Below are positions 1 through 64,000 of a stretch of 64,000 nucleotides of DNA, in pieces. The stretch covers positions 2,208,001-2,272,000 of the forward strand of contig CBDHHL010000032.1 of NCBI GenBank assembly GCA_965263355.1, read 5' to 3'. Each line of letters begins with the position of its first letter. Position 1 is the stretch's first letter. Position numbers and translations under genes: made by a program. The notes beneath the pieces were generated by a model. It made no database searches and had not been told where the DNA came from. It saw nothing but the letters and a program-made list of their open reading frames with translations. The stretch is from Leptolyngbyaceae cyanobacterium (GTDB taxonomy: Bacteria > Cyanobacteriota > Cyanobacteriia > Phormidesmidales > Phormidesmidaceae).

Positions 1-679
1 TCTGACCTAGATCACGATAGCCCAGGGCAATTCCCCGATAGGCTAAGTAGTCAGGATTACCATATTCCGACAGCCGCTCGATCGCCTTTTCTGGATCGGA
101 AAATGGCAAGTTAACCGCCAGCATCAAATCCATATACCCTTTGATCAGATTTAGTTCTGGATCAGTGCTGTCAAGCTTTTCGGCTGCCCCAATATGACTA
201 AATACCTGTTGCAACATGGCCAAGGCAGCCGGAGTGCTACGGGCCACACCCTGGGTACTCATCATATGGGCCCCTTGCATAAAAATACCCACCGCAGAAT
301 AGATATGTCCCCGCAGTGGATCGGTTTCAAGTAACGCCTCAGCCGTGGAGCGGGTCAATTCAACCTCTGCCTCTAGGGCGTCCCAATCTTCATCTAGATA
401 AGCAATGGACGCCGCCATACTATGAACCAACGGTTCATCTGCTTCAGTCTCCTTTGCCAATGTCAACGCCTCACGGGTGCCCACATAGTCTGCATCGCGG
501 AAAAAGGCTTCAAATGCCGTTTCGGTATGGGGTCCGATATTGTGGTCATCCCCTGAGCGGAACGGATCACCCGCCAACGCCGGGGACGCCGCAACTGTCA
601 ATGTAGCTGCCGCTAGTACCCCGAATAATTTTAGATAGCGGCTTGGGCGGATAAAAGAATTTAAAGCTCGAAACGTCAT
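1..679 (-). CDS. Sll0314/Alr1548-family TPR protein, secreted (3' end outside window)
   Basis: Not in the ORF track. Manual translation from ATG at 679 gives MTFRALNSF...AASPALAGDPFRSG...TETAFEAFFRDADY, a signal peptide followed by the AGDPFR motif I recall for this family. Confidence 0.75.
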   Translation of the reverse strand, partial: MTFRALNSFIRPSRYLKLFGVLAAATLTVAASPALAGDPFRSGDDHNIGPHTETAFEAFFRDADYVGTREALTLAKETEADEPLVHSMAASIAYLDEDWDALEAEVELTRSTAEALLETDPLRGHIYSAVGIFMQGAHMMSTQGVARSTPAALAMLQQVFSHIGAAEKLDSTDPELNLIKGYMDLMLAVNLPFSDPEKAIERLSEYGNPDYLAYRGIALGYRDLGQ

Positions 680-783
680 AATGCCTATCTTGATGAAGTG
701 AGCGCTAATGAGTATAGCGATATAGATAAAAAACCAGGGGTGATCTATGAAACTCTCTGAGCTGTCATAGTTTGAACATCATC

Positions 784-2391
784 CTAAGTTTGTGGTTTAG
801 CGGGTACACATTGATATTGTTGTTGACGAGTACCTTCTGTATTAATGCGTTTACCAACCAAAAAACAGTTGTGCTGAGGCAGCTGAACAGTTGTGGGAAA
901 AGGAGCTTGGCGTTTTGGTTCTACCAACCAAAGCACCAGAGCCTCGGCGGGAGTACTCTGGCTTAGGTCGGGTCGCCAGGACTGCACATCCGCTGGTTCT
1001 GTAAATGCCACTTGCGTGTTTGTATTGGGGGGCATTGCTAGGACATAGCTCAGGGCACGGGCACGATAGCTATCTTGCTGGGGGGCAATCAGGACAATTT
1101 TGGGGTCGGGATCGGCTACTAAACGACGTCCAATCTGACCGGGTAAATAGGGCTTAAGTAATGCAATATCATAGCTGATCAAGAGCTGGCTAAAAATACC
1201 GGCTGCGATCGCCACGCCCATTACCCAATTCCGCCGTCGGGCCAACGCCTGCGCTGCCAACACCGTCACCGCTGGATAGAGCATAAAAAAGTAGCGTGGT
1301 GCCAGGGTGAGATCTTTGCCCAAACCATAGGTGATGGACATCATTACCCCAAATATAACCAGGCTATAGCTAACCATGGGCGACCACAAATCTAGCAGCC
1401 CCTCTCCACGCCAGCCTTGAATAACCTGGTTTAAGACAATGCCAAAAACCATCAGCATAATCAACGCTGATGAAATGCTCACCCATTGTGGCACCTGCTC
1501 CACCGGTAGCAAAATCAGCATAAACACCCCTGCTACTAGGGACTGTAGCCAGGGCATGAGGAGCGTTTGCCAGATCGGGGCCGACTGACTCAGCCAGCTA
1601 GTGCCCCCTTCACTATAAAAATGGGTCAATGCGTTGGATAGCCAGGGCAGATAGAGTAAACCTGTCGCCCCCATGGCCAATAACCAGGGTAATGCTTGGG
1701 GCCGTCGATCGCGTCGCCAAAGAATCCGGCTAATGGTAACTAACCACTGGGCGATAATACTAAAGCCATAGAAGTAATGGACGTAAATTCCTAGAGTATT
1801 CAAGCCGATCCAGCCGATCCAGTGCCGGGGCGCTCGGTCATCCTGCAGTAAGGCGATCCAATTAACCAGGGCAAATGATGCGATCGCAACCGCTAAACTA
1901 TAGTGTCGTGCTTCCTGGGACAAGTAAATGCCATAGGGAGATACGGCCATCAACAAGGCCGCCAACCTGCCCACACGCTCACCACCAACACGGCGTCCCA
2001 GATAGAATACACCAGCGACAGCTACGACTCCCCACAGCACCGCAAATGCCCGCAGGCTCCAAATCGAGGTGCCCAACCCTTGCAACCAGCCACTCATCAT
2101 CATAAAGAACAGCGGCGGGTGATTGCTGTAGGTCGTCACCGTTTGAGCGGCCTGTTCAGGAGAGCTGGCCCCTACCAGCAGTGCCCGGTAGTCTTCAGGG
2201 GGGAGCAAGGTGTCCATGGGAATCTCATTTAGAGTCTTCCCAAGGCTATAAAATGCAGTGTAAAGTTCGTCTACCCAGAGGGGTTTGGCCCCTAGACGCC
2301 ACAGCCGTAACAGCGCCGCCAATAGCAAAATCAGCGGCAGGTGCAGTTGTTGAGGGTTACGCGTCAGCTTAGGCAAGGGATACTCTCGCAA
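784..2391 (-). CDS. Glycosyltransferase family 39 (PMT-like) membrane protein
   Basis: LWVDE, NHPPLFF and SQEARHYSL motifs; many TM segments. Confidence 0.85.
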   Translation of the reverse strand: MREYPLPKLTRNPQQLHLPLILLLAALLRLWRLGAKPLWVDELYTAFYSLGKTLNEIPMDTLLPPEDYRALLVGASSPEQAAQTVTTYSNHPPLFFMMMSGWLQGLGTSIWSLRAFAVLWGVVAVAGVFYLGRRVGGERVGRLAALLMAVSPYGIYLSQEARHYSLAVAIASFALVNWIALLQDDRAPRHWIGWIGLNTLGIYVHYFYGFSIIAQWLVTISRILWRRDRRPQALPWLLAMGATGLLYLPWLSNALTHFYSEGGTSWLSQSAPIWQTLLMPWLQSLVAGVFMLILLPVEQVPQWVSISSALIMLMVFGIVLNQVIQGWRGEGLLDLWSPMVSYSLVIFGVMMSITYGLGKDLTLAPRYFFMLYPAVTVLAAQALARRRNWVMGVAIAAGIFSQLLISYDIALLKPYLPGQIGRRLVADPDPKIVLIAPQQDSYRARALSYVLAMPPNTNTQVAFTEPADVQSWRPDLSQSTPAEALVLWLVEPKRQAPFPTTVQLPQHNCFLVGKRINTEGTRQQQYQCVPAKPQT

Positions 2392-2436
2392 AGACTGCCT
2401 TCAGCATAGTAACGGATTAACGTGGATTAAATAGCG

Positions 2437-2802
2437 TTAAGAACGACATCTAATCAGGGTTATCGACACTTTTCCGTCAAAATTAGGCACGGGAGCCGTC
2501 AGTTTGGTAACTGTCACTTGAACTTTTTCCAAACGGCTGTCATTAGCTAAGGCTTGAGTTGCGATCGCATCACCTAAACACTCAATCAATTTAAATTTCT
2601 CTGTCTGGATAATCCGTTGGGTTTGCTGAATAATATCTGCATAGTTATGGGTATCTGACAATTTATCAGATTTGCCCGCTACCGATAAATCGAGCCACAG
2701 CGTCAGATCCACCTCAAACCACTGCCCTAACACATTCTCTTCCGGCAGTACTCCAATATAACCATAGGCTCGAATGCCTGAAACCGTAATATAATCCGTC
2801 AT
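2437..2802 (-). CDS. folB: Dihydroneopterin aldolase
   Basis: YGYIGVLPEENVLGQWFEVD, NYADI and LIE motifs; 121 aa. Confidence 0.95.
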   Translation of the reverse strand: MTDYITVSGIRAYGYIGVLPEENVLGQWFEVDLTLWLDLSVAGKSDKLSDTHNYADIIQQTQRIIQTEKFKLIECLGDAIATQALANDSRLEKVQVTVTKLTAPVPNFDGKVSITLIRCRS

Positions 2803-3012
2803 AGAATTTTGAATATTATTATATAAAGTTTTTACCTGATCACGATGACTAGAGAACTTTGCTACAACAAGCTAATGCATCGTCAAAGCTAAAAATTCGG
2901 GTTGGTTACTGATGAAGAGTGGAGAGTAAAGCGTGACTCTTCATCCCTTTAGACTCTTTACTCTTTACCCGTCTTACCCAAAATCTTAAGGCTTGACAGA
3001 ACACTAGCCTAA

Positions 3013-3876
3013 TCATAGTTTCTCAATTTCATCTGCATTTAGCCCAGTAGACTGAACAATATCTTTAACAGAAAGACCGAGGACTTTCAGCCGTTGAGCA
3101 ATCTGTTGCCGTTCTTCCTCCCGCCCCCGCGTTTCTGCTTTATCTTCTGCTTCTTCAATTAATGTTTGGGTTACATTAAAATTGTCACGATAAACTTTAA
3201 GACTCTCTTGATAAAGTGCCTGCTCTGTTTCTGAAAAGTTAGCAATTTTAGCGACTTCAAATAGCTGTTTAAATACGCCTTCCTGTAAGTTTTGAGGAGG
3301 TGTTTCGAGCTGAGCTAAATGTCGTAACAAAAACAACCACTTGTCTGTATGAGAATCAAGTTCTGTCAGGCTTTTCTTAAACTTGGGTAACTCGATGTAG
3401 ATAAATTTAAGCTTGTCATAGAACACGTCGCAGTGCTGATCTTTTAACTCCACTGTGTGGATCAGCGTTTCCTCATGCTTGTGTTCATCAAACGTGAAGT
3501 CCAGTACACCCACGGTATATACAGCAGTTAATTTATAATTCCATGGTCCTGTACAGGCCTGTTCTTGAATAGGAAATGTAGAGTAATAAACACTTCTATC
3601 TTTGAAAAATTTTTGCTTAGCTTTCTGGATTTCGACAATAAATCGTTCTCCGCTGTCCGTCTGACAATAGATATCAAAAATAGCTCTACGATCTGCCCAG
3701 GTTCTACCAATAGTTTCTGGATTTTTGAAGGTAACATCCTGAATATGGTGATAATCAGGCAGTAGGGTGTTAAGAAAGTCAATTAATAGTGCCTTGTGGG
3801 GTTCAGTGCCGAATAGACGTTTAAAGCCAAAGTCAGTGAGCGGATCTATGTACTTGTCGGGCAACAGGAAGACCAT
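3013..3876 (-). CDS. Rpn-family recombination-promoting nuclease (PD-(D/E)XK_2)
   Basis: DPLTDFGFKRLFG, FDIYC...FIVEIQ, YIELPKF and the typical C-terminal GREEE...IAQRLK tail. Confidence 0.9.
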   Translation of the reverse strand: MVFLLPDKYIDPLTDFGFKRLFGTEPHKALLIDFLNTLLPDYHHIQDVTFKNPETIGRTWADRRAIFDIYCQTDSGERFIVEIQKAKQKFFKDRSVYYSTFPIQEQACTGPWNYKLTAVYTVGVLDFTFDEHKHEETLIHTVELKDQHCDVFYDKLKFIYIELPKFKKSLTELDSHTDKWLFLLRHLAQLETPPQNLQEGVFKQLFEVAKIANFSETEQALYQESLKVYRDNFNVTQTLIEEAEDKAETRGREEERQQIAQRLKVLGLSVKDIVQSTGLNADEIEKL

Positions 3877-3989
3877 AGTTTATAACTGGTACATATGTTT
3901 TGAGTATAGTCCAATTTCTGAAGTGTACCGATTCTAGATTAAAGCGCCTTAACATCCACTCCTTGTGTGCGATTTCGTCAATGTCTGCT

Positions 3990-4490
3990 CTATAGCGCTC
4001 TTAGAAACTCCTTGAGTGGGTCAAGACAGGGATGATTCCAGTTCCAATAGTCCTGATTCATGGCGTAACCAACTCGCTGCTTCAGCTCGGGTCTGGATGC
4101 TAAGAAAGCAGTTACTTTTGCTTTAGCAAAATTTCTAGGGAGTTGGATCCCCTGACGGCTCAAGCATTGAAAATACTGCTCAACACAGACAATGACAGCA
4201 TCTGTTTCAAGCATGTTCAAACACAGGTCTTCTTGAACGGACTCAAAAGCAGCAGATGCATTTTGTTCTGCATCTCTGATAACTCCAATTGATTGAATGT
4301 CTAACTGTCGAAAATCGGGCTGATTAACCAAACCTTTTATGAAAGGCCGAAAATTCTCCACGTTGCGAAAGTCTAAAATTTGAAAGCCGTCTACTTCAGA
4401 AGCCTTCAAAAGAGCTTTTATAAATGCTTCTGTGTCTTTACCTTCTACCAATAACAACTTTGTGGCTAGAATCCTCTGTGATAAGGGCAT
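3990..4490 (-). CDS. DUF3226-like (TOPRIM-related) protein, possibly internally deleted
   Basis: LLLVEGKD, IGVIRDAE, EDLCL and KAKV...W motifs; start overlaps the upstream ATPase stop. Confidence 0.7.
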   Translation of the reverse strand: MPLSQRILATKLLLVEGKDTEAFIKALLKASEVDGFQILDFRNVENFRPFIKGLVNQPDFRQLDIQSIGVIRDAEQNASAAFESVQEDLCLNMLETDAVIVCVEQYFQCLSRQGIQLPRNFAKAKVTAFLASRPELKQRVGYAMNQDYWNWNHPCLDPLKEFLRAL

Positions 4491-5569
4491 TAGCGCACCT
4501 CAAAGAACGCTTGAACAGCACCTTCTAAGGCTTCTTGATCATATGTAACGGGTTTAAACTCGTCTTTAATGCGATCAATGCGATGTAGGCGAAAATCATA
4601 ATGTCTACTTTCAGAAAAAGTAGCATGAGCAGCTTCAATGCACTCATAGCTGTGAGTTGTTGAAATCACTTGCACATTAAACTGATGAGCAGCATCACTA
4701 ATCACTTTCCAAACATTTGAAAGAACAGAATGATGTAACCCATTTTCGATTTCATCAATCAAAACTAATCTATCTTTATTAGTTGTCAGAGTTAGTAGGA
4801 TGGATACTAAGCGATTTAACCCTTCGCCCATTAAAGACAGGGGTATAAGTCGTGGTAAGCCAATATCTCCATATAAGGTTGGAAGCCCATCTACTACGAT
4901 AGTTCTGATTCGTTTTAGCCGTGGTTCTATCAGCTTTAAACTCTCAACTAAGCCATAATCACTATTTATTAGCTCTAATTGTCCAAACATTTCGGCCTGG
5001 ATCCTGCTACTTTGACGCTCATTAGCTAAAATAATAGACACAACAATAGGTGGAGCCCCTAATTCTGCTGATGTTCCCTTAAGCTTGGTACTATTACCTT
5101 CAATCCAAAACTCGTTTTCTATTGGTTGTCCTTCAGGCGGAACATAGCGTAGCTTTAGGATCTGACTCAAATTCGATGTGATTGCCCCTAATCCAGCTTC
5201 GTATTTTTCATGGTTGATAACGATTGTATTAGGAATCGCTCGATTGCTTTGAATATCAAGAGTGTGTGACTCTGATGTATTGATAGAACCTTTGATATGG
5301 ATAGTTTTCCTTTCATCAAAGTCTTTAAAGAGAGGAGCTAACAACAGTTCCTGAGCAATGTCTGAAGTAACTTTTTCAAGTGGACTACGCCTGCTAATGA
5401 GATAGGTCAATCCTGCTGGATTTGAACCTGCAGCCCATATGCCAATCGCCTCTAAGAAAGCAGTTTTCCCTACGTTGTTTTTACCTGCGATCAAATTAAC
5501 ACGACTAAGCCCATCGACCTTAAGCTGGTCGAAACAGCGAAAGTTCTCAATTTGAATCGAGGTTAGCAT
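4490..5569 (-). CDS. AAA_15/AAA_21 ABC-type ATPase
   Basis: IENFRCF, Walker A GKNNVGKT, signature MGEG, Walker B LIDEIENGLH, TTHS. Confidence 0.9.
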   Translation of the reverse strand: MLTSIQIENFRCFDQLKVDGLSRVNLIAGKNNVGKTAFLEAIGIWAAGSNPAGLTYLISRRSPLEKVTSDIAQELLLAPLFKDFDERKTIHIKGSINTSESHTLDIQSNRAIPNTIVINHEKYEAGLGAITSNLSQILKLRYVPPEGQPIENEFWIEGNSTKLKGTSAELGAPPIVVSIILANERQSSRIQAEMFGQLELINSDYGLVESLKLIEPRLKRIRTIVVDGLPTLYGDIGLPRLIPLSLMGEGLNRLVSILLTLTTNKDRLVLIDEIENGLHHSVLSNVWKVISDAAHQFNVQVISTTHSYECIEAAHATFSESRHYDFRLHRIDRIKDEFKPVTYDQEALEGAVQAFFEVR

Positions 5570-5608
5570 GGGCTATCTGGGGAATTGCTTACGCTTAAAC
5601 TAACGCAT

Positions 5609-6922
5609 TTAGACCAAATCGCGATGGGCAAATGGTTTGGCATTCTCGCCAGAATAGGTGGCAACAATGTGACCATTGCCCACTACCTGATATTTGTAGG
5701 TGACTAAGCCCTCCAACCCTACCGGGCCGCGAGGAGGCATTTTCTGGGTGCTGATGCCCACTTCTGCACCAAAGCCATAGCGGAAGCCATCGGCAAAGCG
5801 GGTGGAACAGTTGTGGTAAACGCCAGCGGCATCTACCTGGGCCATAAAGTGATCGGCAGTCGTCTGGTCTTCAGTTGAGATCGCATCCGTATGCCGAGAC
5901 CCATAGATATTAATATGGTCAATTGCCGCATCCACCGAATCCACCACCCGAATTGCCAAAATCAAATCACTATACTCAGTGGACCAGTCACCCTCGGTTG
6001 CCGCCTGAATATCGCCTAGCACCTGCCGTGTAGTATCATCACCCAGCAGCTTTACCCCTTCTTGTTGCAATGCCTCAGCCAAAACCGGTAGGGCCTGAGG
6101 CGCAATGTCTTTATGTACTAAAAGGGTTTCAATGGCATTACAAGCCGATGGATAACCAATCTTAGCATCCACTGCAATTTTGGCAGTTTTCTCCAAGTCA
6201 GCTGCCACATCTACATACAGATGACAAATACCATCCGCATGGCCCAGCACCGGAATTCGGGTATTTTCCTGGACAAAGCGTACAAACGCATTAGAGCCCC
6301 GAGGAATAATCAGGTCCACATAGCTATCAAGTGCCAACAGTGCCCTGGTCTCCTCCCGTGTGGTCAACAGCTGCACGGCATTGGGGTCTACTCCCGCATT
6401 GGTCAGCCCCTGACGAATCGCTTTGACTAATGCCTGACAGGAGCGTACGGCTTCCTTACCCCCTTTGAGGATGACCCCGTTACCAGACTTCACCGCCAAG
6501 GTGGAAATCTGCATTACTGCATCGGGACGAGACTCAAAAATAATCCCCAATACTCCCAATGGGCAGGCAATGCGCTTAAGCACTAGACCATCATCCAATT
6601 CTCGATGAATCTGGACCGCACCAGCTGGGTCGGGTAGCTTAGCCACATCGCGCACCCCCTTGATGGCACCCTTTAGCTTGATAGCATCTAGTTTTAGCCG
6701 TCCGTAGAGGGGCTTGGCCAGGTTATCGTCTAACGCGGCTTTGAGGTCGGCTTCATTGGCCGCTGTAATATCCGCTGCTGCTGTTTCTAGCGCCTGGGCA
6801 ATGGCCTCGATGGCGTCGTTTTTTTGCTGGGTGGATAGACTGGCCAGGGTGCGGGCTGCTTGACGGGTATGGGTTGCGATCGCAACCAAAGAGTTCTCAA
6901 CAGCAGCCGAAGATACAGACAT
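5609..6922 (-). CDS. proA: Glutamate-5-semialdehyde dehydrogenase
   Basis: [23 protein letters not shown] and [31 protein letters not shown]. Confidence 0.97.
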
Positions 6923-7079
6923 GGGGTTCCGTGAATGTTAATCAATTATCTAGTTTATCCAGAATAAAGCTTTCAGGACCTTTAACAGCCTCTTGACTTA
7001 AAAGCGAGTTTTTCAAGATTAGATGGTGAGTAGAACGTAAAAAGTAGAGAGCACGCTTCCCCTCTTTATCCCTTCCCTT

Positions 7080-7904
7080 TTACCTCTTCGCTTCTTTCCC
7101 CTCCGCAATTTTCCGCTTTGCCCGTTGCCAAAGTGCCTCCAGTTCCTCAATGCTGTGATCATCTAACGGCTTTTCCGCCGCCTGCTCCAGTAAGCCAAAC
7201 CGTTGCACAAAGCGACGATTTGTCCCTTGTAGAGCCGCCACCGGGTCAATATCGCACCAGCGAGCCACCTGCATCAGACTAAACAATACATCGCCAAACT
7301 CAGCTGCCTGATTCTCAGCACTTTCATGGGCCAGTGCATGACGAAATTCCCCCAGTTCTTCCTCCACTTTTTCCCACACGCTATCCAGGGTTTCCCACTC
7401 AAACCCAGCCTTGGCCGCCTTTTTAGAAATTTTCATCGTTGCAGCCATGGGCGGCAGTGTGCGTCCATAGCTGGCCAGCTTCTCTGTCAGCGTATTCTCT
7501 GTATTGCCTTTCTCTGCGGCCTTAATGGCTTCCCAACTTACCTTCACCTCTTCAGGCGTAGAGGCCTGACTATCCCCAAACACATGGGGATGACGGCGAA
7601 TTAGCTTTTCCGCAATGCCTTGGGCCACGTCCCCTAGGTCAAACCCATCTGCTTCACTAAAAATCTGCGATTGCAGCACCACCTGCAGCAGTAGGTCTCC
7701 TAGCTCTTCAGCAATATGGTCACGGTCACCCTGCTGAATGGCATCGACCACTTCATAGGCTTCTTCAAGCACATAGGGAGTCAAACTTTCAGGCGTTTGG
7801 GCCAAATCCCATGGGCAGCCACCGTCCGGGTTACGCAGCTGAGCAACGACATCAATCAGCCGCTGGAGGGCATCCAATGTTTTAGATTGCAGATGTTTGG
7901 TCAT
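7080..7904 (-). CDS. mazG: Nucleoside triphosphate pyrophosphohydrolase
   Basis: LRNPDGGCPWD, EEAYE, EELGDLLLQV, KLIRRHPHVF; two MazG domains. Confidence 0.95.
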   Translation of the reverse strand: MTKHLQSKTLDALQRLIDVVAQLRNPDGGCPWDLAQTPESLTPYVLEEAYEVVDAIQQGDRDHIAEELGDLLLQVVLQSQIFSEADGFDLGDVAQGIAEKLIRRHPHVFGDSQASTPEEVKVSWEAIKAAEKGNTENTLTEKLASYGRTLPPMAATMKISKKAAKAGFEWETLDSVWEKVEEELGEFRHALAHESAENQAAEFGDVLFSLMQVARWCDIDPVAALQGTNRRFVQRFGLLEQAAEKPLDDHSIEELEALWQRAKRKIAEGKEAKR

Positions 7905-8164
7905 GGATTTAGCAATAGAGGCAGGATTTGATTAAGCTCAGCTTATCTTTATACGATGGCCTTGATTGCGATGTTTTTTGTGAGTGCTGACGCTATCCAA
8001 TCGTTGGCATAGTGACTCAGCGTCCTCAGTTTTAGACCAGCCAACAATGAATGACTGCTATAAATTAAGCGCGCAAGGCTACAAATTCCAGTTTCTTTGA
8101 AAAAAAGTCGCCGTTAGGGGCCGTCATCTGTTACTATTTACTCCTGTGCAAACGCACAGTAAAC

Positions 8165-8237
<73 letters not shown>

Positions 8238-8368
8238 TCAAGGAAAGCCAAGCCTTAAGCCAGTTGCAGCGGTTTCTTTAGGAAGCTGCCGAACTGACTC
8301 AGCTAGTCTGAACTAGAATAAACTGACTAATTTTTAGATCAAAATTAGATCAGGAATTTGAGTTCTAC

Positions 8369-9496
8369 ATGGGGCGTAAATCACTCACAATCGAAGCCAT
8401 CAATGCCAGGTTGGAAACAGCTCAGCTGGGGCTAAAGATCTACCAGCGTGGCGAAAAGCTATCCATTCGGGGTACGTTGCCCCCCAAACCCAGTAGTAAG
8501 CGTACGAAACCCCATCAGCAGCTGATTAGTCTGGGGGTGTATGCCAATCCAGCGGGTCTGGAGTATGCCGAATCAGAAGCCTTTCGCCTGGGAGGGTTAC
8601 TGGCCCAAAAGCGTTTTAGCTGGGAGGTCGTTAGCCCAGACCCAGACCAGATTCCAGCTCAGGATCCTGAGGAAAGCTGCCAGGTGTGGATAGAACGCTT
8701 TCGGCAAGACTGGTTAAAGCATCAGGATGGCGATGAGGCAGTCGTTGAGCTGAAATGGCGCGAGCAGTTTTGGTATCCCGCCTTTAAGTGGCTATCCCCT
8801 AACGCCGCCCTCACGCCCTATTTATTAGAAAGTGTTGTGCAGCGGTGGAAGCCTAACAGTCGCAGTCGTCAAATTGCCTGCCAAAAATTGCAACGACTGG
8901 CAGACTTTGCCAACGTTAAATCAGATATTAAGGCTTACCAGGGCGACTATAGCCTCAGTAATGTAGAGCGGATTATTCCAGACGATCCTGATATTGTTAC
9001 GGCCATTGACAGTATGAAAAATAAGTCCTGGCAGTGGGTTGCCGGGATGATGGCCACCTATAATTTGAGGGACCATGAAGCCTTTCTGTGTGAGGTGGAG
9101 TGGCGAAAATACGACGGTGAACAATGGCTGGTGGCCTTGGTCCCCGATGCGACTAAGACGGGCAAGCGAGAAACATTTCCCTTACCCCCAGAATGGGTTG
9201 AACGGTGGCAATTGGACAATGTTCGTCGGCCTGACGTCACAGCGCGTATTAACAAGGATTATGGAGATCGCACCTCCACCGCATTTCAACGGGCCAAAAT
9301 GCCCTTCCCGCCCTATAGTTTGCGCCATGCCTGGAATATTCGCGCGGCTCTGTGGTTAGAACTGCCTACTGCAGTAGCGTCTCAGTTTATGGGCCACAAT
9401 CCTAATGTGAATCTGGGCACTTATCAAAAGCATATTTCTAAAGCGCGGGCGGCCCAAGCCTATTTTGAAGCGTTAAGACGCAAGCAGCGGGGATGA
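8369..9496 (+). CDS. Tyrosine recombinase / phage-type integrase
   Basis: YNLRDHE (catalytic R), TKTG, YSLRHAW, MGH...Y; 130 bp downstream of the tRNA. Confidence 0.9.
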   Translation: MGRKSLTIEAINARLETAQLGLKIYQRGEKLSIRGTLPPKPSSKRTKPHQQLISLGVYANPAGLEYAESEAFRLGGLLAQKRFSWEVVSPDPDQIPAQDPEESCQVWIERFRQDWLKHQDGDEAVVELKWREQFWYPAFKWLSPNAALTPYLLESVVQRWKPNSRSRQIACQKLQRLADFANVKSDIKAYQGDYSLSNVERIIPDDPDIVTAIDSMKNKSWQWVAGMMATYNLRDHEAFLCEVEWRKYDGEQWLVALVPDATKTGKRETFPLPPEWVERWQLDNVRRPDVTARINKDYGDRTSTAFQRAKMPFPPYSLRHAWNIRAALWLELPTAVASQFMGHNPNVNLGTYQKHISKARAAQAYFEALRRKQRG

Positions 9497-9524
9497 TCCT
9501 TCAGCTTCGCTCAGGATGTGGTGA

Positions 9525-9863
9525 TTAAGCACTGCGTAGGGGGGTGCGTTTTGCAGCTATGGTGCGATCGCGTGCCTGACATTTTTCAATATTCGCATAC
9601 CAATCAGGACGGCTAGACTGGGGAGAACGACGGTCTATGATCTCCTTGCCTGCTCGATAGTGACCAGACCTAACTTTATATAAACAGGCATCATAATTTT
9701 TGTAGCCCAACAGTTTCCACGCATCGCTGAGCTTGACCAGCTTTGCCGGTGTTTCCAGCTCAGAATTGAGGCGATTATGCAACACCTGTAGTTGTTGCTC
9801 TATATCATCCAGCCGGTGATGGAGTTGCCCAAACAATTCCTGTAGCAATTCTCCAGTATCCAT
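9525..9863 (-). CDS. Small coiled-coil plus HTH-like protein, candidate excisionase/RDF
   Basis: Probable start MDTGELL; VKLSDAWKLLGYKNYDACLYKVRSG resembles a winged HTH; convergent with the integrase. Confidence 0.5.
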   Translation of the reverse strand: MDTGELLQELFGQLHHRLDDIEQQLQVLHNRLNSELETPAKLVKLSDAWKLLGYKNYDACLYKVRSGHYRAGKEIIDRRSPQSSRPDWYANIEKCQARDRTIAAKRTPLRSA

Positions 9864-10374
9864 ATCAAATCCCCAACGGTAATAACAGGGTAAGAAACGG
9901 GGAGTATGCCAAACATGCTCAATATGCTTGGTGAACCTTGATGCCATTAATCTTAGGACACACCTATCAAGCAGAGCTGTACACATGCTGATTAGTTAAA
10001 CTTTCTTAACTCAACTGACTCCTGGACATCTTGCTTAAACCGTCTAGTTACAGAAGCTTCGATTCTATTAAATCCTTTTTCTATTAGCTTTGAGCGAAAA
10101 AATATTGAAATTACGCATTATGTCAGCATTGCTTCTGAGTGCTGAGCTGCGATTGAGGCGAAATTATCAAAAGTCAGCCCATGCCCCGCAGATAAGAGCC
10201 TTCCTCCCATAACGATCACAGGTAAAGTCTGCCACCAGATGGACGGTCTAAATACGTAGGCTAGTTGGCTGATTTTGAAAAAAATTACATCGAATCAATC
10301 TAACTGCGTTGTTTTTAGGATGAAATGGGCGAAGTGCCCATGGATACCTGTAGTGACGCTGTGAAATAAAGACC

Positions 10375-13300
10375 GTGCCATCTGTTTCGATTCCTGAACA
10401 AGGTCAGCTTGTGGATGTCCGTCAGAGTCGCTTTGTGGTGACGGATGTTCAGCAGACGGTGATGCCAAAGGTGGCAGGACTATCGCAGGCTTGTCATAAG
10501 GTGACGCTCTCGTCGGTGGAGGATGATGCTCTAGGCCAGGAGCTGCAGGTAATTTGGGAACTGGAGCCGGGTGCCCATGCCTATGAGAAATCTGAACTGC
10601 CAGAGCCAACTGCTTTTGATTCGCCGGAGCGGCTGGATGCGTTTCTGGATGCGGTGCGATGGGGGGCGGCTTCGTCAGCGGATATTCGGAATGTGCAGTC
10701 ACCGTTTCGTAGCGGCATTGATATTGAAGACTATCAGCTTGATCCGGTCGTACGGGCAATTCAGATGCCACGGGTGAATCTGCTGGTGGCGGATGATGTG
10801 GGTCTAGGAAAAACGATTGAGGCGGGTCTGGTTGCTCAGGAGCTGATTTTACGGCAGCGGGTGCGGCGCATTGTGATTGTGTGCCCATCAGCGTTGCAGA
10901 TTCAGTGGCGGGACCAGATGCGGGATAAGTTCGGTCTGGATTTTCGCATTGTTGATAGCGACTTGATGAAGCGGCTGCGGCGACGTCGGGGCATTCATGT
11001 GAATCCGTGGACTCATTTTCCTCGGCTGATTACGTCGATTGATTTTTTGAAACGGGACCGACCGCTACGACTGTTTCGGGAGGTGCTGCCTGCGGAAGGG
11101 GACTCTATCTATCCGCGTCGGTTTGATCTGTTGATTTTGGATGAGGCCCATAATGTAGCGCCGTCGGGCAGTGGTCGCTATGCAATCGATTCTCAGCGAA
11201 CAGCGGCTATTCGGCTATTGGAGCCGCATTTTGAACATAAGCTGTTTCTGACGGCGACACCCCACAATGGCTACCCAGAAAGTTTTACGGCACTGCTAGA
11301 GCTATTGGACAACCAGCGATTTGCCCGTGGGGTGTCGCCCGATCGCAACCAGCTCCAAGTGGTCATGGTACGACGGCTAAAGCGGGAACTACCGCCCCGA
11401 TGGGATGGGACACCGCGCTTTCCAGAACGCAAGCTGGAAGCGATTGGGGTGGACTATAGTGCCGAGGAAAGGGCGGTCCACCAGCAGCTGCAGGAGTATA
11501 CAGAGCTGCGGTGTAAGGGGGCTGAGGATGATGCAACGGAACTCTATGCGACGAAGTTTGTGCTGAAGCTGCTGAAAAAGCGGCTGTTTTCGTCCCCCGA
11601 TGCGTTTCGTACCACGCTAGCGCAACATCAGCAGTCCTTGGTTTCGGCGACGCGGCAGAAAAGTAAACGGTTTGCCAAGCCATCGGTGGGCATTTTGCGG
11701 CGGCAGTTGGAGCAGGTGGACGAGGAATTTGCCGATGATGCTGGCTATGAGGGGAGTATGGAAGATGCGATCGCATCCTCTTCTCGTCTATTTCGCTTAC
11801 CGAGCCCCACCGAACAGCAGCTATTAGACGCCATGGCCGCCTGGGCTGAACAGGCATCACGACAGCCTGATGCGAAAGCGCAACAGCTGCTGGAGTGGAT
11901 CAATACCGAGATTCGACCTGATGACACCTGGTCGGACCAGCGGGTGATCATTTTCACGGAATATCGGGCAACGCAGAAGTGGCTGTATAACCTGATGGCA
12001 TCAGAGGGGATGGCCAGTGACGAGCGGCTGATGACGCTTTACGGCGGCATGGATTCTCAGGACCGGGAAACGGTGAAGGCAGCGTTTCAGGCGAAGCCGG
12101 ATGTATCGCCTGTCAGGATTTTGTTGGCGACGGATGCGGCCTCGGAAGGGTTGGATCTGCAAAACTACTGTTCGCGGCTGATCCATTATGAGATTCCTTG
12201 GAACCCCAACCGGATGGAGCAGCGCAATGGCCGCATAGACCGCCATGGGCAGCGGGCCGATGCGGTGCAGATTTATCACTTTGTGGGTAAGGATTACCAG
12301 ACTACGGCTACGGCAGGGGTGAAGCCGGGGGAGCTGGAGGGTGACCTGGAATTTTTGATGCGGGCAGCGCTAAAGGTGGATGCCATTCGCGAGGACCTGG
12401 GGAAGGTGGGACCGGTGATTGCGGCCCAGGTGGAAGAAGCGATGCTGGGGCAGCGGGTGATGCTGGATACTACCCGAGCTGAGCAGGAGTCGGCACCGCT
12501 GCGACGGATGTTGAAGTTTGAGCGCTCCGTTCGAGATCGCATCGAGCAGCTTAAGGCTCAGCTGGGTGAAACGCGCACTAATCTGCGGCTGACGCCGGAC
12601 AATATTGCCTCGGTGGTGTGTATTGGTCTGGAGCTGGCGGATCAGCCGGGGCTGATACCCGTAGATTTGCCGGACGCTAAGGGGCCAGCGTTTCAGCTAC
12701 CGGCGCTTAAGGGGAGCTGGGCGGCCTGCTCTGAGGGATTGGCCCATCCCCACACCCAGGAAATTCGACCGATTGTATTTGATCCTGATGTGGCTCGTGG
12801 TCGGGATGATGTGGTGCTGGTGCATCTCAACCATCGGCTGGTGCAGATGTGTTTGCGGCTATTGCGGGCAGAGGTGTGGTCGCGGCAGGGACGACAGCGG
12901 CTATACCGGGTGACGGCGCGGCGGGTGCCAAGCGATGCGTTGGAGCATCCGGTGGTGATTGCCTATGGGCGGCTGGTGATCCTGGGGGGCGATCAGCAGC
13001 GGCTGCATGAGGAAATGATCACGGCAGGTGGCACGCTCAAGGAGGGGCGCTTTAGCCGCTTGAATGTAGGTGAGGTGCAACGGGCGCTGGCGGCGGCGCT
13101 GCCGGAGCGGGTGCCTGAACCCATGGAAGAACGGCTAACGGCGCTGTGGCCCAGTCACCAGAATCAGCTGTTGCGATCGCTAGAGGTGCGCATGGCGGAT
13201 CGGACTCAGGGGCTGCAGAAAAAGTTGCAGGAACGCTGTGAGAAGGAAGTGGCAGATGTGACGGCGATTTTGACGGAGCTGCGGCAGCGGATTTTGAATG

Positions 13301-13518
13301 AGCTGGAGCAGCCTGAGGTGGAACAGTTAGAGTTGTTTAGCACCACGGAAAAAGAGCAGTTCCAACGCAATCAGACCAGCCTGCAATTGCGAGTCGAGCA
13401 AATTCCTGAAGAAATTGAACAGGAGACAGCCCTTATCCGGGAACGCTTCAGGGAGCCAACACCGCGATTATTTCCATTAGCGGTGACCTATTTGATTCCG
13501 CAGAAATTCATTAACTAA
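10375..13518 (+). CDS. drmD: DISARM SNF2-like helicase DrmD
   Basis: N-terminal PEQGQLVDVR and VIWELEPG; LVADDVGLGKT, DEAHN, LTATPHNG, ATDAASEGLDLQ, EQRNGRIDRHGQ; 1047 aa. Confidence 0.88.
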   Translation: MPSVSIPEQGQLVDVRQSRFVVTDVQQTVMPKVAGLSQACHKVTLSSVEDDALGQELQVIWELEPGAHAYEKSELPEPTAFDSPERLDAFLDAVRWGAASSADIRNVQSPFRSGIDIEDYQLDPVVRAIQMPRVNLLVADDVGLGKTIEAGLVAQELILRQRVRRIVIVCPSALQIQWRDQMRDKFGLDFRIVDSDLMKRLRRRRGIHVNPWTHFPRLITSIDFLKRDRPLRLFREVLPAEGDSIYPRRFDLLILDEAHNVAPSGSGRYAIDSQRTAAIRLLEPHFEHKLFLTATPHNGYPESFTALLELLDNQRFARGVSPDRNQLQVVMVRRLKRELPPRWDGTPRFPERKLEAIGVDYSAEERAVHQQLQEYTELRCKGAEDDATELYATKFVLKLLKKRLFSSPDAFRTTLAQHQQSLVSATRQKSKRFAKPSVGILRRQLEQVDEEFADDAGYEGSMEDAIASSSRLFRLPSPTEQQLLDAMAAWAEQASRQPDAKAQQLLEWINTEIRPDDTWSDQRVIIFTEYRATQKWLYNLMASEGMASDERLMTLYGGMDSQDRETVKAAFQAKPDVSPVRILLATDAASEGLDLQNYCSRLIHYEIPWNPNRMEQRNGRIDRHGQRADAVQIYHFVGKDYQTTATAGVKPGELEGDLEFLMRAALKVDAIREDLGKVGPVIAAQVEEAMLGQRVMLDTTRAEQESAPLRRMLKFERSVRDRIEQLKAQLGETRTNLRLTPDNIASVVCIGLELADQPGLIPVDLPDAKGPAFQLPALKGSWAACSEGLAHPHTQEIRPIVFDPDVARGRDDVVLVHLNHRLVQMCLRLLRAEVWSRQGRQRLYRVTARRVPSDALEHPVVIAYGRLVILGGDQQRLHEEMITAGGTLKEGRFSRLNVGEVQRALAAALPERVPEPMEERLTALWPSHQNQLLRSLEVRMADRTQGLQKKLQERCEKEVADVTAILTELRQRILNELEQPEVEQLELFSTTEKEQFQRNQTSLQLRVEQIPEEIEQETALIRERFREPTPRLFPLAVTYLIPQKFIN

Positions 13519-13519
13519 T

Positions 13520-14228
13520 ATGGTTAGTCTGCAACATCCACCTCAATCTAACGATGGAATTGATCAAAGTAGTTTTCGCAAATACATTGATCAATTCCAG
13601 GTAGCTTTGGACGATGAAATTAGAGCGTTACGAAACTCTGGCGGTCAGCGAACCCACCTGACATCTGGGACTTATCTCAGCAGGCGAAGCAGTGGAAAAT
13701 ATTTGTACGGATTTGTAGCTGATAGTGAAATTCGGTTCCAGGATGAAACTCCAATCGAATTAGAGCTACGGAATAGAAGAAAATCTGAGCCCATAAAAGG
13801 GATTCTTGTTTCTGTTGATGGCTTTGACGTAACGTTAGCCCTAGAAGAAAAGATTGGGAAAAAGGTATCTGCGGCAACCTTAAATACCTCACCTATATTT
13901 CTCTTAGAAGCTTTAAAAGGAAGTTTTGAACAAACTAAAAATCAAGGCACCAAGGCCAATATATATCTGGCCAATTTGTTGTTAGATCCAGTAGGAATAC
14001 CTGCTATAGACTGTACTGGCAACGCACGTAAACTCCTGACAAAGCTAGAGGAGCGATTTAATCAAGCGATTATCCGAAACTCTTCTCAAGAGCGAGCTGT
14101 TGAACAGGTTCTAACTAATCGAATTAGTTTTATTTGGGGACCTCCAGGTACGGGTAAAACAACCACCCTAGGAATGACGGTAGCGGCATTAACCCAGGCT
14201 GGAGAGTCTGTTCTAATCCTTTCCCACA
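13520..14228 (+). pseudogene. SF1 (DNA2/NAM7-like, AAA_11) helicase truncated by IS66
   Basis: IWGPPGTGKT then VLILSH, after which the frame runs into the IS66 left end at 14229. Confidence 0.8.
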
Positions 14229-15869
14229 GACCGTCCCAGGAAATTAAAGAAAACTTAGGGAATGAGGGGCTCGAACTTCGTTAGGTTTTGAGTATGGATA
14301 AAGAGATCGAAATTGCTGGTATCAAGGTTCCGCAATCAGACTGGGAGGCAACACCGCCAAGCATCCAGTCATTAGTAACGGCATTGGTAGAACGTCTAAA
14401 CTGTCAGAGTGAGCAAATAGCCCAGCTAAACGAGCGTTTAAGCCAGCTGGAAGAACGGCAAAATCAGACCTCGAAGAATTCATCGAAACCACCCTCGACA
14501 GATGGGTTTGGCCAAGGAGTAAAGGCGACAAAGAAGGCGAAAAAACGAAGGAAGTCGAGTTCATCAGAGTCTCCTCCTCGTCAAGCCCGTACGCTCAAGG
14601 CGAGTGAAGAGTGTGAGCGGAGTTATGACGTGAAGCCAACCATGTGCAAGGACTGCGGAGCTGAGTTGAGTGGAGATGATCGCCATCCACATCGGCATCA
14701 AGAGATAGAGTTGCCACCGATTGAACCGTTGGTGATTGAATACCGTCTACATCAGCTGAGTTGTTCGGTCTGTGGAGAGATGACCCGAGCAGGCTTACCG
14801 TTAGGCGTTTCCCCCTCCGGATATGGAGAGCGTTTGAGTGCCATCGTGAGTCTGTTGAGTGGACCGTATCGTCAAAGCTATCGTCAGGTTTGTCGACTGA
14901 TGGATGAGGTGTTTGAGGTGCGATTGTCCCGTGGCAGTATTGGTCGTTTGCGCGCAGAGGTGAGTGCCGCACTCGCAGCACCCGTGTCAGAGGCAAAAAC
15001 GTATGTCCAGTCTCAGCCGAGGGTCCATAGTGATGAGACGGGATTTCCCCAAGGGAATAGTGATGGCAAGAACCCCAAGAAAACCAAAGGGTGGTTGTGG
15101 GTGTTAGTGACCCCGTTAGTGAGTTTTTTTGAGGTGGTGTTTAGTCGGTCTCAGGCAACGGCTAAAGCGTTGATTGGTGACGCTTATCCAGGGATTGTCA
15201 TCTCTGACCGCTGCAGTGCTTACACCTGGATTGACCCCGACCACTGGCAAACGTGTTGGGCACATTTGAAACGCGATTTTACGGCCATGGCTGAGCGCTC
15301 AGGGGCTTCCCAAGATATTGGTGATGCCTTGCTACGTCGTCAGAAGCGGTTGTTTCGTTGGTGGCATCAAGTCAGAGATGGCACCTTGTCACGTGAGCAG
15401 TTTATCACCCAGGTCAATCGCTTACGGGATGGCTTTAAAGGGGTACTCGAAGAAGCGGCATCACTACCGATTAAACCAAAGGAAAAGACGCCGTTGGCGA
15501 AAACCGTTAGGACCTGTCGCCGGTTACTGAAGGTTGAACCGGCCCTATGGACGTTCGTCTATAAAACTGATGTGGAGCCGACTAATAATTCGGCTGAGCG
15601 TGCCTTGCGACCCGCTGTGATTTGGCGACGTACTAGTTTTGGGTCTCAATCGCAAGGCGGCAGTCAGTTTGTAACTCGAATGTTAACGGTCACAACCTCT
15701 CTAAAGGCTCAGGGAAGACATATTCTCGATTTCCTCACACAGGTCTTATTAGCCAAACGCAAGGGAGACCTTGTTCCTTCGCTCCTTCCTCAATCAGACT
15801 TGCCGGTCTCAACATCCTCTAACGATAGAATATTGCCTGCTGCTTAAAAGACTAATATGAGGGACACTC
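14229..15869 (+). mobile_element. IS66-family element
   Basis: Imperfect TIRs GACCGTCCC (14229) and GGGACACTC (ending 15869) coincide with the truncation points of both neighbouring genes. Confidence 0.8.
14288..15847 (+). CDS. IS66 transposase (TnpC-like)
   Basis: NSSKPPSTD, zinc-finger CxxC motifs, HSDET, ISDR, CWAHLKRDF, PTNNSAERALR. Confidence 0.93.
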   Translation: MSMDKEIEIAGIKVPQSDWEATPPSIQSLVTALVERLNCQSEQIAQLNERLSQLEERQNQTSKNSSKPPSTDGFGQGVKATKKAKKRRKSSSSESPPRQARTLKASEECERSYDVKPTMCKDCGAELSGDDRHPHRHQEIELPPIEPLVIEYRLHQLSCSVCGEMTRAGLPLGVSPSGYGERLSAIVSLLSGPYRQSYRQVCRLMDEVFEVRLSRGSIGRLRAEVSAALAAPVSEAKTYVQSQPRVHSDETGFPQGNSDGKNPKKTKGWLWVLVTPLVSFFEVVFSRSQATAKALIGDAYPGIVISDRCSAYTWIDPDHWQTCWAHLKRDFTAMAERSGASQDIGDALLRRQKRLFRWWHQVRDGTLSREQFITQVNRLRDGFKGVLEEAASLPIKPKEKTPLAKTVRTCRRLLKVEPALWTFVYKTDVEPTNNSAERALRPAVIWRRTSFGSQSQGGSQFVTRMLTVTTSLKAQGRHILDFLTQVLLAKRKGDLVPSLLPQSDLPVSTSSNDRILPAA

Positions 15870-16810
15870 AAAAAAGACTGAGCGCAATTAAAGCGAGTTC
15901 GGTCTTCACCAAAGGCCGCTAACAATCGTGGCGCTAAATGAGGCCCAGCCCCTGGCAATGCCTTAAAAAGTTCTGCATCCGGCAGCGATTCAAATAACGA
16001 GGCAATTTGACGCTCAAACACAATCAATTGCGACAAGACTACTTTCAATAAAGCGACTAAGCCTTGCATTAACGCTTGGGCTGGAATGGTGATAGCGTCG
16101 TCTCGCGTCAAGGGTGGCCCAGCGTCTTGAATTTGCTGAGTTCGCCGTTGAATCGTGGTTTTGCGAATGATGTGATGGCTACGAAAGAAGTCTCTCAAGA
16201 CATCAGCTGTAGCAGCTTGAGCCTCTTGTAAATTGGGAAACTGTTCAAGGAATTCACAAAACGCAATGGTGTCTTTATCTTCAAACCAGTCGAGCACTTG
16301 AGGAAAATAGGATTTGAGTGCGGCGGTGATCCGATTCGTCAGCCGGACCTTCTCACCCACTAACATGCGACGGGACTCAACCCATTGTCTCAATGCACGA
16401 TGCTTCGGACAACCTGATGTCCAGATATCAAGTTTTTCACCATGTTTTTGCATCAATTCGACGATCAGTTTGGCATCGATGGGATCCGATTTGGCCCGCG
16501 AGGGCTGAAACGCTTTGCGATAGTTCGCGACCGTTCGAGGATTAACGGGCACCAGCACCAAATTCTCGTATTGACATAGGCCATAAAGGAGGGGGCCGCG
16601 TTTCTGCTCCAACCCAACCAGCAACTTGGACTCTCCATAGGTTTTTCGTAAGCGATTGACCCAATCTGCAATGGATTGGGGCTTGGATTGAATCGTGCAA
16701 TGCTCCCAGGTTTCGTTCTGGCAGTCATAGAGCGCAATATCATGTTTACGATCTGCCCAGTCAATCCCGATATAAGCCGCATATGCTGTTGGACTTTGAT
16801 TGAGTTTCAT
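15870..16810 (-). pseudogene. IS110-family recombinase, C-terminus removed by IS66
   Basis: IGIDWADRKHD, AKSDPIDA, LPGAGPHLAPRL; the frame enters IS66 sequence before the catalytic-Ser region. Confidence 0.88.
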
Positions 16811-16844
16811 TGTGCTAAATTGAGGGTGTTTTTGTTTGACGGAG

Positions 16845-17127
16845 AGTCTGCCACCAGTCGCCTTGCGAAGTGATTATGGAAAGGGTTATTTCCCTGCTCC
16901 CTGAGGATTCGTTGGGCAGCGATTGGACTGGCTTGAAGGGCGATTCGATATGTTAGTAGTCATCTTCTGACTGGCGCTGCATAGTCGTCCCCCCAAGCTA
17001 GCAGATTCTCTCCTTTCTTGACTCTATGCTTTTTTCCAGATTTAGAACATCTAAAGGGAGGAGCGATACGATATGTTAGTAGACATCTATACTGTCGTCC
17101 AATGCATAGTCGTCTCCTCCCGTTTTT
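16845..17127 (-). ncRNA. Candidate IS110 bridge RNA region with three stem/internal-loop/hairpin modules
   Basis: Non-coding region 5' of the IS110 gene. Manually folded modules at about 16851-16926, 16931-16998 and 17056-17121; the 16931-16998 stem needs G-U pairs available only on the minus strand. Confidence 0.55.
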
Positions 17128-17142
17128 CTATGCTCGTCCCCC

Positions 17143-17227
17143 CATAAACGCCCATGCACACCGACCGCCGAAGGTGGATCGGTGTGATGCAAAGGTTATC
17201 TGCAGCGGGTGATGGGCAGCGTTATGC
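17143..17227 (+). repeat. attC-like site 1 (R'' box altered at the putative IS110 end)
   Basis: CATAAACGCCCATGCAC...GGGTGATGGGCAGC-GTTATGC; imperfect palindrome ending in a GTT core, followed 21 bp later by an ORF. Confidence 0.7.
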
Positions 17228-17248
17228 GGCAGTACTCAAAGGTGCTTT

Positions 17249-17626
17249 ATGAGGAACAGGACCGTTTTAATCTCTCTATTCATCTTTTCTGGATCCTATG
17301 CATTAGGGAGCGTAACAAAACAGATCCGTCCACATATTGATTCACCATTGATACACGACGCAATTTTGGGTTGGTTTCCAAGTTTTATCTACGTATTCGG
17401 AATGCTTTATGTCATTCCTATCTATAAGCATCTCCTTAACCAAAAAGAAACTAAGACTAATTTTGCAAAGCTCTTTATGTGGGGAACATGTGGAGCTTGC
17501 TCATACGAGTTCTTACAGCTATTCATACCGTCACGAACATTCAGCCTCTTGGATCGGATTGCGACTATTACAGGTGGCATTGCCTCATGGTATTTGTTCG
17601 TGTGGCTGAGTCTTGACAAAAGTTAA
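17249..17626 (+). CDS. Small membrane protein, VanZ-like cassette gene
   Basis: Four hydrophobic segments; YEFLQLFIPSRTFSLLD resembles the VanZ E-xxQ...R...D motif. Confidence 0.6.
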   Translation: MRNRTVLISLFIFSGSYALGSVTKQIRPHIDSPLIHDAILGWFPSFIYVFGMLYVIPIYKHLLNQKETKTNFAKLFMWGTCGACSYEFLQLFIPSRTFSLLDRIATITGGIASWYLFVWLSLDKS

Positions 17627-17802
17627 CGAAACTCTCGCTTTACCATACAATTGAGTTTCAGGCAGAATATATGTACTATTAAATTAGTAATGGTCAGCTC
17701 AAGCTCTTGTAAATATAGCTTAAAGAAGCCTTAGAAACCTTTATGGGATATACGTTCTTTATAATAAGAGCTGTAGATTAAAAGCCTATTGATATCTATA
17801 CT

Positions 17803-18039
17803 ATGCTAGCCACTAGTGAATCACTCAAACAGGATATTGAAAAGCTCACTGACGAGCAGCTGCAGCAGGTTGCTGAGTTTATCGCTTTCCTTAGGTTTCA
17901 AGAAAAACGGAAACGTATAACTCTTGATCCAGTCCTTTTAGCTCCCCTTGCAACTGAATTTGCAGAGGAAGATCGTGAACTTGCAGAATCAGGCATAGGC
18001 GACTATTCGGATATGCTTGCTCAAGAAGATCAGCTATGA
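17803..18039 (+). CDS. Antitoxin (DUF2281-like)
   Basis: IEKLTDEQLQQVAEFIAFL with acidic C-terminus; 4-bp overlap with the toxin gene. Confidence 0.7.
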   Translation: MLATSESLKQDIEKLTDEQLQQVAEFIAFLRFQEKRKRITLDPVLLAPLATEFAEEDRELAESGIGDYSDMLAQEDQL

Positions 18040-18389
18040 CCAAACAACTTCATCGTGGAGAAGTCTGGCTAGCAAACCTCGATCCTACCCAAGGTTCTGA
18101 GCAATCAGGTATTCGCCCTGTCATAATTTTTCAGAATGATATTGTTTCAAAGTTTTCTACAACAACGATTACTATTCCTCTGACAACAAATAAGCGTCGT
18201 GCCTCTTTGCCAATTTGTGTGATGATAAACCGAGGAGATGGTGGGTTACGACAAGATTCTGTTGCGCTTTGTTTTCAGCTTCGAGTACTGGATAAAACGC
18301 GATTAATTAAGCGTTTAGGACAACTCAACCCACAGACAATTGCTGTGCTGGAAGAAGTCGTTTTAGTAACCTTAGGATACGATTTATGA
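18036..18389 (+). CDS. mazF: PemK/MazF-family toxin
   Basis: RGEVWLANLDPTQGSEQSGIRPVIIFQND, IPLTT, DSVALCFQLRVLDKTRL. Confidence 0.92.
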   Translation: MTKQLHRGEVWLANLDPTQGSEQSGIRPVIIFQNDIVSKFSTTTITIPLTTNKRRASLPICVMINRGDGGLRQDSVALCFQLRVLDKTRLIKRLGQLNPQTIAVLEEVVLVTLGYDL

Positions 18390-18410
18390 AAGTGTTAACT
18401 TGCTGGGCTA

Positions 18411-18768
18411 GCATAACCCTACGCAGGAGCGGACGGACAGAAAATTCTAAATACTTGATAACATACTGACCGCCGCTCAGCTTCAACGACTATGAAGCCG
18501 TGAACGTGTCAAGTGGGTTTCGGCATATTTTTTCAGGGAGTCTCTCATTTTTTATCCACATCAATCTCTCATCTTGTTGTTGACTAAGATGCTTTGTCTT
18601 TGTTATTCAGAATGTCTTTTTGATTGAGAATCAATGAGGCAAAGTGGATTTAACCGACTGTCCGAGGTGTCAATGCTTTTGAACTTATGTTCTACTGCAT
18701 TGCCTCAAGAGTTTTTGCAAAGGTGCATGGCTTATAACTCCTACGGAGACGCTACGCGAACGTTAGGG
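18411..18768 (+). repeat. attC-like site 2, split by insertions
   Basis: GCATAAC-CCTACGCAGGAGCGGACGG...GACCGCCGCTCAGCTTCAAC (to 18487); the R' box GTTAGGG is displaced to 18762-18768. Confidence 0.75.
18488..18740. mobile_element. MITE / IS remnant inside attC 2
   Basis: 253 bp AT-rich segment with no ORF; imperfect 18-bp IRs GACTATGAAGCCGTGAAC and GTGCATGGCTTATAACTC. Confidence 0.55.
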
Positions 18769-18854
18769 CAACCTTGTTGCAGATTACGTGAAGCTTCAAG
18801 CTCATGCTAGAGTCTCACTTTGCTCTCTCCATTCTCTCTTCTAAATTTTGTTCT

Positions 18855-19908
18855 CTATGGTGTTGGCTGAGCTAACTCTGGATTCCACGGCTGGTTGTGT
18901 AACAACATCGCCCAACATCGCACCAACAACTTCCGGGCAACGGCTACAATCGCTGTTTTCTTGCGGGTCTTCTGTCCTCCACTAATGCGGGCATAAGTGG
19001 CTGCCGCCCATTCGTTGTGACGTAACATCAGCCAGGACACTTCCACTAATGCCGTTCGGAGTAATCGAGGGCCTCGTTTAGTAATCTTGCCCAGGCGATT
19101 AGTTTGACCAGACTGATGCTGCTGAGGAATTAATCCAGCATAGGCAGACACTTGTCGCGAATTCTTAAATCGCTTTGGGTCATCCAAACAGGTGACAATT
19201 ACCTCGGCGGTTTTACGGCCAACCCCAGGAATCGTCTGCAATAGTTGGATACGCTCCTCCTGCTTGGCAAGTAGTTCTAATTTCCGTTCAATCGTTGCCA
19301 GGTGTTCCCATAGTTGGTCCAGCATCGTTAATTCTAAATCTAATTCCCCACGCCATAGATTGGTCTCATTGCACTCCACGAGTACTCGTCGGTGTTGGCT
19401 TAATTCGTCAATCCCCTGAACGCTCCAGGCTCGGTGGCCTGATGGCATTTTCACACCTTGTTGATCAAACAACGCGCGAATCGCATATCGCATTTTGAAC
19501 TCGATTGATCCGCCAAACCACCACTTTACGATATTTCACTAAGTGCCGATATTGGCGACTCTCTGGGGCAGGCACGTACACAGGGTTAATCTGCTCCAAA
19601 GCAGCCAGTTTTGCTAATTTCAAGGCATCGTCTTTATCGGTTTTGCGTTTGACGTTTTTCCACCGTCAGGCTTCCTGACTGGGATCGGCCACCAATACTC
19701 GATAGTCTTCGGCAACGCAGAGATCGTTTACCCAGCCGGTAATTGAACACGTTTCCACTACCACCAAGTCTGGTTGAGTACGATGTAATATTTCTTTGAA
19801 TTCCCGTCGGTACGTCTTGAACGTGTCAAATTCAGTCGCGTTACTCTCCGTGTCCAGCAGACACGATACACAGTTGAATTTGCCCAGGTCGATCGCTAGA
19901 ATCTTCAT
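18855..19908 (-). pseudogene. IS110-family recombinase pseudogene
   Basis: MKILAIDLGKF, KRKTDKDDA, TIPGVG, YAGLIPQQHQSG, GKITKRGPRLLR, AVARKL. In-frame TGA at 19666-19668 and a 7-bp duplication (ATGCGAT x2) near 19490 causing a frameshift. Confidence 0.9.
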
Positions 19909-20043
19909 AACGTTTCTCCAAGTGTCAGAGGGGATAGCTGGATGTCTATAGCCTCTCACGGCTTGCATAGATTCTTTAGACAGAGTCGTCTGCGGGCGAG
20001 AGAGTCGAGAAGCGCCCAGTAAGTATGGCGACAGCAGAAAGGG

Positions 20044-21315
20044 ATGACCATGCCGGACAGTTTCGACGAGTTGAAGCCATATCGTTCGCTACTACTCGCA
20101 TCTGTTCGAGCAAGGGTGCGTGTTAGGCCACTCGTGAACAGAATCCTCGATGACGTACAGACTATCGTCGAGGACGGTACCGCCCTGAACTTTGGCTCGC
20201 GTCTCAATGATTCCGCACAGGGTAGGATCCACGCCGGCTTCCTTCACTATGTGGAGCAGCGGGCACCGGGATGGAGCGCCGAGGGCGTCACTGATACGCT
20301 CAATCAGCTGGTGGTAGTGTGCCGACTACGGAGGTTGGTGGCGTTCTACGTCTCTGACACCCGTATGCGCAAGGCACTCAAGAGCCGATTCGGCGATTCG
20401 ACATTCCCTGGATTCAAGGTGCTAGAGCCAGTACCCCGCGGGCGGCTCAACGCGGCGTTCTTGCAGGGGCCTACTCGAACGCTGTGGCTTTCCGGTCCAC
20501 ACCGTTGCGGCGTGGACGGCGAGGCGGCCACTGCAGAGGTCGCGGACCTTCACGCCGAGGCGCTGCAACACCTACGTAGTCCTAGATGGGTCAAGATTCG
20601 CTACGAATCGGGCCACACCCTGAGCGACGGTGTCATCTTCGAGCAGCGGCACCGCGACATGCCGTTTCAGGGATTCAGCTTTGTCGACGTCTCTGCCTTC
20701 GACGTGAAGAAGGAGAAGCCCAACCCGATCACAGAAGTCGGGACAGGGCAAGACTCGCTGTTCGATTGGACACATCGGTTCTGGCCTAATCTCGACGGCA
20801 CACAGAAATTGCCTGGCGGCTTCTTGATCTCCGACGACGGTACGATGGAAATCGCAGACTTCGTCCACCTCGATCAAACAGATGACGTGCCGGTAGTCTC
20901 GCTAATCCACGTCAAGGCAGCCGGTAGCGATAGCTCGAACCGAGGCATCTCCGTATCTAGTTACGAAGTCGTGACCGGTCAAGCCGTCAAGAATCTGCGC
21001 TTTATGGACCAGCTAATCCTCGCCGACGGGCTGGCCGATGGCCTGGGCAGGGCCATCAGTGGTGTCGCATTCCACGACCGCAACCCGAGCACGAGGCAAG
21101 AGATGATCGACGCTCTTAGAAGCATCGGCTCAAACTACCGCCGGCGAGTCGTGATCGTGCAGCCTCACGTGACCCGTACACGCCACGATGCAGCGCGAGC
21201 CAACCCGGACTCTAGCGACGCGGCACGACTGCGCCAGTTGGACACACTTCTACTCGGCGCAGAAGCCAACGCAAATGCTCTTGGGGCTGAGTTCATGGTG
21301 GTCACATCCGAGTAA
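20044..21315 (+). CDS. High-GC protein with C-terminal PD-(D/E)XK-like nuclease domain; 5' end probably lost
   Basis: LISDDGTMEIADFVHL...LIHVKAA...YEVVTGQAVKNL; the first ~45 codons probably lie in IS110 non-coding DNA; followed by an attC. Confidence 0.55.
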   Translation: MTMPDSFDELKPYRSLLLASVRARVRVRPLVNRILDDVQTIVEDGTALNFGSRLNDSAQGRIHAGFLHYVEQRAPGWSAEGVTDTLNQLVVVCRLRRLVAFYVSDTRMRKALKSRFGDSTFPGFKVLEPVPRGRLNAAFLQGPTRTLWLSGPHRCGVDGEAATAEVADLHAEALQHLRSPRWVKIRYESGHTLSDGVIFEQRHRDMPFQGFSFVDVSAFDVKKEKPNPITEVGTGQDSLFDWTHRFWPNLDGTQKLPGGFLISDDGTMEIADFVHLDQTDDVPVVSLIHVKAAGSDSSNRGISVSSYEVVTGQAVKNLRFMDQLILADGLADGLGRAISGVAFHDRNPSTRQEMIDALRSIGSNYRRRVVIVQPHVTRTRHDAARANPDSSDAARLRQLDTLLLGAEANANALGAEFMVVTSE

Positions 21316-21373
21316 CGCTCCCACAGAAATCCTGAGCTGGTTTGGAGTGGGGGGTGCTCGTCTGCGGGACTCT

Positions 21374-21514
21374 GTCTAACAAGCATTTGAAGCTGACGGC
21401 GGCATTCCTAACGAGTGCAAGCAGAGGATCGGGCGGCAATCGGATTTGAGCAGATTGGCCCTTGCTTGCACCTATATTGGTTGCCGCCGCGGCTTAACTG
21501 CAGCTCCGTTAAAT
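21374..21514 (+). repeat. attC site 3 (canonical, 141 bp)
   Basis: GTCTAAC-AAGCATTTGAAGCTGACGGCGGCA...TGCCGCCGCGGCTTAACTGCAGCTCC-GTTAAAT fits RYYYAAC...GTTRRRY with L boxes. Confidence 0.88.
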
Positions 21515-21544
21515 TACAATACAGAGGATGCCGTACGTGCAAAT

Positions 21545-22912
21545 ATGAAAGACCAATCTGAGCCTCGACAGATTTTCATAAGTTACGCGTCCGCTGACCG
21601 GCATGTGGCGGAGAGAATCAGTACGAAGCTCCGAGAAAGTGGTTTTCGTGTATGGTTTGACCAATGGGAAATTGATTTTGGCGACTCAATAACCGAAAAG
21701 ATTAACGAAGGCATTGAATCCAGTGACCTTATACTGGTTTTGCTTTCTCCTGAGGCAATTGAATCCAAGTGGGTAAAGGATGAATGGACGCAGGATCTAT
21801 CTAGTGAGTTAGACTACCGAGCAATCAACGTTGTCCCGGCTATCATACGAGACTGCGAAGTGCCGGCTCTACTCGCTAATCGCACTTCCCTTGACCTTCG
21901 TGTAGACTTTGAAGCGGGTGTCGAGCTTCTCAAACAGCAACTTGGCGTTGCGGTCACCATTGACTTCAACAAATTATCCTCGCGTGATTTCGAGAACCTA
22001 ATCGCAGATTTGTTAGTGGAACTTGGGTTCGATGTTGATTTGACAACCGCAACGAGTGATAGTGGCATCGACATTATCGCAACACAGAAGCGCGCCGATC
22101 CATTTGGTGGTCAGGTTCTTAACGAACGCTGGATGGTACAAACGAAACTTTACCGCGACAAACGCGTTGGAGTAGCGTTTTTGCGCGAGATCGTAGGCTT
22201 GATGCAAATGCATAAGGAATTCGATCAGGCGCTGATCGTCACAACAGGCCAAATCACTTCCATAGCGCACGAATACCTTGCCTCTCTAACCTCACGCGTC
22301 CGTGTAATCGAGGGCACGGAGTTGCAACGCTTGTTGATGCAGCATCCCGTTGTAGCTAATAAGATGGTCATAATGTCAACATCGACAGCATTGCGCCAAC
22401 GTCTTGGCAATTGCCCTGCGGGAAAAGATGGATGGCGCGAATTTGAGGATGCTTGCGTCGAGGTTCTCACATATCTCTTCGTGCCACCCCTCAACAATCC
22501 TGTTGAACAAGCTCGCTCTTATTCTGGTATCGATCGACGTGATGCAGTATTCCCAAATCGCAATTTTGAGATCACTAACAACTGGGGCCGTCTCTATCGT
22601 GAACTCGGGGCTCGAATGGTGCTCTTTGAATTCAAGAATTACAAAGAAACAGAAATCGGGAAGGAGGAAACAAACCAAACGCGAAACTACCTAACCAAGC
22701 CAATGGGGCGACTTGCTGTTCTTTGCTGCAACAAACTGCCAAATGATGCAGCCCACAGGAAACGTAATTCCATTTACAGTGAAGATGGCAAGGTTATCCT
22801 TTTCATCACCGCAGATGATCTTAAGGAGATGCTTTACATTAAAGACAGAGGTGACGACCCTTCTGATTTCATTATGGATTCTGTGGAGAAGTTCTACATT
22901 CAACACGAATAG
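21545..22912 (+). CDS. TIR domain + Mrr-like REase + second REase-like domain
   Basis: Probable start MKDQSE just after the attC. IFISYASAD...VWFDQWEI...SKWVKDE (TIR_2); DFENLIADLL...DSGIDIIA...VQTKLY (Mrr_cat); EFEDAC...RRDAVF...FEFKNY. Confidence 0.85.
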   Translation: MKDQSEPRQIFISYASADRHVAERISTKLRESGFRVWFDQWEIDFGDSITEKINEGIESSDLILVLLSPEAIESKWVKDEWTQDLSSELDYRAINVVPAIIRDCEVPALLANRTSLDLRVDFEAGVELLKQQLGVAVTIDFNKLSSRDFENLIADLLVELGFDVDLTTATSDSGIDIIATQKRADPFGGQVLNERWMVQTKLYRDKRVGVAFLREIVGLMQMHKEFDQALIVTTGQITSIAHEYLASLTSRVRVIEGTELQRLLMQHPVVANKMVIMSTSTALRQRLGNCPAGKDGWREFEDACVEVLTYLFVPPLNNPVEQARSYSGIDRRDAVFPNRNFEITNNWGRLYRELGARMVLFEFKNYKETEIGKEETNQTRNYLTKPMGRLAVLCCNKLPNDAAHRKRNSIYSEDGKVILFITADDLKEMLYIKDRGDDPSDFIMDSVEKFYIQHE

Positions 22913-22968
22913 CAATGCAATCTAACATAGTCCCTGAGGTGGACATGGAAAACGCCCCTGGCTCTGCA

Positions 22969-23054
22969 GCCTAAACCCTATGCAGGAGCGGACGGAATTT
23001 ACAATCCAGGCATCAATATCAAAATATTGGCCGCCGCTCAGCTCCACGTTCGGC
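22969..23054 (+). repeat. attC-like site 4 (slightly degenerate)
   Basis: GCCTAAAC-CCTATGCAGGAGCGGACGG...GCCGCCGCTCAGCTCCAC-GTTCGGC; a further lone ATCTAAC at 22920. Confidence 0.75.
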
Positions 23055-23602
23055 TGCAATCGAGAAAAGAGACTCTGGAGGAGCCAGATCGGCGGTGGAG
23101 CAATCGCCCGTTGGTCAGTTGAGCGTAATTCAGATATCCCAACTCGCGCTAGGTCCCATAAAGTTGTTGTCGATAGCGTCAGCATACATCTTGTCAACGC
23201 CTGGCCAAGCCTCAAAAGTCCCATTAGCTATCGGCGGTCGATTGCCTCAATATTACGATCGCCAATCGCATTAACGACGAGTGCGCTCGGTGGGTGTGCG
23301 GGGACTGCCAATTGGCTAAGGTTGCATTTTGTCAACGGTTGGTCAGTGGCCAAGGTCCCAATGGATATCGGTGGATCGCCTGGGGTAAATGGTTTTGAGC
23401 GGTTGGTGAATGGGATGGGTTCGAGTTGCGATCGGGGTATCCCACCCATAGATTTCCCCCCGAACCCTCCGTTGGTGAAGACTGAGGTAGAACTATCAGC
23501 TAAACTTGAAACGTGCTGTGCAGCCACAGAAATTCTCTGAGCAGCAAGCGCTGTGTTGAATATTGCGCAAAGATGCTCGATTTCCTTTATGTTCACCACT
23601 GA

Positions 23603-24018
23603 ATGCCTCAATACGATTTTTATCACAACACAGTCAAAATAGCTTTACTGAAGGATGGTTGGATAATCACCGATGATCCATTCACAATCGAATTTGAAGG
23701 TGTACGACTCTATGCTGATTTAGGCGCTGAAAAACTTTTCTCTGCTGAAAAATCAGATCTTAAAATAGCAGTAGAAGTTAAGGTATTTGCGGGTCCATCG
23801 CTGATTACAGATTTGCAAAAACGGTGGGTCAATATGGCATTTACCGTAGCTTTTTGAGTCGTACTGAACCTGAACGCCAGTTATTTCTGGCAATCGCACA
23901 AGATATTTATCAAGATTTCTTTGAGCGTCCAGCTATCCAAGCAATCGTTGATGATTATCAGATTCAGTTGCTTATATTCGAGCCTAAGTCGGAGGAAGTT
24001 GTTGAATGGATAAACTAA
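23603..24018 (+). pseudogene. xisH: XisH-family protein, frameshifted
   Basis: ALLKDGWIITDDP, DLGAEK, IAVEVKVF in one frame and GQYGIYR...LFLAI in another; break near 23820. Confidence 0.85.
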
Positions 24019-24341
24019 CGCATTACAGACAAGTCATTAATGGCGTGATTAGCAATCATGCTAAGTATCGGCCTAGTCATGGTCAAATTGAAACATTGCC
24101 ACTTTGTGATGTCCACAACGATAACTATTTACTTCTTGATCTAGGTTGGGATAAGACAGGTCGTGTTCATTCAGTCGCTATTCATATCCGGTTAAAAGCA
24201 GACAAAATTTGGATTGAATGGGATGGTACTGAGACTGGCATTACTGATGAACTCTTGGTAGCAGGTATTGCTAAAGAAGATATTGTCTTAGGTTTCTATC
24301 GACCTGAAAGGCGAGAAATTACGGGCTTTGCTGTTGCTTAA
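24006..24341 (+). CDS. xisI: XisI-family protein
   Basis: MDKLTHYR, GWDKTGRVH, KIWIEWDGTETGI, GIAKEDIVLGF. Confidence 0.92.
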   Translation: MDKLTHYRQVINGVISNHAKYRPSHGQIETLPLCDVHNDNYLLLDLGWDKTGRVHSVAIHIRLKADKIWIEWDGTETGITDELLVAGIAKEDIVLGFYRPERREITGFAVA

Positions 24342-24376
24342 TCGTTTTGGTGACCAGCACCATTTTCATACTTGTC

Positions 24377-24450
24377 GCCTAACCCTACGCAGGAGCGGAC
24401 GGAGGGTAAAATTTAGGTGGCGATGCAAAGTTTCTGACCGCCGCTCAGCT
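24377..24450 (+). repeat. attC-like site 5 (R' box deleted)
   Basis: GCCTAAC-CCTACGCAGGAGCGGACGG...GACCGCCGCTCAGCT joined directly to GCAATCGAG. Confidence 0.75.
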
Positions 24451-24594
24451 GCAATCGAGAAAAGAAATGTTGTCGAGGGTCAGATCGGTGGTGGTGCAAT
24501 CGCCCGTTGCTCAGTTGCGCGTAGTACAGGTATCCCAAAACATGACAGGTCCCACAAAGTTACCGTCGATAGCGTCAGCATACATCTTGTCAAC

Positions 24595-24779
24595 TATGAC
24601 ATTTCTGTCCGTCGGCTCACAGGTTTGCCGCTGGCTTCCCTTAGACCCCTCCTCGCGGAGACGCCCTTGCCTTAAGCTAGTAGTTGCTGTCACTCGGCTC
24701 CTATAACTTTCGAGCATTTGGACTTGATCCTCCTACAGGGGACTTTCACCCCATTAGTTCACGCCCATGCTGGGCGTAC
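24595..24779 (-). mobile_element. 5' remnant (domain I) of a group IIC intron inserted in attC 6
   Basis: Minus strand reads GTACGCCCAGCATGGGCGTGAACTAATGGGGTGAAAGTCCCC...GGCAAGGGCGTCTCCGCGAGGAGGGGTCTAAGGGAAGCC, like class C intron 5' ends; no RT ORF or domain V seen. Confidence 0.75.
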
Positions 24780-24858
24780 ACCCTACGCAGGAGCGGACGG
24801 ATTGAAAAATCAGACAATAATCAATAAACGCTGACCGCCGCTCAGCTTCCCGTTGGGA
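24780..24858 (+). repeat. attC-like site 6 (R'' cut by the intron)
   Basis: AC-CCTACGCAGGAGCGGACGG...GACCGCCGCTCAGCTTCCC-GTTGGGA. Confidence 0.78.
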
Positions 24859-24939
24859 ATCGCATCCTAAGACACTCCAAATAATTATTTGGGTATAATG
24901 CAGATGAACTATCACTATAGTTGATAGCTATTTATACCT

Positions 24940-25077
24940 ATGACTGAACTCCTCCAACAGGCAATTGCAGAAGTTTCAAAGCTGTCTGACGAACAGCAAG
25001 ATGCGATCGCAGCCCGACTCCTAGCTGAGTTAGAGGACGAGCAGGCTTGGCAGAAACGCTTTGAGGCCACCACAGAT
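24940..25077 (+). pseudogene. Truncated antitoxin-like cassette gene
   Basis: Manual translation MTELLQQAIAEVSKLSDEQQDAIAARLLAELEDEQAWQKRFEATTD; TATAAT at ~24894; ends where the ISAzo13 DNA begins. Confidence 0.6.
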
Positions 25078-25131
25078 ACCCAATTATCAGTGTCAGGATA
25101 AACTGAAACAGAGAGCATTTATGACAAGTTA

Positions 25132-26102
25132 ATGGTGAACACCTACCCTCCGGAAATAGAGACCCAGATGCAACGCTACTATGCCTCACTGTCAGAGAAA
25201 GAGCGCAGACGGTATGCCGGGATAGAAGCGGTGAAGCTGGGCCATGGTGGCATCAGCTACATCAGTCGAGTGCTGAGCTGTGACCATAAGACGATTAAAT
25301 TTGGGATGTCAGAATTGGCCGGGGATATGGAGCTGAATGCAGGGGGTATTCGTCGGGCAGGCGGGGGTCGGAAATCGGCCTTTGAAACGATTGAAGGCCT
25401 GGACGAGGCCTTTTTAAGAGTCGTCTCTCCCCATACGGCAGGCTCCCCGATGGATGAGCGGATCAAATGGACGAATCTGAGCCGTCCTAAAATTGCAGAA
25501 TTGCTTGCCGACGACGGCATTCGTGTGAGTGTGACCGTGGTGGACCAACTGTTGAAAAAGCACAACTATCGTCGTCGTCAAATGCGCAAAACCCGAGCAA
25601 CGGGCAGCCATCCCCAGCGTAATGCGCAATTTGAGAATATCGACCAGTTGCGCCAACACTACGAAGCCGATGGCAATCCCGTGATGAGTGTCGATACAAA
25701 AAAAAAGAATTGATTGGTCCGTTCTATCGAGCAGGCTACACCTACAACACCGAAGTGATAGACGTCTATGACCATGATTGGCAATCGTTGGCGGAGGGGA
25801 TAGCCGTTCCTCATGGTCTCTACGATTTGCGCCAAAACAAGGGCTATATTCAGATTGGGACCAGTCGAGATACCACTGAATTTGCCTGTGATTCCATCTA
25901 CCACTGGTGGATGCACCATGGCCGGTACGACTATCCTAATGCCACCTCTATCTTGCTTCTGTGTGATGGTGGTAGCAGTAACGGTGCGCGCTATTATATC
26001 TTTGAGTGACTTCATGGCTAAAGCCACGACTCAGACAGGCCTCAAGGTAGTCACAACTATCATTGATGCTGTGTACGAGACCGGCAGAAAAGCGACTAAG
26101 GC
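25132..26102 (+). pseudogene. ISAzo13-family transposase remnant
   Basis: LSEKERRRYAG, IRRAGGGRK, GSPM...WT, RNAQF, SVDTKKK on an A9 slippery run, VYDHDW, LLLCDGGSSN. Internal deletion near 26005; 3' end missing. Confidence 0.88.
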
Positions 26103-26241
26103 GGGACTGGTTCCGCCTGATGGGATGATTCAGCCAAAATGCTTGTAATGCAAGGGATACAGACGTTTTAGAAGAAGCTCGCTCAAATCGTTACTCTATA
26201 GGCCTTTCAGGCATTTTTCCCATTACACGGAACCAGTGCCC
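26103..26241. mobile_element. Small MITE-like element (139 bp)
   Basis: IRs GGG-ACTGGTTCCG and CGGAACCAGT-GCCC (10-bp perfect core); starts where the ISAzo13 homology stops. Confidence 0.55.
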
Positions 26242-26315
26242 GGGGTTCGGAGTTCAGAATACCCTCCCCCTTCTGACTTCCGCATGCAGTCCTAGTCGAG
26301 ATTTCCCAGCTTAAG

Positions 26316-27677
26316 TCAATTAACCATATCAGCGGCGATCCGATTGCAACTTTCTACGAGCATTGCTAGTTCTACGGTAGTTAGGCGGCCTTGATCGATC
26401 ACCTTCTTACCATTGATAAAGCTATAGTCCACTGTAGGGGGCTGACAAAAAATCAGAGCAGCCACCACATCATGGTGGCTGCCCACAAAGGCAGGGGTAT
26501 CCAGGTTAAACGCAATAAAGTCTGCTGACATACCAGGGGCGAGATAGCCAATATCGTCGCGCCCTAGTACCTGGGCTCCACCTCGGGTAGCTAGTTCCAA
26601 CGTTTCACGGGCAGTAATTGCTGCAGCAGACTGATCTCGCACCCGTGCCAACAAAAAGGCCGTACGGGCTTCCTGTAACAGATTACTGGCATCATTAGAT
26701 GCCGCACCATCAACACCGATCCCAACATTAACCCCAGCCGATAACAGTTTTCTTACTGGGGCGATACCGCTGGCCAGTCGCATGTTACTGCAGGGACAAT
26801 GGGCCACTCCAGTATGGGTATGGGCAAATTTTTGAATAGTTGCATCGTTTAGCTGAACGCAGTGGGCATGCCACACATCTTCCCCCAGCCAGCCCAATGA
26901 TTCAGCATAGTCGCCAGGTCTAAGGCCAAATTTCTCTAAACTGTAGTCCACATCGCTTTTGTTTTCCGCCAGGTGAGTGTGCAAACGCACCCCTGAATAG
27001 CTGCGGGCCAGGGCAGCCGACTCACGCATGAGATCGGGCGAAACTGAAAATGGAGAACAGGGGGCCAACACCATGCGCAACATAGAATGTCGGCTGTTGT
27101 CATGGTATGTTTCGATCAGTCGCTGAGAGTCTTTGAGAATATCCGCTTCCACTTCCACTAGATGATCTGGCGGCAGTCCTCCCTGACTTTCGCCAACGCT
27201 CATGCTGCCGCGACTGGCATGGAACCGTAGACCAATATCCTGCACCCCACGAATCTCATCATCAAGGTTGCAATCATTGGGAAAAATGTAAAGATGATCG
27301 CTGCTCGTAGTACAGCCTGACAGCATCAGCTCAGCTGCTGCCATCTGAGCACTGGCATAGATAGCCTCACTGGTGAGGTTAGCCCAGATAGGATAAAGTG
27401 TCTGCAGCCAGTTAAACAGGTCGCAATCTTGGGCAGCGGGTATGGCCCGAGTCAGCGTTTGATAAAAGTGATGGTGGGTGTTGACTAGGCCTGGTAGAAC
27501 AATGTATCGATTTTGCAGATCGAGGACCTCGTTGGCAGCGATCTTACCCATCTCTTCCGTTCGTCCCACCTGTTGAATCACATTATTATCGACCAACAAT
27601 GCCCCATCCCGAATCTCTCGCCGCTGCTCGTCCATCGTGACCAGCGTATGGATATGTTTAACCAGTAGAGTACTCAT
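26316..27677 (-). CDS. 8-oxoguanine deaminase-like amidohydrolase
   Basis: PGLVNTHHHFYQTLTR, APCSPFSVS, HTHLAE, HCPCSNMRLASG, GVDGAASND. Confidence 0.9.
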   Translation of the reverse strand: MSTLLVKHIHTLVTMDEQRREIRDGALLVDNNVIQQVGRTEEMGKIAANEVLDLQNRYIVLPGLVNTHHHFYQTLTRAIPAAQDCDLFNWLQTLYPIWANLTSEAIYASAQMAAAELMLSGCTTSSDHLYIFPNDCNLDDEIRGVQDIGLRFHASRGSMSVGESQGGLPPDHLVEVEADILKDSQRLIETYHDNSRHSMLRMVLAPCSPFSVSPDLMRESAALARSYSGVRLHTHLAENKSDVDYSLEKFGLRPGDYAESLGWLGEDVWHAHCVQLNDATIQKFAHTHTGVAHCPCSNMRLASGIAPVRKLLSAGVNVGIGVDGAASNDASNLLQEARTAFLLARVRDQSAAAITARETLELATRGGAQVLGRDDIGYLAPGMSADFIAFNLDTPAFVGSHHDVVAALIFCQPPTVDYSFINGKKVIDQGRLTTVELAMLVESCNRIAADMVN

Positions 27678-27785
27678 GATTGACTGTATACAGAAGAACG
27701 CTTTTTGTATGATAGTTGACTTTCAATGTTAGTTAGACACACGTAGTGCAGCCATTGAAAAAAGAAATAGAGCGAGGACAAAACG

Positions 27786-28031
27786 GTGAGTGAACAAGAA
27801 GGATTTATACAATATCCAGATGAAACCGTGGGAGATGTGCCCCCTGAACCTGCGATCGCGACCCCGGTAGATTTAATTTATGGCTTAGAGGCGAAGCCAC
27901 CCCTACAGGACACGCTCTTTGCAGCAGTACAGCACATACTCGCTAGTTTTGTTGGAATTATCACACCGTCACTCATTATTGGCGATATATTACCTCTGTT
28001 ATCATCAGGCAGATCCTCAAGCTTGAACTAA
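27786..28031 (+). pseudogene. N-terminal fragment of a xanthine/uracil (NCS2) permease
   Basis: [10 protein letters not shown]...[21 protein letters not shown] then an abrupt end; such permeases are normally over 400 aa. Confidence 0.75.
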
Positions 28032-28730
28032 ACTCTGCTCCGTTGCAAAACAAGATTCAATCAAGAGGATCTGTTCCATTCACGTGAAAATTTTATCTCT
28101 GGTTATAACTCACCACCCGAATCAGGCTGGGGCCCAATTGAATATCCATCGCCCCGCCCTCCTTCAAAACCATTATCCCGAGCAATAGTATCGAAACCAC
28201 GATTAAGGGTAATACTGTATGTGTAGTTTGACGCATGTTACCTGTGTGATGAACTACATCGACAGGCTGTTGCTGGAACCAACGGCCTGTCACTATCTAA
28301 TTTCATCCCTATTAACGCGTAAGTGAAATCTCCCTGACAACTGTTGCAATTACAGAGACCTCCGTTGAACGCTTCAATATTTCTGCAGATAGATGTCCGT
28401 AGTGCCACTTATAAACCAGCACACCTTGATGTATCAATTCCTCTAAAATAGTAAGTCTATCTCCTTAGTTTCCAGGAGTTGATAGATCGGCTACGTAATT
28501 CTACAACAACTAGAAATGACCCAATGGCAGGCAGAAAAAAGACTCGTTAACCCTCAAAAAAAACTTGGCAATGTAAAGCATTATGTAGCAATGCCCTAGA
28601 AAAAGCTCTAAATGCTAATAAACCATTGATACCTAACAATATTAGTTGGTTTTACTCAGGTTAAGTATCTGCTTGGCCTCAAAGTCGCAGGCTAATCGGC
28701 TCAAAACCTGCTCACCACTTACCCCAGACC

Positions 28731-29552
28731 ATGACTCAAAAAACATTTGCCCAATACGAACAAGAAGGCTGGCAACGCAACGCCGCAACCTATGACACCA
28801 TTGATTTGCCCATAACCCGTCAGGCTGTGGCCCCTATTCTAGAAAGCCTTGGCAATCTGCAAGGTTTGCACATGCTAGAACTTGCCTCAGGCACAGGATA
28901 CCTGGCACAACAGGCAATAGCCCGAGGTGCAATCATAACCGGTATTGATATTTCACCCAAGATGGTAGATCTTGCCCAACAACGGATATCTAAGGGCGCA
29001 ACCTTTTTAGTGGGTGATGCCGCCGCTCTCCCCCTTGAGACAAGCCAGTTTGATGCCGCTGTCTGCAGCTTTGGCTTTCCTCACTTTGCTGAGCCCCAAA
29101 CGGTTTTACAAGAAGCTGCCCGAGTACTAAAGCCTCACGGTATACTGTCATTTACCATTTGGCCAGAACCCGACCCTGACAACAACTTTTTTGGCCTGAT
29201 CAAAAAAGTCTGCAAAACCTATGCCGTAATGGATGTAGACTTACCCCCAGCCCCACCTAGCCGCGCTTTGGCAGATCCAACAATCCGAGAACCAATATTA
29301 ACCAACGCCGGGTTTAGAGATAGTTCCACTCAACCATTAGATCTCCATTGGCCCTTACTGGGTCCCAAAACAATGGTGGATTTTATCCTGAAAGGCTCCG
29401 TACGCACTCGTATGCTCTACGAACGCCAGACACCAGAAATTCAGGCACACATTCGAGATGCGTTGGTTGCAGAAACAATGCCATATATCCAATCTGGGCA
29501 AGAGACTATTCCTTGCCCAGGTCTGTTGGTAACAGCATTCCTGGAGAAATAA
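28731..29552 (+). CDS. Class I SAM-dependent methyltransferase
   Basis: LELASGTG, GIDIS, GDAAALP, FDAAVCSFG, RVLKPHG. Confidence 0.9.
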   Translation: MTQKTFAQYEQEGWQRNAATYDTIDLPITRQAVAPILESLGNLQGLHMLELASGTGYLAQQAIARGAIITGIDISPKMVDLAQQRISKGATFLVGDAAALPLETSQFDAAVCSFGFPHFAEPQTVLQEAARVLKPHGILSFTIWPEPDPDNNFFGLIKKVCKTYAVMDVDLPPAPPSRALADPTIREPILTNAGFRDSSTQPLDLHWPLLGPKTMVDFILKGSVRTRMLYERQTPEIQAHIRDALVAETMPYIQSGQETIPCPGLLVTAFLEK

Positions 29553-29559
29553 AAACCTG

Positions 29560-29589
29560 CGTAGAGGCATTGCATGCAATGCCTCTACG
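29560..29589. repeat. Perfect 30-bp palindrome (GTAG-type REP-like or bidirectional terminator)
   Basis: CGTAGAGGCATTGCA|TGCAATGCCTCTACG between convergent genes. Confidence 0.8.
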
Positions 29590-29600
29590 GGAAGGGTCGC

Positions 29601-29846
29601 CTAGGCCACTTTCACCTTCTTGGTCAAAATTGCCATCACCTCATTGGGCCGCCCAGTAGAGATTGGCTTACTCCAATCATTGGGCTCAGCATAGTGTTTG
29701 TTGTGTAACTCTTTGATGGTCAATTGTACGCTGAGCAGACTACCAAAGAGCATATGACGAACAACTTCAAACTGATGCTCGGGTAAGGCTTCTGGGGCAG
29801 GTGGAACTGTGGGTGCAACGGCACCCTGGGTTGGATCGGTAAGCAT
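29601..29846 (-). CDS. Small conserved cyanobacterial hypothetical protein
   Basis: VRHMLFGS...TIKELH...YAEPNDWSKP, recalled from a cyanobacterial family; GGAG upstream. Confidence 0.6.
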   Translation of the reverse strand: MLTDPTQGAVAPTVPPAPEALPEHQFEVVRHMLFGSLLSVQLTIKELHNKHYAEPNDWSKPISTGRPNEVMAILTKKVKVA

Positions 29847-29933
29847 TCGCTTTAGTCTCCGAAATAATAGTGGTCAAAAAGCTGCGTCAGGAGTACACCT
29901 GATCGCATGCTTAGTATGACTGCCTTCCGGACA

Positions 29934-30473
29934 TTAGTCAACCAAAAAATGTTGTTCTGATAATTTTTCTGAAAACGATGCTTGAAAATTGGCTTGTTTG
30001 GCAATAAGTTCTAAAAATTTTGTTGTGGAACGGTCGGGAGCATAGACGCCATTTTCCCATTCACTAACGGTTTGCCGACGGACCCCCAACTCCTCAGCAA
30101 ACTGGGCTTGGGTAAGGCTCATATGTTTTCGCAGGGCTTTGATGGCATCCTGTTGCCAAACAACAGCCCCATCTTTTTTCTGAATGTTGTATTCTGCCTG
30201 AAATTTACGAAAGGTTGCTCGTTGTTGGGCTAGATCAACGGTGTCAATGTGATAGCCGGCATTGACCCAAGCCTTGGCCTGGAGAGCGCTATTACTATCG
30301 CGATTGCTCCACCAGTTTTTTTTGGTGAATGCTGACGTGGGCAATGAGTTGTCTATCACCGCTTCAATCTGTGAAAAGGCCAGGGTGATTTCTTCTTGAT
30401 TGCATTTTTGTAAATGTTCAAACAGCGGATAGTATTTGCTGCCAGGCTTGATGCTCATCGTAGAAGGGTACAC
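29934..30473 (-). CDS. XRE-family HTH regulator with N-terminal KYxPL domain
   Basis: SKYYPLFEHL...NWWSN; IKALRKHMSLTQAQFAEELGVRRQTVSEWENG. Confidence 0.85.
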   Translation of the reverse strand: MYPSTMSIKPGSKYYPLFEHLQKCNQEEITLAFSQIEAVIDNSLPTSAFTKKNWWSNRDSNSALQAKAWVNAGYHIDTVDLAQQRATFRKFQAEYNIQKKDGAVVWQQDAIKALRKHMSLTQAQFAEELGVRRQTVSEWENGVYAPDRSTTKFLELIAKQANFQASFSEKLSEQHFLVD

Positions 30474-30510
30474 GGCTTAGCTTCCATAATAAGCGATGGG
30501 TTTAAGTTGC

Positions 30511-33096
30511 TTACAAACCAATCAAAAAGAATGCGGCCCAGTCACGGGGGTTAGGGTGTTCTTCTAAAGTGCTCAGCATGGCCTGACGAAGGGCAACCGC
30601 TTTGTCTGGTTCAGTTTGTAGCTGTTGATAAAACTCGGTCATTAATAGGGCGGTGGCTTCATCGGGCACAGCCCAGAGAGAGGCAACAAGATTGTTGGCC
30701 CCTGCGGCTAAAAAGGACCGGGAGAGACCCACGACGCCATCCCCCGTAATCTGACCTCGGCCTGTATTACAGGCGCTGAGCACCACCAGGTCGGCCTGCA
30801 GGTCAAGCTGCATCACTTCCTGGGCGGTGAGTAGACCATCATCGGGCTGATCGAGATCGCGCCTTTCCCTCGTCGGTGTCAGAGCAATGGCACTACTTAA
30901 CCCATGCTGTTCGTCCATTAAGCCATGGGTAGCCAGATGAATAATATCGGCATCACTCAGCCGTGCGCGGACGGCGGTTTCGGTGGCCGCTGCCCCCAGC
31001 AGAGGGGTGGTGTTGAGGATGGGTGCGATCGCAATTGCCTCCGCCTCGGCCCCCGGCAAATCAGTTAACGGCGTCGGTGGTTCTCCCGCCATCATTGGCA
31101 CCGCAGGCATATCAGGATTACCCACAATCACAGCCGATGCTGCCTTTGCACGATCAATCCCCACCACCAGCGCCTGACCTGATTGATGCATCGAACGCTG
31201 TTGCAAGAAATTAAGGGTTTGTAGTGAGGGGGCCAGGCCCAACGTGTGGTTTTCAATCAAATAGTTACCCTGGGCATCCCGTAAAGCCGGAAACGGCACC
31301 AAAAACAGTTCACGATGGGGCACAATTACCACCTTCTCAGCGGCAGACACTGGCAAATAGTCAGCAATCGGTGCCATGGTCAGCTGGTAAAGCTGTTTTA
31401 GATTAGCCTGCGCCATCCTTGGCGATTGGGACGATTGAGCCGATTGAAAACTGTTATTCCATGGATTAAATCCACGTACCCCTAGACTATCCTGGTTAGC
31501 AATCAGTAGCTCTTTGATCGAATCAGGTTGCTGTGCCAGATCCACCTGCTCAAAATGGACCTCGCCTGTGGGAGTTACCACCCAAATAAATAAGCTCTGA
31601 TCCTCAAATCGACTACGACCGGGGGAGGGGTGACGAATAATGGAATATTGAACCAATGTAGTCGCCTGTTGTTTGGCCAGGGATTTAATCTCGGTGATGC
31701 CCAGTTTTATAACAGGCATCGGGGCGTCCAAGGTTTGTTTAGCCAACAACTCGGCAAAGGCTCTGGCTCGACCCCGTTCTGTCACCACTAAGGCTGCTTC
31801 AATATCTCCCTGCTCAATCAGCACCTGTTGTAGTTGGTCATACAGATAGGACTGAGTCTCAAATAGTGACACCTTATTGATGTCCTGTAGACCGGGCTCC
31901 AATGCTTCAAACTTATCTAGTGCTTTGTACAATATTCTCTGGGCTGTCGGCAGCTTGCCCTGGGCTCGGTCAATGGCAGCCAAACCACTGAGGGCATTGA
32001 TTTGACCCACTTCATCATGGTTATATCTAGCCCAGCCATAGGCCTCATCATAATAATCCAGAGCCTGGTCATAGCCTCGTCTGACAAAGTGAAGTTGCCC
32101 CAGATGACTCAGGGTCCGGCTATAGTCTGGCCCTATGTACTTGTCTCGGTATGCCAACGCTTCGTGCAACGTATCTAGGGCCCGGTTAAACTCACCCTGC
32201 TCAGCATACAGCTCACCCAGGTTGTTCAGAATACTGGCCAGTTCATGCCACTGGCCCTGGGAAATAGCGCTCTCTTTGGCTGCTAGATAAACATCCTGGG
32301 CTTTACCATAGGCCTGCTGTTGTAAATAAACATGGCCCAAGCCATTGAGATATCGGGGGATCCCTTTCCAATATCCAACAAACTTGGCCTCGGTGAGGGC
32401 TGTTTCATAGGCAACCTCAGCTTGGGCGTAATCCCCCAGGGTGTAGTGAATATTTCCCATTTCTGCCAGGATTCTGGTGCGATCCACCCGATCTGAACTT
32501 TGGGCAAGGGCCGATGCTAACGTATCCAGAGCCTTACTATACTGTCCCGTGTGGCGATAAACTTCCCCCAGCGCTAGATTGTATCGATTTTGCTCAGCAA
32601 AGTCGGAGAGTAATCCCCGTTGCACCTGACGGAGCCGTTGCCAGCTGCGGCTAATATTGCCCTGCTCTAGCCAGATTAGCGCCTGCATTAGAAACCCTCG
32701 GTTACGCTGGGTGATGGCTAAGCCTGAAGGGATGGCAAGTTGGTCAGCTTGGTTAAGGGTTTGCTGAGCCCGATCATAGTTGCCCAAACGATAGTGGGCA
32801 AAACTTAGGTCGATTAAGCTATTGTGCTCACCGACTAGATCTCCAGCACTGCGATACATCTGAATAGCCATTTCCAATGGGCGGATAGCGGCTTGACTAC
32901 TGCCCATACGGAGAAATGTTTTTCCTTGTTGATGCTGCCCTTGGGCGGCATTAGTGGATTTGCTTCCAGCAATTTGTGTGGTATTTGCCTGGCCAGCTCG
33001 GGCCTCTGCCCCCGACCCTACTGCCCCTAATAAACCAATAATCAGCAGCCAGCCAACCCCTCGAAAACCTGCCATAAACGCCCAATTCTGTGACAA
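30511..33096 (-). CDS. Secreted TPR + CHAT domain protein
   Basis: Signal peptide, TPR repeats, IIHLATHG and LVVLSACNTG catalytic motifs. Confidence 0.92.
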   Translation of the reverse strand: MSQNWAFMAGFRGVGWLLIIGLLGAVGSGAEARAGQANTTQIAGSKSTNAAQGQHQQGKTFLRMGSSQAAIRPLEMAIQMYRSAGDLVGEHNSLIDLSFAHYRLGNYDRAQQTLNQADQLAIPSGLAITQRNRGFLMQALIWLEQGNISRSWQRLRQVQRGLLSDFAEQNRYNLALGEVYRHTGQYSKALDTLASALAQSSDRVDRTRILAEMGNIHYTLGDYAQAEVAYETALTEAKFVGYWKGIPRYLNGLGHVYLQQQAYGKAQDVYLAAKESAISQGQWHELASILNNLGELYAEQGEFNRALDTLHEALAYRDKYIGPDYSRTLSHLGQLHFVRRGYDQALDYYDEAYGWARYNHDEVGQINALSGLAAIDRAQGKLPTAQRILYKALDKFEALEPGLQDINKVSLFETQSYLYDQLQQVLIEQGDIEAALVVTERGRARAFAELLAKQTLDAPMPVIKLGITEIKSLAKQQATTLVQYSIIRHPSPGRSRFEDQSLFIWVVTPTGEVHFEQVDLAQQPDSIKELLIANQDSLGVRGFNPWNNSFQSAQSSQSPRMAQANLKQLYQLTMAPIADYLPVSAAEKVVIVPHRELFLVPFPALRDAQGNYLIENHTLGLAPSLQTLNFLQQRSMHQSGQALVVGIDRAKAASAVIVGNPDMPAVPMMAGEPPTPLTDLPGAEAEAIAIAPILNTTPLLGAAATETAVRARLSDADIIHLATHGLMDEQHGLSSAIALTPTRERRDLDQPDDGLLTAQEVMQLDLQADLVVLSACNTGRGQITGDGVVGLSRSFLAAGANNLVASLWAVPDEATALLMTEFYQQLQTEPDKAVALRQAMLSTLEEHPNPRDWAAFFLIGL

Positions 33097-33214
33097 CTAT
33101 CCATAGAACCCGTATTGTCCCCAAGATCAATACCCAGATTGATCTAATTGCTTATACAGGCTAACTTGGGCCGTTTTAGGATGCTTATGGCATATTTCTG
33201 CCACCGTACTTGGC

Positions 33215-33280
33215 AATCGGTGGGCTATGCCTACCCTACGATCCTTGGGGATCGGTGGGCTAGGCCCACCCTACGATCCT
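33215..33280. repeat. Two tandem REP-like units
   Basis: ATCGGTGGGCTATGCCTACCCTACGATCCT and ATCGGTGGGCTAGGCCCACCCTACGATCCT. Confidence 0.65.
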
Positions 33281-33401
33281 CTTCACTCACGTCGCCACCC
33301 ACTCCCTCTCTAACCTCAAGATTGTTATCCTTTAAATAGAATAAATAGAAAAAGTCACAATCGAAGTTTGTCTGACGCCAAGCTATGGTTATATACCGCT
33401 G

Positions 33402-34676
33402 GTGGATTACACAAGACGAGTTGGCATGATGAGAGTTCTGGATAAACGACACCGGATAATGGCATTGCTGTTTGCAATGATGATATTAGTGTCGCTGGGC
33501 TTTTGGCTAGACCGTGGTGATGTTAATAGTCCTAATGCTGCCTGGGCGGCTAAGAGGAATTTTTGGGGTGATCGGCAAGTGGTGGCGGCGTTACGATCTG
33601 GGTTTGACCAGGCGGACCAGGCGGCACAATTAGCCCAAACTGCTAGAACGGTCGATCAGTGGGATGAGGTGGTAGAGGTCTGGACGGGTGCGATCGCATC
33701 ACTGCAAACTATTCCCGCCCAAAGCCCGGAGCGTTTTTTTGCCCAACGTAAACAGCGAGAATATTTACAAAATCTAGCGTTGGCCCAACAACAGGCCAAT
33801 CAGCTGAGTTGGCCCAACGTATTTCCCAGCCTGGGCAGTGCGATCTTAGATGAACAATTACGGCTTTACCTCAGCTATCTGGCCACAATGGGGCCCCCAG
33901 ACATTCTAATTATTGGCAGTTCCCGCGCTCTTCAAGGATTAGATCCGCAGCAGTTACAGGCAGGGTTAAACGATCAGGGTTATCCTGCTAGGGTCTACAA
34001 CTTCAGTATTAATGGTGCAACGGCCCAGGTGATGAACTTTGTCCTACAGCGCCTATTTACGCCAGAGCAGTTGCCTAAGTTGGTAATCTGGGGTGACGGG
34101 TCACGGGCATTTAATAGCCGTCGGGTAGATGCCACATTTGCCCAAATTCTTAACTCACCGGGGTACCAGGCCATTGTGGCAGGGCAGCAACCTGGATTTA
34201 CCGACAGCTCGACCGTACCCAAACAACCCAGTGCCATAAATGCCTATGGTTTTTTGCCTGTGGCGACTGTGTTTGATCCAGATAGCTTTTACCAAACCTA
34301 TCCTCGCGTCAGTGGCCAATATGATGGCTTCTATAATCCGTTTGGTCTGACGGGGTTACAGTTGGGATCGTTGCGATCGCTGGTGGACTATCTCAAACGC
34401 CGCAATATTGATTTAGTTTACGTCAATCTTCCCCTGAGTGGTGACTATTTAGATGACTATCGTCTATCCGTCGATCAACGTTTTCAACAGTTTTTGCAAA
34501 CCCAAAGTGAACGTCTAGGGTTTACTGTTGTTGATCTCCTGTCCCAATGGATAAGGCAGGATAACTTTTTTGCTGACCCCAGCCACTTAAATCAAACAGG
34601 GGCCGCAAATGTGGGGCAACAGCTAGCCCGTAATCCATTGGTATTGGAAAAACTAAGGGCCTTAAACATGAACTAA
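33402..34676 (+). CDS. Membrane-anchored hypothetical protein with SGNH/DUF1574-like domain
   Basis: [31 protein letters not shown]. Confidence 0.7.
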
Positions 34677-34693
34677 GGGAGGGTATTAACATC

Positions 34694-35941
34694 TTGAAGC
34701 AGGGACTGAGTGAGATAGTGTTAGCACATACCCCGATTCTCAGCCCTCACCCCATGCTTATTGAACGGTTATCTACCAAGGACTTTAGTGCCTTAGCAGA
34801 ACTCTACCGGTCCACACTGCTAGAAACAGTATTGCCCTTTTGGCAGCGGCACTCATTAGATCACGATTACGGCGGCTACTTTACATGTCTAGACATCCAG
34901 GGCAATGTTTACGACACTGATAAATTTATCTGGCTACAAAATCGACAGGTTTGGACATTTTCGATGTTGTATAACCGTCTAGAGCAATGTGCCGATTGGT
35001 TAGCTATTGCTCGTCACGGTGCTGATTTTCTGGCGCAACACGGGCGTGATGCTGATGGCAATTGGTATTTTTCCCTAGATCGCCAGGGACGTCCCCTAAT
35101 ACAGCCTTACAACATTTTTTCTGATTGTTTTGCGGCCATGGCCTTCAGCCAATATGCCCAGGCCAGTGGCGATGGTACTGCTAAAGAAATAGCACTGCAG
35201 GCCTACAACAATGTACTGTGTCGTCAAGATAACCCTAAAGGTCAATATAACAAGGCCTATCCAGGCACTCGCCCGATGAAATCTTTAGCAGTACCGATGA
35301 TTTTGGCTAACCTAACCCTGGAAATGGACTGGTTGCTAACCACAGAACATCTAGACTCAGTGCTCAATCAAACTATTCAGGCTGTCATGGAAGAGTTTTT
35401 AGATGTTGAAAGTGGCCTAATCTATGAAAATATTGCCCCGGATAGTTCCCCCATTGACTGCTTTGAAGGGCGGTTACTTAATCCTGGTCATGGTATCGAA
35501 GCCATGTGGTTCATGATGGATATTGGCCAGCGACGTCAAGATACGACATTAATTAATCGCGCTGTCGATACTACCCTCAAAATTCTTGAACGAGGCTGGG
35601 ACAACCAGTACGGTGGCATTTTTTACTTTCTAGACCGCATGGGCTACCCACCTCAACAACTGGAATGGAGTCAAAAACTTTGGTGGGTCCATCTAGAAAG
35701 CTTGATAGCCCTGCTTTTAGGATATCGACTCACCCAACGAGATGACTGCTGGAAATGGTATTGCACCGTTCATAACTACACCTGGTCTCGATTTAATGAT
35801 CCAGACCACGGTGAGTGGTTTGGGTATCTCAATCGCCAGGGAGATGTTTTATTGCCGTTAAAGGGAGGTAAGTGGAAAGGCTGTTTCCATGTACCACGAG
35901 CACTTTACCTGGGTTGGCAACATGCCCAGGCATTAACTTAA
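34694..35941 (+). CDS. N-acylglucosamine 2-epimerase (AGE family)
   Basis: [49 protein letters not shown]; the true start may be ATG 34754. Confidence 0.92.
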
Positions 35942-36144
35942 CGTTTTGTTTTATTTTTTACCTGAGACGGTGGCGGCCCTAAAAGTTCGCTAACACAGGT
36001 TATCCATTGCTCTGTTTGCTGGCGTAGCAGCTCCTCATCCATACCCTCAAAGGGAAAATCTTTTTCCAACTGTCGCCAAAACTCCGGATCTTGATTGCAA
36101 CTGGAAGAACGAGATGAACTTTTAGCAGATTTATTCAAAGCCAT
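35938..36144 (-). CDS. Small hypothetical protein
   Basis: 68-aa ORF with AAGGA RBS-like sequence upstream; no recognised motif. Confidence 0.45.
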
Positions 36145-37484
36145 AAAATTCCTTGGTTAGCTGAATAGGTCGTGGGTACTCAACTAATTTCAAGGTGCCC
36201 AATGATACACAGCTTTTCAGAATACTTGGGAAACTTAAGCGTTTTTGACGATAACCTAATCACTAATATTAAGTGGGTTTAACCAGGAACGTCCTTATTT
36301 AATAACATTCTGGTGTTATAACTACGTAGGAATGGCTACTCGTGGCAATTTTTATGCAATCTGAGATCGCCATATTGGGCTACCTAGTGGCATTTAAAGT
36401 TTTTAGCGTTGATGCTGCACTAGACCTTGAGATCTGGCCCTACGCTATAGATACGTACAGCTATTAATCAAACGAAGAATTAGCCGTACTCTAAATTAAT
36501 GTGACACTCTTGGGGATTGCTACAGGTGGCACAGTACTTATTAGCTGCACCTAAAGCTAGAGCTATAATGTCGCCATCTATGTATTCCGTGGTTTACAAA
36601 GGTCACCTTATTACGTTTTATTCTCAGTAAGGCAATCCTGCTGAGGTAACTACAGACCAACCTTGATTTCCACCTATTGAGTTACCGTACAAAACTTTGT
36701 ACAGCAAACTCGGCTTATATTTAGTACAAATGAACTAAATCGTGATACTATCCCCCTGTAGCTATCCATCTAAGCAAGTCTCATATGCCGTTTAGGGGAA
36801 GTAGGTTTATTTATCTATTTCACTCATAGGTCTTCATTGATTTTACTTATGGTGGATGTCGATCACTGGGTTTAGTCTCGAAATAAGACAAAAGTTGTTC
36901 TAAAAACTACAGAATTGCCCCCGGTTCGCCCCTAAACTTTAGAGCTGACTAAATCACTAAGGGAAGAGTTGCAACAAATCGGTAGAGGAAGTGTGGAGTG
37001 AGTGTAGAAATCTATTTGTTACCGATGTTTATAAGTTCGGTTATCGCCTAAGGAAAACCCCACCTAAGCGCTCAAAGGTTAAGCCATACTAGCAATGTGG
37101 AAATTGTCATTATCCTTTCTTCTCTCAGGTAGCTCTAATCTTAGCCTATGTTAATTTCTCATCTACCTAAATTAAAGTAATGGCAATGGAGATGTGTTTT
37201 ATGAGAGTTATTTCATCTAGTGCAATCAACACTATTAGTTAGGGTAAAATCAAACTCATAATGAATCCGATTTGAGTTCGTTTTTTCAGAAATATAGGTA
37301 TTATGTTTGGCCTTGGCCTAGGCGGTTGAAACGGATTTTAGGGTAATTTCACTGATTGAAATCCGATTTGTTGTGCTCTGCGTATTCCTAATACAACTCG
37401 TCATTAACGATTCAAACCAGGAACAAGGGTGAAATCCACATCCTACACCTGACACACTTTTTCCAGCGGAGGTCCATAAAAGCC

Positions 37485-38471
37485 ATGTCAAAGCTGAAAG
37501 CCCCAAAACGAGCTTCCCAAGTTGCGTATAGCACTGATACTGTACGCACTTATTTGCAGGAGATTGGGCGTGTGCCCCTACTTACCCATGAAGAGGAAAT
37601 TGTATTGGGTAAGCAAGTGCAGTGTCTGATGGCCTTGCAGGAAATCAAGGATAAATTGGACGACGAACTTGGGAGCAACGCCAGCCGATCAGCTTGGGCG
37701 CAGGCTGCTAGTATTTCAGAAACCGAGTTGACTCATCAACTACGGCACGGTCAGCGCGCAAAACGCAAAATGATTGAGGCCAATCTGCGTCTTGTCGTGG
37801 CAGTGGCTAAAAAGTATCAAAAGCGTAATCTAGAGTTTCTAGATTTGATTCAAGAAGGTACGTTGGGCCTAGAGCGCGGTGTGGAAAAGTTTGACCCTAT
37901 GAAGGGCTATAAGTTTTCTACCTATGCTTATTGGTGGATTCGCCAGGCGATTACTCGTGCGATCGCTCAGCAGTCCCGCACAATTCGCTTGCCTATTCAC
38001 ATTACTGAGAAGCTTAATAAAATTAAGCGTGAGCAGCGTGTGCTTGCCCAAAGACTAGGACGTAGTCCATCAGTGGGTGAAATTGGTCAGGAGCTTGACC
38101 TGACCCCCGAACAGGTCAGGGAATATTTGACCATGTCCCGTCAGCCTATTTCTCTGGATGTCCGTATTGGTGACAACCAGGACACAGAACTTCAGGAACT
38201 TCTAGAGGACGACACCGTGTCTCCTGAAGACTACACCGTTCAGCAGTCACTGCGGCAAGACATTCGCAATATGCTGACTGAGCTTACCCCCCAGCAAAAG
38301 GAAGTCATCAATCTTCGATTTGGTCTGGTAGATGGAACCCAGCTATCCTTGGCTAAAGTAGGTCAGCGCATGGGCATTAGCCGTGAGCGTGTCCGCCAGC
38401 TAGAACAGCAGGCGCTTAAGCATCTCCGTCGCCGCAAGGCTACATTCCAAGGTTACCTAGCAGCTGGTTAA
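37485..38471 (+). CDS. Group 2 RpoD-like sigma factor
   Basis: [57 protein letters not shown]; no region 1.1. Confidence 0.93.
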
Positions 38472-38514
38472 GGTACTTTGTAGCTAGATTGGCTTTCCCT
38501 GGACATCTACAAAC

Positions 38515-38544
38515 AGGCTCCTGGTTAAGGCCGGGAGCTTTTTT
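38515..38544 (+). terminator. Intrinsic terminator
   Basis: GGCTCCTGGTT-AA-GGCCGGGAGC hairpin followed by a T run. Confidence 0.75.
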
Positions 38545-38565
38545 ATCTACCACGGACTAGGTTTC

Positions 38566-39579
38566 CTATAATAATGTGCTTAGTTGTTCTCCAGGTTCCA
38601 ATCGCCCCCCATTGGCAAACGCCCAACCAGACTGAGATTTTTTACCTGCAGGCTGTAACTGACGCAACAGCAAATATCCATCACCGGTACTAATAACGGG
38701 ACCATGGTTTTTCCAGATAGCCACAATTTGGCCAGGAACCGCAGGCTCTAAGTGGCTATAAGCCTCTTTTAGGGACTGATATTCCTGGGGTAGTTGAGCC
38801 CAAACCTCATCACAGAAGGGGATAGTTTCAGTGATTTTAAGGGATTGCCTGCGCAGTTGAGTGACACAGCTGGGATAAAACCCCCGTATTTGGTTGTGAA
38901 TATCTAACGCTGAACGTTGCCAGTCAATAATGAAATTCTCTTTTTTGATTAATGGCGCGTAGGTAGCCTGGTCCTCAGTTTGAGGAATAGGACGAATTGC
39001 TTGACCGTCGAGCTTGTGCAGGGTACTCAGCAGCAACTCAGCTGTCAATGTAGCCAATGTTTCAGCAATGGACCAAGCATTATCCAGCAGTCCAATGGAA
39101 ATGGTTTCTTTCAGTAGCATTGGCCCCGTGTCCATGCCAGCATCCATAAGCATAGTGGTGACACCGGTTTCAGTTTCACCATTAAACAAACTCCACTGGA
39201 TGGGAGCTGCTCCACGATACGTCGGTAAAATTGACCCATGGCCATTGATTGCTCCTAATCGTGGCATGTCTAAAATTTCCTGAGATAGAATTTGGCCATA
39301 GGCAACTACAACAAACGCGTCGGCCTGAGACACACTCAAAAAATTTAAGGTATCAGCGTCTTTTTTAATTTTTTGAGGTTGCCATACCGGGATACCTGCT
39401 TCAGTCGCCACTACTTTGACTGGGGATGGCGTAACCTTACTCCCTCGACCACGGCGTTTATCTGGCTGAGTTACGACAGCAACTACATCAAAATCAGGAT
39501 CCTTAATCAAGCGGACAAGGCTGGGTACCGCAAATTGTGGGGTGCCAAAGTAGACAACTTTCATTGCAACAGGGGTCAC
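38566..39579 (-). CDS. fmt: Methionyl-tRNA formyltransferase
   Basis: [52 protein letters not shown]. Confidence 0.96.
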
Positions 39580-39610
39580 GGAATAGGTGAATTGATTATC
39601 AGCATGCCGC

Positions 39611-39860
39611 TAACGGCGATCAATAGCAATTCCAATATGGCAAGGCGTGCAGTCCGTCGCTAACGGCGATCAATAGCAATTCCAATATGGCAAGGCGTGC
39701 AGTCCGTCGCTAACGGCGATCAATAGCAATTCCAATATGGCAAGGCGTGCAGTCCGTCGCTAACGGCGATCAATAGCAATTCCAATATGGCAAGGCGTGC
39801 AGTCCGTCGCTAACGGCGATCAATAGCAATTCCAATATGGCAAGGCGTGCAGTCCGTCGC
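39611..39860. repeat. Five identical 50-bp tandem repeats
   Basis: TAACGGCGATCAATAGCAATTCCAATATGGCAAGGCGTGCAGTCCGTCGC at 39611, 39661, 39711, 39761 and 39811; no spacers. Confidence 0.95.
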
Positions 39861-40014
39861 AATTTCAATATGCAAGGCGATTGCAGCTGTCGCTAATTGG
39901 GGATCTGTTATCAGTGATGGGCCGACTTTGACCATAGCCGATGGTAACCCAGCGATAGTCTGGTAAATTACCCGCTAAATAGGACCTCAAAGCATTGGCT
40001 TGTTGAGTCCGTCG

Positions 40015-41025
40015 CTAACGGCGATCAATAGCAATTTCAATGCGACGATTGCGCTGACGCAATTGGGGATTGCTGTTATCAGTGATGGGCCGACTTTGAC
40101 CATAGCCGATGGTAACCCAGCGATAGTCTGGTAAATTACCCGCTAAATAGGACCTCAAAGCATTGGCTTGTTGAAACGCTAAGTTACGACTTTGGGAGGG
40201 ATCCATATGGTCATCAGTGTGGCTACCAATCAGGATGGTAGCGTTTGGATATTGGGCCAAATCTTCAAAAATACTACCGAGAAGTTCCGGCGCAGTGGTT
40301 AGTAGCCGGGCTTCGCCGGGGACAAATAAGGCATCACTGGGTAGGGTGATTTTAAGTTCAGTTGTCTCTAAAAGTGGATGTTGTGACGTTGTCAGAGTAT
40401 CTTTCTTGTCAGTTTCTGATTCAGTTTGGGATGCGTTAGTAGGCTGGATAGGGAGTTCGTCTGACTGGCCAGAAATCAGTTGACGCTCTAAGCTAACTAG
40501 CCTGCTTTCTACGTCGGCGGTAGATTGTGCCTGTCCCAATCTACTCTCAAGGTCAAACAAGCGTTTGCGAATCGTTTCAAATTCCTGTTGTAGAGCAACC
40601 AGTTCTTCTTCTGCGATCTGACGTTCGCGCTCATTTAAAGCGGCAGGGGGTGTGGTTAATGGATCAACGGGTTGTATGGGAATAGGGATAGGCTCGATGC
40701 GAGTTTCAGGCGGGGGGGCAGGTCGCCAACGACCAGGCAAGTGATAAATTTCTGTAATCACCCGATTAGTACGACGTAAAACGACCTCCTGTAAGGGCAT
40801 CCGTTTAGCTGGAGCTGAAATTAACCTAGTGGTGCCAATACCTAATAACCAAGCGATTGGTATACCTACAAGCAATAAACCGAGCCCTAGTAAGACATTT
40901 GTCCCACGTCCTATCCAACGATGACGAGAAATAGGAGGAGGGGCCTCTATAGTGGGCTCTACAGTAGGGGAGAGTTCTGAAACTGGGTAGGGGGCAGGAA
41001 GTTCAGGGTATCGCTCACTAGACAC
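40015..41025 (-). CDS. OmpA/MotB-domain membrane protein
   Basis: TM helix, coiled coil, ITLPSDALF, GSHTD, GYGQSRP...NRRIEIAI. Confidence 0.88.
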   Translation of the reverse strand: MSSERYPELPAPYPVSELSPTVEPTIEAPPPISRHRWIGRGTNVLLGLGLLLVGIPIAWLLGIGTTRLISAPAKRMPLQEVVLRRTNRVITEIYHLPGRWRPAPPPETRIEPIPIPIQPVDPLTTPPAALNERERQIAEEELVALQQEFETIRKRLFDLESRLGQAQSTADVESRLVSLERQLISGQSDELPIQPTNASQTESETDKKDTLTTSQHPLLETTELKITLPSDALFVPGEARLLTTAPELLGSIFEDLAQYPNATILIGSHTDDHMDPSQSRNLAFQQANALRSYLAGNLPDYRWVTIGYGQSRPITDNSNPQLRQRNRRIEIAIDRR

Positions 41026-41056
41026 AACAATGATCCTCTAGTACCAATAAATTAAC

Positions 41057-42646
41057 CTATTCCTCGGGCCAACCATCCCAAGGATTAACTTCCACCACGT
41101 TTACATCATTGATGACGACTAGAAAATCAAGTTGAGGTTGATCCTCAGGGATAGCCTGGCTCAGACCGGATAGTTTGAAATCATCTGCATAGTCTTCTGC
41201 GGCTGGGTTAGTGGCTTGGTAGCCTGTAATGTTACCGGCCTGATCCAAACGGACCCGATAGCGTAATTCTGGCCCAGTTCGGTCTGGATCTCGGTTGTTA
41301 ATAATGGTTCGTCGCAACTCTTGATTGAGTTCATAAATGCGGTCAACATCCTGAATTGGAGTAGCGACAAAGGCAGAAAGAGTAGCACTTGGTGAGGTTA
41401 TGGTTTCAGAGTTGCTATCTATAGCAACGTCATTGTTTGGTGCAGAGGATTGCTGCCCCATATCATTGCTTGGGTTGTCAGATGATATCCCGTCCTCTGA
41501 GGAATTTGGGTCCTCTGAGGAATTTGATGATTCCACCACATCGGGAATGGTAGCTTCAGAGGCGTCCGTTTCGGGCTCAGGTGTGACGATTTGGTCAGAT
41601 ACCACCTCAACAGTGCCATCGGTTGCAAATGTAACTTCAAACTGAGCCAGTGGCCCTACAGATGTATCACCGACTGGAATATACGTCAGTTCGGGTAGGG
41701 GCGTGTCATCCAAATTGTTTAGTGATGTGTCATTCAATGGGTTATAGCCGACAATATCTCCATTTTCAGCAACGGAAACTTGATAGCTGAGTGAGTCTGT
41801 AAAGCCAGCATCGCTGGGTAAGCGAGTGCTAAGTTGCTGCTGAACCTGTTGCTGCAGGGACACTAATTGAGTACTGTCAGTGATCGTAGTTCTAGTTGGG
41901 GCTGTTTCCCCAGTAACCTCATCAGTAACTTCGCTAGCATCAGTCTCGTCTGTTGGCAACTCAGTTGCTACATCATCATCAGTGGTTGGACTGATGCCAT
42001 TGCTCGTTGGATCGTCCAATACATCTTCCACTCTAGACGTATTCTGTTGCTCTAGCGCCTCGGGCTCAGCTAGTTCTGGCACTGGTAAGAAGAATAAACC
42101 GAACGCGGCTACAGCCAAAGTGCCCATCCCTAATAAGGGGGGAATTACTCTTTGGGTCAAAGGTTCTGCAGCTCGGACATACTTACGGGGTAGAGGAGCT
42201 AGACCGACTGACACATCGGGTAAAGCTTGGCTGTCGGCATAAAACTGATCGATAGCTTCAGCCATATCAAACAGTTGTACTGTCGACAGCTTGATGGTCT
42301 TAGAAACCATATCATCAGTACTTTCACTGGATGAACCATTTAACAGCTCAGGTTTTACGATTAGACGATGGTATTGTCCTTCATCAGGTTCAACCGATAC
42401 CGGTGATGATTGGGATGCCATGTGTTCCGGATGGTCTAACCCACTAATCAAACGTTGGCAATAGGCACTGACGGCAATGACCAGTGCTTTAAAGAAATCT
42501 GTGCCGCCTGATAGGGATTGTTCATCAAGTCCTGCAATCTTAAATTCAGCGTTAGCCAATATGGAGAGCACATTGGATGCATCGGTACTTAAGCCTTCTA
42601 ATATCAGGCTGCAATTTGGCAGCACATACTGTCGTTTAATGGTCAT
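41057..42646 (-). CDS. DUF4335 protein
   Basis: MTIKRQYVLPNCSLILEG, AVSAYCQRLISG, LSTVQLFDMAEAIDQF. Confidence 0.85.
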   Translation of the reverse strand: MTIKRQYVLPNCSLILEGLSTDASNVLSILANAEFKIAGLDEQSLSGGTDFFKALVIAVSAYCQRLISGLDHPEHMASQSSPVSVEPDEGQYHRLIVKPELLNGSSSESTDDMVSKTIKLSTVQLFDMAEAIDQFYADSQALPDVSVGLAPLPRKYVRAAEPLTQRVIPPLLGMGTLAVAAFGLFFLPVPELAEPEALEQQNTSRVEDVLDDPTSNGISPTTDDDVATELPTDETDASEVTDEVTGETAPTRTTITDSTQLVSLQQQVQQQLSTRLPSDAGFTDSLSYQVSVAENGDIVGYNPLNDTSLNNLDDTPLPELTYIPVGDTSVGPLAQFEVTFATDGTVEVVSDQIVTPEPETDASEATIPDVVESSNSSEDPNSSEDGISSDNPSNDMGQQSSAPNNDVAIDSNSETITSPSATLSAFVATPIQDVDRIYELNQELRRTIINNRDPDRTGPELRYRVRLDQAGNITGYQATNPAAEDYADDFKLSGLSQAIPEDQPQLDFLVVINDVNVVEVNPWDGWPEE

Positions 42647-43251
42647 GATATTTCCCCATCAAAGAGGCTGGTCCAAAGGCGTTCTTCACCACGAGTGCCT
42701 GTGCATATCAACAGCTGAGTCAACAGTGAGAGCGCTAGTTTATCAAGTTTTTCATCGGTGCTGTAGGTAATCACCGTAGCCCGCTTAGGATTCATACGAG
42801 CCCGGAAATGGGCACGAAATCGCTTCAAATATTTGGCCAAGCGAAAATGGTGATCCAGAGAAAGCTGCTGATCTTGTAGTTGTTGATAGCCTAAAAATAG
42901 CTGTCGAATCAACCCCGTTAGCTTACGACATAAGTAGCAGACCACTAGCACTAGCGCTTTAGCTTCTTCCAAAGTAAGGGGTTGACGCTGATTAAATTTC
43001 CGTAGCGGGTTAGTACTGCGCAACCGCCAAAGATGCACACGGCTTTTAAGCACATCTTGCAGTCCCAGCTCTCTGATAGCAGCCAACATTACCTGAGATG
43101 CATTAAGTTCAAGGGCCTCAATGGCAAGCATAATAAAGTCCAGCTGCGTTTTTGCCCGACGGGGGCACTCATCGCTTTGGATTCCGTAGTTTGGCAACTT
43201 GTCCAAGATTGGAGATCTGACGGGTTTCTCTGGTGGGCTTTTAACGGTCAT
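42643..43251 (-). CDS. DUF3038 protein
   Basis: QLDFIMLAIEAL, LWRLRSTNPLR, RLWTSLFDG; overlaps the DUF4335 gene. Confidence 0.85.
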   Translation of the reverse strand: MTVKSPPEKPVRSPILDKLPNYGIQSDECPRRAKTQLDFIMLAIEALELNASQVMLAAIRELGLQDVLKSRVHLWRLRSTNPLRKFNQRQPLTLEEAKALVLVVCYLCRKLTGLIRQLFLGYQQLQDQQLSLDHHFRLAKYLKRFRAHFRARMNPKRATVITYSTDEKLDKLALSLLTQLLICTGTRGEERLWTSLFDGEIS

Positions 43252-43628
43252 TCCCTATACGGCTCTTGATAAATTTAGTCGCTGCAGTGGATGTAACTGG
43301 ATATTTACAAATGGGCCAAAAGGCCAGCTCCTATCAAAACATAAACCACATCCAGGTTGAAACCCTGAATTTTCTCCTAGGAAAACCTTAAATTATGACT
43401 GGAAATAGGATTCAGGGTAAACCATATCAACAGCTATATTTCTATGGTCGGCGGTATGTCTCAAGAGCTACATCTAGCATCAACACTTATTCATATCTCT
43501 TATGAAAGTACCCGGTAGCTTAGCCTGAATGAACGTGATTTCCTTAAATGCTTAGGCAACCGGTTTAATCGCAATTTTACGATCTAGAGATGGGGTGCTA
43601 CTCTATGGTGCATTAGTAACTATGTACT

Positions 43629-45125
43629 TTGTCTATGGAGTGGCCGGTAATTTTTCTGGCGGGGGCAGGGACAGGCTGTCTGGCAAGTTGGTTGGTTTGG
43701 CAGTCGCGGTATCAGGTAGTGCGAGAGCGGGCCAAACATGACTTAGTGGCTGAACGCGCCACTATGATTGAACAGTTACGAGCAAAGGATGCTCAACTGA
43801 ATGATTTACAACAGCGGTGCCATAACCTACAAACGGACCTTGAACAGCAGCGAAAAAACCTGACAGCAGAGGCTGCCCAACGGGCCGTGGCTGAAACTAA
43901 AGCTAGCAATATGGCTCATTTAAAGGAACAGCTGCAAACGTTACAGATAGAGAATAGTCGACTGACAGTTCAATTGACCCACAGCCAGACTCAACTTCAG
44001 GAACAGCAGAACGCGACTGACGAGAAGCTGGCCATGCTGCATCAAGCCAAAGTGCAAATGATGGAGGCGTTTAAGGTGCTGTCGGCGGAAGCGTTGCGAA
44101 CTAACAACGAGACCTTTTTAAACTTGGCTCAGACAAAACTGGGGCAAGTTCATAGTCAGTCAACGGGTGAGTTGCTACAGCGGCAGCAGGCGATTGATGG
44201 CTTAGTTCAGCCGTTGCAATCATCTTTAACTAAAGTAGAAGCATATTTACAGGACCTGGAACGTAATCGCTTGTCGGCTTACACTCAGCTCAGCGAGCAG
44301 ATCTCTCAACTAGCCAAAGGACAACTGCAGCTACAAACTGAAACTACTAAGTTAACTAAAGCGCTGAGGGCTCCTAATGTGCGCGGTCGGTGGGGAGAAA
44401 TTCAGCTGAAGCGGGTAGTGGAAATCGCTGGCATGGTTGAGCACTGTGATTTTACTCAGCAGGTAACAGCAGGGGCTTTACGTCCCGATATGGTAGTACA
44501 ACTACCTCAGCAGCGGCATATTGTGGTAGATGCTAAAGCTCCTCTAGCAGCCTATTTAGAGGCCTTAGACATGGCAGAAGAGTCGCGTCGAATCGTCAAA
44601 CTCAAAGAGCATGCGAACCAGGTACGCCGTCATATTCAGCAGCTGGGTCAAAAAGCATATTGGGACCAGTTTCAACCCAGCCCTGAATTCGTGGTGTTGT
44701 TTTTGCCGGGGGAAATTTTCTTTAGTGCCGCTCTGGAACAGGACCCCAGCTTGATAGAAACTGGCATTGCCCAGCGGGTTATTTTGGCCACACCCACCAC
44801 TTTAATTGCACTGCTTAAGGCGGTTGCCTATGGTTGGCAGCAGAATGCGGTTACGGAAAACGCTCAGCAAATTAGTCACCTGGGTCGAGAACTCTATGAA
44901 CGGATGCGGGTGTTTACTGGACATTTGCAAAAAATGCGTCGAGGGTTGGATACCACAGTCGATACCTTTAATAAGGCGGTGGGCTCTTTAGAAAATCGAG
45001 TTTTGGTGAGTGCCCGTAAGTTGAAAGCCCTGGGAGCTGCATCAGGTGATGAGCTAGAGACCGTTGAGCCGATTGATCGCTTACCTCGCAATGTGCTGCC
45101 ATTAGAGGATTTGGGAAAAAATTAG
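43629..45125 (+). CDS. rmuC: DNA recombination protein RmuC
   Basis: RGRWGEIQLKRVVE, RPDMVVQLP, VDAKAP, PEFVVLFLPGE, ATPTTLIALL. Confidence 0.93.
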   Translation: MSMEWPVIFLAGAGTGCLASWLVWQSRYQVVRERAKHDLVAERATMIEQLRAKDAQLNDLQQRCHNLQTDLEQQRKNLTAEAAQRAVAETKASNMAHLKEQLQTLQIENSRLTVQLTHSQTQLQEQQNATDEKLAMLHQAKVQMMEAFKVLSAEALRTNNETFLNLAQTKLGQVHSQSTGELLQRQQAIDGLVQPLQSSLTKVEAYLQDLERNRLSAYTQLSEQISQLAKGQLQLQTETTKLTKALRAPNVRGRWGEIQLKRVVEIAGMVEHCDFTQQVTAGALRPDMVVQLPQQRHIVVDAKAPLAAYLEALDMAEESRRIVKLKEHANQVRRHIQQLGQKAYWDQFQPSPEFVVLFLPGEIFFSAALEQDPSLIETGIAQRVILATPTTLIALLKAVAYGWQQNAVTENAQQISHLGRELYERMRVFTGHLQKMRRGLDTTVDTFNKAVGSLENRVLVSARKLKALGAASGDELETVEPIDRLPRNVLPLEDLGKN

Positions 45126-45593
45126 GCTTGTTCGCACTATAAGACATCTAAATTCTTCATTTTTTTCGTCATAACAGTTTAATAATGAGGATTGACTGAA
45201 GCAATGGCACAACTGGGGTCGACAAACTTGTTAGAAATTTGTCGGTTTATGAGTTAATAATTGCGAGAAACATATAAATGCTGATCAGTAGAGAAGTTTG
45301 TTGCCAATAATGTTTATATGGAGGGTGAGGCACTGCAAAATCATTTTTTCTCGCCTCCCCCCACTTTTTGTGCGCGCAAATCTGGCCTAGGATGAGCAGA
45401 AGACCAAGACTTATTTGGGCTATTCAAATTGCCCCTTTCGCATAATGTCAAAAAGGACATATATGCTTCTGAAGCCTAGTCAGGAATGCGAGTCTTTTAT
45501 CAGGTTAAACATGCCCTCAGTTAATTTCAAGGTTCTGCAGGGCAACCTGTACTGAAAACTCAAGTGCTTTTCCAGACTCTTGCGTTTATCTAA

Positions 45594-47120
45594 ATGCTTT
45601 TGCAAAGATCTTGGGCTATGACTTCTCACAATATTATTTCTATAAAAGGTCTTAATCATTATTTTGGAGAGAATTCTCTTCGGAAGCAGATTCTTTTTAG
45701 TATTAATCTTGAGATTCGCCCTAAAGAATTTGTGATTTTAACTGGACCTTCAGGATCAGGAAAGAGCACATTATTAAGCCTGGTTGGATGTTTACGCTCT
45801 GTGCAATCGGGTAGTCTTAATGTCTTGGGTAAACAACTCAGGGGCGCAAAAAAACAAGATTTAATTCAAGTACGTCGTCAGTTTGGCTATATTACCCAGT
45901 CCAGTAATCTACTAGAATTTCTGACAGCACAACAGAATGTGCAAATGTCGCTGGAATTGCATTCAGAGTTTTCTGCTTCAGAGCGGCGTAATCGGGCAAG
46001 CGCTATTTTGGATTCTGTTGGATTAGGTGATTTTATCAATAGCTATCCCGATAATCTTTCCGGAGGACAGCGTCAGAGGGTAGCAATTGCTTGTGCTCTA
46101 GCTTCCAGGCCTAAATTGATCCTCGCTGATGAACCAACGGCTGCCTTGGATCGTAAATCGGGCCGGAATGTAGTTGCCTTAATGCATCGTCTCGCCAAGG
46201 AACATGGCAGTGCTGTTCTAATGGTGACCCACGATAATCGAATTCTCGATCTAGCCGATCGGATCATCAATGTTGAGGATGGCAAATTAGGATTAGCAGT
46301 GAGTCAAGAACTCGCGATCGCATTCCCTGGCCTGAATCCCTCAATTTTAGAGGACACCGAAACACAACCTACACTTTTGGCCTATGCTGCTGGCGAAGAC
46401 ATTGTGAAACAAGGTGATAGGGCTACGAAGTTTTATGTGTTACTCGAAGGTAAGGTTGATGTATTGATAGAAACGCCTGAGCAAGGCTTAAAGCGAGTTA
46501 GACAGATGACACGAGGAGAGTATTTTGGCGAAATTGGTTTATTGCAAGGTGGTAAACGCACTGCGACAGTCAGGGCTTCTCAAGACTCAGAAGCTAAAGT
46601 AATGGTAATCGATGAAGCACTTTTCTATATCCTCTTAGCAGATTCTGAGCTAACAAACCTGGATATTGCTCACAATCTTCATCAACGAATTATGACCAGT
46701 CATTTAGCACTGGCATTACCAAACCTGACGTCAGCTCGCCTCTCTGAGATTTTAGCTAAAGTAGACGTTATTCGTTATGGACCTAATTCTAAAATCATTC
46801 AAGCAGGTGATCCTGTCAATAAATTCTATTTAATCTACACTGGCAAAGCCTGTGTTTTCAAGATAGGAGAACACGGAGAAAAACAGCTCTTTCAAACTCT
46901 GCAGGCTGGAGATTTCTTTGGGGAAACAGAACTGATCAACTCAACTCCTTATCCTATGACCATTCAAGCGCATCCTGATAATGCTGTAGATGTCATCAGT
47001 CTTAACCAAGAAGATTTTCGTAGCCTTGTGATTGATACTAATGTTAGTCAAGATGAAGTGGCCACTGTTCTTCGTGATCGCTTAATGAGTCAAATTGATA
47101 AAACACTGGTATTAGATTAG
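45594..47120 (+). CDS. DevA-like ABC ATPase fused to two cyclic-nucleotide-binding domains
   Basis: GPSGSGKST, LSGGQRQRVAIA, ILADEPTAALD, VTHDNRILD; then GEYFGEIGLL...RTATV and GDFFGE. Confidence 0.88.
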   Translation: MLLQRSWAMTSHNIISIKGLNHYFGENSLRKQILFSINLEIRPKEFVILTGPSGSGKSTLLSLVGCLRSVQSGSLNVLGKQLRGAKKQDLIQVRRQFGYITQSSNLLEFLTAQQNVQMSLELHSEFSASERRNRASAILDSVGLGDFINSYPDNLSGGQRQRVAIACALASRPKLILADEPTAALDRKSGRNVVALMHRLAKEHGSAVLMVTHDNRILDLADRIINVEDGKLGLAVSQELAIAFPGLNPSILEDTETQPTLLAYAAGEDIVKQGDRATKFYVLLEGKVDVLIETPEQGLKRVRQMTRGEYFGEIGLLQGGKRTATVRASQDSEAKVMVIDEALFYILLADSELTNLDIAHNLHQRIMTSHLALALPNLTSARLSEILAKVDVIRYGPNSKIIQAGDPVNKFYLIYTGKACVFKIGEHGEKQLFQTLQAGDFFGETELINSTPYPMTIQAHPDNAVDVISLNQEDFRSLVIDTNVSQDEVATVLRDRLMSQIDKTLVLD

Positions 47121-47196
47121 TAGTGTAGATGCGAAAAACAGTCCATTAGCGGGAATACTGTAGTGGTCTCAAAAGCTAATCCGATAAATTTCTCGC

Positions 47197-48378
47197 GTGA
47201 ATATTAATCAGTTTCAACTAAAATCCAAGCCATGGATAGCTGTTCTGACAATAGCTACTGGTTTGATCATGGTTAATACTCTAGCAGCTGTTTACTTTTT
47301 TAAGTTTCAAGATAAGCCAGAACAAAATATTGGGTTAGCCACCTCAGAAAATGAACCCACGGTTACTACTATCAATGCTCTAGGTCGAATAGAGCCCCAA
47401 GGTGCCACTACAAACTTGTCGACTACTGGTCAAAGATTAGCCCAGGTACTTGTCAAAGAGGGTGACATTGTTCAAGCTGGGCAAGTGATTGCCATTGCAG
47501 ATAGCGTTCACATTCGTAAGGCAGCACTGGAGGAAGCCAATGCCAAAGTACAAACTGCTCAAGCTAATTTAACCAAGATACAGGCTGGGACTAAAGTAGC
47601 TGATATCAATGCCCAACGCAGTAAAGTAGCGATGTTAGAAGCTCAATGGGCAGGAGATATCGCCACACAAGAAACAAAAATTACTCAATTAGAAGTAGAG
47701 CTACGTAATGCAGCCGCAGAATACCAACGGCACCTAAATCTATATCAGAAAGGTGCGATCTCAGCCTCTGAGTTCGAGACTCAAAAGTTGACGATGGAGT
47801 CGCTACAAGAACAGGTACAAGGGGCTGAGGCAATGTTGGAAAAACTCAATAATACGGGACAAGCCCAAGTTCAAACCGAACGAGAAACCCTAAATAGTAT
47901 CTCCGAAGTTCGCTCGATAGATGTCGTTGAAGCTCAGGCCAGGGTCGCTGAAGCACTTGCATTACAGAGTAAGGCAGAAGCAGATTTAGACTTAGTCTAT
48001 GTGCGCTCTCCCATAGAGGGACAAATTTTAAATCTCCATGTCAAAGCAGGTGAAACGATAGGTTCTCGAGGAATTGCAGAAATTGGTAAAACTCAGCAAA
48101 TGTATGCAGTTGCTGAAATCTACGAAACGGATATTCGTCATATTCGGATTGGTCAGAAAGCAACGTTGACCAGTGAATTTGGTGGATTTATCGGTGAGTT
48201 GACAGGTACCGTCGATCAGATTGGTTTACAAATTGGCAAGCCTGGAACAGTTAACAATAATCCCAGTGCTGTTTCGGACGTAAGGGTCGTGGAAGTTAAA
48301 ATTCGCCTAAATCCTGAAGATAGCGATAGGGTTAAACATTTGAATAAATTGCAGGTTCGGGCATCAATTCAAATCTGA
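47197..48378 (+). CDS. DevB/HlyD-family membrane fusion protein
   Basis: ALGRIEPQG, VKEGDIV, coiled coil, MYAVAEIYETDI, DVRVVEVKIRL. Confidence 0.9.
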   Translation: MNINQFQLKSKPWIAVLTIATGLIMVNTLAAVYFFKFQDKPEQNIGLATSENEPTVTTINALGRIEPQGATTNLSTTGQRLAQVLVKEGDIVQAGQVIAIADSVHIRKAALEEANAKVQTAQANLTKIQAGTKVADINAQRSKVAMLEAQWAGDIATQETKITQLEVELRNAAAEYQRHLNLYQKGAISASEFETQKLTMESLQEQVQGAEAMLEKLNNTGQAQVQTERETLNSISEVRSIDVVEAQARVAEALALQSKAEADLDLVYVRSPIEGQILNLHVKAGETIGSRGIAEIGKTQQMYAVAEIYETDIRHIRIGQKATLTSEFGGFIGELTGTVDQIGLQIGKPGTVNNNPSAVSDVRVVEVKIRLNPEDSDRVKHLNKLQVRASIQI

Positions 48379-48803
48379 ACAGGTTACACTGTTGCTCAAC
48401 GTCCGAAATAACCCGCAGCAACAGCAACAGATTTAGTAGAATTTTAGTAAGATTACTGATGTTACTAGAAAATGTCAGCGTCAGCCTAAAAATACAATAA
48501 ATCAACAGGTTTAGTGAAAACACCGATCTTGTTGTAAATCTTCTCCTAAAACAACTAGAATTTGCAGCAAGAGATTGGTAAAATCACTGATTGTACTAAA
48601 AGCGGCATTTATCTTAAAGCACCTTTCAGCAAGGCATTTCAACTTTTTTCTCTTAGCTGCTACACTTTGTCGAAGGGTTCATCCTACACAAGATTTAGAT
48701 TATTCTAGATTTATGTGATGAAGCTGAAATCTGCCTGATTGTTTTTGGAACACGCTATAATTAATTAAATTATATTGTTACTGCTTAGGCAGCTTTAAAT
48801 CCT

Positions 48804-50627
48804 ATGGCGCTTTTTCCAAATGGTCATTCCTATCCATTGGAGGAGACTTCTTCTTTGGTGGACCTTTTACGCTATAGGGCTTGCTATCAGCCAAACCAAG
48901 TTGCCTATATCTCTTTACAAGATGGTGAAACCGAGTCTGGTCAACTTACCTATCAAGCATTAGATCAGCAAGCACGCGCAATTGCATCTCATTTACAAGC
49001 TTTAGGCGCAAACGGTTCACGAGTGCTGTTAAGCTATCCTCTTTCTGCAAGCCTGGAGTTCACCGCTGCTTTTTTTGGGTGTCTGTATGCTGGAGCAATT
49101 GCTGTGACAGCCTGGCCACCTCTCAACAAATCTTTATTATCTGAGCTGTTGTTTAAGGTATCGGATGCAGAGGTGACGTTTGCTCTCACCACTCGTGCAT
49201 TATTGTCTCGATTTCATCAACAGTTAACCTCAATGCCAAAATTGGCAGATGTGAAATGGGTAGCCACAGATGAAGTCAGCGGTTTGAACCTAGCTGCTAG
49301 CAATTGGCAGGAACCTCTTATTAAGAGCGCTTCATTGGCTTATTTGCAATATACGTCAGGATCCACTGGAAAACCTAAGGGAGCCATGATTACCCATGGT
49401 AATGTACTGGATAACCTGAATCTCATTGCCCATAGTTTTGATTATACATCGAACGACCGTGGGGTTTGTTGGTTGCCGCTTTATCATGACATGGGATTGG
49501 TTGGTGGTGTGATACAGCCCACCTATGTTGGTGGTACGGTAATCATGATGTCGCCAGTGGATTTTATTCTTAAACCTTATCGCTGGCTACAGGCAATTTC
49601 CCATTATCGAGCAACAACCAGTGGAGGACCTAACTTTGCCTATGAGTTATGTATTCGTAAAACCACTCCTGAGCAACGAGCCACCCTTGATCTGAGTTGC
49701 TGGGAAGTGGCAGCTAATGGGGCAGAGCCTGTTCTGGCTGAAACCTTAGAGCTATTTTGCAATACCTTCTCTCCCTATGGATTTAGGAGGAAAGCATTTT
49801 GTCCGGCCTATGGCATGGCAGAAACAACTGTCATGATATCCCTGTGCGCAAGAGCTACAGAGCCAACAGTTCAAACGGTTCATCGACAGGCCTTAGAACA
49901 AAATCAGGTTGAGTCAGCTAAAGACCAACGGAAATCACGGCAACGTGCCCTTGTGGGATGTGGTCAGATTGGACAAAACCATACCCTGGTTATTGCAGAT
50001 CCGGTTACCTCAAGACGGTGCTTGCCTAATCAGGTCGGTGAGATTTGGATATCGGGTCCAAGCATTGCCCAAGGCTATTGGAATCGTCCAGACGAAACTG
50101 AAAAAACATTTAAAGCTTATTTGACAGATACAGGAGAAGGACCGTTTTTGAAAACGGGAGACATGGGATTTTTGCAAGGGGATGAGTTATTTATTGCCGG
50201 ACGACAGAAAGATGTGATTATTCTTTGGGGACGAAACCACTATCCTCATCATCTTGAAATGACTGTTGAACAAAGCCATCCAGCATTGCGACCTGGAGGA
50301 GGAGCGGTCTTTGGTTTGGAGATAAACGGTGAAGAACAATTGGTCGTTGCCCAGGAAGTTGAGTCAAGATATCTGCCATCTCTAGATACGGATGCTGTTA
50401 TAAAAGCTATCCGGCAAGCATTAGTTTCTCATCATATGGTAGAGACCTATGCCATTGTCTTGTTACGACCTGGAAGCGTGCCAAAGACCCCAACCGGTAA
50501 AACTCAACGGTCTGCCTGTCGTACTCAATTTTTAGAAGGACGTCTAAATGTTATTGCCCAGTGGCTCAATAGCCAGCCTGCAAATGGAATTGTGCTTGAT
50601 GCTGCATTGGTTGCTGTAAATACATAG
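48804..50627 (+). CDS. Fatty acyl-AMP ligase (standalone)
   Basis: YLQYTSGSTGKPKG, WLPLYHDMGL, GGPNFAY, YGMAE, KTGD, GRNHYP. Confidence 0.92.
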   Translation: MALFPNGHSYPLEETSSLVDLLRYRACYQPNQVAYISLQDGETESGQLTYQALDQQARAIASHLQALGANGSRVLLSYPLSASLEFTAAFFGCLYAGAIAVTAWPPLNKSLLSELLFKVSDAEVTFALTTRALLSRFHQQLTSMPKLADVKWVATDEVSGLNLAASNWQEPLIKSASLAYLQYTSGSTGKPKGAMITHGNVLDNLNLIAHSFDYTSNDRGVCWLPLYHDMGLVGGVIQPTYVGGTVIMMSPVDFILKPYRWLQAISHYRATTSGGPNFAYELCIRKTTPEQRATLDLSCWEVAANGAEPVLAETLELFCNTFSPYGFRRKAFCPAYGMAETTVMISLCARATEPTVQTVHRQALEQNQVESAKDQRKSRQRALVGCGQIGQNHTLVIADPVTSRRCLPNQVGEIWISGPSIAQGYWNRPDETEKTFKAYLTDTGEGPFLKTGDMGFLQGDELFIAGRQKDVIILWGRNHYPHHLEMTVEQSHPALRPGGGAVFGLEINGEEQLVVAQEVESRYLPSLDTDAVIKAIRQALVSHHMVETYAIVLLRPGSVPKTPTGKTQRSACRTQFLEGRLNVIAQWLNSQPANGIVLDAALVAVNT

Positions 50628-50743
50628 ATAATTGCAGGTAAGTCCCTCGTAACACAGATTTTATCTGTCTGTCTGGTTAAAAATTCTTGTAATTTTCTTT
50701 TTTAGTTTCATTGATTTATAGCTGTTAGTCATCAGATATATAC

Positions 50744-53700
50744 GTGCTTAATTCTAGTATAAATAATTTTATTGATTTGTTAGAGTTCAGGGCTGAGAGC
50801 TGCCCTGACAAAACTGTTTATACCTTTCTTAAAGATGGTGAAGTAGAGGATACTTCCCTAACCTACAAAAACTTAAATCAAAGGGCAAAAGCGATCGCAA
50901 CTCAGTTGCACTCTCACTGTTCAGTTGGGGATCGTGCTCTACTACTCTATCCAGCTGGATTAGACTTTATTGCTGCCTTTTTCGGTTGTCTGTATGCTGG
51001 TGTGATTGCCGTTCCGGTGTATCCTCCCCGTCGCAATCAGAGTTTATTGCGTTTGAAAACAATTGCTCAGGATTGTCAGGCAACAGTGGCTCTCACCACC
51101 GCTGCCACATTGGCAACAGTCAAACGCTGGTGGGATACCGATCCGATCTCGTCACAACTAAACTGGTTGGCAACCGATGCACTAGAAATCTGTTCTGGTT
51201 TAGATACCTATGCTCCAATAACCCCTGAGACCCTGGCATTTTTGCAGTACACATCTGGCTCCACTGGCACCCCTAAAGGAGTCATGGTTTCCCATGGAAA
51301 TCTGATTCAAAATTGTTCCATTATCTGTACTTGTTTTCAAAATAGATCTGAGCATGTCGGGGTGTCCTGGTTGCCGTTCCACCATGACATGGGTTTAATT
51401 GGTGGACTTTTAGAATCAATATACAGCGGCGGATCGATGATTCTAATGGCCCCTGCAGCCTTTCTCCAGAAACCAGTTCGTTGGTTAAAGGCAATCTCCC
51501 GATATCAGGCAGTTACAAGCGGTGGACCAAACTTTGCCTATGATCTTTGTACCCAGACAATTAAACCAGAACAACTAGACGATCTTGATCTACACAGTTG
51601 GACCCTCGCATTTACCGGTGCAGAACCTGTGCGGGTGGAAACTTTAGAACGATTTTCGCAAATATTTACTGGTTGTGGATTTCGTCGAAATGCCTTTTAT
51701 CCCTGCTATGGCATGGCCGAGACAACGTTATTAGTCACGGGGGGGACTCGGGCAGAGAAGCCAATTATTCATACCGTTGACCGAACTGCTTTAAAGCAAA
51801 ACCAGGTGGTTGAGAGTTCTTTGTCAGCGGAGGGCAAAACTCTGGTGAGCTGTGGTCGTAGTTGGCTGGATCAAAACGTGATTATTGTGGAGCCAGATTT
51901 ATTAACGCGTTGTGAACCAGACAAAATTGGCGAAATTTGGGTGGCTGGTGCCAGCGTTGCTTGCGGGTATTGGCAACAACCCGAACAAACTTACCAAACA
52001 TTTCAGGCCCATCTGGCAGACACCGGAGAAGGACCCTTTTTAAGAACAGGTGATTTAGGCTTTTTGCGAGATGGGGAACTGTTTGTAACCGGGCGACTTA
52101 AGGATGTGATGATTATCCGGGGACGCAACCATTATCCTCAGGATATTGAGCTAACGGTTGAGACTGCCCATGGTGCTTTACAAGCCAATGCAGGAGCCGC
52201 TTTTACGGTGGAACAATCAGCAGTGGAGCACCTGGTCATTGTGCAGGAGGTGAAGCGCTTACAGCTGCGTAATCTGCAGCCAGATGAGATTATCTGGGCC
52301 ATTCGTAAGGCTATTTCAGAACACCATGAACTCCAGGTATCTACAATTTGTTTACTTAAACCGGGTAGCTTGCCTAAAACATCGAGTGGGAAAGTACAAC
52401 GACAATTATGTCGAACTCGGTTTGAGACCAACAGCCTGGCGACGGTTGCCCAATGGAGCCGAGATGCTCTCTCAGAGACTGATGCTGTTACTAAGCAAGA
52501 GTTTTTAGATATCAGTGGATTACAGGGTTTGGAAAAAGTTCAGGCCCTGGAGACATGGTTGGTGAACCGGATTGCCCAACAAGCACAGATTTTGTCGGCA
52601 GAGGTTGATCGCCATTGCCCTTTAGTGAGTTACGGTCTAGATTCACTGCAAGTGATTGAGATGTCTACGGAGCTAGAGGCATTGCTCGGGCAGCCTGTGT
52701 CTCCGACGATTGTGTATGATTATCCCACCATCACAGCCCTGGCTCAGCAGTTAGGTCTGGGACCACAGATGGCAAATTTATCCAGTCCATCATTACCCCA
52801 TGGGAAACAAGTCAGGCATGGGGAGGAGATCGCAATTATTGGTCTGGGTTGTCGTTTTCCTGGGGCCAACACCCCTGATGCGTTTTGGCAACTTCTGCAT
52901 GAGGGTCGAGATGCGATCGCAGAAGTTCCCCTATCGCGATGGGATAGCAGTCACTTAGGCTCCCTCCTTACAGACCAGCCCATTGCTCATTGGGGCGGTT
53001 TTCTCCAGCACATTGATCAATTTGATCCTCAATTTTTTGGCATTTCTCCTCGAGAAGCCGCCAGTATGGACCCTCAGCAACGCCTACTACTGGAGGTATG
53101 CTGGGAAGCATTAGAAAATGCTGGACAGTCTCCAGAGCGATTGAGCGGTAGCCAGTCCGGTGTATTTTTGGGCATTAGCAACGGCGATTATTCTCGCTTG
53201 CAGAGCAATCACCTGAGTACAAATGTTTACTATGGCACGGGGAATGCCTTTAGTATTGCGGCTAACCGTCTGTCGTATCTGATGGATTGGCATGGCCCGA
53301 GTTGGGTGGTGGATACCGCTTGCTCATCTTCACTGGTGGCTGTTCATCAGGCTTGTCAGAGCTTGCAAGCGGGAGAATGCAATCTGGCAGTAGCTGGCGG
53401 AGTAAACCTGATATTAAGTCCGCAATTGACGGTGACCTTTTCCCAAGCGCAAATGATGGCCTTAGATGGACGCTGTAAGACCTTTGACGCCGATGCCGAT
53501 GGCTATGTACGGGGTGAAGGCTGTGGCTTAGTTGTCCTCAAGCGGTTATCGGAGGCTGTAGAAGCAGGCGATCAGATTTTGGCCGTCATTAAAGGGTCTG
53601 CTGTCAATCAAGATGGCCGTAGTAATGGATTGACTGCACCCAATGGCTTGGCTCAACAACAGGTCATTCGTCAGGCGTTAGAGAATGCTGGCATCAATGC

Positions 53701-56700
53701 GACTCAGGTGAGTTACCTTGAAACCCATGGCACTGGCACGGTGTTAGGTGATCCCATTGAGGTCAATGCCCTCAAAGCCATCTTTGCAGATAAGCAACAG
53801 CGTGGGTTTCCCTGCTGGCTTGGCTCTGTCAAAACCAACATCGGTCATCTCGAACCTGCCGCTGGGATAGCGGGTTTGATCAAAGTGGTTTTATCCTTGC
53901 AGCATGGCGAAATTCCTCCTCACTTACACTTAAAGCAAGTTAATCCTTACATTCAGCTTCAAGATACCCCTCTGCAGATTCCCATCAAAGGACAAGCTTG
54001 GACTGTGGGTGAGCAACCCCGCATTGCTGGGGTGAGTTCTTTTGGCTTTGGAGGGACGAATGCCCATGTCATTGTTGCTGACGCAAACACTAGCCCACAA
54101 GATATTCCACAAGATATTTCACAAGATATTTCCCAGGACCGTTCTCATCAGCTGTTCACCCTCTCAGCCAAAAATGAGACCGCACTTCAAGGACTCGTAA
54201 AGCGGTATCAGATGTACTTAATGCAGTCGTCTGCAGCATCCCTGACTGACATTTGCTTTACGGCCAACACAGGACGAGCCCATTTTGACCATCGTTTGGC
54301 CATTCTTACATCGTCGAAGTTGAAATTAGAACAACAACTCAATGCCATTACCTCCGGTCAAAACACAGTTAATAACCATACGTCTGGAATTTACAAGGGG
54401 TATCAAGAAAACTATCAGCCCTTTAAAGTAGCGTTTCTATTCACAGGGCAGGGCTCTCAATATGTGAATATGGGCCGACAACTTTATGAAACTGAGCCTG
54501 TATTTCGAGACGCCCTTAACCAGTGTATTGATCTTCTTGGAAAAGAAGGACTCTCTTTGCTAACTGTACTCTATCCAGAGCAGGGGAGTAGGGAAGAATC
54601 CTCCCCCTCTCTTGACCAAACTGCTTACACCCAACCCGCTCTCTTTGCCATTGAATACGCCTTGACCCAACTGTGGCAATCCTGGGGCATCAAGCCGGAT
54701 ATTGTCTTAGGTCACAGTGTTGGTGAATATGTGGCTGCTTGTGTAGCAGGTGTTTTTAGTCTGGAAGCAGGTTTGACGTTAATTGCAGCCCGTGGGCGGT
54801 TAATGCAGGCCTTACCTGCTGGTGGGAAAATGCTATCGCTGTTGGCAACGATTACGGATGTGGAGCAGTGGATCGAGCCCTATGGAGATGAGGTTGCGAT
54901 CGCAGCCATTAATGGGCCTCAAAGTATTGTCATCTCTGGTGCAGAACAAGCGATTCAGGCAATTGAACGCGATTTAAAGGCAATAGGGATAAAGGCCAAG
55001 GTACTACAGGTTTCCCATGCCTTCCATTCTCCCCTGATGGCACCCATGATGTCCGCATTTGAAACAATTGCCCAGAATATTACCTATACGCCGCCCAAAA
55101 TACCCATTATCTCCTGTGTAACGGGTCAGCTTGCTAACTCTGACATGGCCACACCAAACTATTGGGTTCGCCATGTAGAACAACCCGTTAACTTTCTGGG
55201 GGGTATGACTCAACTGCAGGCCCTGGGATACAACGTCTTTTTAGAAATTGGCCCTAAATCGTTGCTATTGGGTATGGGCAAGAAAATTCTATCAAATCAG
55301 GGGGAGCTTGAAGGAATAACGAATAAACAACCGCATTGGCTCCCTAGTTTGCGTCCTGGTCAGGATAACTGGCAACAGATATTACAAAGTTTGGCCCATC
55401 TATATGTCAACGGTGCCACTATTGATTGGGTTGGCTTTGAACAGAACCCTACCCAGCATAAAGTATCGCTACCCACCTATCCATTTCAACGTCAGCGCTA
55501 TTGGCTAGAGAACGATCCAAATCCTGAGTCTTACCTTTCATTAAATTATCTGGTGGCAAACCAAGGGCAGTCTCAGTCTTTCAAACACCATCCATTGGTC
55601 GGACAGCGGTTTCACTCTCCGCTTCAATCCATTCAGTTTCAGTCTCAGCTTAGTCCTCAGCAGCCAGGGTATCTGACACATCATCGCGTCTTTGAACAGA
55701 CTCTGTTACCCGCTGCAGCCTATTTAGAAATGGCCTTGGCCGCAAGTAACCAAGTATCATCATCGCAGCTGATGCAGCTCACAGAGGTGACGATCCAGCG
55801 TGGCTTGATTTTGCCAGAAGGCACCTCTGTTACAGTACAAACCATTCTTACGCCTGAGGTGTCTGGGTCGTATCAGTTTGAAATCTTTAGTTTGACTCAG
55901 AACCAGGCTGAAAGGAATGGTAGTTTAAGTCAGACAACATCAACGACTCGAACACAATTGCAGGCAGATTCTTCCTGGATTTCCCATGCCAAAGGTGTCA
56001 TCAAACCCCTTAAAGATAGCGATATAGCCCCCTCTCAAATCGATCTTGAAACCTCTAAGGCCAACTTCTCAAAATCGATCCCTGTACAAGACTACTATCA
56101 ACAGTTATACCAGTGGGGATTGGACTATGGAGAGTCATTCCAAGCCGTCCAGTCCCTTTGGACGGAGGCCCATCAAGTACTTGGGGAAATTTGGCTACCG
56201 GAGTCACTGATTCGAGACAATGCCATTTATCAGCTCCATCCTGTTGTCTTAGATGCCAGTTTTCAGATTCTAGCAGCTGCCATTGGCACAACTCATGCCC
56301 AAGACACCTATTTACCCACAGGTGTGACACGATTTCAAATTATTCAACCGGTTCCAGAAAAAGTCTGGGCACTTGGGTCTATCCTAGAATCCGAGACTGC
56401 GAGTCCTCAAACCTTGACCGGAAATATTCGGCTTTATGATGCGACCGGTGCTTTAGTTGGCTATATAGAAGGCTTAACCCTGGCTCGAACAAATCGTCAG
56501 GTGCTGATGCATTATCTCCAACCGGAGAACTCTTCTAACTTATCTCCTGATCTATATGAAATTAACTGGCAGCTTGCCCCCTTACCATATCAGGTGGAAT
56601 TAGCTACCCCTGTGCCCAAAAAGGCTGGCACCTGGCTGATTTTTGCTCAACCTACAGACCTTAGGGCACAACTGGCAAAGTTACTTCAACAGCAAGAACA

Positions 56701-59500
56701 GGATTGTATTTTTGTATCCCTAGGTTCAGGGTATCAACAGCTCGATGCCCAGCATTATCAACTTGACCCTACTCAACCTGATAATTTTCAGCGGTTGTTA
56801 CAAGATATTCTCACTCCCTCTATTTCTTTACGGGGGATTGTCCATTTATGGGGAGTCATTCCCACCGCTTTAACGACTACCCAAGCTGTAGAAGACTCTC
56901 AAGTCTTAGGCTGTGCCTCAGGATTACACCTGGTACAGGCCCTGTCTAAGTTTCAGTCACGACTTCAGAGTCAATCGAAAATGCCAACTCTGTGGCTAGT
57001 AACCCAGGGAGCACAAACCCTTGAAAAGGATACAACTACATCAATACAGTTTCACCAAACCTCTCTTTGGGGGCTAGGACGAGTTATTGCCCTAGAACAC
57101 CCTGAGCTTCAGTGTCGGTGTGTTGATTTAGAATTTACCCCTGACCATACAACCTTGGCATCGAACGTTGTTCGACAACTTGCCCAGGACCTGATTGAGT
57201 CGGACGCCGAAAACCAGATTGCTTATCGTCAAGACAAGCGATACGTAGCTCGGTTATCTGCTTATCGGAGTTCTCAGTCTGAGCAGGTTTCTGACGCTGA
57301 AATATCTGACGCTGAAACAGTGGGTTTGCCCATTCCATCAGGGCATTCTTTTCAGCTCAAGTTAAAAGAATACGGTCTTTTAGACCATCTAAGGTTACAG
57401 GCAAATGAGCGTCGTATCCCAAATGCCAATGAAATCGAAATTCAGGTAGCTGCAGTAGGGCTTAACTTTCGAGATGTGTTAAATGTCTTGGGCCTGCTCA
57501 AAGAGTATTATGCTGAAAACTTAGGAATTACCCAGGCAAATCAACTCACCTTTGGATTTGAATGTGCGGGTATCGTTGTGGCTGTGGGTGATCAAGTTTC
57601 CTGTTATCAAGTGGGTGATGAAGTCATCGCGACCATGCTGATGGATGGGGCCAGCCGATTTGTAACCACCCGCACAGAGTTTGTGATACCCAAACCAAAG
57701 CACCTAAATTTTGTCGAAGCGGCCACACTGCCGCTGGCATTTTTGACGGCCAATTATGGATTAAACCACCTGGCCAAACTAAAATCAGGGGAACGGGTTT
57801 TAATTCATGCAGCAGCTGGTGGGGTGGGGCAAGCAGCTGTTCAAATTGCTCAAAAAGTAGGGGCAGAAATTTTTGCAACGGCCAGCCCAGGTAAGTGGGA
57901 CTTTTTGAGTTCCCAAGGCATCACCCACATTATGAATTCTCGCACCTTAAACTTTGCTGATGAGGTGATGAGGCTTACAGACGGCCAAGGTGTAGATGTC
58001 GTCCTCAATAGCCTCAATGGTGAGGTGATTGATAAAAGCTTTGCTGTTCTTGCTAAGGGCGGGCGATTTGTTGAGTTAGGCAAAATCGGCATCTGGGAAC
58101 AGCAGGAGGTAAAACAGAGACGGCCTGATGTTCAATATTCTCCATTTGATTTAGGGGAAGTGACTCGGGCAAATCCCACATTAATGTGTCAGCTTTGGTC
58201 CCAATTGGGCCATCAGTTTGAGCAAGAAAATTTTCAGCCGCTTCCTCACCGGGTTTTTTCGATTCAAAACAGTATTGATGCCTTTCGCTATATGCAGCAG
58301 GCGAAGCACATTGGCAAGGTGGTGCTGACGTTGCCCGTGATGCATCATCTGCCCATGGATGAAAAACTAAGTGAGATGCCCAGTATTGTCCCCTATGGCA
58401 GTTACTTAATCACGGGTGGTTTAGGAGCCCTGGGTATTCAAATGGCTCAATGGTTGATAGATCAGGGAGCACAGCAGCTTATTCTCACGGGGCGGCGTCC
58501 CCCCTCAGCTCAGGTCCAAAAAACAATAGAACAGCTAAAAGAAAACGGTGCTCAAGTTTCTGTGGTATTGGGTGATATTTCTCAACAACAGCAGGCTACT
58601 CACCTGTTTGATCAGATTTCGACATTGTCGCCGTTAAAGGGCGTGATTCATGCAGCGGGTATTTTAGACGATGGGTTGTTATCTCAACTTACCTGGGAAC
58701 GGTTTGCGCGAGTGATGGCTCCAAAGATATCTGGAGCTTGGAATTTACACCAATTGACCCAGGCATATTCCCTAGACTTTTTTGTTTGTTTCTCTTCAAT
58801 GGCGTCTCTTTTAGGTTCACCAGGGCAAGGAAACTATGCGGCAGCTAATGCGTTTATGGATGGTCTGATGCAATATCGTCGCTCCATGGGGTTACCTGGA
58901 ATGAGTATTAATTGGGGCCCCTGGTCTAACTCGGGTATGGCAGCTAATCTCAAGGCAAATGCTCAAGAGCGTTTGGCGGCACGAGGTATCTATGGGCTAG
59001 AACTACAGCAATGCTTTAAAGCATTGAATACATTGCTTTTCCAACAACAAAAATCTCAGGAAGTTTCTCAGGTGGGTGTTTTTTCGGTGGATTGGTTCCA
59101 GTTTATAGCTCAGTTACCTCGGACTGGAGTAATGCCAATTTTACATGACTTGCAGTCGGCCATAGCAGACAATCCCCAAAAGAAAGCGCCCCAATGGTTA
59201 GATCAGTTAAAGATGATGCCAATTATTGAGCGTCGTACCTATTTAATCGATCATCTGCGATCGCAAATGGCCGACATCCTAGGGTTCAGCACCCCCGATG
59301 ACATTGATCTCAATCAACCCCTGGCCGATTTGGGTGTGGATTCTTTAATGGCCGTTGAACTAGCTAATCAATTGGAGCAAAATTTAGGGCCAACTATTCC
59401 GTCCAGTTTTCTATTTGAGCATCCCACATTAGAGGAGTTAGTGAGCTATTTGATCGAGCATATGCCGGGTATTGAATTCTCCACGGTAACGGAAACCTAG
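50744..59500 (+). CDS. Type I PKS: FAAL-ACP-KS-AT-DH-ER-KR-ACP
   Basis: FAAL motifs; ACP GLDSL; KS DTACSSS/HGTGT/NIGHLE; AT GHSVG/HAFHS; DH HRVFEQTLLP/DASFQ; ER LIHAAAGGVG; KR TGGLGALG/LDD/YAAAN; ACP GVDSL; no TE. Confidence 0.93.
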   Translation: MLNSSINNFIDLLEFRAESCPDKTVYTFLKDGEVEDTSLTYKNLNQRAKAIATQLHSHCSVGDRALLLYPAGLDFIAAFFGCLYAGVIAVPVYPPRRNQSLLRLKTIAQDCQATVALTTAATLATVKRWWDTDPISSQLNWLATDALEICSGLDTYAPITPETLAFLQYTSGSTGTPKGVMVSHGNLIQNCSIICTCFQNRSEHVGVSWLPFHHDMGLIGGLLESIYSGGSMILMAPAAFLQKPVRWLKAISRYQAVTSGGPNFAYDLCTQTIKPEQLDDLDLHSWTLAFTGAEPVRVETLERFSQIFTGCGFRRNAFYPCYGMAETTLLVTGGTRAEKPIIHTVDRTALKQNQVVESSLSAEGKTLVSCGRSWLDQNVIIVEPDLLTRCEPDKIGEIWVAGASVACGYWQQPEQTYQTFQAHLADTGEGPFLRTGDLGFLRDGELFVTGRLKDVMIIRGRNHYPQDIELTVETAHGALQANAGAAFTVEQSAVEHLVIVQEVKRLQLRNLQPDEIIWAIRKAISEHHELQVSTICLLKPGSLPKTSSGKVQRQLCRTRFETNSLATVAQWSRDALSETDAVTKQEFLDISGLQGLEKVQALETWLVNRIAQQAQILSAEVDRHCPLVSYGLDSLQVIEMSTELEALLGQPVSPTIVYDYPTITALAQQLGLGPQMANLSSPSLPHGKQVRHGEEIAIIGLGCRFPGANTPDAFWQLLHEGRDAIAEVPLSRWDSSHLGSLLTDQPIAHWGGFLQHIDQFDPQFFGISPREAASMDPQQRLLLEVCWEALENAGQSPERLSGSQSGVFLGISNGDYSRLQSNHLSTNVYYGTGNAFSIAANRLSYLMDWHGPSWVVDTACSSSLVAVHQACQSLQAGECNLAVAGGVNLILSPQLTVTFSQAQMMALDGRCKTFDADADGYVRGEGCGLVVLKRLSEAVEAGDQILAVIKGSAVNQDGRSNGLTAPNGLAQQQVIRQALENAGINATQVSYLETHGTGTVLGDPIEVNALKAIFADKQQRGFPCWLGSVKTNIGHLEPAAGIAGLIKVVLSLQHGEIPPHLHLKQVNPYIQLQDTPLQIPIKGQAWTVGEQPRIAGVSSFGFGGTNAHVIVADANTSPQDIPQDISQDISQDRSHQLFTLSAKNETALQGLVKRYQMYLMQSSAASLTDICFTANTGRAHFDHRLAILTSSKLKLEQQLNAITSGQNTVNNHTSGIYKGYQENYQPFKVAFLFTGQGSQYVNMGRQLYETEPVFRDALNQCIDLLGKEGLSLLTVLYPEQGSREESSPSLDQTAYTQPALFAIEYALTQLWQSWGIKPDIVLGHSVGEYVAACVAGVFSLEAGLTLIAARGRLMQALPAGGKMLSLLATITDVEQWIEPYGDEVAIAAINGPQSIVISGAEQAIQAIERDLKAIGIKAKVLQVSHAFHSPLMAPMMSAFETIAQNITYTPPKIPIISCVTGQLANSDMATPNYWVRHVEQPVNFLGGMTQLQALGYNVFLEIGPKSLLLGMGKKILSNQGELEGITNKQPHWLPSLRPGQDNWQQILQSLAHLYVNGATIDWVGFEQNPTQHKVSLPTYPFQRQRYWLENDPNPESYLSLNYLVANQGQSQSFKHHPLVGQRFHSPLQSIQFQSQLSPQQPGYLTHHRVFEQTLLPAAAYLEMALAASNQVSSSQLMQLTEVTIQRGLILPEGTSVTVQTILTPEVSGSYQFEIFSLTQNQAERNGSLSQTTSTTRTQLQADSSWISHAKGVIKPLKDSDIAPSQIDLETSKANFSKSIPVQDYYQQLYQWGLDYGESFQAVQSLWTEAHQVLGEIWLPESLIRDNAIYQLHPVVLDASFQILAAAIGTTHAQDTYLPTGVTRFQIIQPVPEKVWALGSILESETASPQTLTGNIRLYDATGALVGYIEGLTLARTNRQVLMHYLQPENSSNLSPDLYEINWQLAPLPYQVELATPVPKKAGTWLIFAQPTDLRAQLAKLLQQQEQDCIFVSLGSGYQQLDAQHYQLDPTQPDNFQRLLQDILTPSISLRGIVHLWGVIPTALTTTQAVEDSQVLGCASGLHLVQALSKFQSRLQSQSKMPTLWLVTQGAQTLEKDTTTSIQFHQTSLWGLGRVIALEHPELQCRCVDLEFTPDHTTLASNVVRQLAQDLIESDAENQIAYRQDKRYVARLSAYRSSQSEQVSDAEISDAETVGLPIPSGHSFQLKLKEYGLLDHLRLQANERRIPNANEIEIQVAAVGLNFRDVLNVLGLLKEYYAENLGITQANQLTFGFECAGIVVAVGDQVSCYQVGDEVIATMLMDGASRFVTTRTEFVIPKPKHLNFVEAATLPLAFLTANYGLNHLAKLKSGERVLIHAAAGGVGQAAVQIAQKVGAEIFATASPGKWDFLSSQGITHIMNSRTLNFADEVMRLTDGQGVDVVLNSLNGEVIDKSFAVLAKGGRFVELGKIGIWEQQEVKQRRPDVQYSPFDLGEVTRANPTLMCQLWSQLGHQFEQENFQPLPHRVFSIQNSIDAFRYMQQAKHIGKVVLTLPVMHHLPMDEKLSEMPSIVPYGSYLITGGLGALGIQMAQWLIDQGAQQLILTGRRPPSAQVQKTIEQLKENGAQVSVVLGDISQQQQATHLFDQISTLSPLKGVIHAAGILDDGLLSQLTWERFARVMAPKISGAWNLHQLTQAYSLDFFVCFSSMASLLGSPGQGNYAAANAFMDGLMQYRRSMGLPGMSINWGPWSNSGMAANLKANAQERLAARGIYGLELQQCFKALNTLLFQQQKSQEVSQVGVFSVDWFQFIAQLPRTGVMPILHDLQSAIADNPQKKAPQWLDQLKMMPIIERRTYLIDHLRSQMADILGFSTPDDIDLNQPLADLGVDSLMAVELANQLEQNLGPTIPSSFLFEHPTLEELVSYLIEHMPGIEFSTVTET

Positions 59501-59588
59501 AAGGTAGACTCGCAACAGCTCAAGGCTAATGAACAACTGAAAAACGTTCTGAATTGATACCTGAATTTACAAGAGTGAGAAATCTTTA

Positions 59589-60698
59589 ATGGCAAATACT
59601 ATAAACATTGCAATTGTGGGTGTTGGCAACTGTGCGAGTGCCTTAATTCAAGGGCTGGCCCATTACCGTGAGACCGCTCACCAGCAGCAACCAGTGGGAC
59701 TGATGAATCTGGATTTAGGCGGTTATACCGCAGCTGATATTCAGGTGGTGGCGGCTTTTGATATTGATCAACGGAAGGTGGGTCAGGATGTTGCGATCGC
59801 AGCTTTCTCCCCCCCCAACTGCACCACTCAGTTTTATCCTGAGCTTAAACCTATGGGGGTAACGGTTAATATGGGGTGTATTCTGGATGGATTATCGGAT
59901 CACCTGCAGGACTATCCAGAAGAACATCGTTTTGTTCCCAGCGATCAACCGGAAGCATCTAAACAAGAGATCATCGAGATTCTTAAAACATCTAAAACAG
60001 ATCTCATCATCAACTATCTGCCTGTAGGCTCTGAAAAAGCAACTCAATTCTATGTTGAATGTGCTCTGGACGCTCAAGTTGGTTTTATAAACTGCATTCC
60101 AGTCTTTATTGCTAGTGACCCGATTTGGGCTAACAAATTTAGTAATGCCCATCTGCCCATCATCGGCGATGATATCAAATCACAGTTAGGGGCAACGATT
60201 ACCCATCGAGTGCTGTCTGATCTGTTTAAGCAGCGAGGGGTAAAAATTGAACGGACCTACCAGCTGAATACAGGGGGCAATACTGATTTCCTGAATATGC
60301 TTAATCGAGAGCGATTAGCGACCAAGAAAATTTCTAAAACTGAAGCGGTGCAATCAGCCTTAACCGAACGTCTGGATGCTGAAAATATCCATGTGGGTCC
60401 CAGCGACTATGTGCCCTGGCAAAAGGACAATAAAGTTTGTTTTATTCGAATTGAGGGCAAATTATTTGGAGATGTCCCCATGAATTTAGAGCTACGGCTA
60501 TCGGTTGAAGACTCGCCCAATTCTGCCGGTGTGGTGATCGATGCGATTCGCTGCTGCAAACTAGCCCTAGATCGAAAAATAGGTGGACCATTATGGTCAC
60601 CCTCTGCCTATTTTATGAAGCACCCGCCAAAACAACTTACAGAAGACGATGCCAATACGATGACAAAGAAATTTATTGCTGGTTCCGTTGAACGTTAA
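59589..60698 (+). CDS. ino1: myo-Inositol-1(3)-phosphate synthase
   Basis: IVGVGNCASAL, NYLPVGSE, GDDIKSQLGATITHR, QLNTGGNTDFLNM, EDSPNSAG. Confidence 0.95.
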   Translation: MANTINIAIVGVGNCASALIQGLAHYRETAHQQQPVGLMNLDLGGYTAADIQVVAAFDIDQRKVGQDVAIAAFSPPNCTTQFYPELKPMGVTVNMGCILDGLSDHLQDYPEEHRFVPSDQPEASKQEIIEILKTSKTDLIINYLPVGSEKATQFYVECALDAQVGFINCIPVFIASDPIWANKFSNAHLPIIGDDIKSQLGATITHRVLSDLFKQRGVKIERTYQLNTGGNTDFLNMLNRERLATKKISKTEAVQSALTERLDAENIHVGPSDYVPWQKDNKVCFIRIEGKLFGDVPMNLELRLSVEDSPNSAGVVIDAIRCCKLALDRKIGGPLWSPSAYFMKHPPKQLTEDDANTMTKKFIAGSVER

Positions 60699-60765
60699 TG
60701 TTTTAAGCCACAAGAACAGAAATAGATTTCCATTGACGCATCTGTAGTTTCTGTGAATAGATAAC

Positions 60766-62541
60766 ATGCGTGATAGGACAGTAACATTAGCAACTGGTTT
60801 ACAGGTAAATACTCTGGTTGACCTATCACAGTACAGAGCTTTACATCAGCCCAATAAAGTTGCTTACACATTTTTACTAGATGGCGAGACACATGCCATT
60901 AGCTTGACTTATCAGGAGTTGGATCAACAAGCACAAAGTATCGCCGCTCGTCTGCAACATTGCGGTTCCCCTGGTGATCGGGTATTACTCCTATATTCCC
61001 CTGGGTTAGAGTACATCGCGGCTTTTTTCGGCTGTCTCTATGCAGGTATGATTGCCGTTCCAGCATATTTGCCTAGACCCAACCGGTCGCTTGAAACATT
61101 AGCCGCTATTACTGCTGATGCTCAAGTGACCATAGTTTTAACCACTGAGAAAACCGTTGCCAACTTAAAGCGATATAATCTACAGTCATTTGTTCTATCT
61201 ACTTGTGAATGGATAACCACTGATACCATTAATGGTGCCGATCAGTTCTGGGAACCTTGCAAAAATTCTCCTGATACCCTGGCATTACTGCAATATACTT
61301 CTGGCTCAACATCGACACCTAAGGGGGTAATGATTACCCACCAAAATTTGCTGCATAATTTAGGAGTAATTTCTAAGGGGTTTGACACAACCCCCCAGAG
61401 TAAAGGCATCATATGGTTGCCCCCGTATCATGACATGGGTCTCATTGGAGGAATTTTACAACCTTTATATGGTGGTTTTCCGGTTATCTTGATGTCTCCT
61501 CTAATGTTTTTACAAAGCCCCTTTCGCTGGTTACAATCAATTTCTCACCATCGGGGCACCATCAGTGGTGGTCCAAATTTTGCCTATGATTTGTGCGTTA
61601 AGAAAATCACCCCAGAGCAACGTGATAGTTTGGACTTGAGCTGTTGGGATGTGGCTTTTAATGGAGCCGAACCTATTTCCCCTCAAGTCCTCAAAGATTT
61701 CGCGGAGATGTTTGGCCCCTGCGGCTTTCGGCTAGAAGCATTTTATCCCTGTTATGGGTTAGCTGAAGCTACACTAATGGTTTCCGGTGGTAACAAAAAG
61801 ACTCCACCTATGGTCAAATCTTTTTCTAACTTCTCTTTAAGTCAATCTCACATTTCATCAGAAGCTGTATCTAAAGAGGCATCGATTGCCCTAGTCAGTT
61901 GTGGTCGAGTCTCTTCCCAACGGATTCGAATTGTAGATCCTCAAACTCATCAAACTTGTTTAGCCGGGGAAGTGGGTGAAATTTGGTTGTCTGGCCCCAG
62001 TATTGCTCAAGGGTACTGGCAAAAATCAGAGGAAACAATGCGAACTTTCAGGGCTTATCTGGCTGATACGGGACAGGGACCTTTTTTAAGAACGGGGGAT
62101 TTAGGATTGCTGGATCGGGATGAGCTTTTTGTAACAGGTCGTCTCAAAGACTTAATTATTCTCCATGGCTGTAACCACTATCCGCAAGATATTGAACGTA
62201 CCATCGAGGCCTATGTCCCTGTCATTAGACCCCATAGTTCAGCGGCCTTTTCTGTGGAAGTAGATGGAATCGAAAAATTGATATTGGTGGCTGAATTAGA
62301 GCGTAGATACTGGCAGCTTTGGAAAAAAGCAAATGACAATACTCCTACCAGCACAGCCAATGACACCGACTCAGATCTTCAGAGATTTACCCAGAATCTA
62401 AAAAACACGGTAACAAGAGAGCATTCGTTAAATCCTGAAATCGTCCTGCTATTAAAACCTGGCAGTTTGCCCAAGACCTCAAGTGGCAAGGTACAACGCT
62501 ATCTTTGCCGAGAACGTTTTCTAGCTGGAGCGCTAAAATAG
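60766..62541 (+). CDS. Fatty acyl-AMP ligase (standalone)
   Basis: LQYTSGSTSTPKG, WLPPYHDMGL, YGLAE, RTGDLG, PKTSSGKVQR. Confidence 0.92.
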   Translation: MRDRTVTLATGLQVNTLVDLSQYRALHQPNKVAYTFLLDGETHAISLTYQELDQQAQSIAARLQHCGSPGDRVLLLYSPGLEYIAAFFGCLYAGMIAVPAYLPRPNRSLETLAAITADAQVTIVLTTEKTVANLKRYNLQSFVLSTCEWITTDTINGADQFWEPCKNSPDTLALLQYTSGSTSTPKGVMITHQNLLHNLGVISKGFDTTPQSKGIIWLPPYHDMGLIGGILQPLYGGFPVILMSPLMFLQSPFRWLQSISHHRGTISGGPNFAYDLCVKKITPEQRDSLDLSCWDVAFNGAEPISPQVLKDFAEMFGPCGFRLEAFYPCYGLAEATLMVSGGNKKTPPMVKSFSNFSLSQSHISSEAVSKEASIALVSCGRVSSQRIRIVDPQTHQTCLAGEVGEIWLSGPSIAQGYWQKSEETMRTFRAYLADTGQGPFLRTGDLGLLDRDELFVTGRLKDLIILHGCNHYPQDIERTIEAYVPVIRPHSSAAFSVEVDGIEKLILVAELERRYWQLWKKANDNTPTSTANDTDSDLQRFTQNLKNTVTREHSLNPEIVLLLKPGSLPKTSSGKVQRYLCRERFLAGALK

Positions 62542-62582
62542 CATTCTATTTCCCTTTACCCTATCAATTCTTTAAGTGAAAT

Positions 62583-63281
62583 TTAAAGGTAACTATTAGC
62601 AGCAGAGGCAACAAAGATTGGCAATATGCTAATCACTATAAATAAGGCGATCCAGCTATTCAAACCAATCTTCAGATGATTAAAAATATAATTTAGGTAA
62701 GGATTGAACCAACCACTCATAATACAAAAATTAGTACTAAACGGAGGTTTATGATGGATACCGTGTTCAGATGAGTTAAGAATAATATGGGCTTTCTTCA
62801 AAAGTGGCAGTGGATAATAAAGTGTGGTTTTAGGTAAATGAGCCCAACGATGGCTCATTTGCATGGCATGCAACATAAAAGCAACGGTAATATACAGTGT
62901 ATGGTGGGCTGGAGTATTGAAAATCGAAACTAACGGGTATACCAACGTTAGGGGCAAATGCATAACGTAGAGGTGTTTATAGAGACTCATCTCATAAATA
63001 TGATTAGGATTCTCATGATGGCTTTGAAAACCTTTAGCCAGGGAACAAATCAAAGGAATTTCTAGAGATTTTTCATCATCTAAAATCAGATGTAATAATC
63101 CACTAATAATATCAGTATAAAAATAAACAAAGATAATAATACAACCCACAAGTCTAAAGCTTGGAGGTGACTGGTAAAGTTTGAATAGTGAGAAAGACAA
63201 AAATAAACTTACCAGGACTGTAAATTTTATATCGTGACCTAGTTGAATTTTCATCTGTTTCTTCCGTATTTTTTTTTGCAA
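62583..63281 (-). CDS. CarF/TMEM189/FAD4-family lipid desaturase
   Basis: His boxes DIISGLLHLILD, FQSHH, SHRWAH, HGIHH and NFCIMSGWFN; the true start may be ATG 63254. Confidence 0.8.
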   Translation of the reverse strand: MQKKIRKKQMKIQLGHDIKFTVLVSLFLSFSLFKLYQSPPSFRLVGCIIIFVYFYTDIISGLLHLILDDEKSLEIPLICSLAKGFQSHHENPNHIYEMSLYKHLYVMHLPLTLVYPLVSIFNTPAHHTLYITVAFMLHAMQMSHRWAHLPKTTLYYPLPLLKKAHIILNSSEHGIHHKPPFSTNFCIMSGWFNPYLNYIFNHLKIGLNSWIALFIVISILPIFVASAANSYL

Positions 63282-63298
63282 GCTCTAGGGTTTATTAG

Positions 63299-64000
63299 AT
63301 GCCTTTATTGACTCAATATTTTTCGGCTCAAGCTCTTGAACGTTACTTGGGTGATCCAATGAACCCAAAGCAAGAATTCTCGTTCAAAAAAAGCGTTGAG
63401 TTAGATGAACAGGAAGCTTACCCCACAGAGTTTTGTGATTTCCTTCACGAATGGAATGTTAGTGAATATTATATTCCACATCACTATGGTGGCAAGCTCA
63501 CATCCTTTGAAGAAATGTTAGCAATTGCCAGGGTAATTGCCCGCCGAGATTTAACGGTCACCATCGCCCATGGAGTCACCTATTTGGGCTCAGCAGTTGT
63601 GTGGGTAGGTGGTAACGATTTACAAAAAAAGCGACTGGCCACCAGGATCAAACAAGGACAAAAAGTAGCGTTTGGATTAACGGAAAAAAGTCATGGTAGT
63701 GATATTTTAGCGAGTGAAACCTTAGCCCAAAAGGTTGATCAAGGCTACGTCCTATCAGGAGAAAAGTGGCTGATTGGCAATGCTACCCATAGTGATGTCA
63801 TTGTCATCTTTGCTCGTACTAATCCTAAGGGTGGGCCAAGAGGTTTTTCTTGGTTTTTAATTGAAAAAGACCGTTTAGAGCCAGGTTCCTATACCCACTT
63901 ACCCAAAATCAAAACCCATGGACTAAGGGGGGCTGATATTAGCGGAATTTGTTTCCACAATTGTTTTGTATCTGATGACGCCTTAGTGGGGACTGCTGGT
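63299..64000 (+). CDS. Acyl-CoA/acyl-ACP dehydrogenase (3' end outside window)
   Basis: Not in the ORF track. Manual translation MPLLTQY...LERYLGDP...ARRDLTVTIAHG...FGLTEKSHGSD...LSGEKWLIGNAT...KTHGLRGADISG. Confidence 0.88.
   Translation, partial: MPLLTQYFSAQALERYLGDPMNPKQEFSFKKSVELDEQEAYPTEFCDFLHEWNVSEYYIPHHYGGKLTSFEEMLAIARVIARRDLTVTIAHGVTYLGSAVVWVGGNDLQKKRLATRIKQGQKVAFGLTEKSHGSDILASETLAQKVDQGYVLSGEKWLIGNATHSDVIVIFARTNPKGGPRGFSWFLIEKDRLEPGSYTHLPKIKTHGLRGADISGICFHNCFVSDDALVGTAG

Follow-up and report, generated by a model that had tools for sequence, protein, structure and literature searches.

The window analysed here, a stretch of 64,000 nucleotides from a Leptolyngbyaceae cyanobacterium, carries on its minus strand a partial IS110 recombinase gene (positions 15866-16810) that matches PF01548 (DEDD_Tnp_IS110) with an E value of 2.6e-27. 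The first ~314 codons out of ~421-429 are present; their product is 97% identical to P0001, a full-length relative of 429 amino acids, and, without the C-terminal part, scores 113.7 against NF033542. The gene is interrupted by an IS66-family element on the plus strand (14233-15865; PF03050, with ends read from the sequence), the break lying at 15865/15866. Because IS66 cuts the gene at codon ~314, the 3' part, which encodes the protein end with the conserved ESGK-motif serine, is gone, and with it the right end of the element. The IS66 insertion shows no target duplication, and it was therefore probably accompanied by an adjacent deletion. Other copies in the same genome are known through contigs of public runs: in DNA contigs from three such runs a second copy runs on beyond the 15866 break, with a depth roughly double that of the flank, and a further insertion site in these contigs has the attC arm TGCATTTG, which is of the A type defined below. 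The public RNA runs, which consist of contigs only and hold 3% of the words, showed no sign of expression.

Upstream of the gene lies the left non-coding end of the element (16811-17146, minus strand), a predicted bridge RNA gene of 336 nucleotides that starts with TATGG; the same left end was found in 69 junctions, and 33 leaders were aligned. An Rfam search of 15500-19000 gave no credible match. The leader abuts a one-base core (17147, minus strand), a T on the element strand that is common to target and donor as read from the junctions and at which empty sites join. The core also begins an attC site without its R'' box (17147-17227, plus strand; E 2.8e-14 with an attC profile built from flanks that include this one), in which we distinguish the spacer AACGC (17147-17151), the L'' box CCATGCAC (17152-17159) and the R' box GTTATGC (17221-17227), all on the plus strand. 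To the right of the element, small plus-strand genes (VanZ-like, a PemK/MazF pair, TIR-Mrr and XisH/XisI) are accompanied by two more attC-like sites, so that this region looks like a cassette array.

The stretch 18411-19970 contains a second attC (R'' GCATAAC at 18411-18417). This site is disrupted, close to its R' end, by a broken minus-strand element of the IS110 family that matches PF02371, contains an internal stop and has the inverted repeat AAGCCGTGA near both ends. The broken element looks like an IS1111-type attC element, so neighbouring attC sites may have been struck at opposite ends by two RNA-guided lineages. The third attC-like site follows XisI (24377-24455); its R'' end is nearly identical to that of the 18411 site, and the R' end is absent. 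Two ORF-like stretches (22980-23540 and 24328-24675) contain a similar translated segment, which suggests that part of the cassette region is duplicated or repeated. Elsewhere in the window, 8369-9986 holds a 375-aa ORF and a convergent 153-aa ORF, which we take to resemble a tyrosine recombinase and an excisionase at an island edge; neither ORF had a Pfam match, nor did the 375-aa ORF match NCBIfam.

Read on the minus strand, the leader contains three modules. Module A (17056-17121), a predicted extra target-binding loop, has the left guide TGCATTGG (17099-17106), defined from the sequence and from the per-position match profile of 50 sites, and the right guide CTAACA, which pairs with the core T and GTTAG and is followed by the two bases TA (17072-17079 together). 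Module B (16931-16998), a predicted target-binding loop in the ancestral position, has the left guide TGCAGCGC (16981-16974) and again the right guide CTAACA (16956-16951). Module C (16851-16926), the predicted donor-binding loop, carries the left guide CTCAGGGA (16905-16898), which matches the right end of intact relatives, and the right guide CCATAA (16879-16874), which pairs with the left end. The original prediction, made from the sequence of the window, had described A and B as near-duplicates whose stems differ yet still pair, and this was borne out: they are 78% identical over 55 nucleotides (E 1e-5 against the whole window), with a local alignment score of 54, whereas none of 2000 shuffles scored above 27, and each folds into a stem with a large internal loop (z -3.1 for A, -2.5 for B; -3.8 for the whole leader). 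The CTATGCA that it had called conserved is indeed present, but is just the first half of the left guide, and it is the differences between A and B immediately after it that are informative. Its layout of three modules also lacked a stem enclosing B and C, whose 5' strand (17000-17013) pairs with 16852-16841 and in which 9 of 10 pairs vary on both sides.

In the consensus of the relatives, B and C lie inside this closing stem and A forms a separate upstream hairpin, with an A-rich linker between them; folds of single-loop relatives have a plain 5' stem-loop where A sits. Covariation in the leader alignment, which had been proposed as a check, supports this structure: 90% of cells are paired, 24 of 47 pairs vary on both sides (including 5 of the 9 outer-stem pairs of B), and the pairing exceeds that of all 500 shuffles and all slid controls, the structure being drawn partly from the same sequences. 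The stems of A are mostly invariant, so that A has little covariation of its own, and its scaffold is 92-96% conserved versus 46-55% for the linkers in the 33 aligned leaders. Likeness is 0.95 between A and other A's and 0.91 between B and other B's, against 0.84 between A and the B of the same element; since A resembles other A's more than its own B, this fits one old duplication of A and B that was kept by selection without homogenisation. A few leaders are disturbed: L022 has a foreign insertion of ~100 bases inside the right guide of A (2620-2720), and a GCTACGC-type repeat occurs within C of L059 and after the right guide of B in L060.

The ends of the element were read from its intact relatives. 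Homologous elements share the left end TATGG(G/A)(G/A)(A/G)GACG, upstream of A, which follows a T at the left junctions. The right end reads TTGAC...CGTC...CTCAGGG-N-CTA, followed by T and by GTTAG or a variant; right junctions are of the form CTA-T-GTTAG, with GTTAG in 21 of 35 and GTTAT in 5 of 35. By inspection, the sub-terminal repeats comprise only GACG(G/A) against (C/T)CGTC, 4-6 bp. In 56 of 63 elements, with protein identities as low as 40%, the 5' guide of C is an exact copy of the right-end motif, and the two change together across four variants (CTCAGGG, CTCAGAG, CTCAGAA and CTCAGAT). The complement of the 3' guide, TTATGG in some elements and TTATAG in others, occurs upstream, likewise in 56 of 63. 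On this co-variation we identify C as the donor-binding loop. Its match to an element end, CCATAA being the reverse complement of the left end TTATGG, had been seen at the outset and stands, but C, first grouped with A and B, is not a third target loop; by itself it folds no better than shuffled sequences (z -0.7), and across 33 relatives both of its guide strands show 93-96% conservation. When the ends are joined, TTGAC-N and TATTAT are spaced by 17 nucleotides in 29 of 34 elements and by 18 in the other 5, as a consensus match only, and the TAT of the left end would become the second half of a -10 box upon circularisation.

The protein itself is that of a bridge recombinase of the IS110 group. 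P0001 has both PF01548 and PF02371 and scores 172.9 against NF033542, above the cut-off of 140; an alignment of 27 of the 120 homologs listed shows D17, E68, D109, D112 and S326 unchanged throughout, and the proteins of relatives mostly have 416-431 residues. The assignment rests on the DEDD and Tnp domains with the serine, a structured left-end RNA, and donor and target guides that track their partners.

In DNA contigs, empty homologous sites join at exactly 17147 with GCATAAC in front, and for this reason we place the insertion one base inside the R'' box of an integron attC, facing against the cassette array. That the leader ends at an attC R'' box had been predicted, and three integron arrays agree, since there the attC sites in the orientation of the element lie on the strand opposite the array. 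Insertion at R' was considered and rejected because integron arrays place the junction at R''. Across the family, an exact TAAC stands 74-82 nucleotides upstream at 43 of 67 left junctions versus 3% by chance, and the hairpin-arm score lies above the 95th percentile at 42 of 67; the sites of L148, L171 and L014 do not resemble a whole attC. A crude attC scan missed the attC sites of the window, and the profile built from flanks found 23 empty attC sites in the loci, several of them beside integron integrase genes. TIGR02249 (integron integrase) scores above its cut-off in 3 of 5 host genomes, the arrays next to the integrase genes contain the same attC family, and in G002 one element copy lies 19.7 kb from intI. 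An open-frame test of cassette direction gave a weak result (6/32 versus 0). The arm of the window attC recurs in empty attC sites of L144, L158 and L161.

On the element strand, the target reads T(G/C)CA, 6-7 variable bases, the core T and GTTAG. The CTAACA right guides of A and B read the core and GTTAG in the same register, and by inspection the two bases that follow them match the donor TA and not the target; they are putative handshake guides. The distance from the left guide match to the core is 7 at 27 sites, 8 at 22 and 6 at 6.

Leaders with two target loops proved to be a feature of a whole clade. The sample comprised 55 genome loci and the best 80 of 246 metagenome matches, with more copies found via the left-end pattern, which gave 79 matches; 10 unrelated ones were dropped and 69 kept. 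Among these left ends, 14 are cut off or interrupted, 48 have two target loops and 7 have one, so that two target loops are present in 48 of the 55 readable leaders (47 recognised by pattern, and L057, with a one-base deletion in A, by profile). In a quick tree of 93 proteins, obtained by a quick search without bootstrap, all two-loop rows fall in one cyanobacterial clade of 40 rows (SH-aLRT 99), whose sister is a 6-row clade with single-loop leaders in all readable members. L003 represents one loss nested within the two-loop clade, and L044, which was not placed, has a single loop and a 5' stem-loop of the sister type. Because the two-loop leaders form one clade with a single-loop sister, we assign A to the element and not to debris; the alternative that homologous elements end near 17030 and that A is left over from a second insertion was tested and does not hold, the shared left end lying upstream of A.

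No leader with more than two target loops was found among those examined, and the term 'mini guide array' in the original prediction thus overstated an otherwise well-supported extra loop. Two loci with three loop matches were rejected as three-loop leaders, each being a full copy and a truncated copy 1 kb away. No self-repeat was found in leaders outside the clade with a test that also missed many known two-loop leaders. The leader had no DNA match among plasmids, where the best protein match (50%) has one target loop by inspection, and none of 14 pattern matches in viral contigs had target loops; the 9 viral matches that passed the first filter and L099 were left out of all counts. Of 401 genomes sampled across the phylum, 2 have the left end. 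Among single-loop relatives, GTT-type right junctions reach down to 43-51% protein identity and into gammaproteobacterial genomes, so attC targeting predates the loop duplication. In the single-loop L020, L023, L024, L078 and L086-L113 the right junction has an extra T (TTGTTA) and the right guide, where read, is TAACAA, the cut being displaced by one base with respect to R''. L110-L135 (40-45% identity) keep the donor-loop logic and, because their right junctions are unlike attC, this lineage has been retargeted.

The left guide of A is mostly TGCAT(T/G)GG and that of B mostly T(G/C)CA(G/A)CG; in each of the 36 guide pairs, 3-7 of the 12 guide positions differ between the two loops, the attC-core guide being common to both. 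Insertion sites fall correspondingly into an A type, with the arm TGCATGGG, and a B type, with TGCAGCGC or TCCAACGC. At 9 of 55 sites B was read from a sister copy within that genome, L001 was left out of the guide-target tests because its junction is degenerate, and the two-loop scoring excluded 6 sites for which B is unknown. Over 54 sites, the mean best match of 7.33 falls to 7.07 when A is kept and B shuffled and to 6.78 when B is kept and A shuffled (p 0.0002 in each case, also with one vote per guide pair); tested singly, A gives p 0.0002 and B p 0.008. All of these p values ignore kinship and are too small, since guide pairs are related by descent. Features that only one loop can supply point the same way: when C at guide position 2 is confined to B, the target has C in 10 of 18 sites versus 2 of 35 otherwise, this C of B occurring mostly in early-branching lineages, and when a T at position 5 could come from A alone, the target has T in 19 of 36 sites versus 0 of 18.

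A mixture of both loops also fits better than either alone. With a 10-nucleotide window fixed beforehand, the likelihood-ratio test statistic against A alone is 8.9 (10.2 with one vote per guide pair) and, with one vote per guide pair, that against B alone is 14.3; the share of A ranged over 0.2-0.7 in 1000 bootstraps and was never 0 or 1. With an 8-nucleotide window, chosen after seeing the 10-nucleotide result, the statistic rises to 18-32. These figures bear on the reading that only B directs recombination and A is a structural or loading element, a substitute for the 5' stem-loop whose scaffold would bind a recombinase dimer and whose guide-like sequence was inherited and is not used. A does lie outside the B/C closing stem, where single-loop relatives carry a plain 5' stem-loop, and the stems of B have more compensatory changes. 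Yet the guide of A predicts targets at least as well as that of B, the B-only model is rejected, and A is clearly favoured at 24 of the 54 sites versus 12 for B (18 being close, with fewer than 2 matches between them), with L164 matching A at 10 of 10; we judge this reading distinctly improbable. Together, the results indicate that both target loops are used, on the strength of sequence correlations.

Single elements with copies at both types of site agree with use of both loops: L026, L041 and L043 (B) with L051 (A), L056 (A) with L057 (B), and L035 (A) with L195 (B). The window site itself matches A at 7 of 8 positions (17158-17151) and B at 5 of 8, so the copy was apparently placed by loop A and later disabled. 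Two loci fit poorly, L045, where neither loop fits (4.5 and 4.5 of 10), and L003, which has a B-type loop only and yet an A-type site (5/10); L003 either lost A once it had inserted or reflects loose targeting. Near its full copy, ~1 kb away on the minus strand, L164 has a ~75-base remnant in an attC that consists of the left end and loop A up to ACATAT, with GTTAG immediately after it, which suggests recombination inside the DNA encoding the target loop, ACATAT resembling the right end. The idea that A and B serve different attC spacer lengths failed, lengths 7/8 being 15/14 for A and 10/6 for B.

A and B might instead act jointly or at different steps, for example one at excision or the old site and the other at the new site, or both on one attC, on its strands or hairpin arms. 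The available part of one report gives a target-loop-only RNA its own role in CazIS110-1 (10.1101/2025.10.25.684509), that of another has a target stem-loop adding specificity in ISPpu10 (10.64898/2026.03.19.712850), attC sites are hairpins, and a guide-to-core distance that varies by one base suits a flexible target. At sites assigned to one loop, however, the other matches the variable positions 5, 6 and 8 at only 12-22%, as for either-or use, and the right guides of A and B pair with one core in an identical register, which makes joint action unlikely in our view.

Insertion sites also differ from attC sites at large. The 8-nucleotide match averages 6.81 at insertion sites versus 5.81 in the pool of empty attC sites (window chosen afterwards), and a match of at least 6/8 with either loop is found at 89% of sites versus 60% of the pool, a small set of 23 sites recovered with a profile that had been built from occupied ones; in this pool 46% reach at least 6/8 with A and 23% with B. 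Were targeting due to the shared right guide, the TGCA and protein recognition of the attC hairpin, with the variable guide bases drifting and matches reflecting shared ancestry of element and host, then the frequent mismatches (the mean best match is 6.8/8), the poor fit of L003 and L045 and the neglect of kinship in the tests would be accounted for. The excess over the empty pool, the presence of both attC classes in host arrays, the conservation of left guides (0.73) above that of the linkers (0.46-0.55) and the joint change of guide and target in single-loop relatives run against it, and we regard it as scarcely credible. Such relatives match their own sites better than shuffled ones (6 elements, p 0.04), and in the sister clade, right junctions reading TTGTTA accompany the right guide TAACAA. 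RNA-guided targeting of attC at R'', as originally proposed, is thus supported by insertion sites that are attC and that track the loop sequences; that the sites might bear no relation to the loops or to attC was tested and is not so. Co-variation of the loops, proposed with it as a check, was seen with donor and target alike.

We consider it likely that A and B are used in an either-or manner that widens the range of usable attC sites, since attC arms vary between cassettes and two differently programmed loops can cover more of them. By analogy with IS621, the excised circle would form a promoter, TTGAC(C/T)-17-TATTAT, that drives the bridge RNA; one recombinase dimer would bind C and the donor junction, and a second would bind A or B. 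The left guide would read ~8 bases of the attC arm and the right guide the core T and GTTAG, and strand exchange at the one-base T core would integrate the element, separating R'' from the rest of the attC. The extra target loop would take up a recombinase dimer for itself and so be able to partner any dimer that carries C. A third loop should need no new protein, because the target and donor loops of one IS621 complex derive from different RNA molecules (PMC11208158) and split loops of IS622 are active (10.1101/2025.05.14.653916); both points, together with the target-loop-only RNA that is the main bound species in CazIS110-1 (10.1101/2025.10.25.684509), according to the accessible portions of these reports, are also why an extra loop could load its own dimer. 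Rather more tentatively, and with somewhat less than even confidence, the leader may be a natural multiplexed guide cassette in which a cut in the A-rich linker would yield free A and a canonical B+C bridge RNA, two interchangeable guides partitioning the attC classes of the host.

As far as the accessible text of the relevant reports goes (PMC11208160, PMC11208158 and 10.1101/2025.05.14.653916), the element resembles IS621 and IS622 (ISCro4) in its DEDD and Tnp recombinase, an RNA in a long left end, a target loop before the donor loop, a 5' guide that reads the bottom strand and a 3' guide that reads the top strand, an unpaired A adjoining the stems and probable handshake bases; the predicted promoter at its joined ends would have the arrangement reported for IS621 (PMC11208158). 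It differs in having two target loops and no plain 5' stem-loop, such as IS621 has (PMC11208160), in the three-way junction that holds B and C, in a one-base core rather than CT, in left guides that end 2-3 bases before the core, and in a protein of 416-429 residues that aligns only weakly to IS621 (E 1e-10, residues 261-404); its target is attC, whereas that of IS621 is REP.

Insertion at a fixed position of attC, a trait of the IS1111-attC group, is found here too. That group is reportedly covered by Tetu and Holmes (2008) and by Post and Hall (2009). All three loops of our element lie upstream of the gene, its order is of the IS110 type with two target modules, and its inverted repeats have 4-6 bp. 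To judge from the part of PMC11187229 available, members of the IS1111-attC group (ISKpn4, ISPst6, ISPa25) likewise make RNA-guided insertions at one end of a cassette attC, whereas their RNA lies downstream of a transposase of 330-350 aa, their single seekRNA target module has the top-strand match first, and their long sub-terminal inverted repeats have 7-17 bp. TIGR-Tas arrays similarly provide several tandem-spacer guide units for one Nop-related protein; here two target units and a donor loop sit in a transposon beside its recombinase, with no regular array. The recombinase scores 31.7 against the TIGR-Tas model NF052498 (cut-off 100). The available text of PMC12045711, on which this comparison draws, calls IS110 bridge RNAs 'a single two-stem unit' and compares a bridge RNA with a pair of fused tigRNAs. 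Expanded IS110 loci with tandem non-coding repeats, in the accessible part of 10.64898/2026.08.14.744561, also place duplicated non-coding DNA next to an IS110 transposase; those repeats had to be at least 95% identical to qualify and are presented as local expansions, whereas A and B are ~80% alike, old, clade-wide and differ in their guides. The words 'TBL' and 'integron' are absent from the text of that report.

A canonical bridge RNA has exactly one target and one donor loop, and this leader departs from that definition. A literature search, covering the main texts of freely available papers, found no bridge RNA with two target loops and no cyanobacterial attC element of the IS110 group, and such an RNA is not described in the accessible parts of PMC13604230, PMC3971601, bioRxiv 2024.06.21.599552 and bioRxiv 2026.10.21.760802. 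The architecture may lie unremarked in large model sets, such as the supplements of Durrant 2024 or of bioRxiv 2026.10.21.760802 (86 bridge-RNA models).

The element adds to the mobile elements that home to attC an IS110-group lineage separate from the IS1111-attC group. By splitting R'' from the rest of the attC, its insertion should freeze cassettes in place. Intact relatives exist in cultured strains (L002, L017 and L026), and the two-loop leader offers a natural scaffold for multiplexed bridge recombination. If the multiplexed cassette proves true, it would rank as the first multi-target bridge system found in nature and would stand midway from bridge RNAs to TIGR-like arrays. For the family itself, a clade with two differently programmed target loops would represent a way for an RNA-guided element to handle a variable family of targets.
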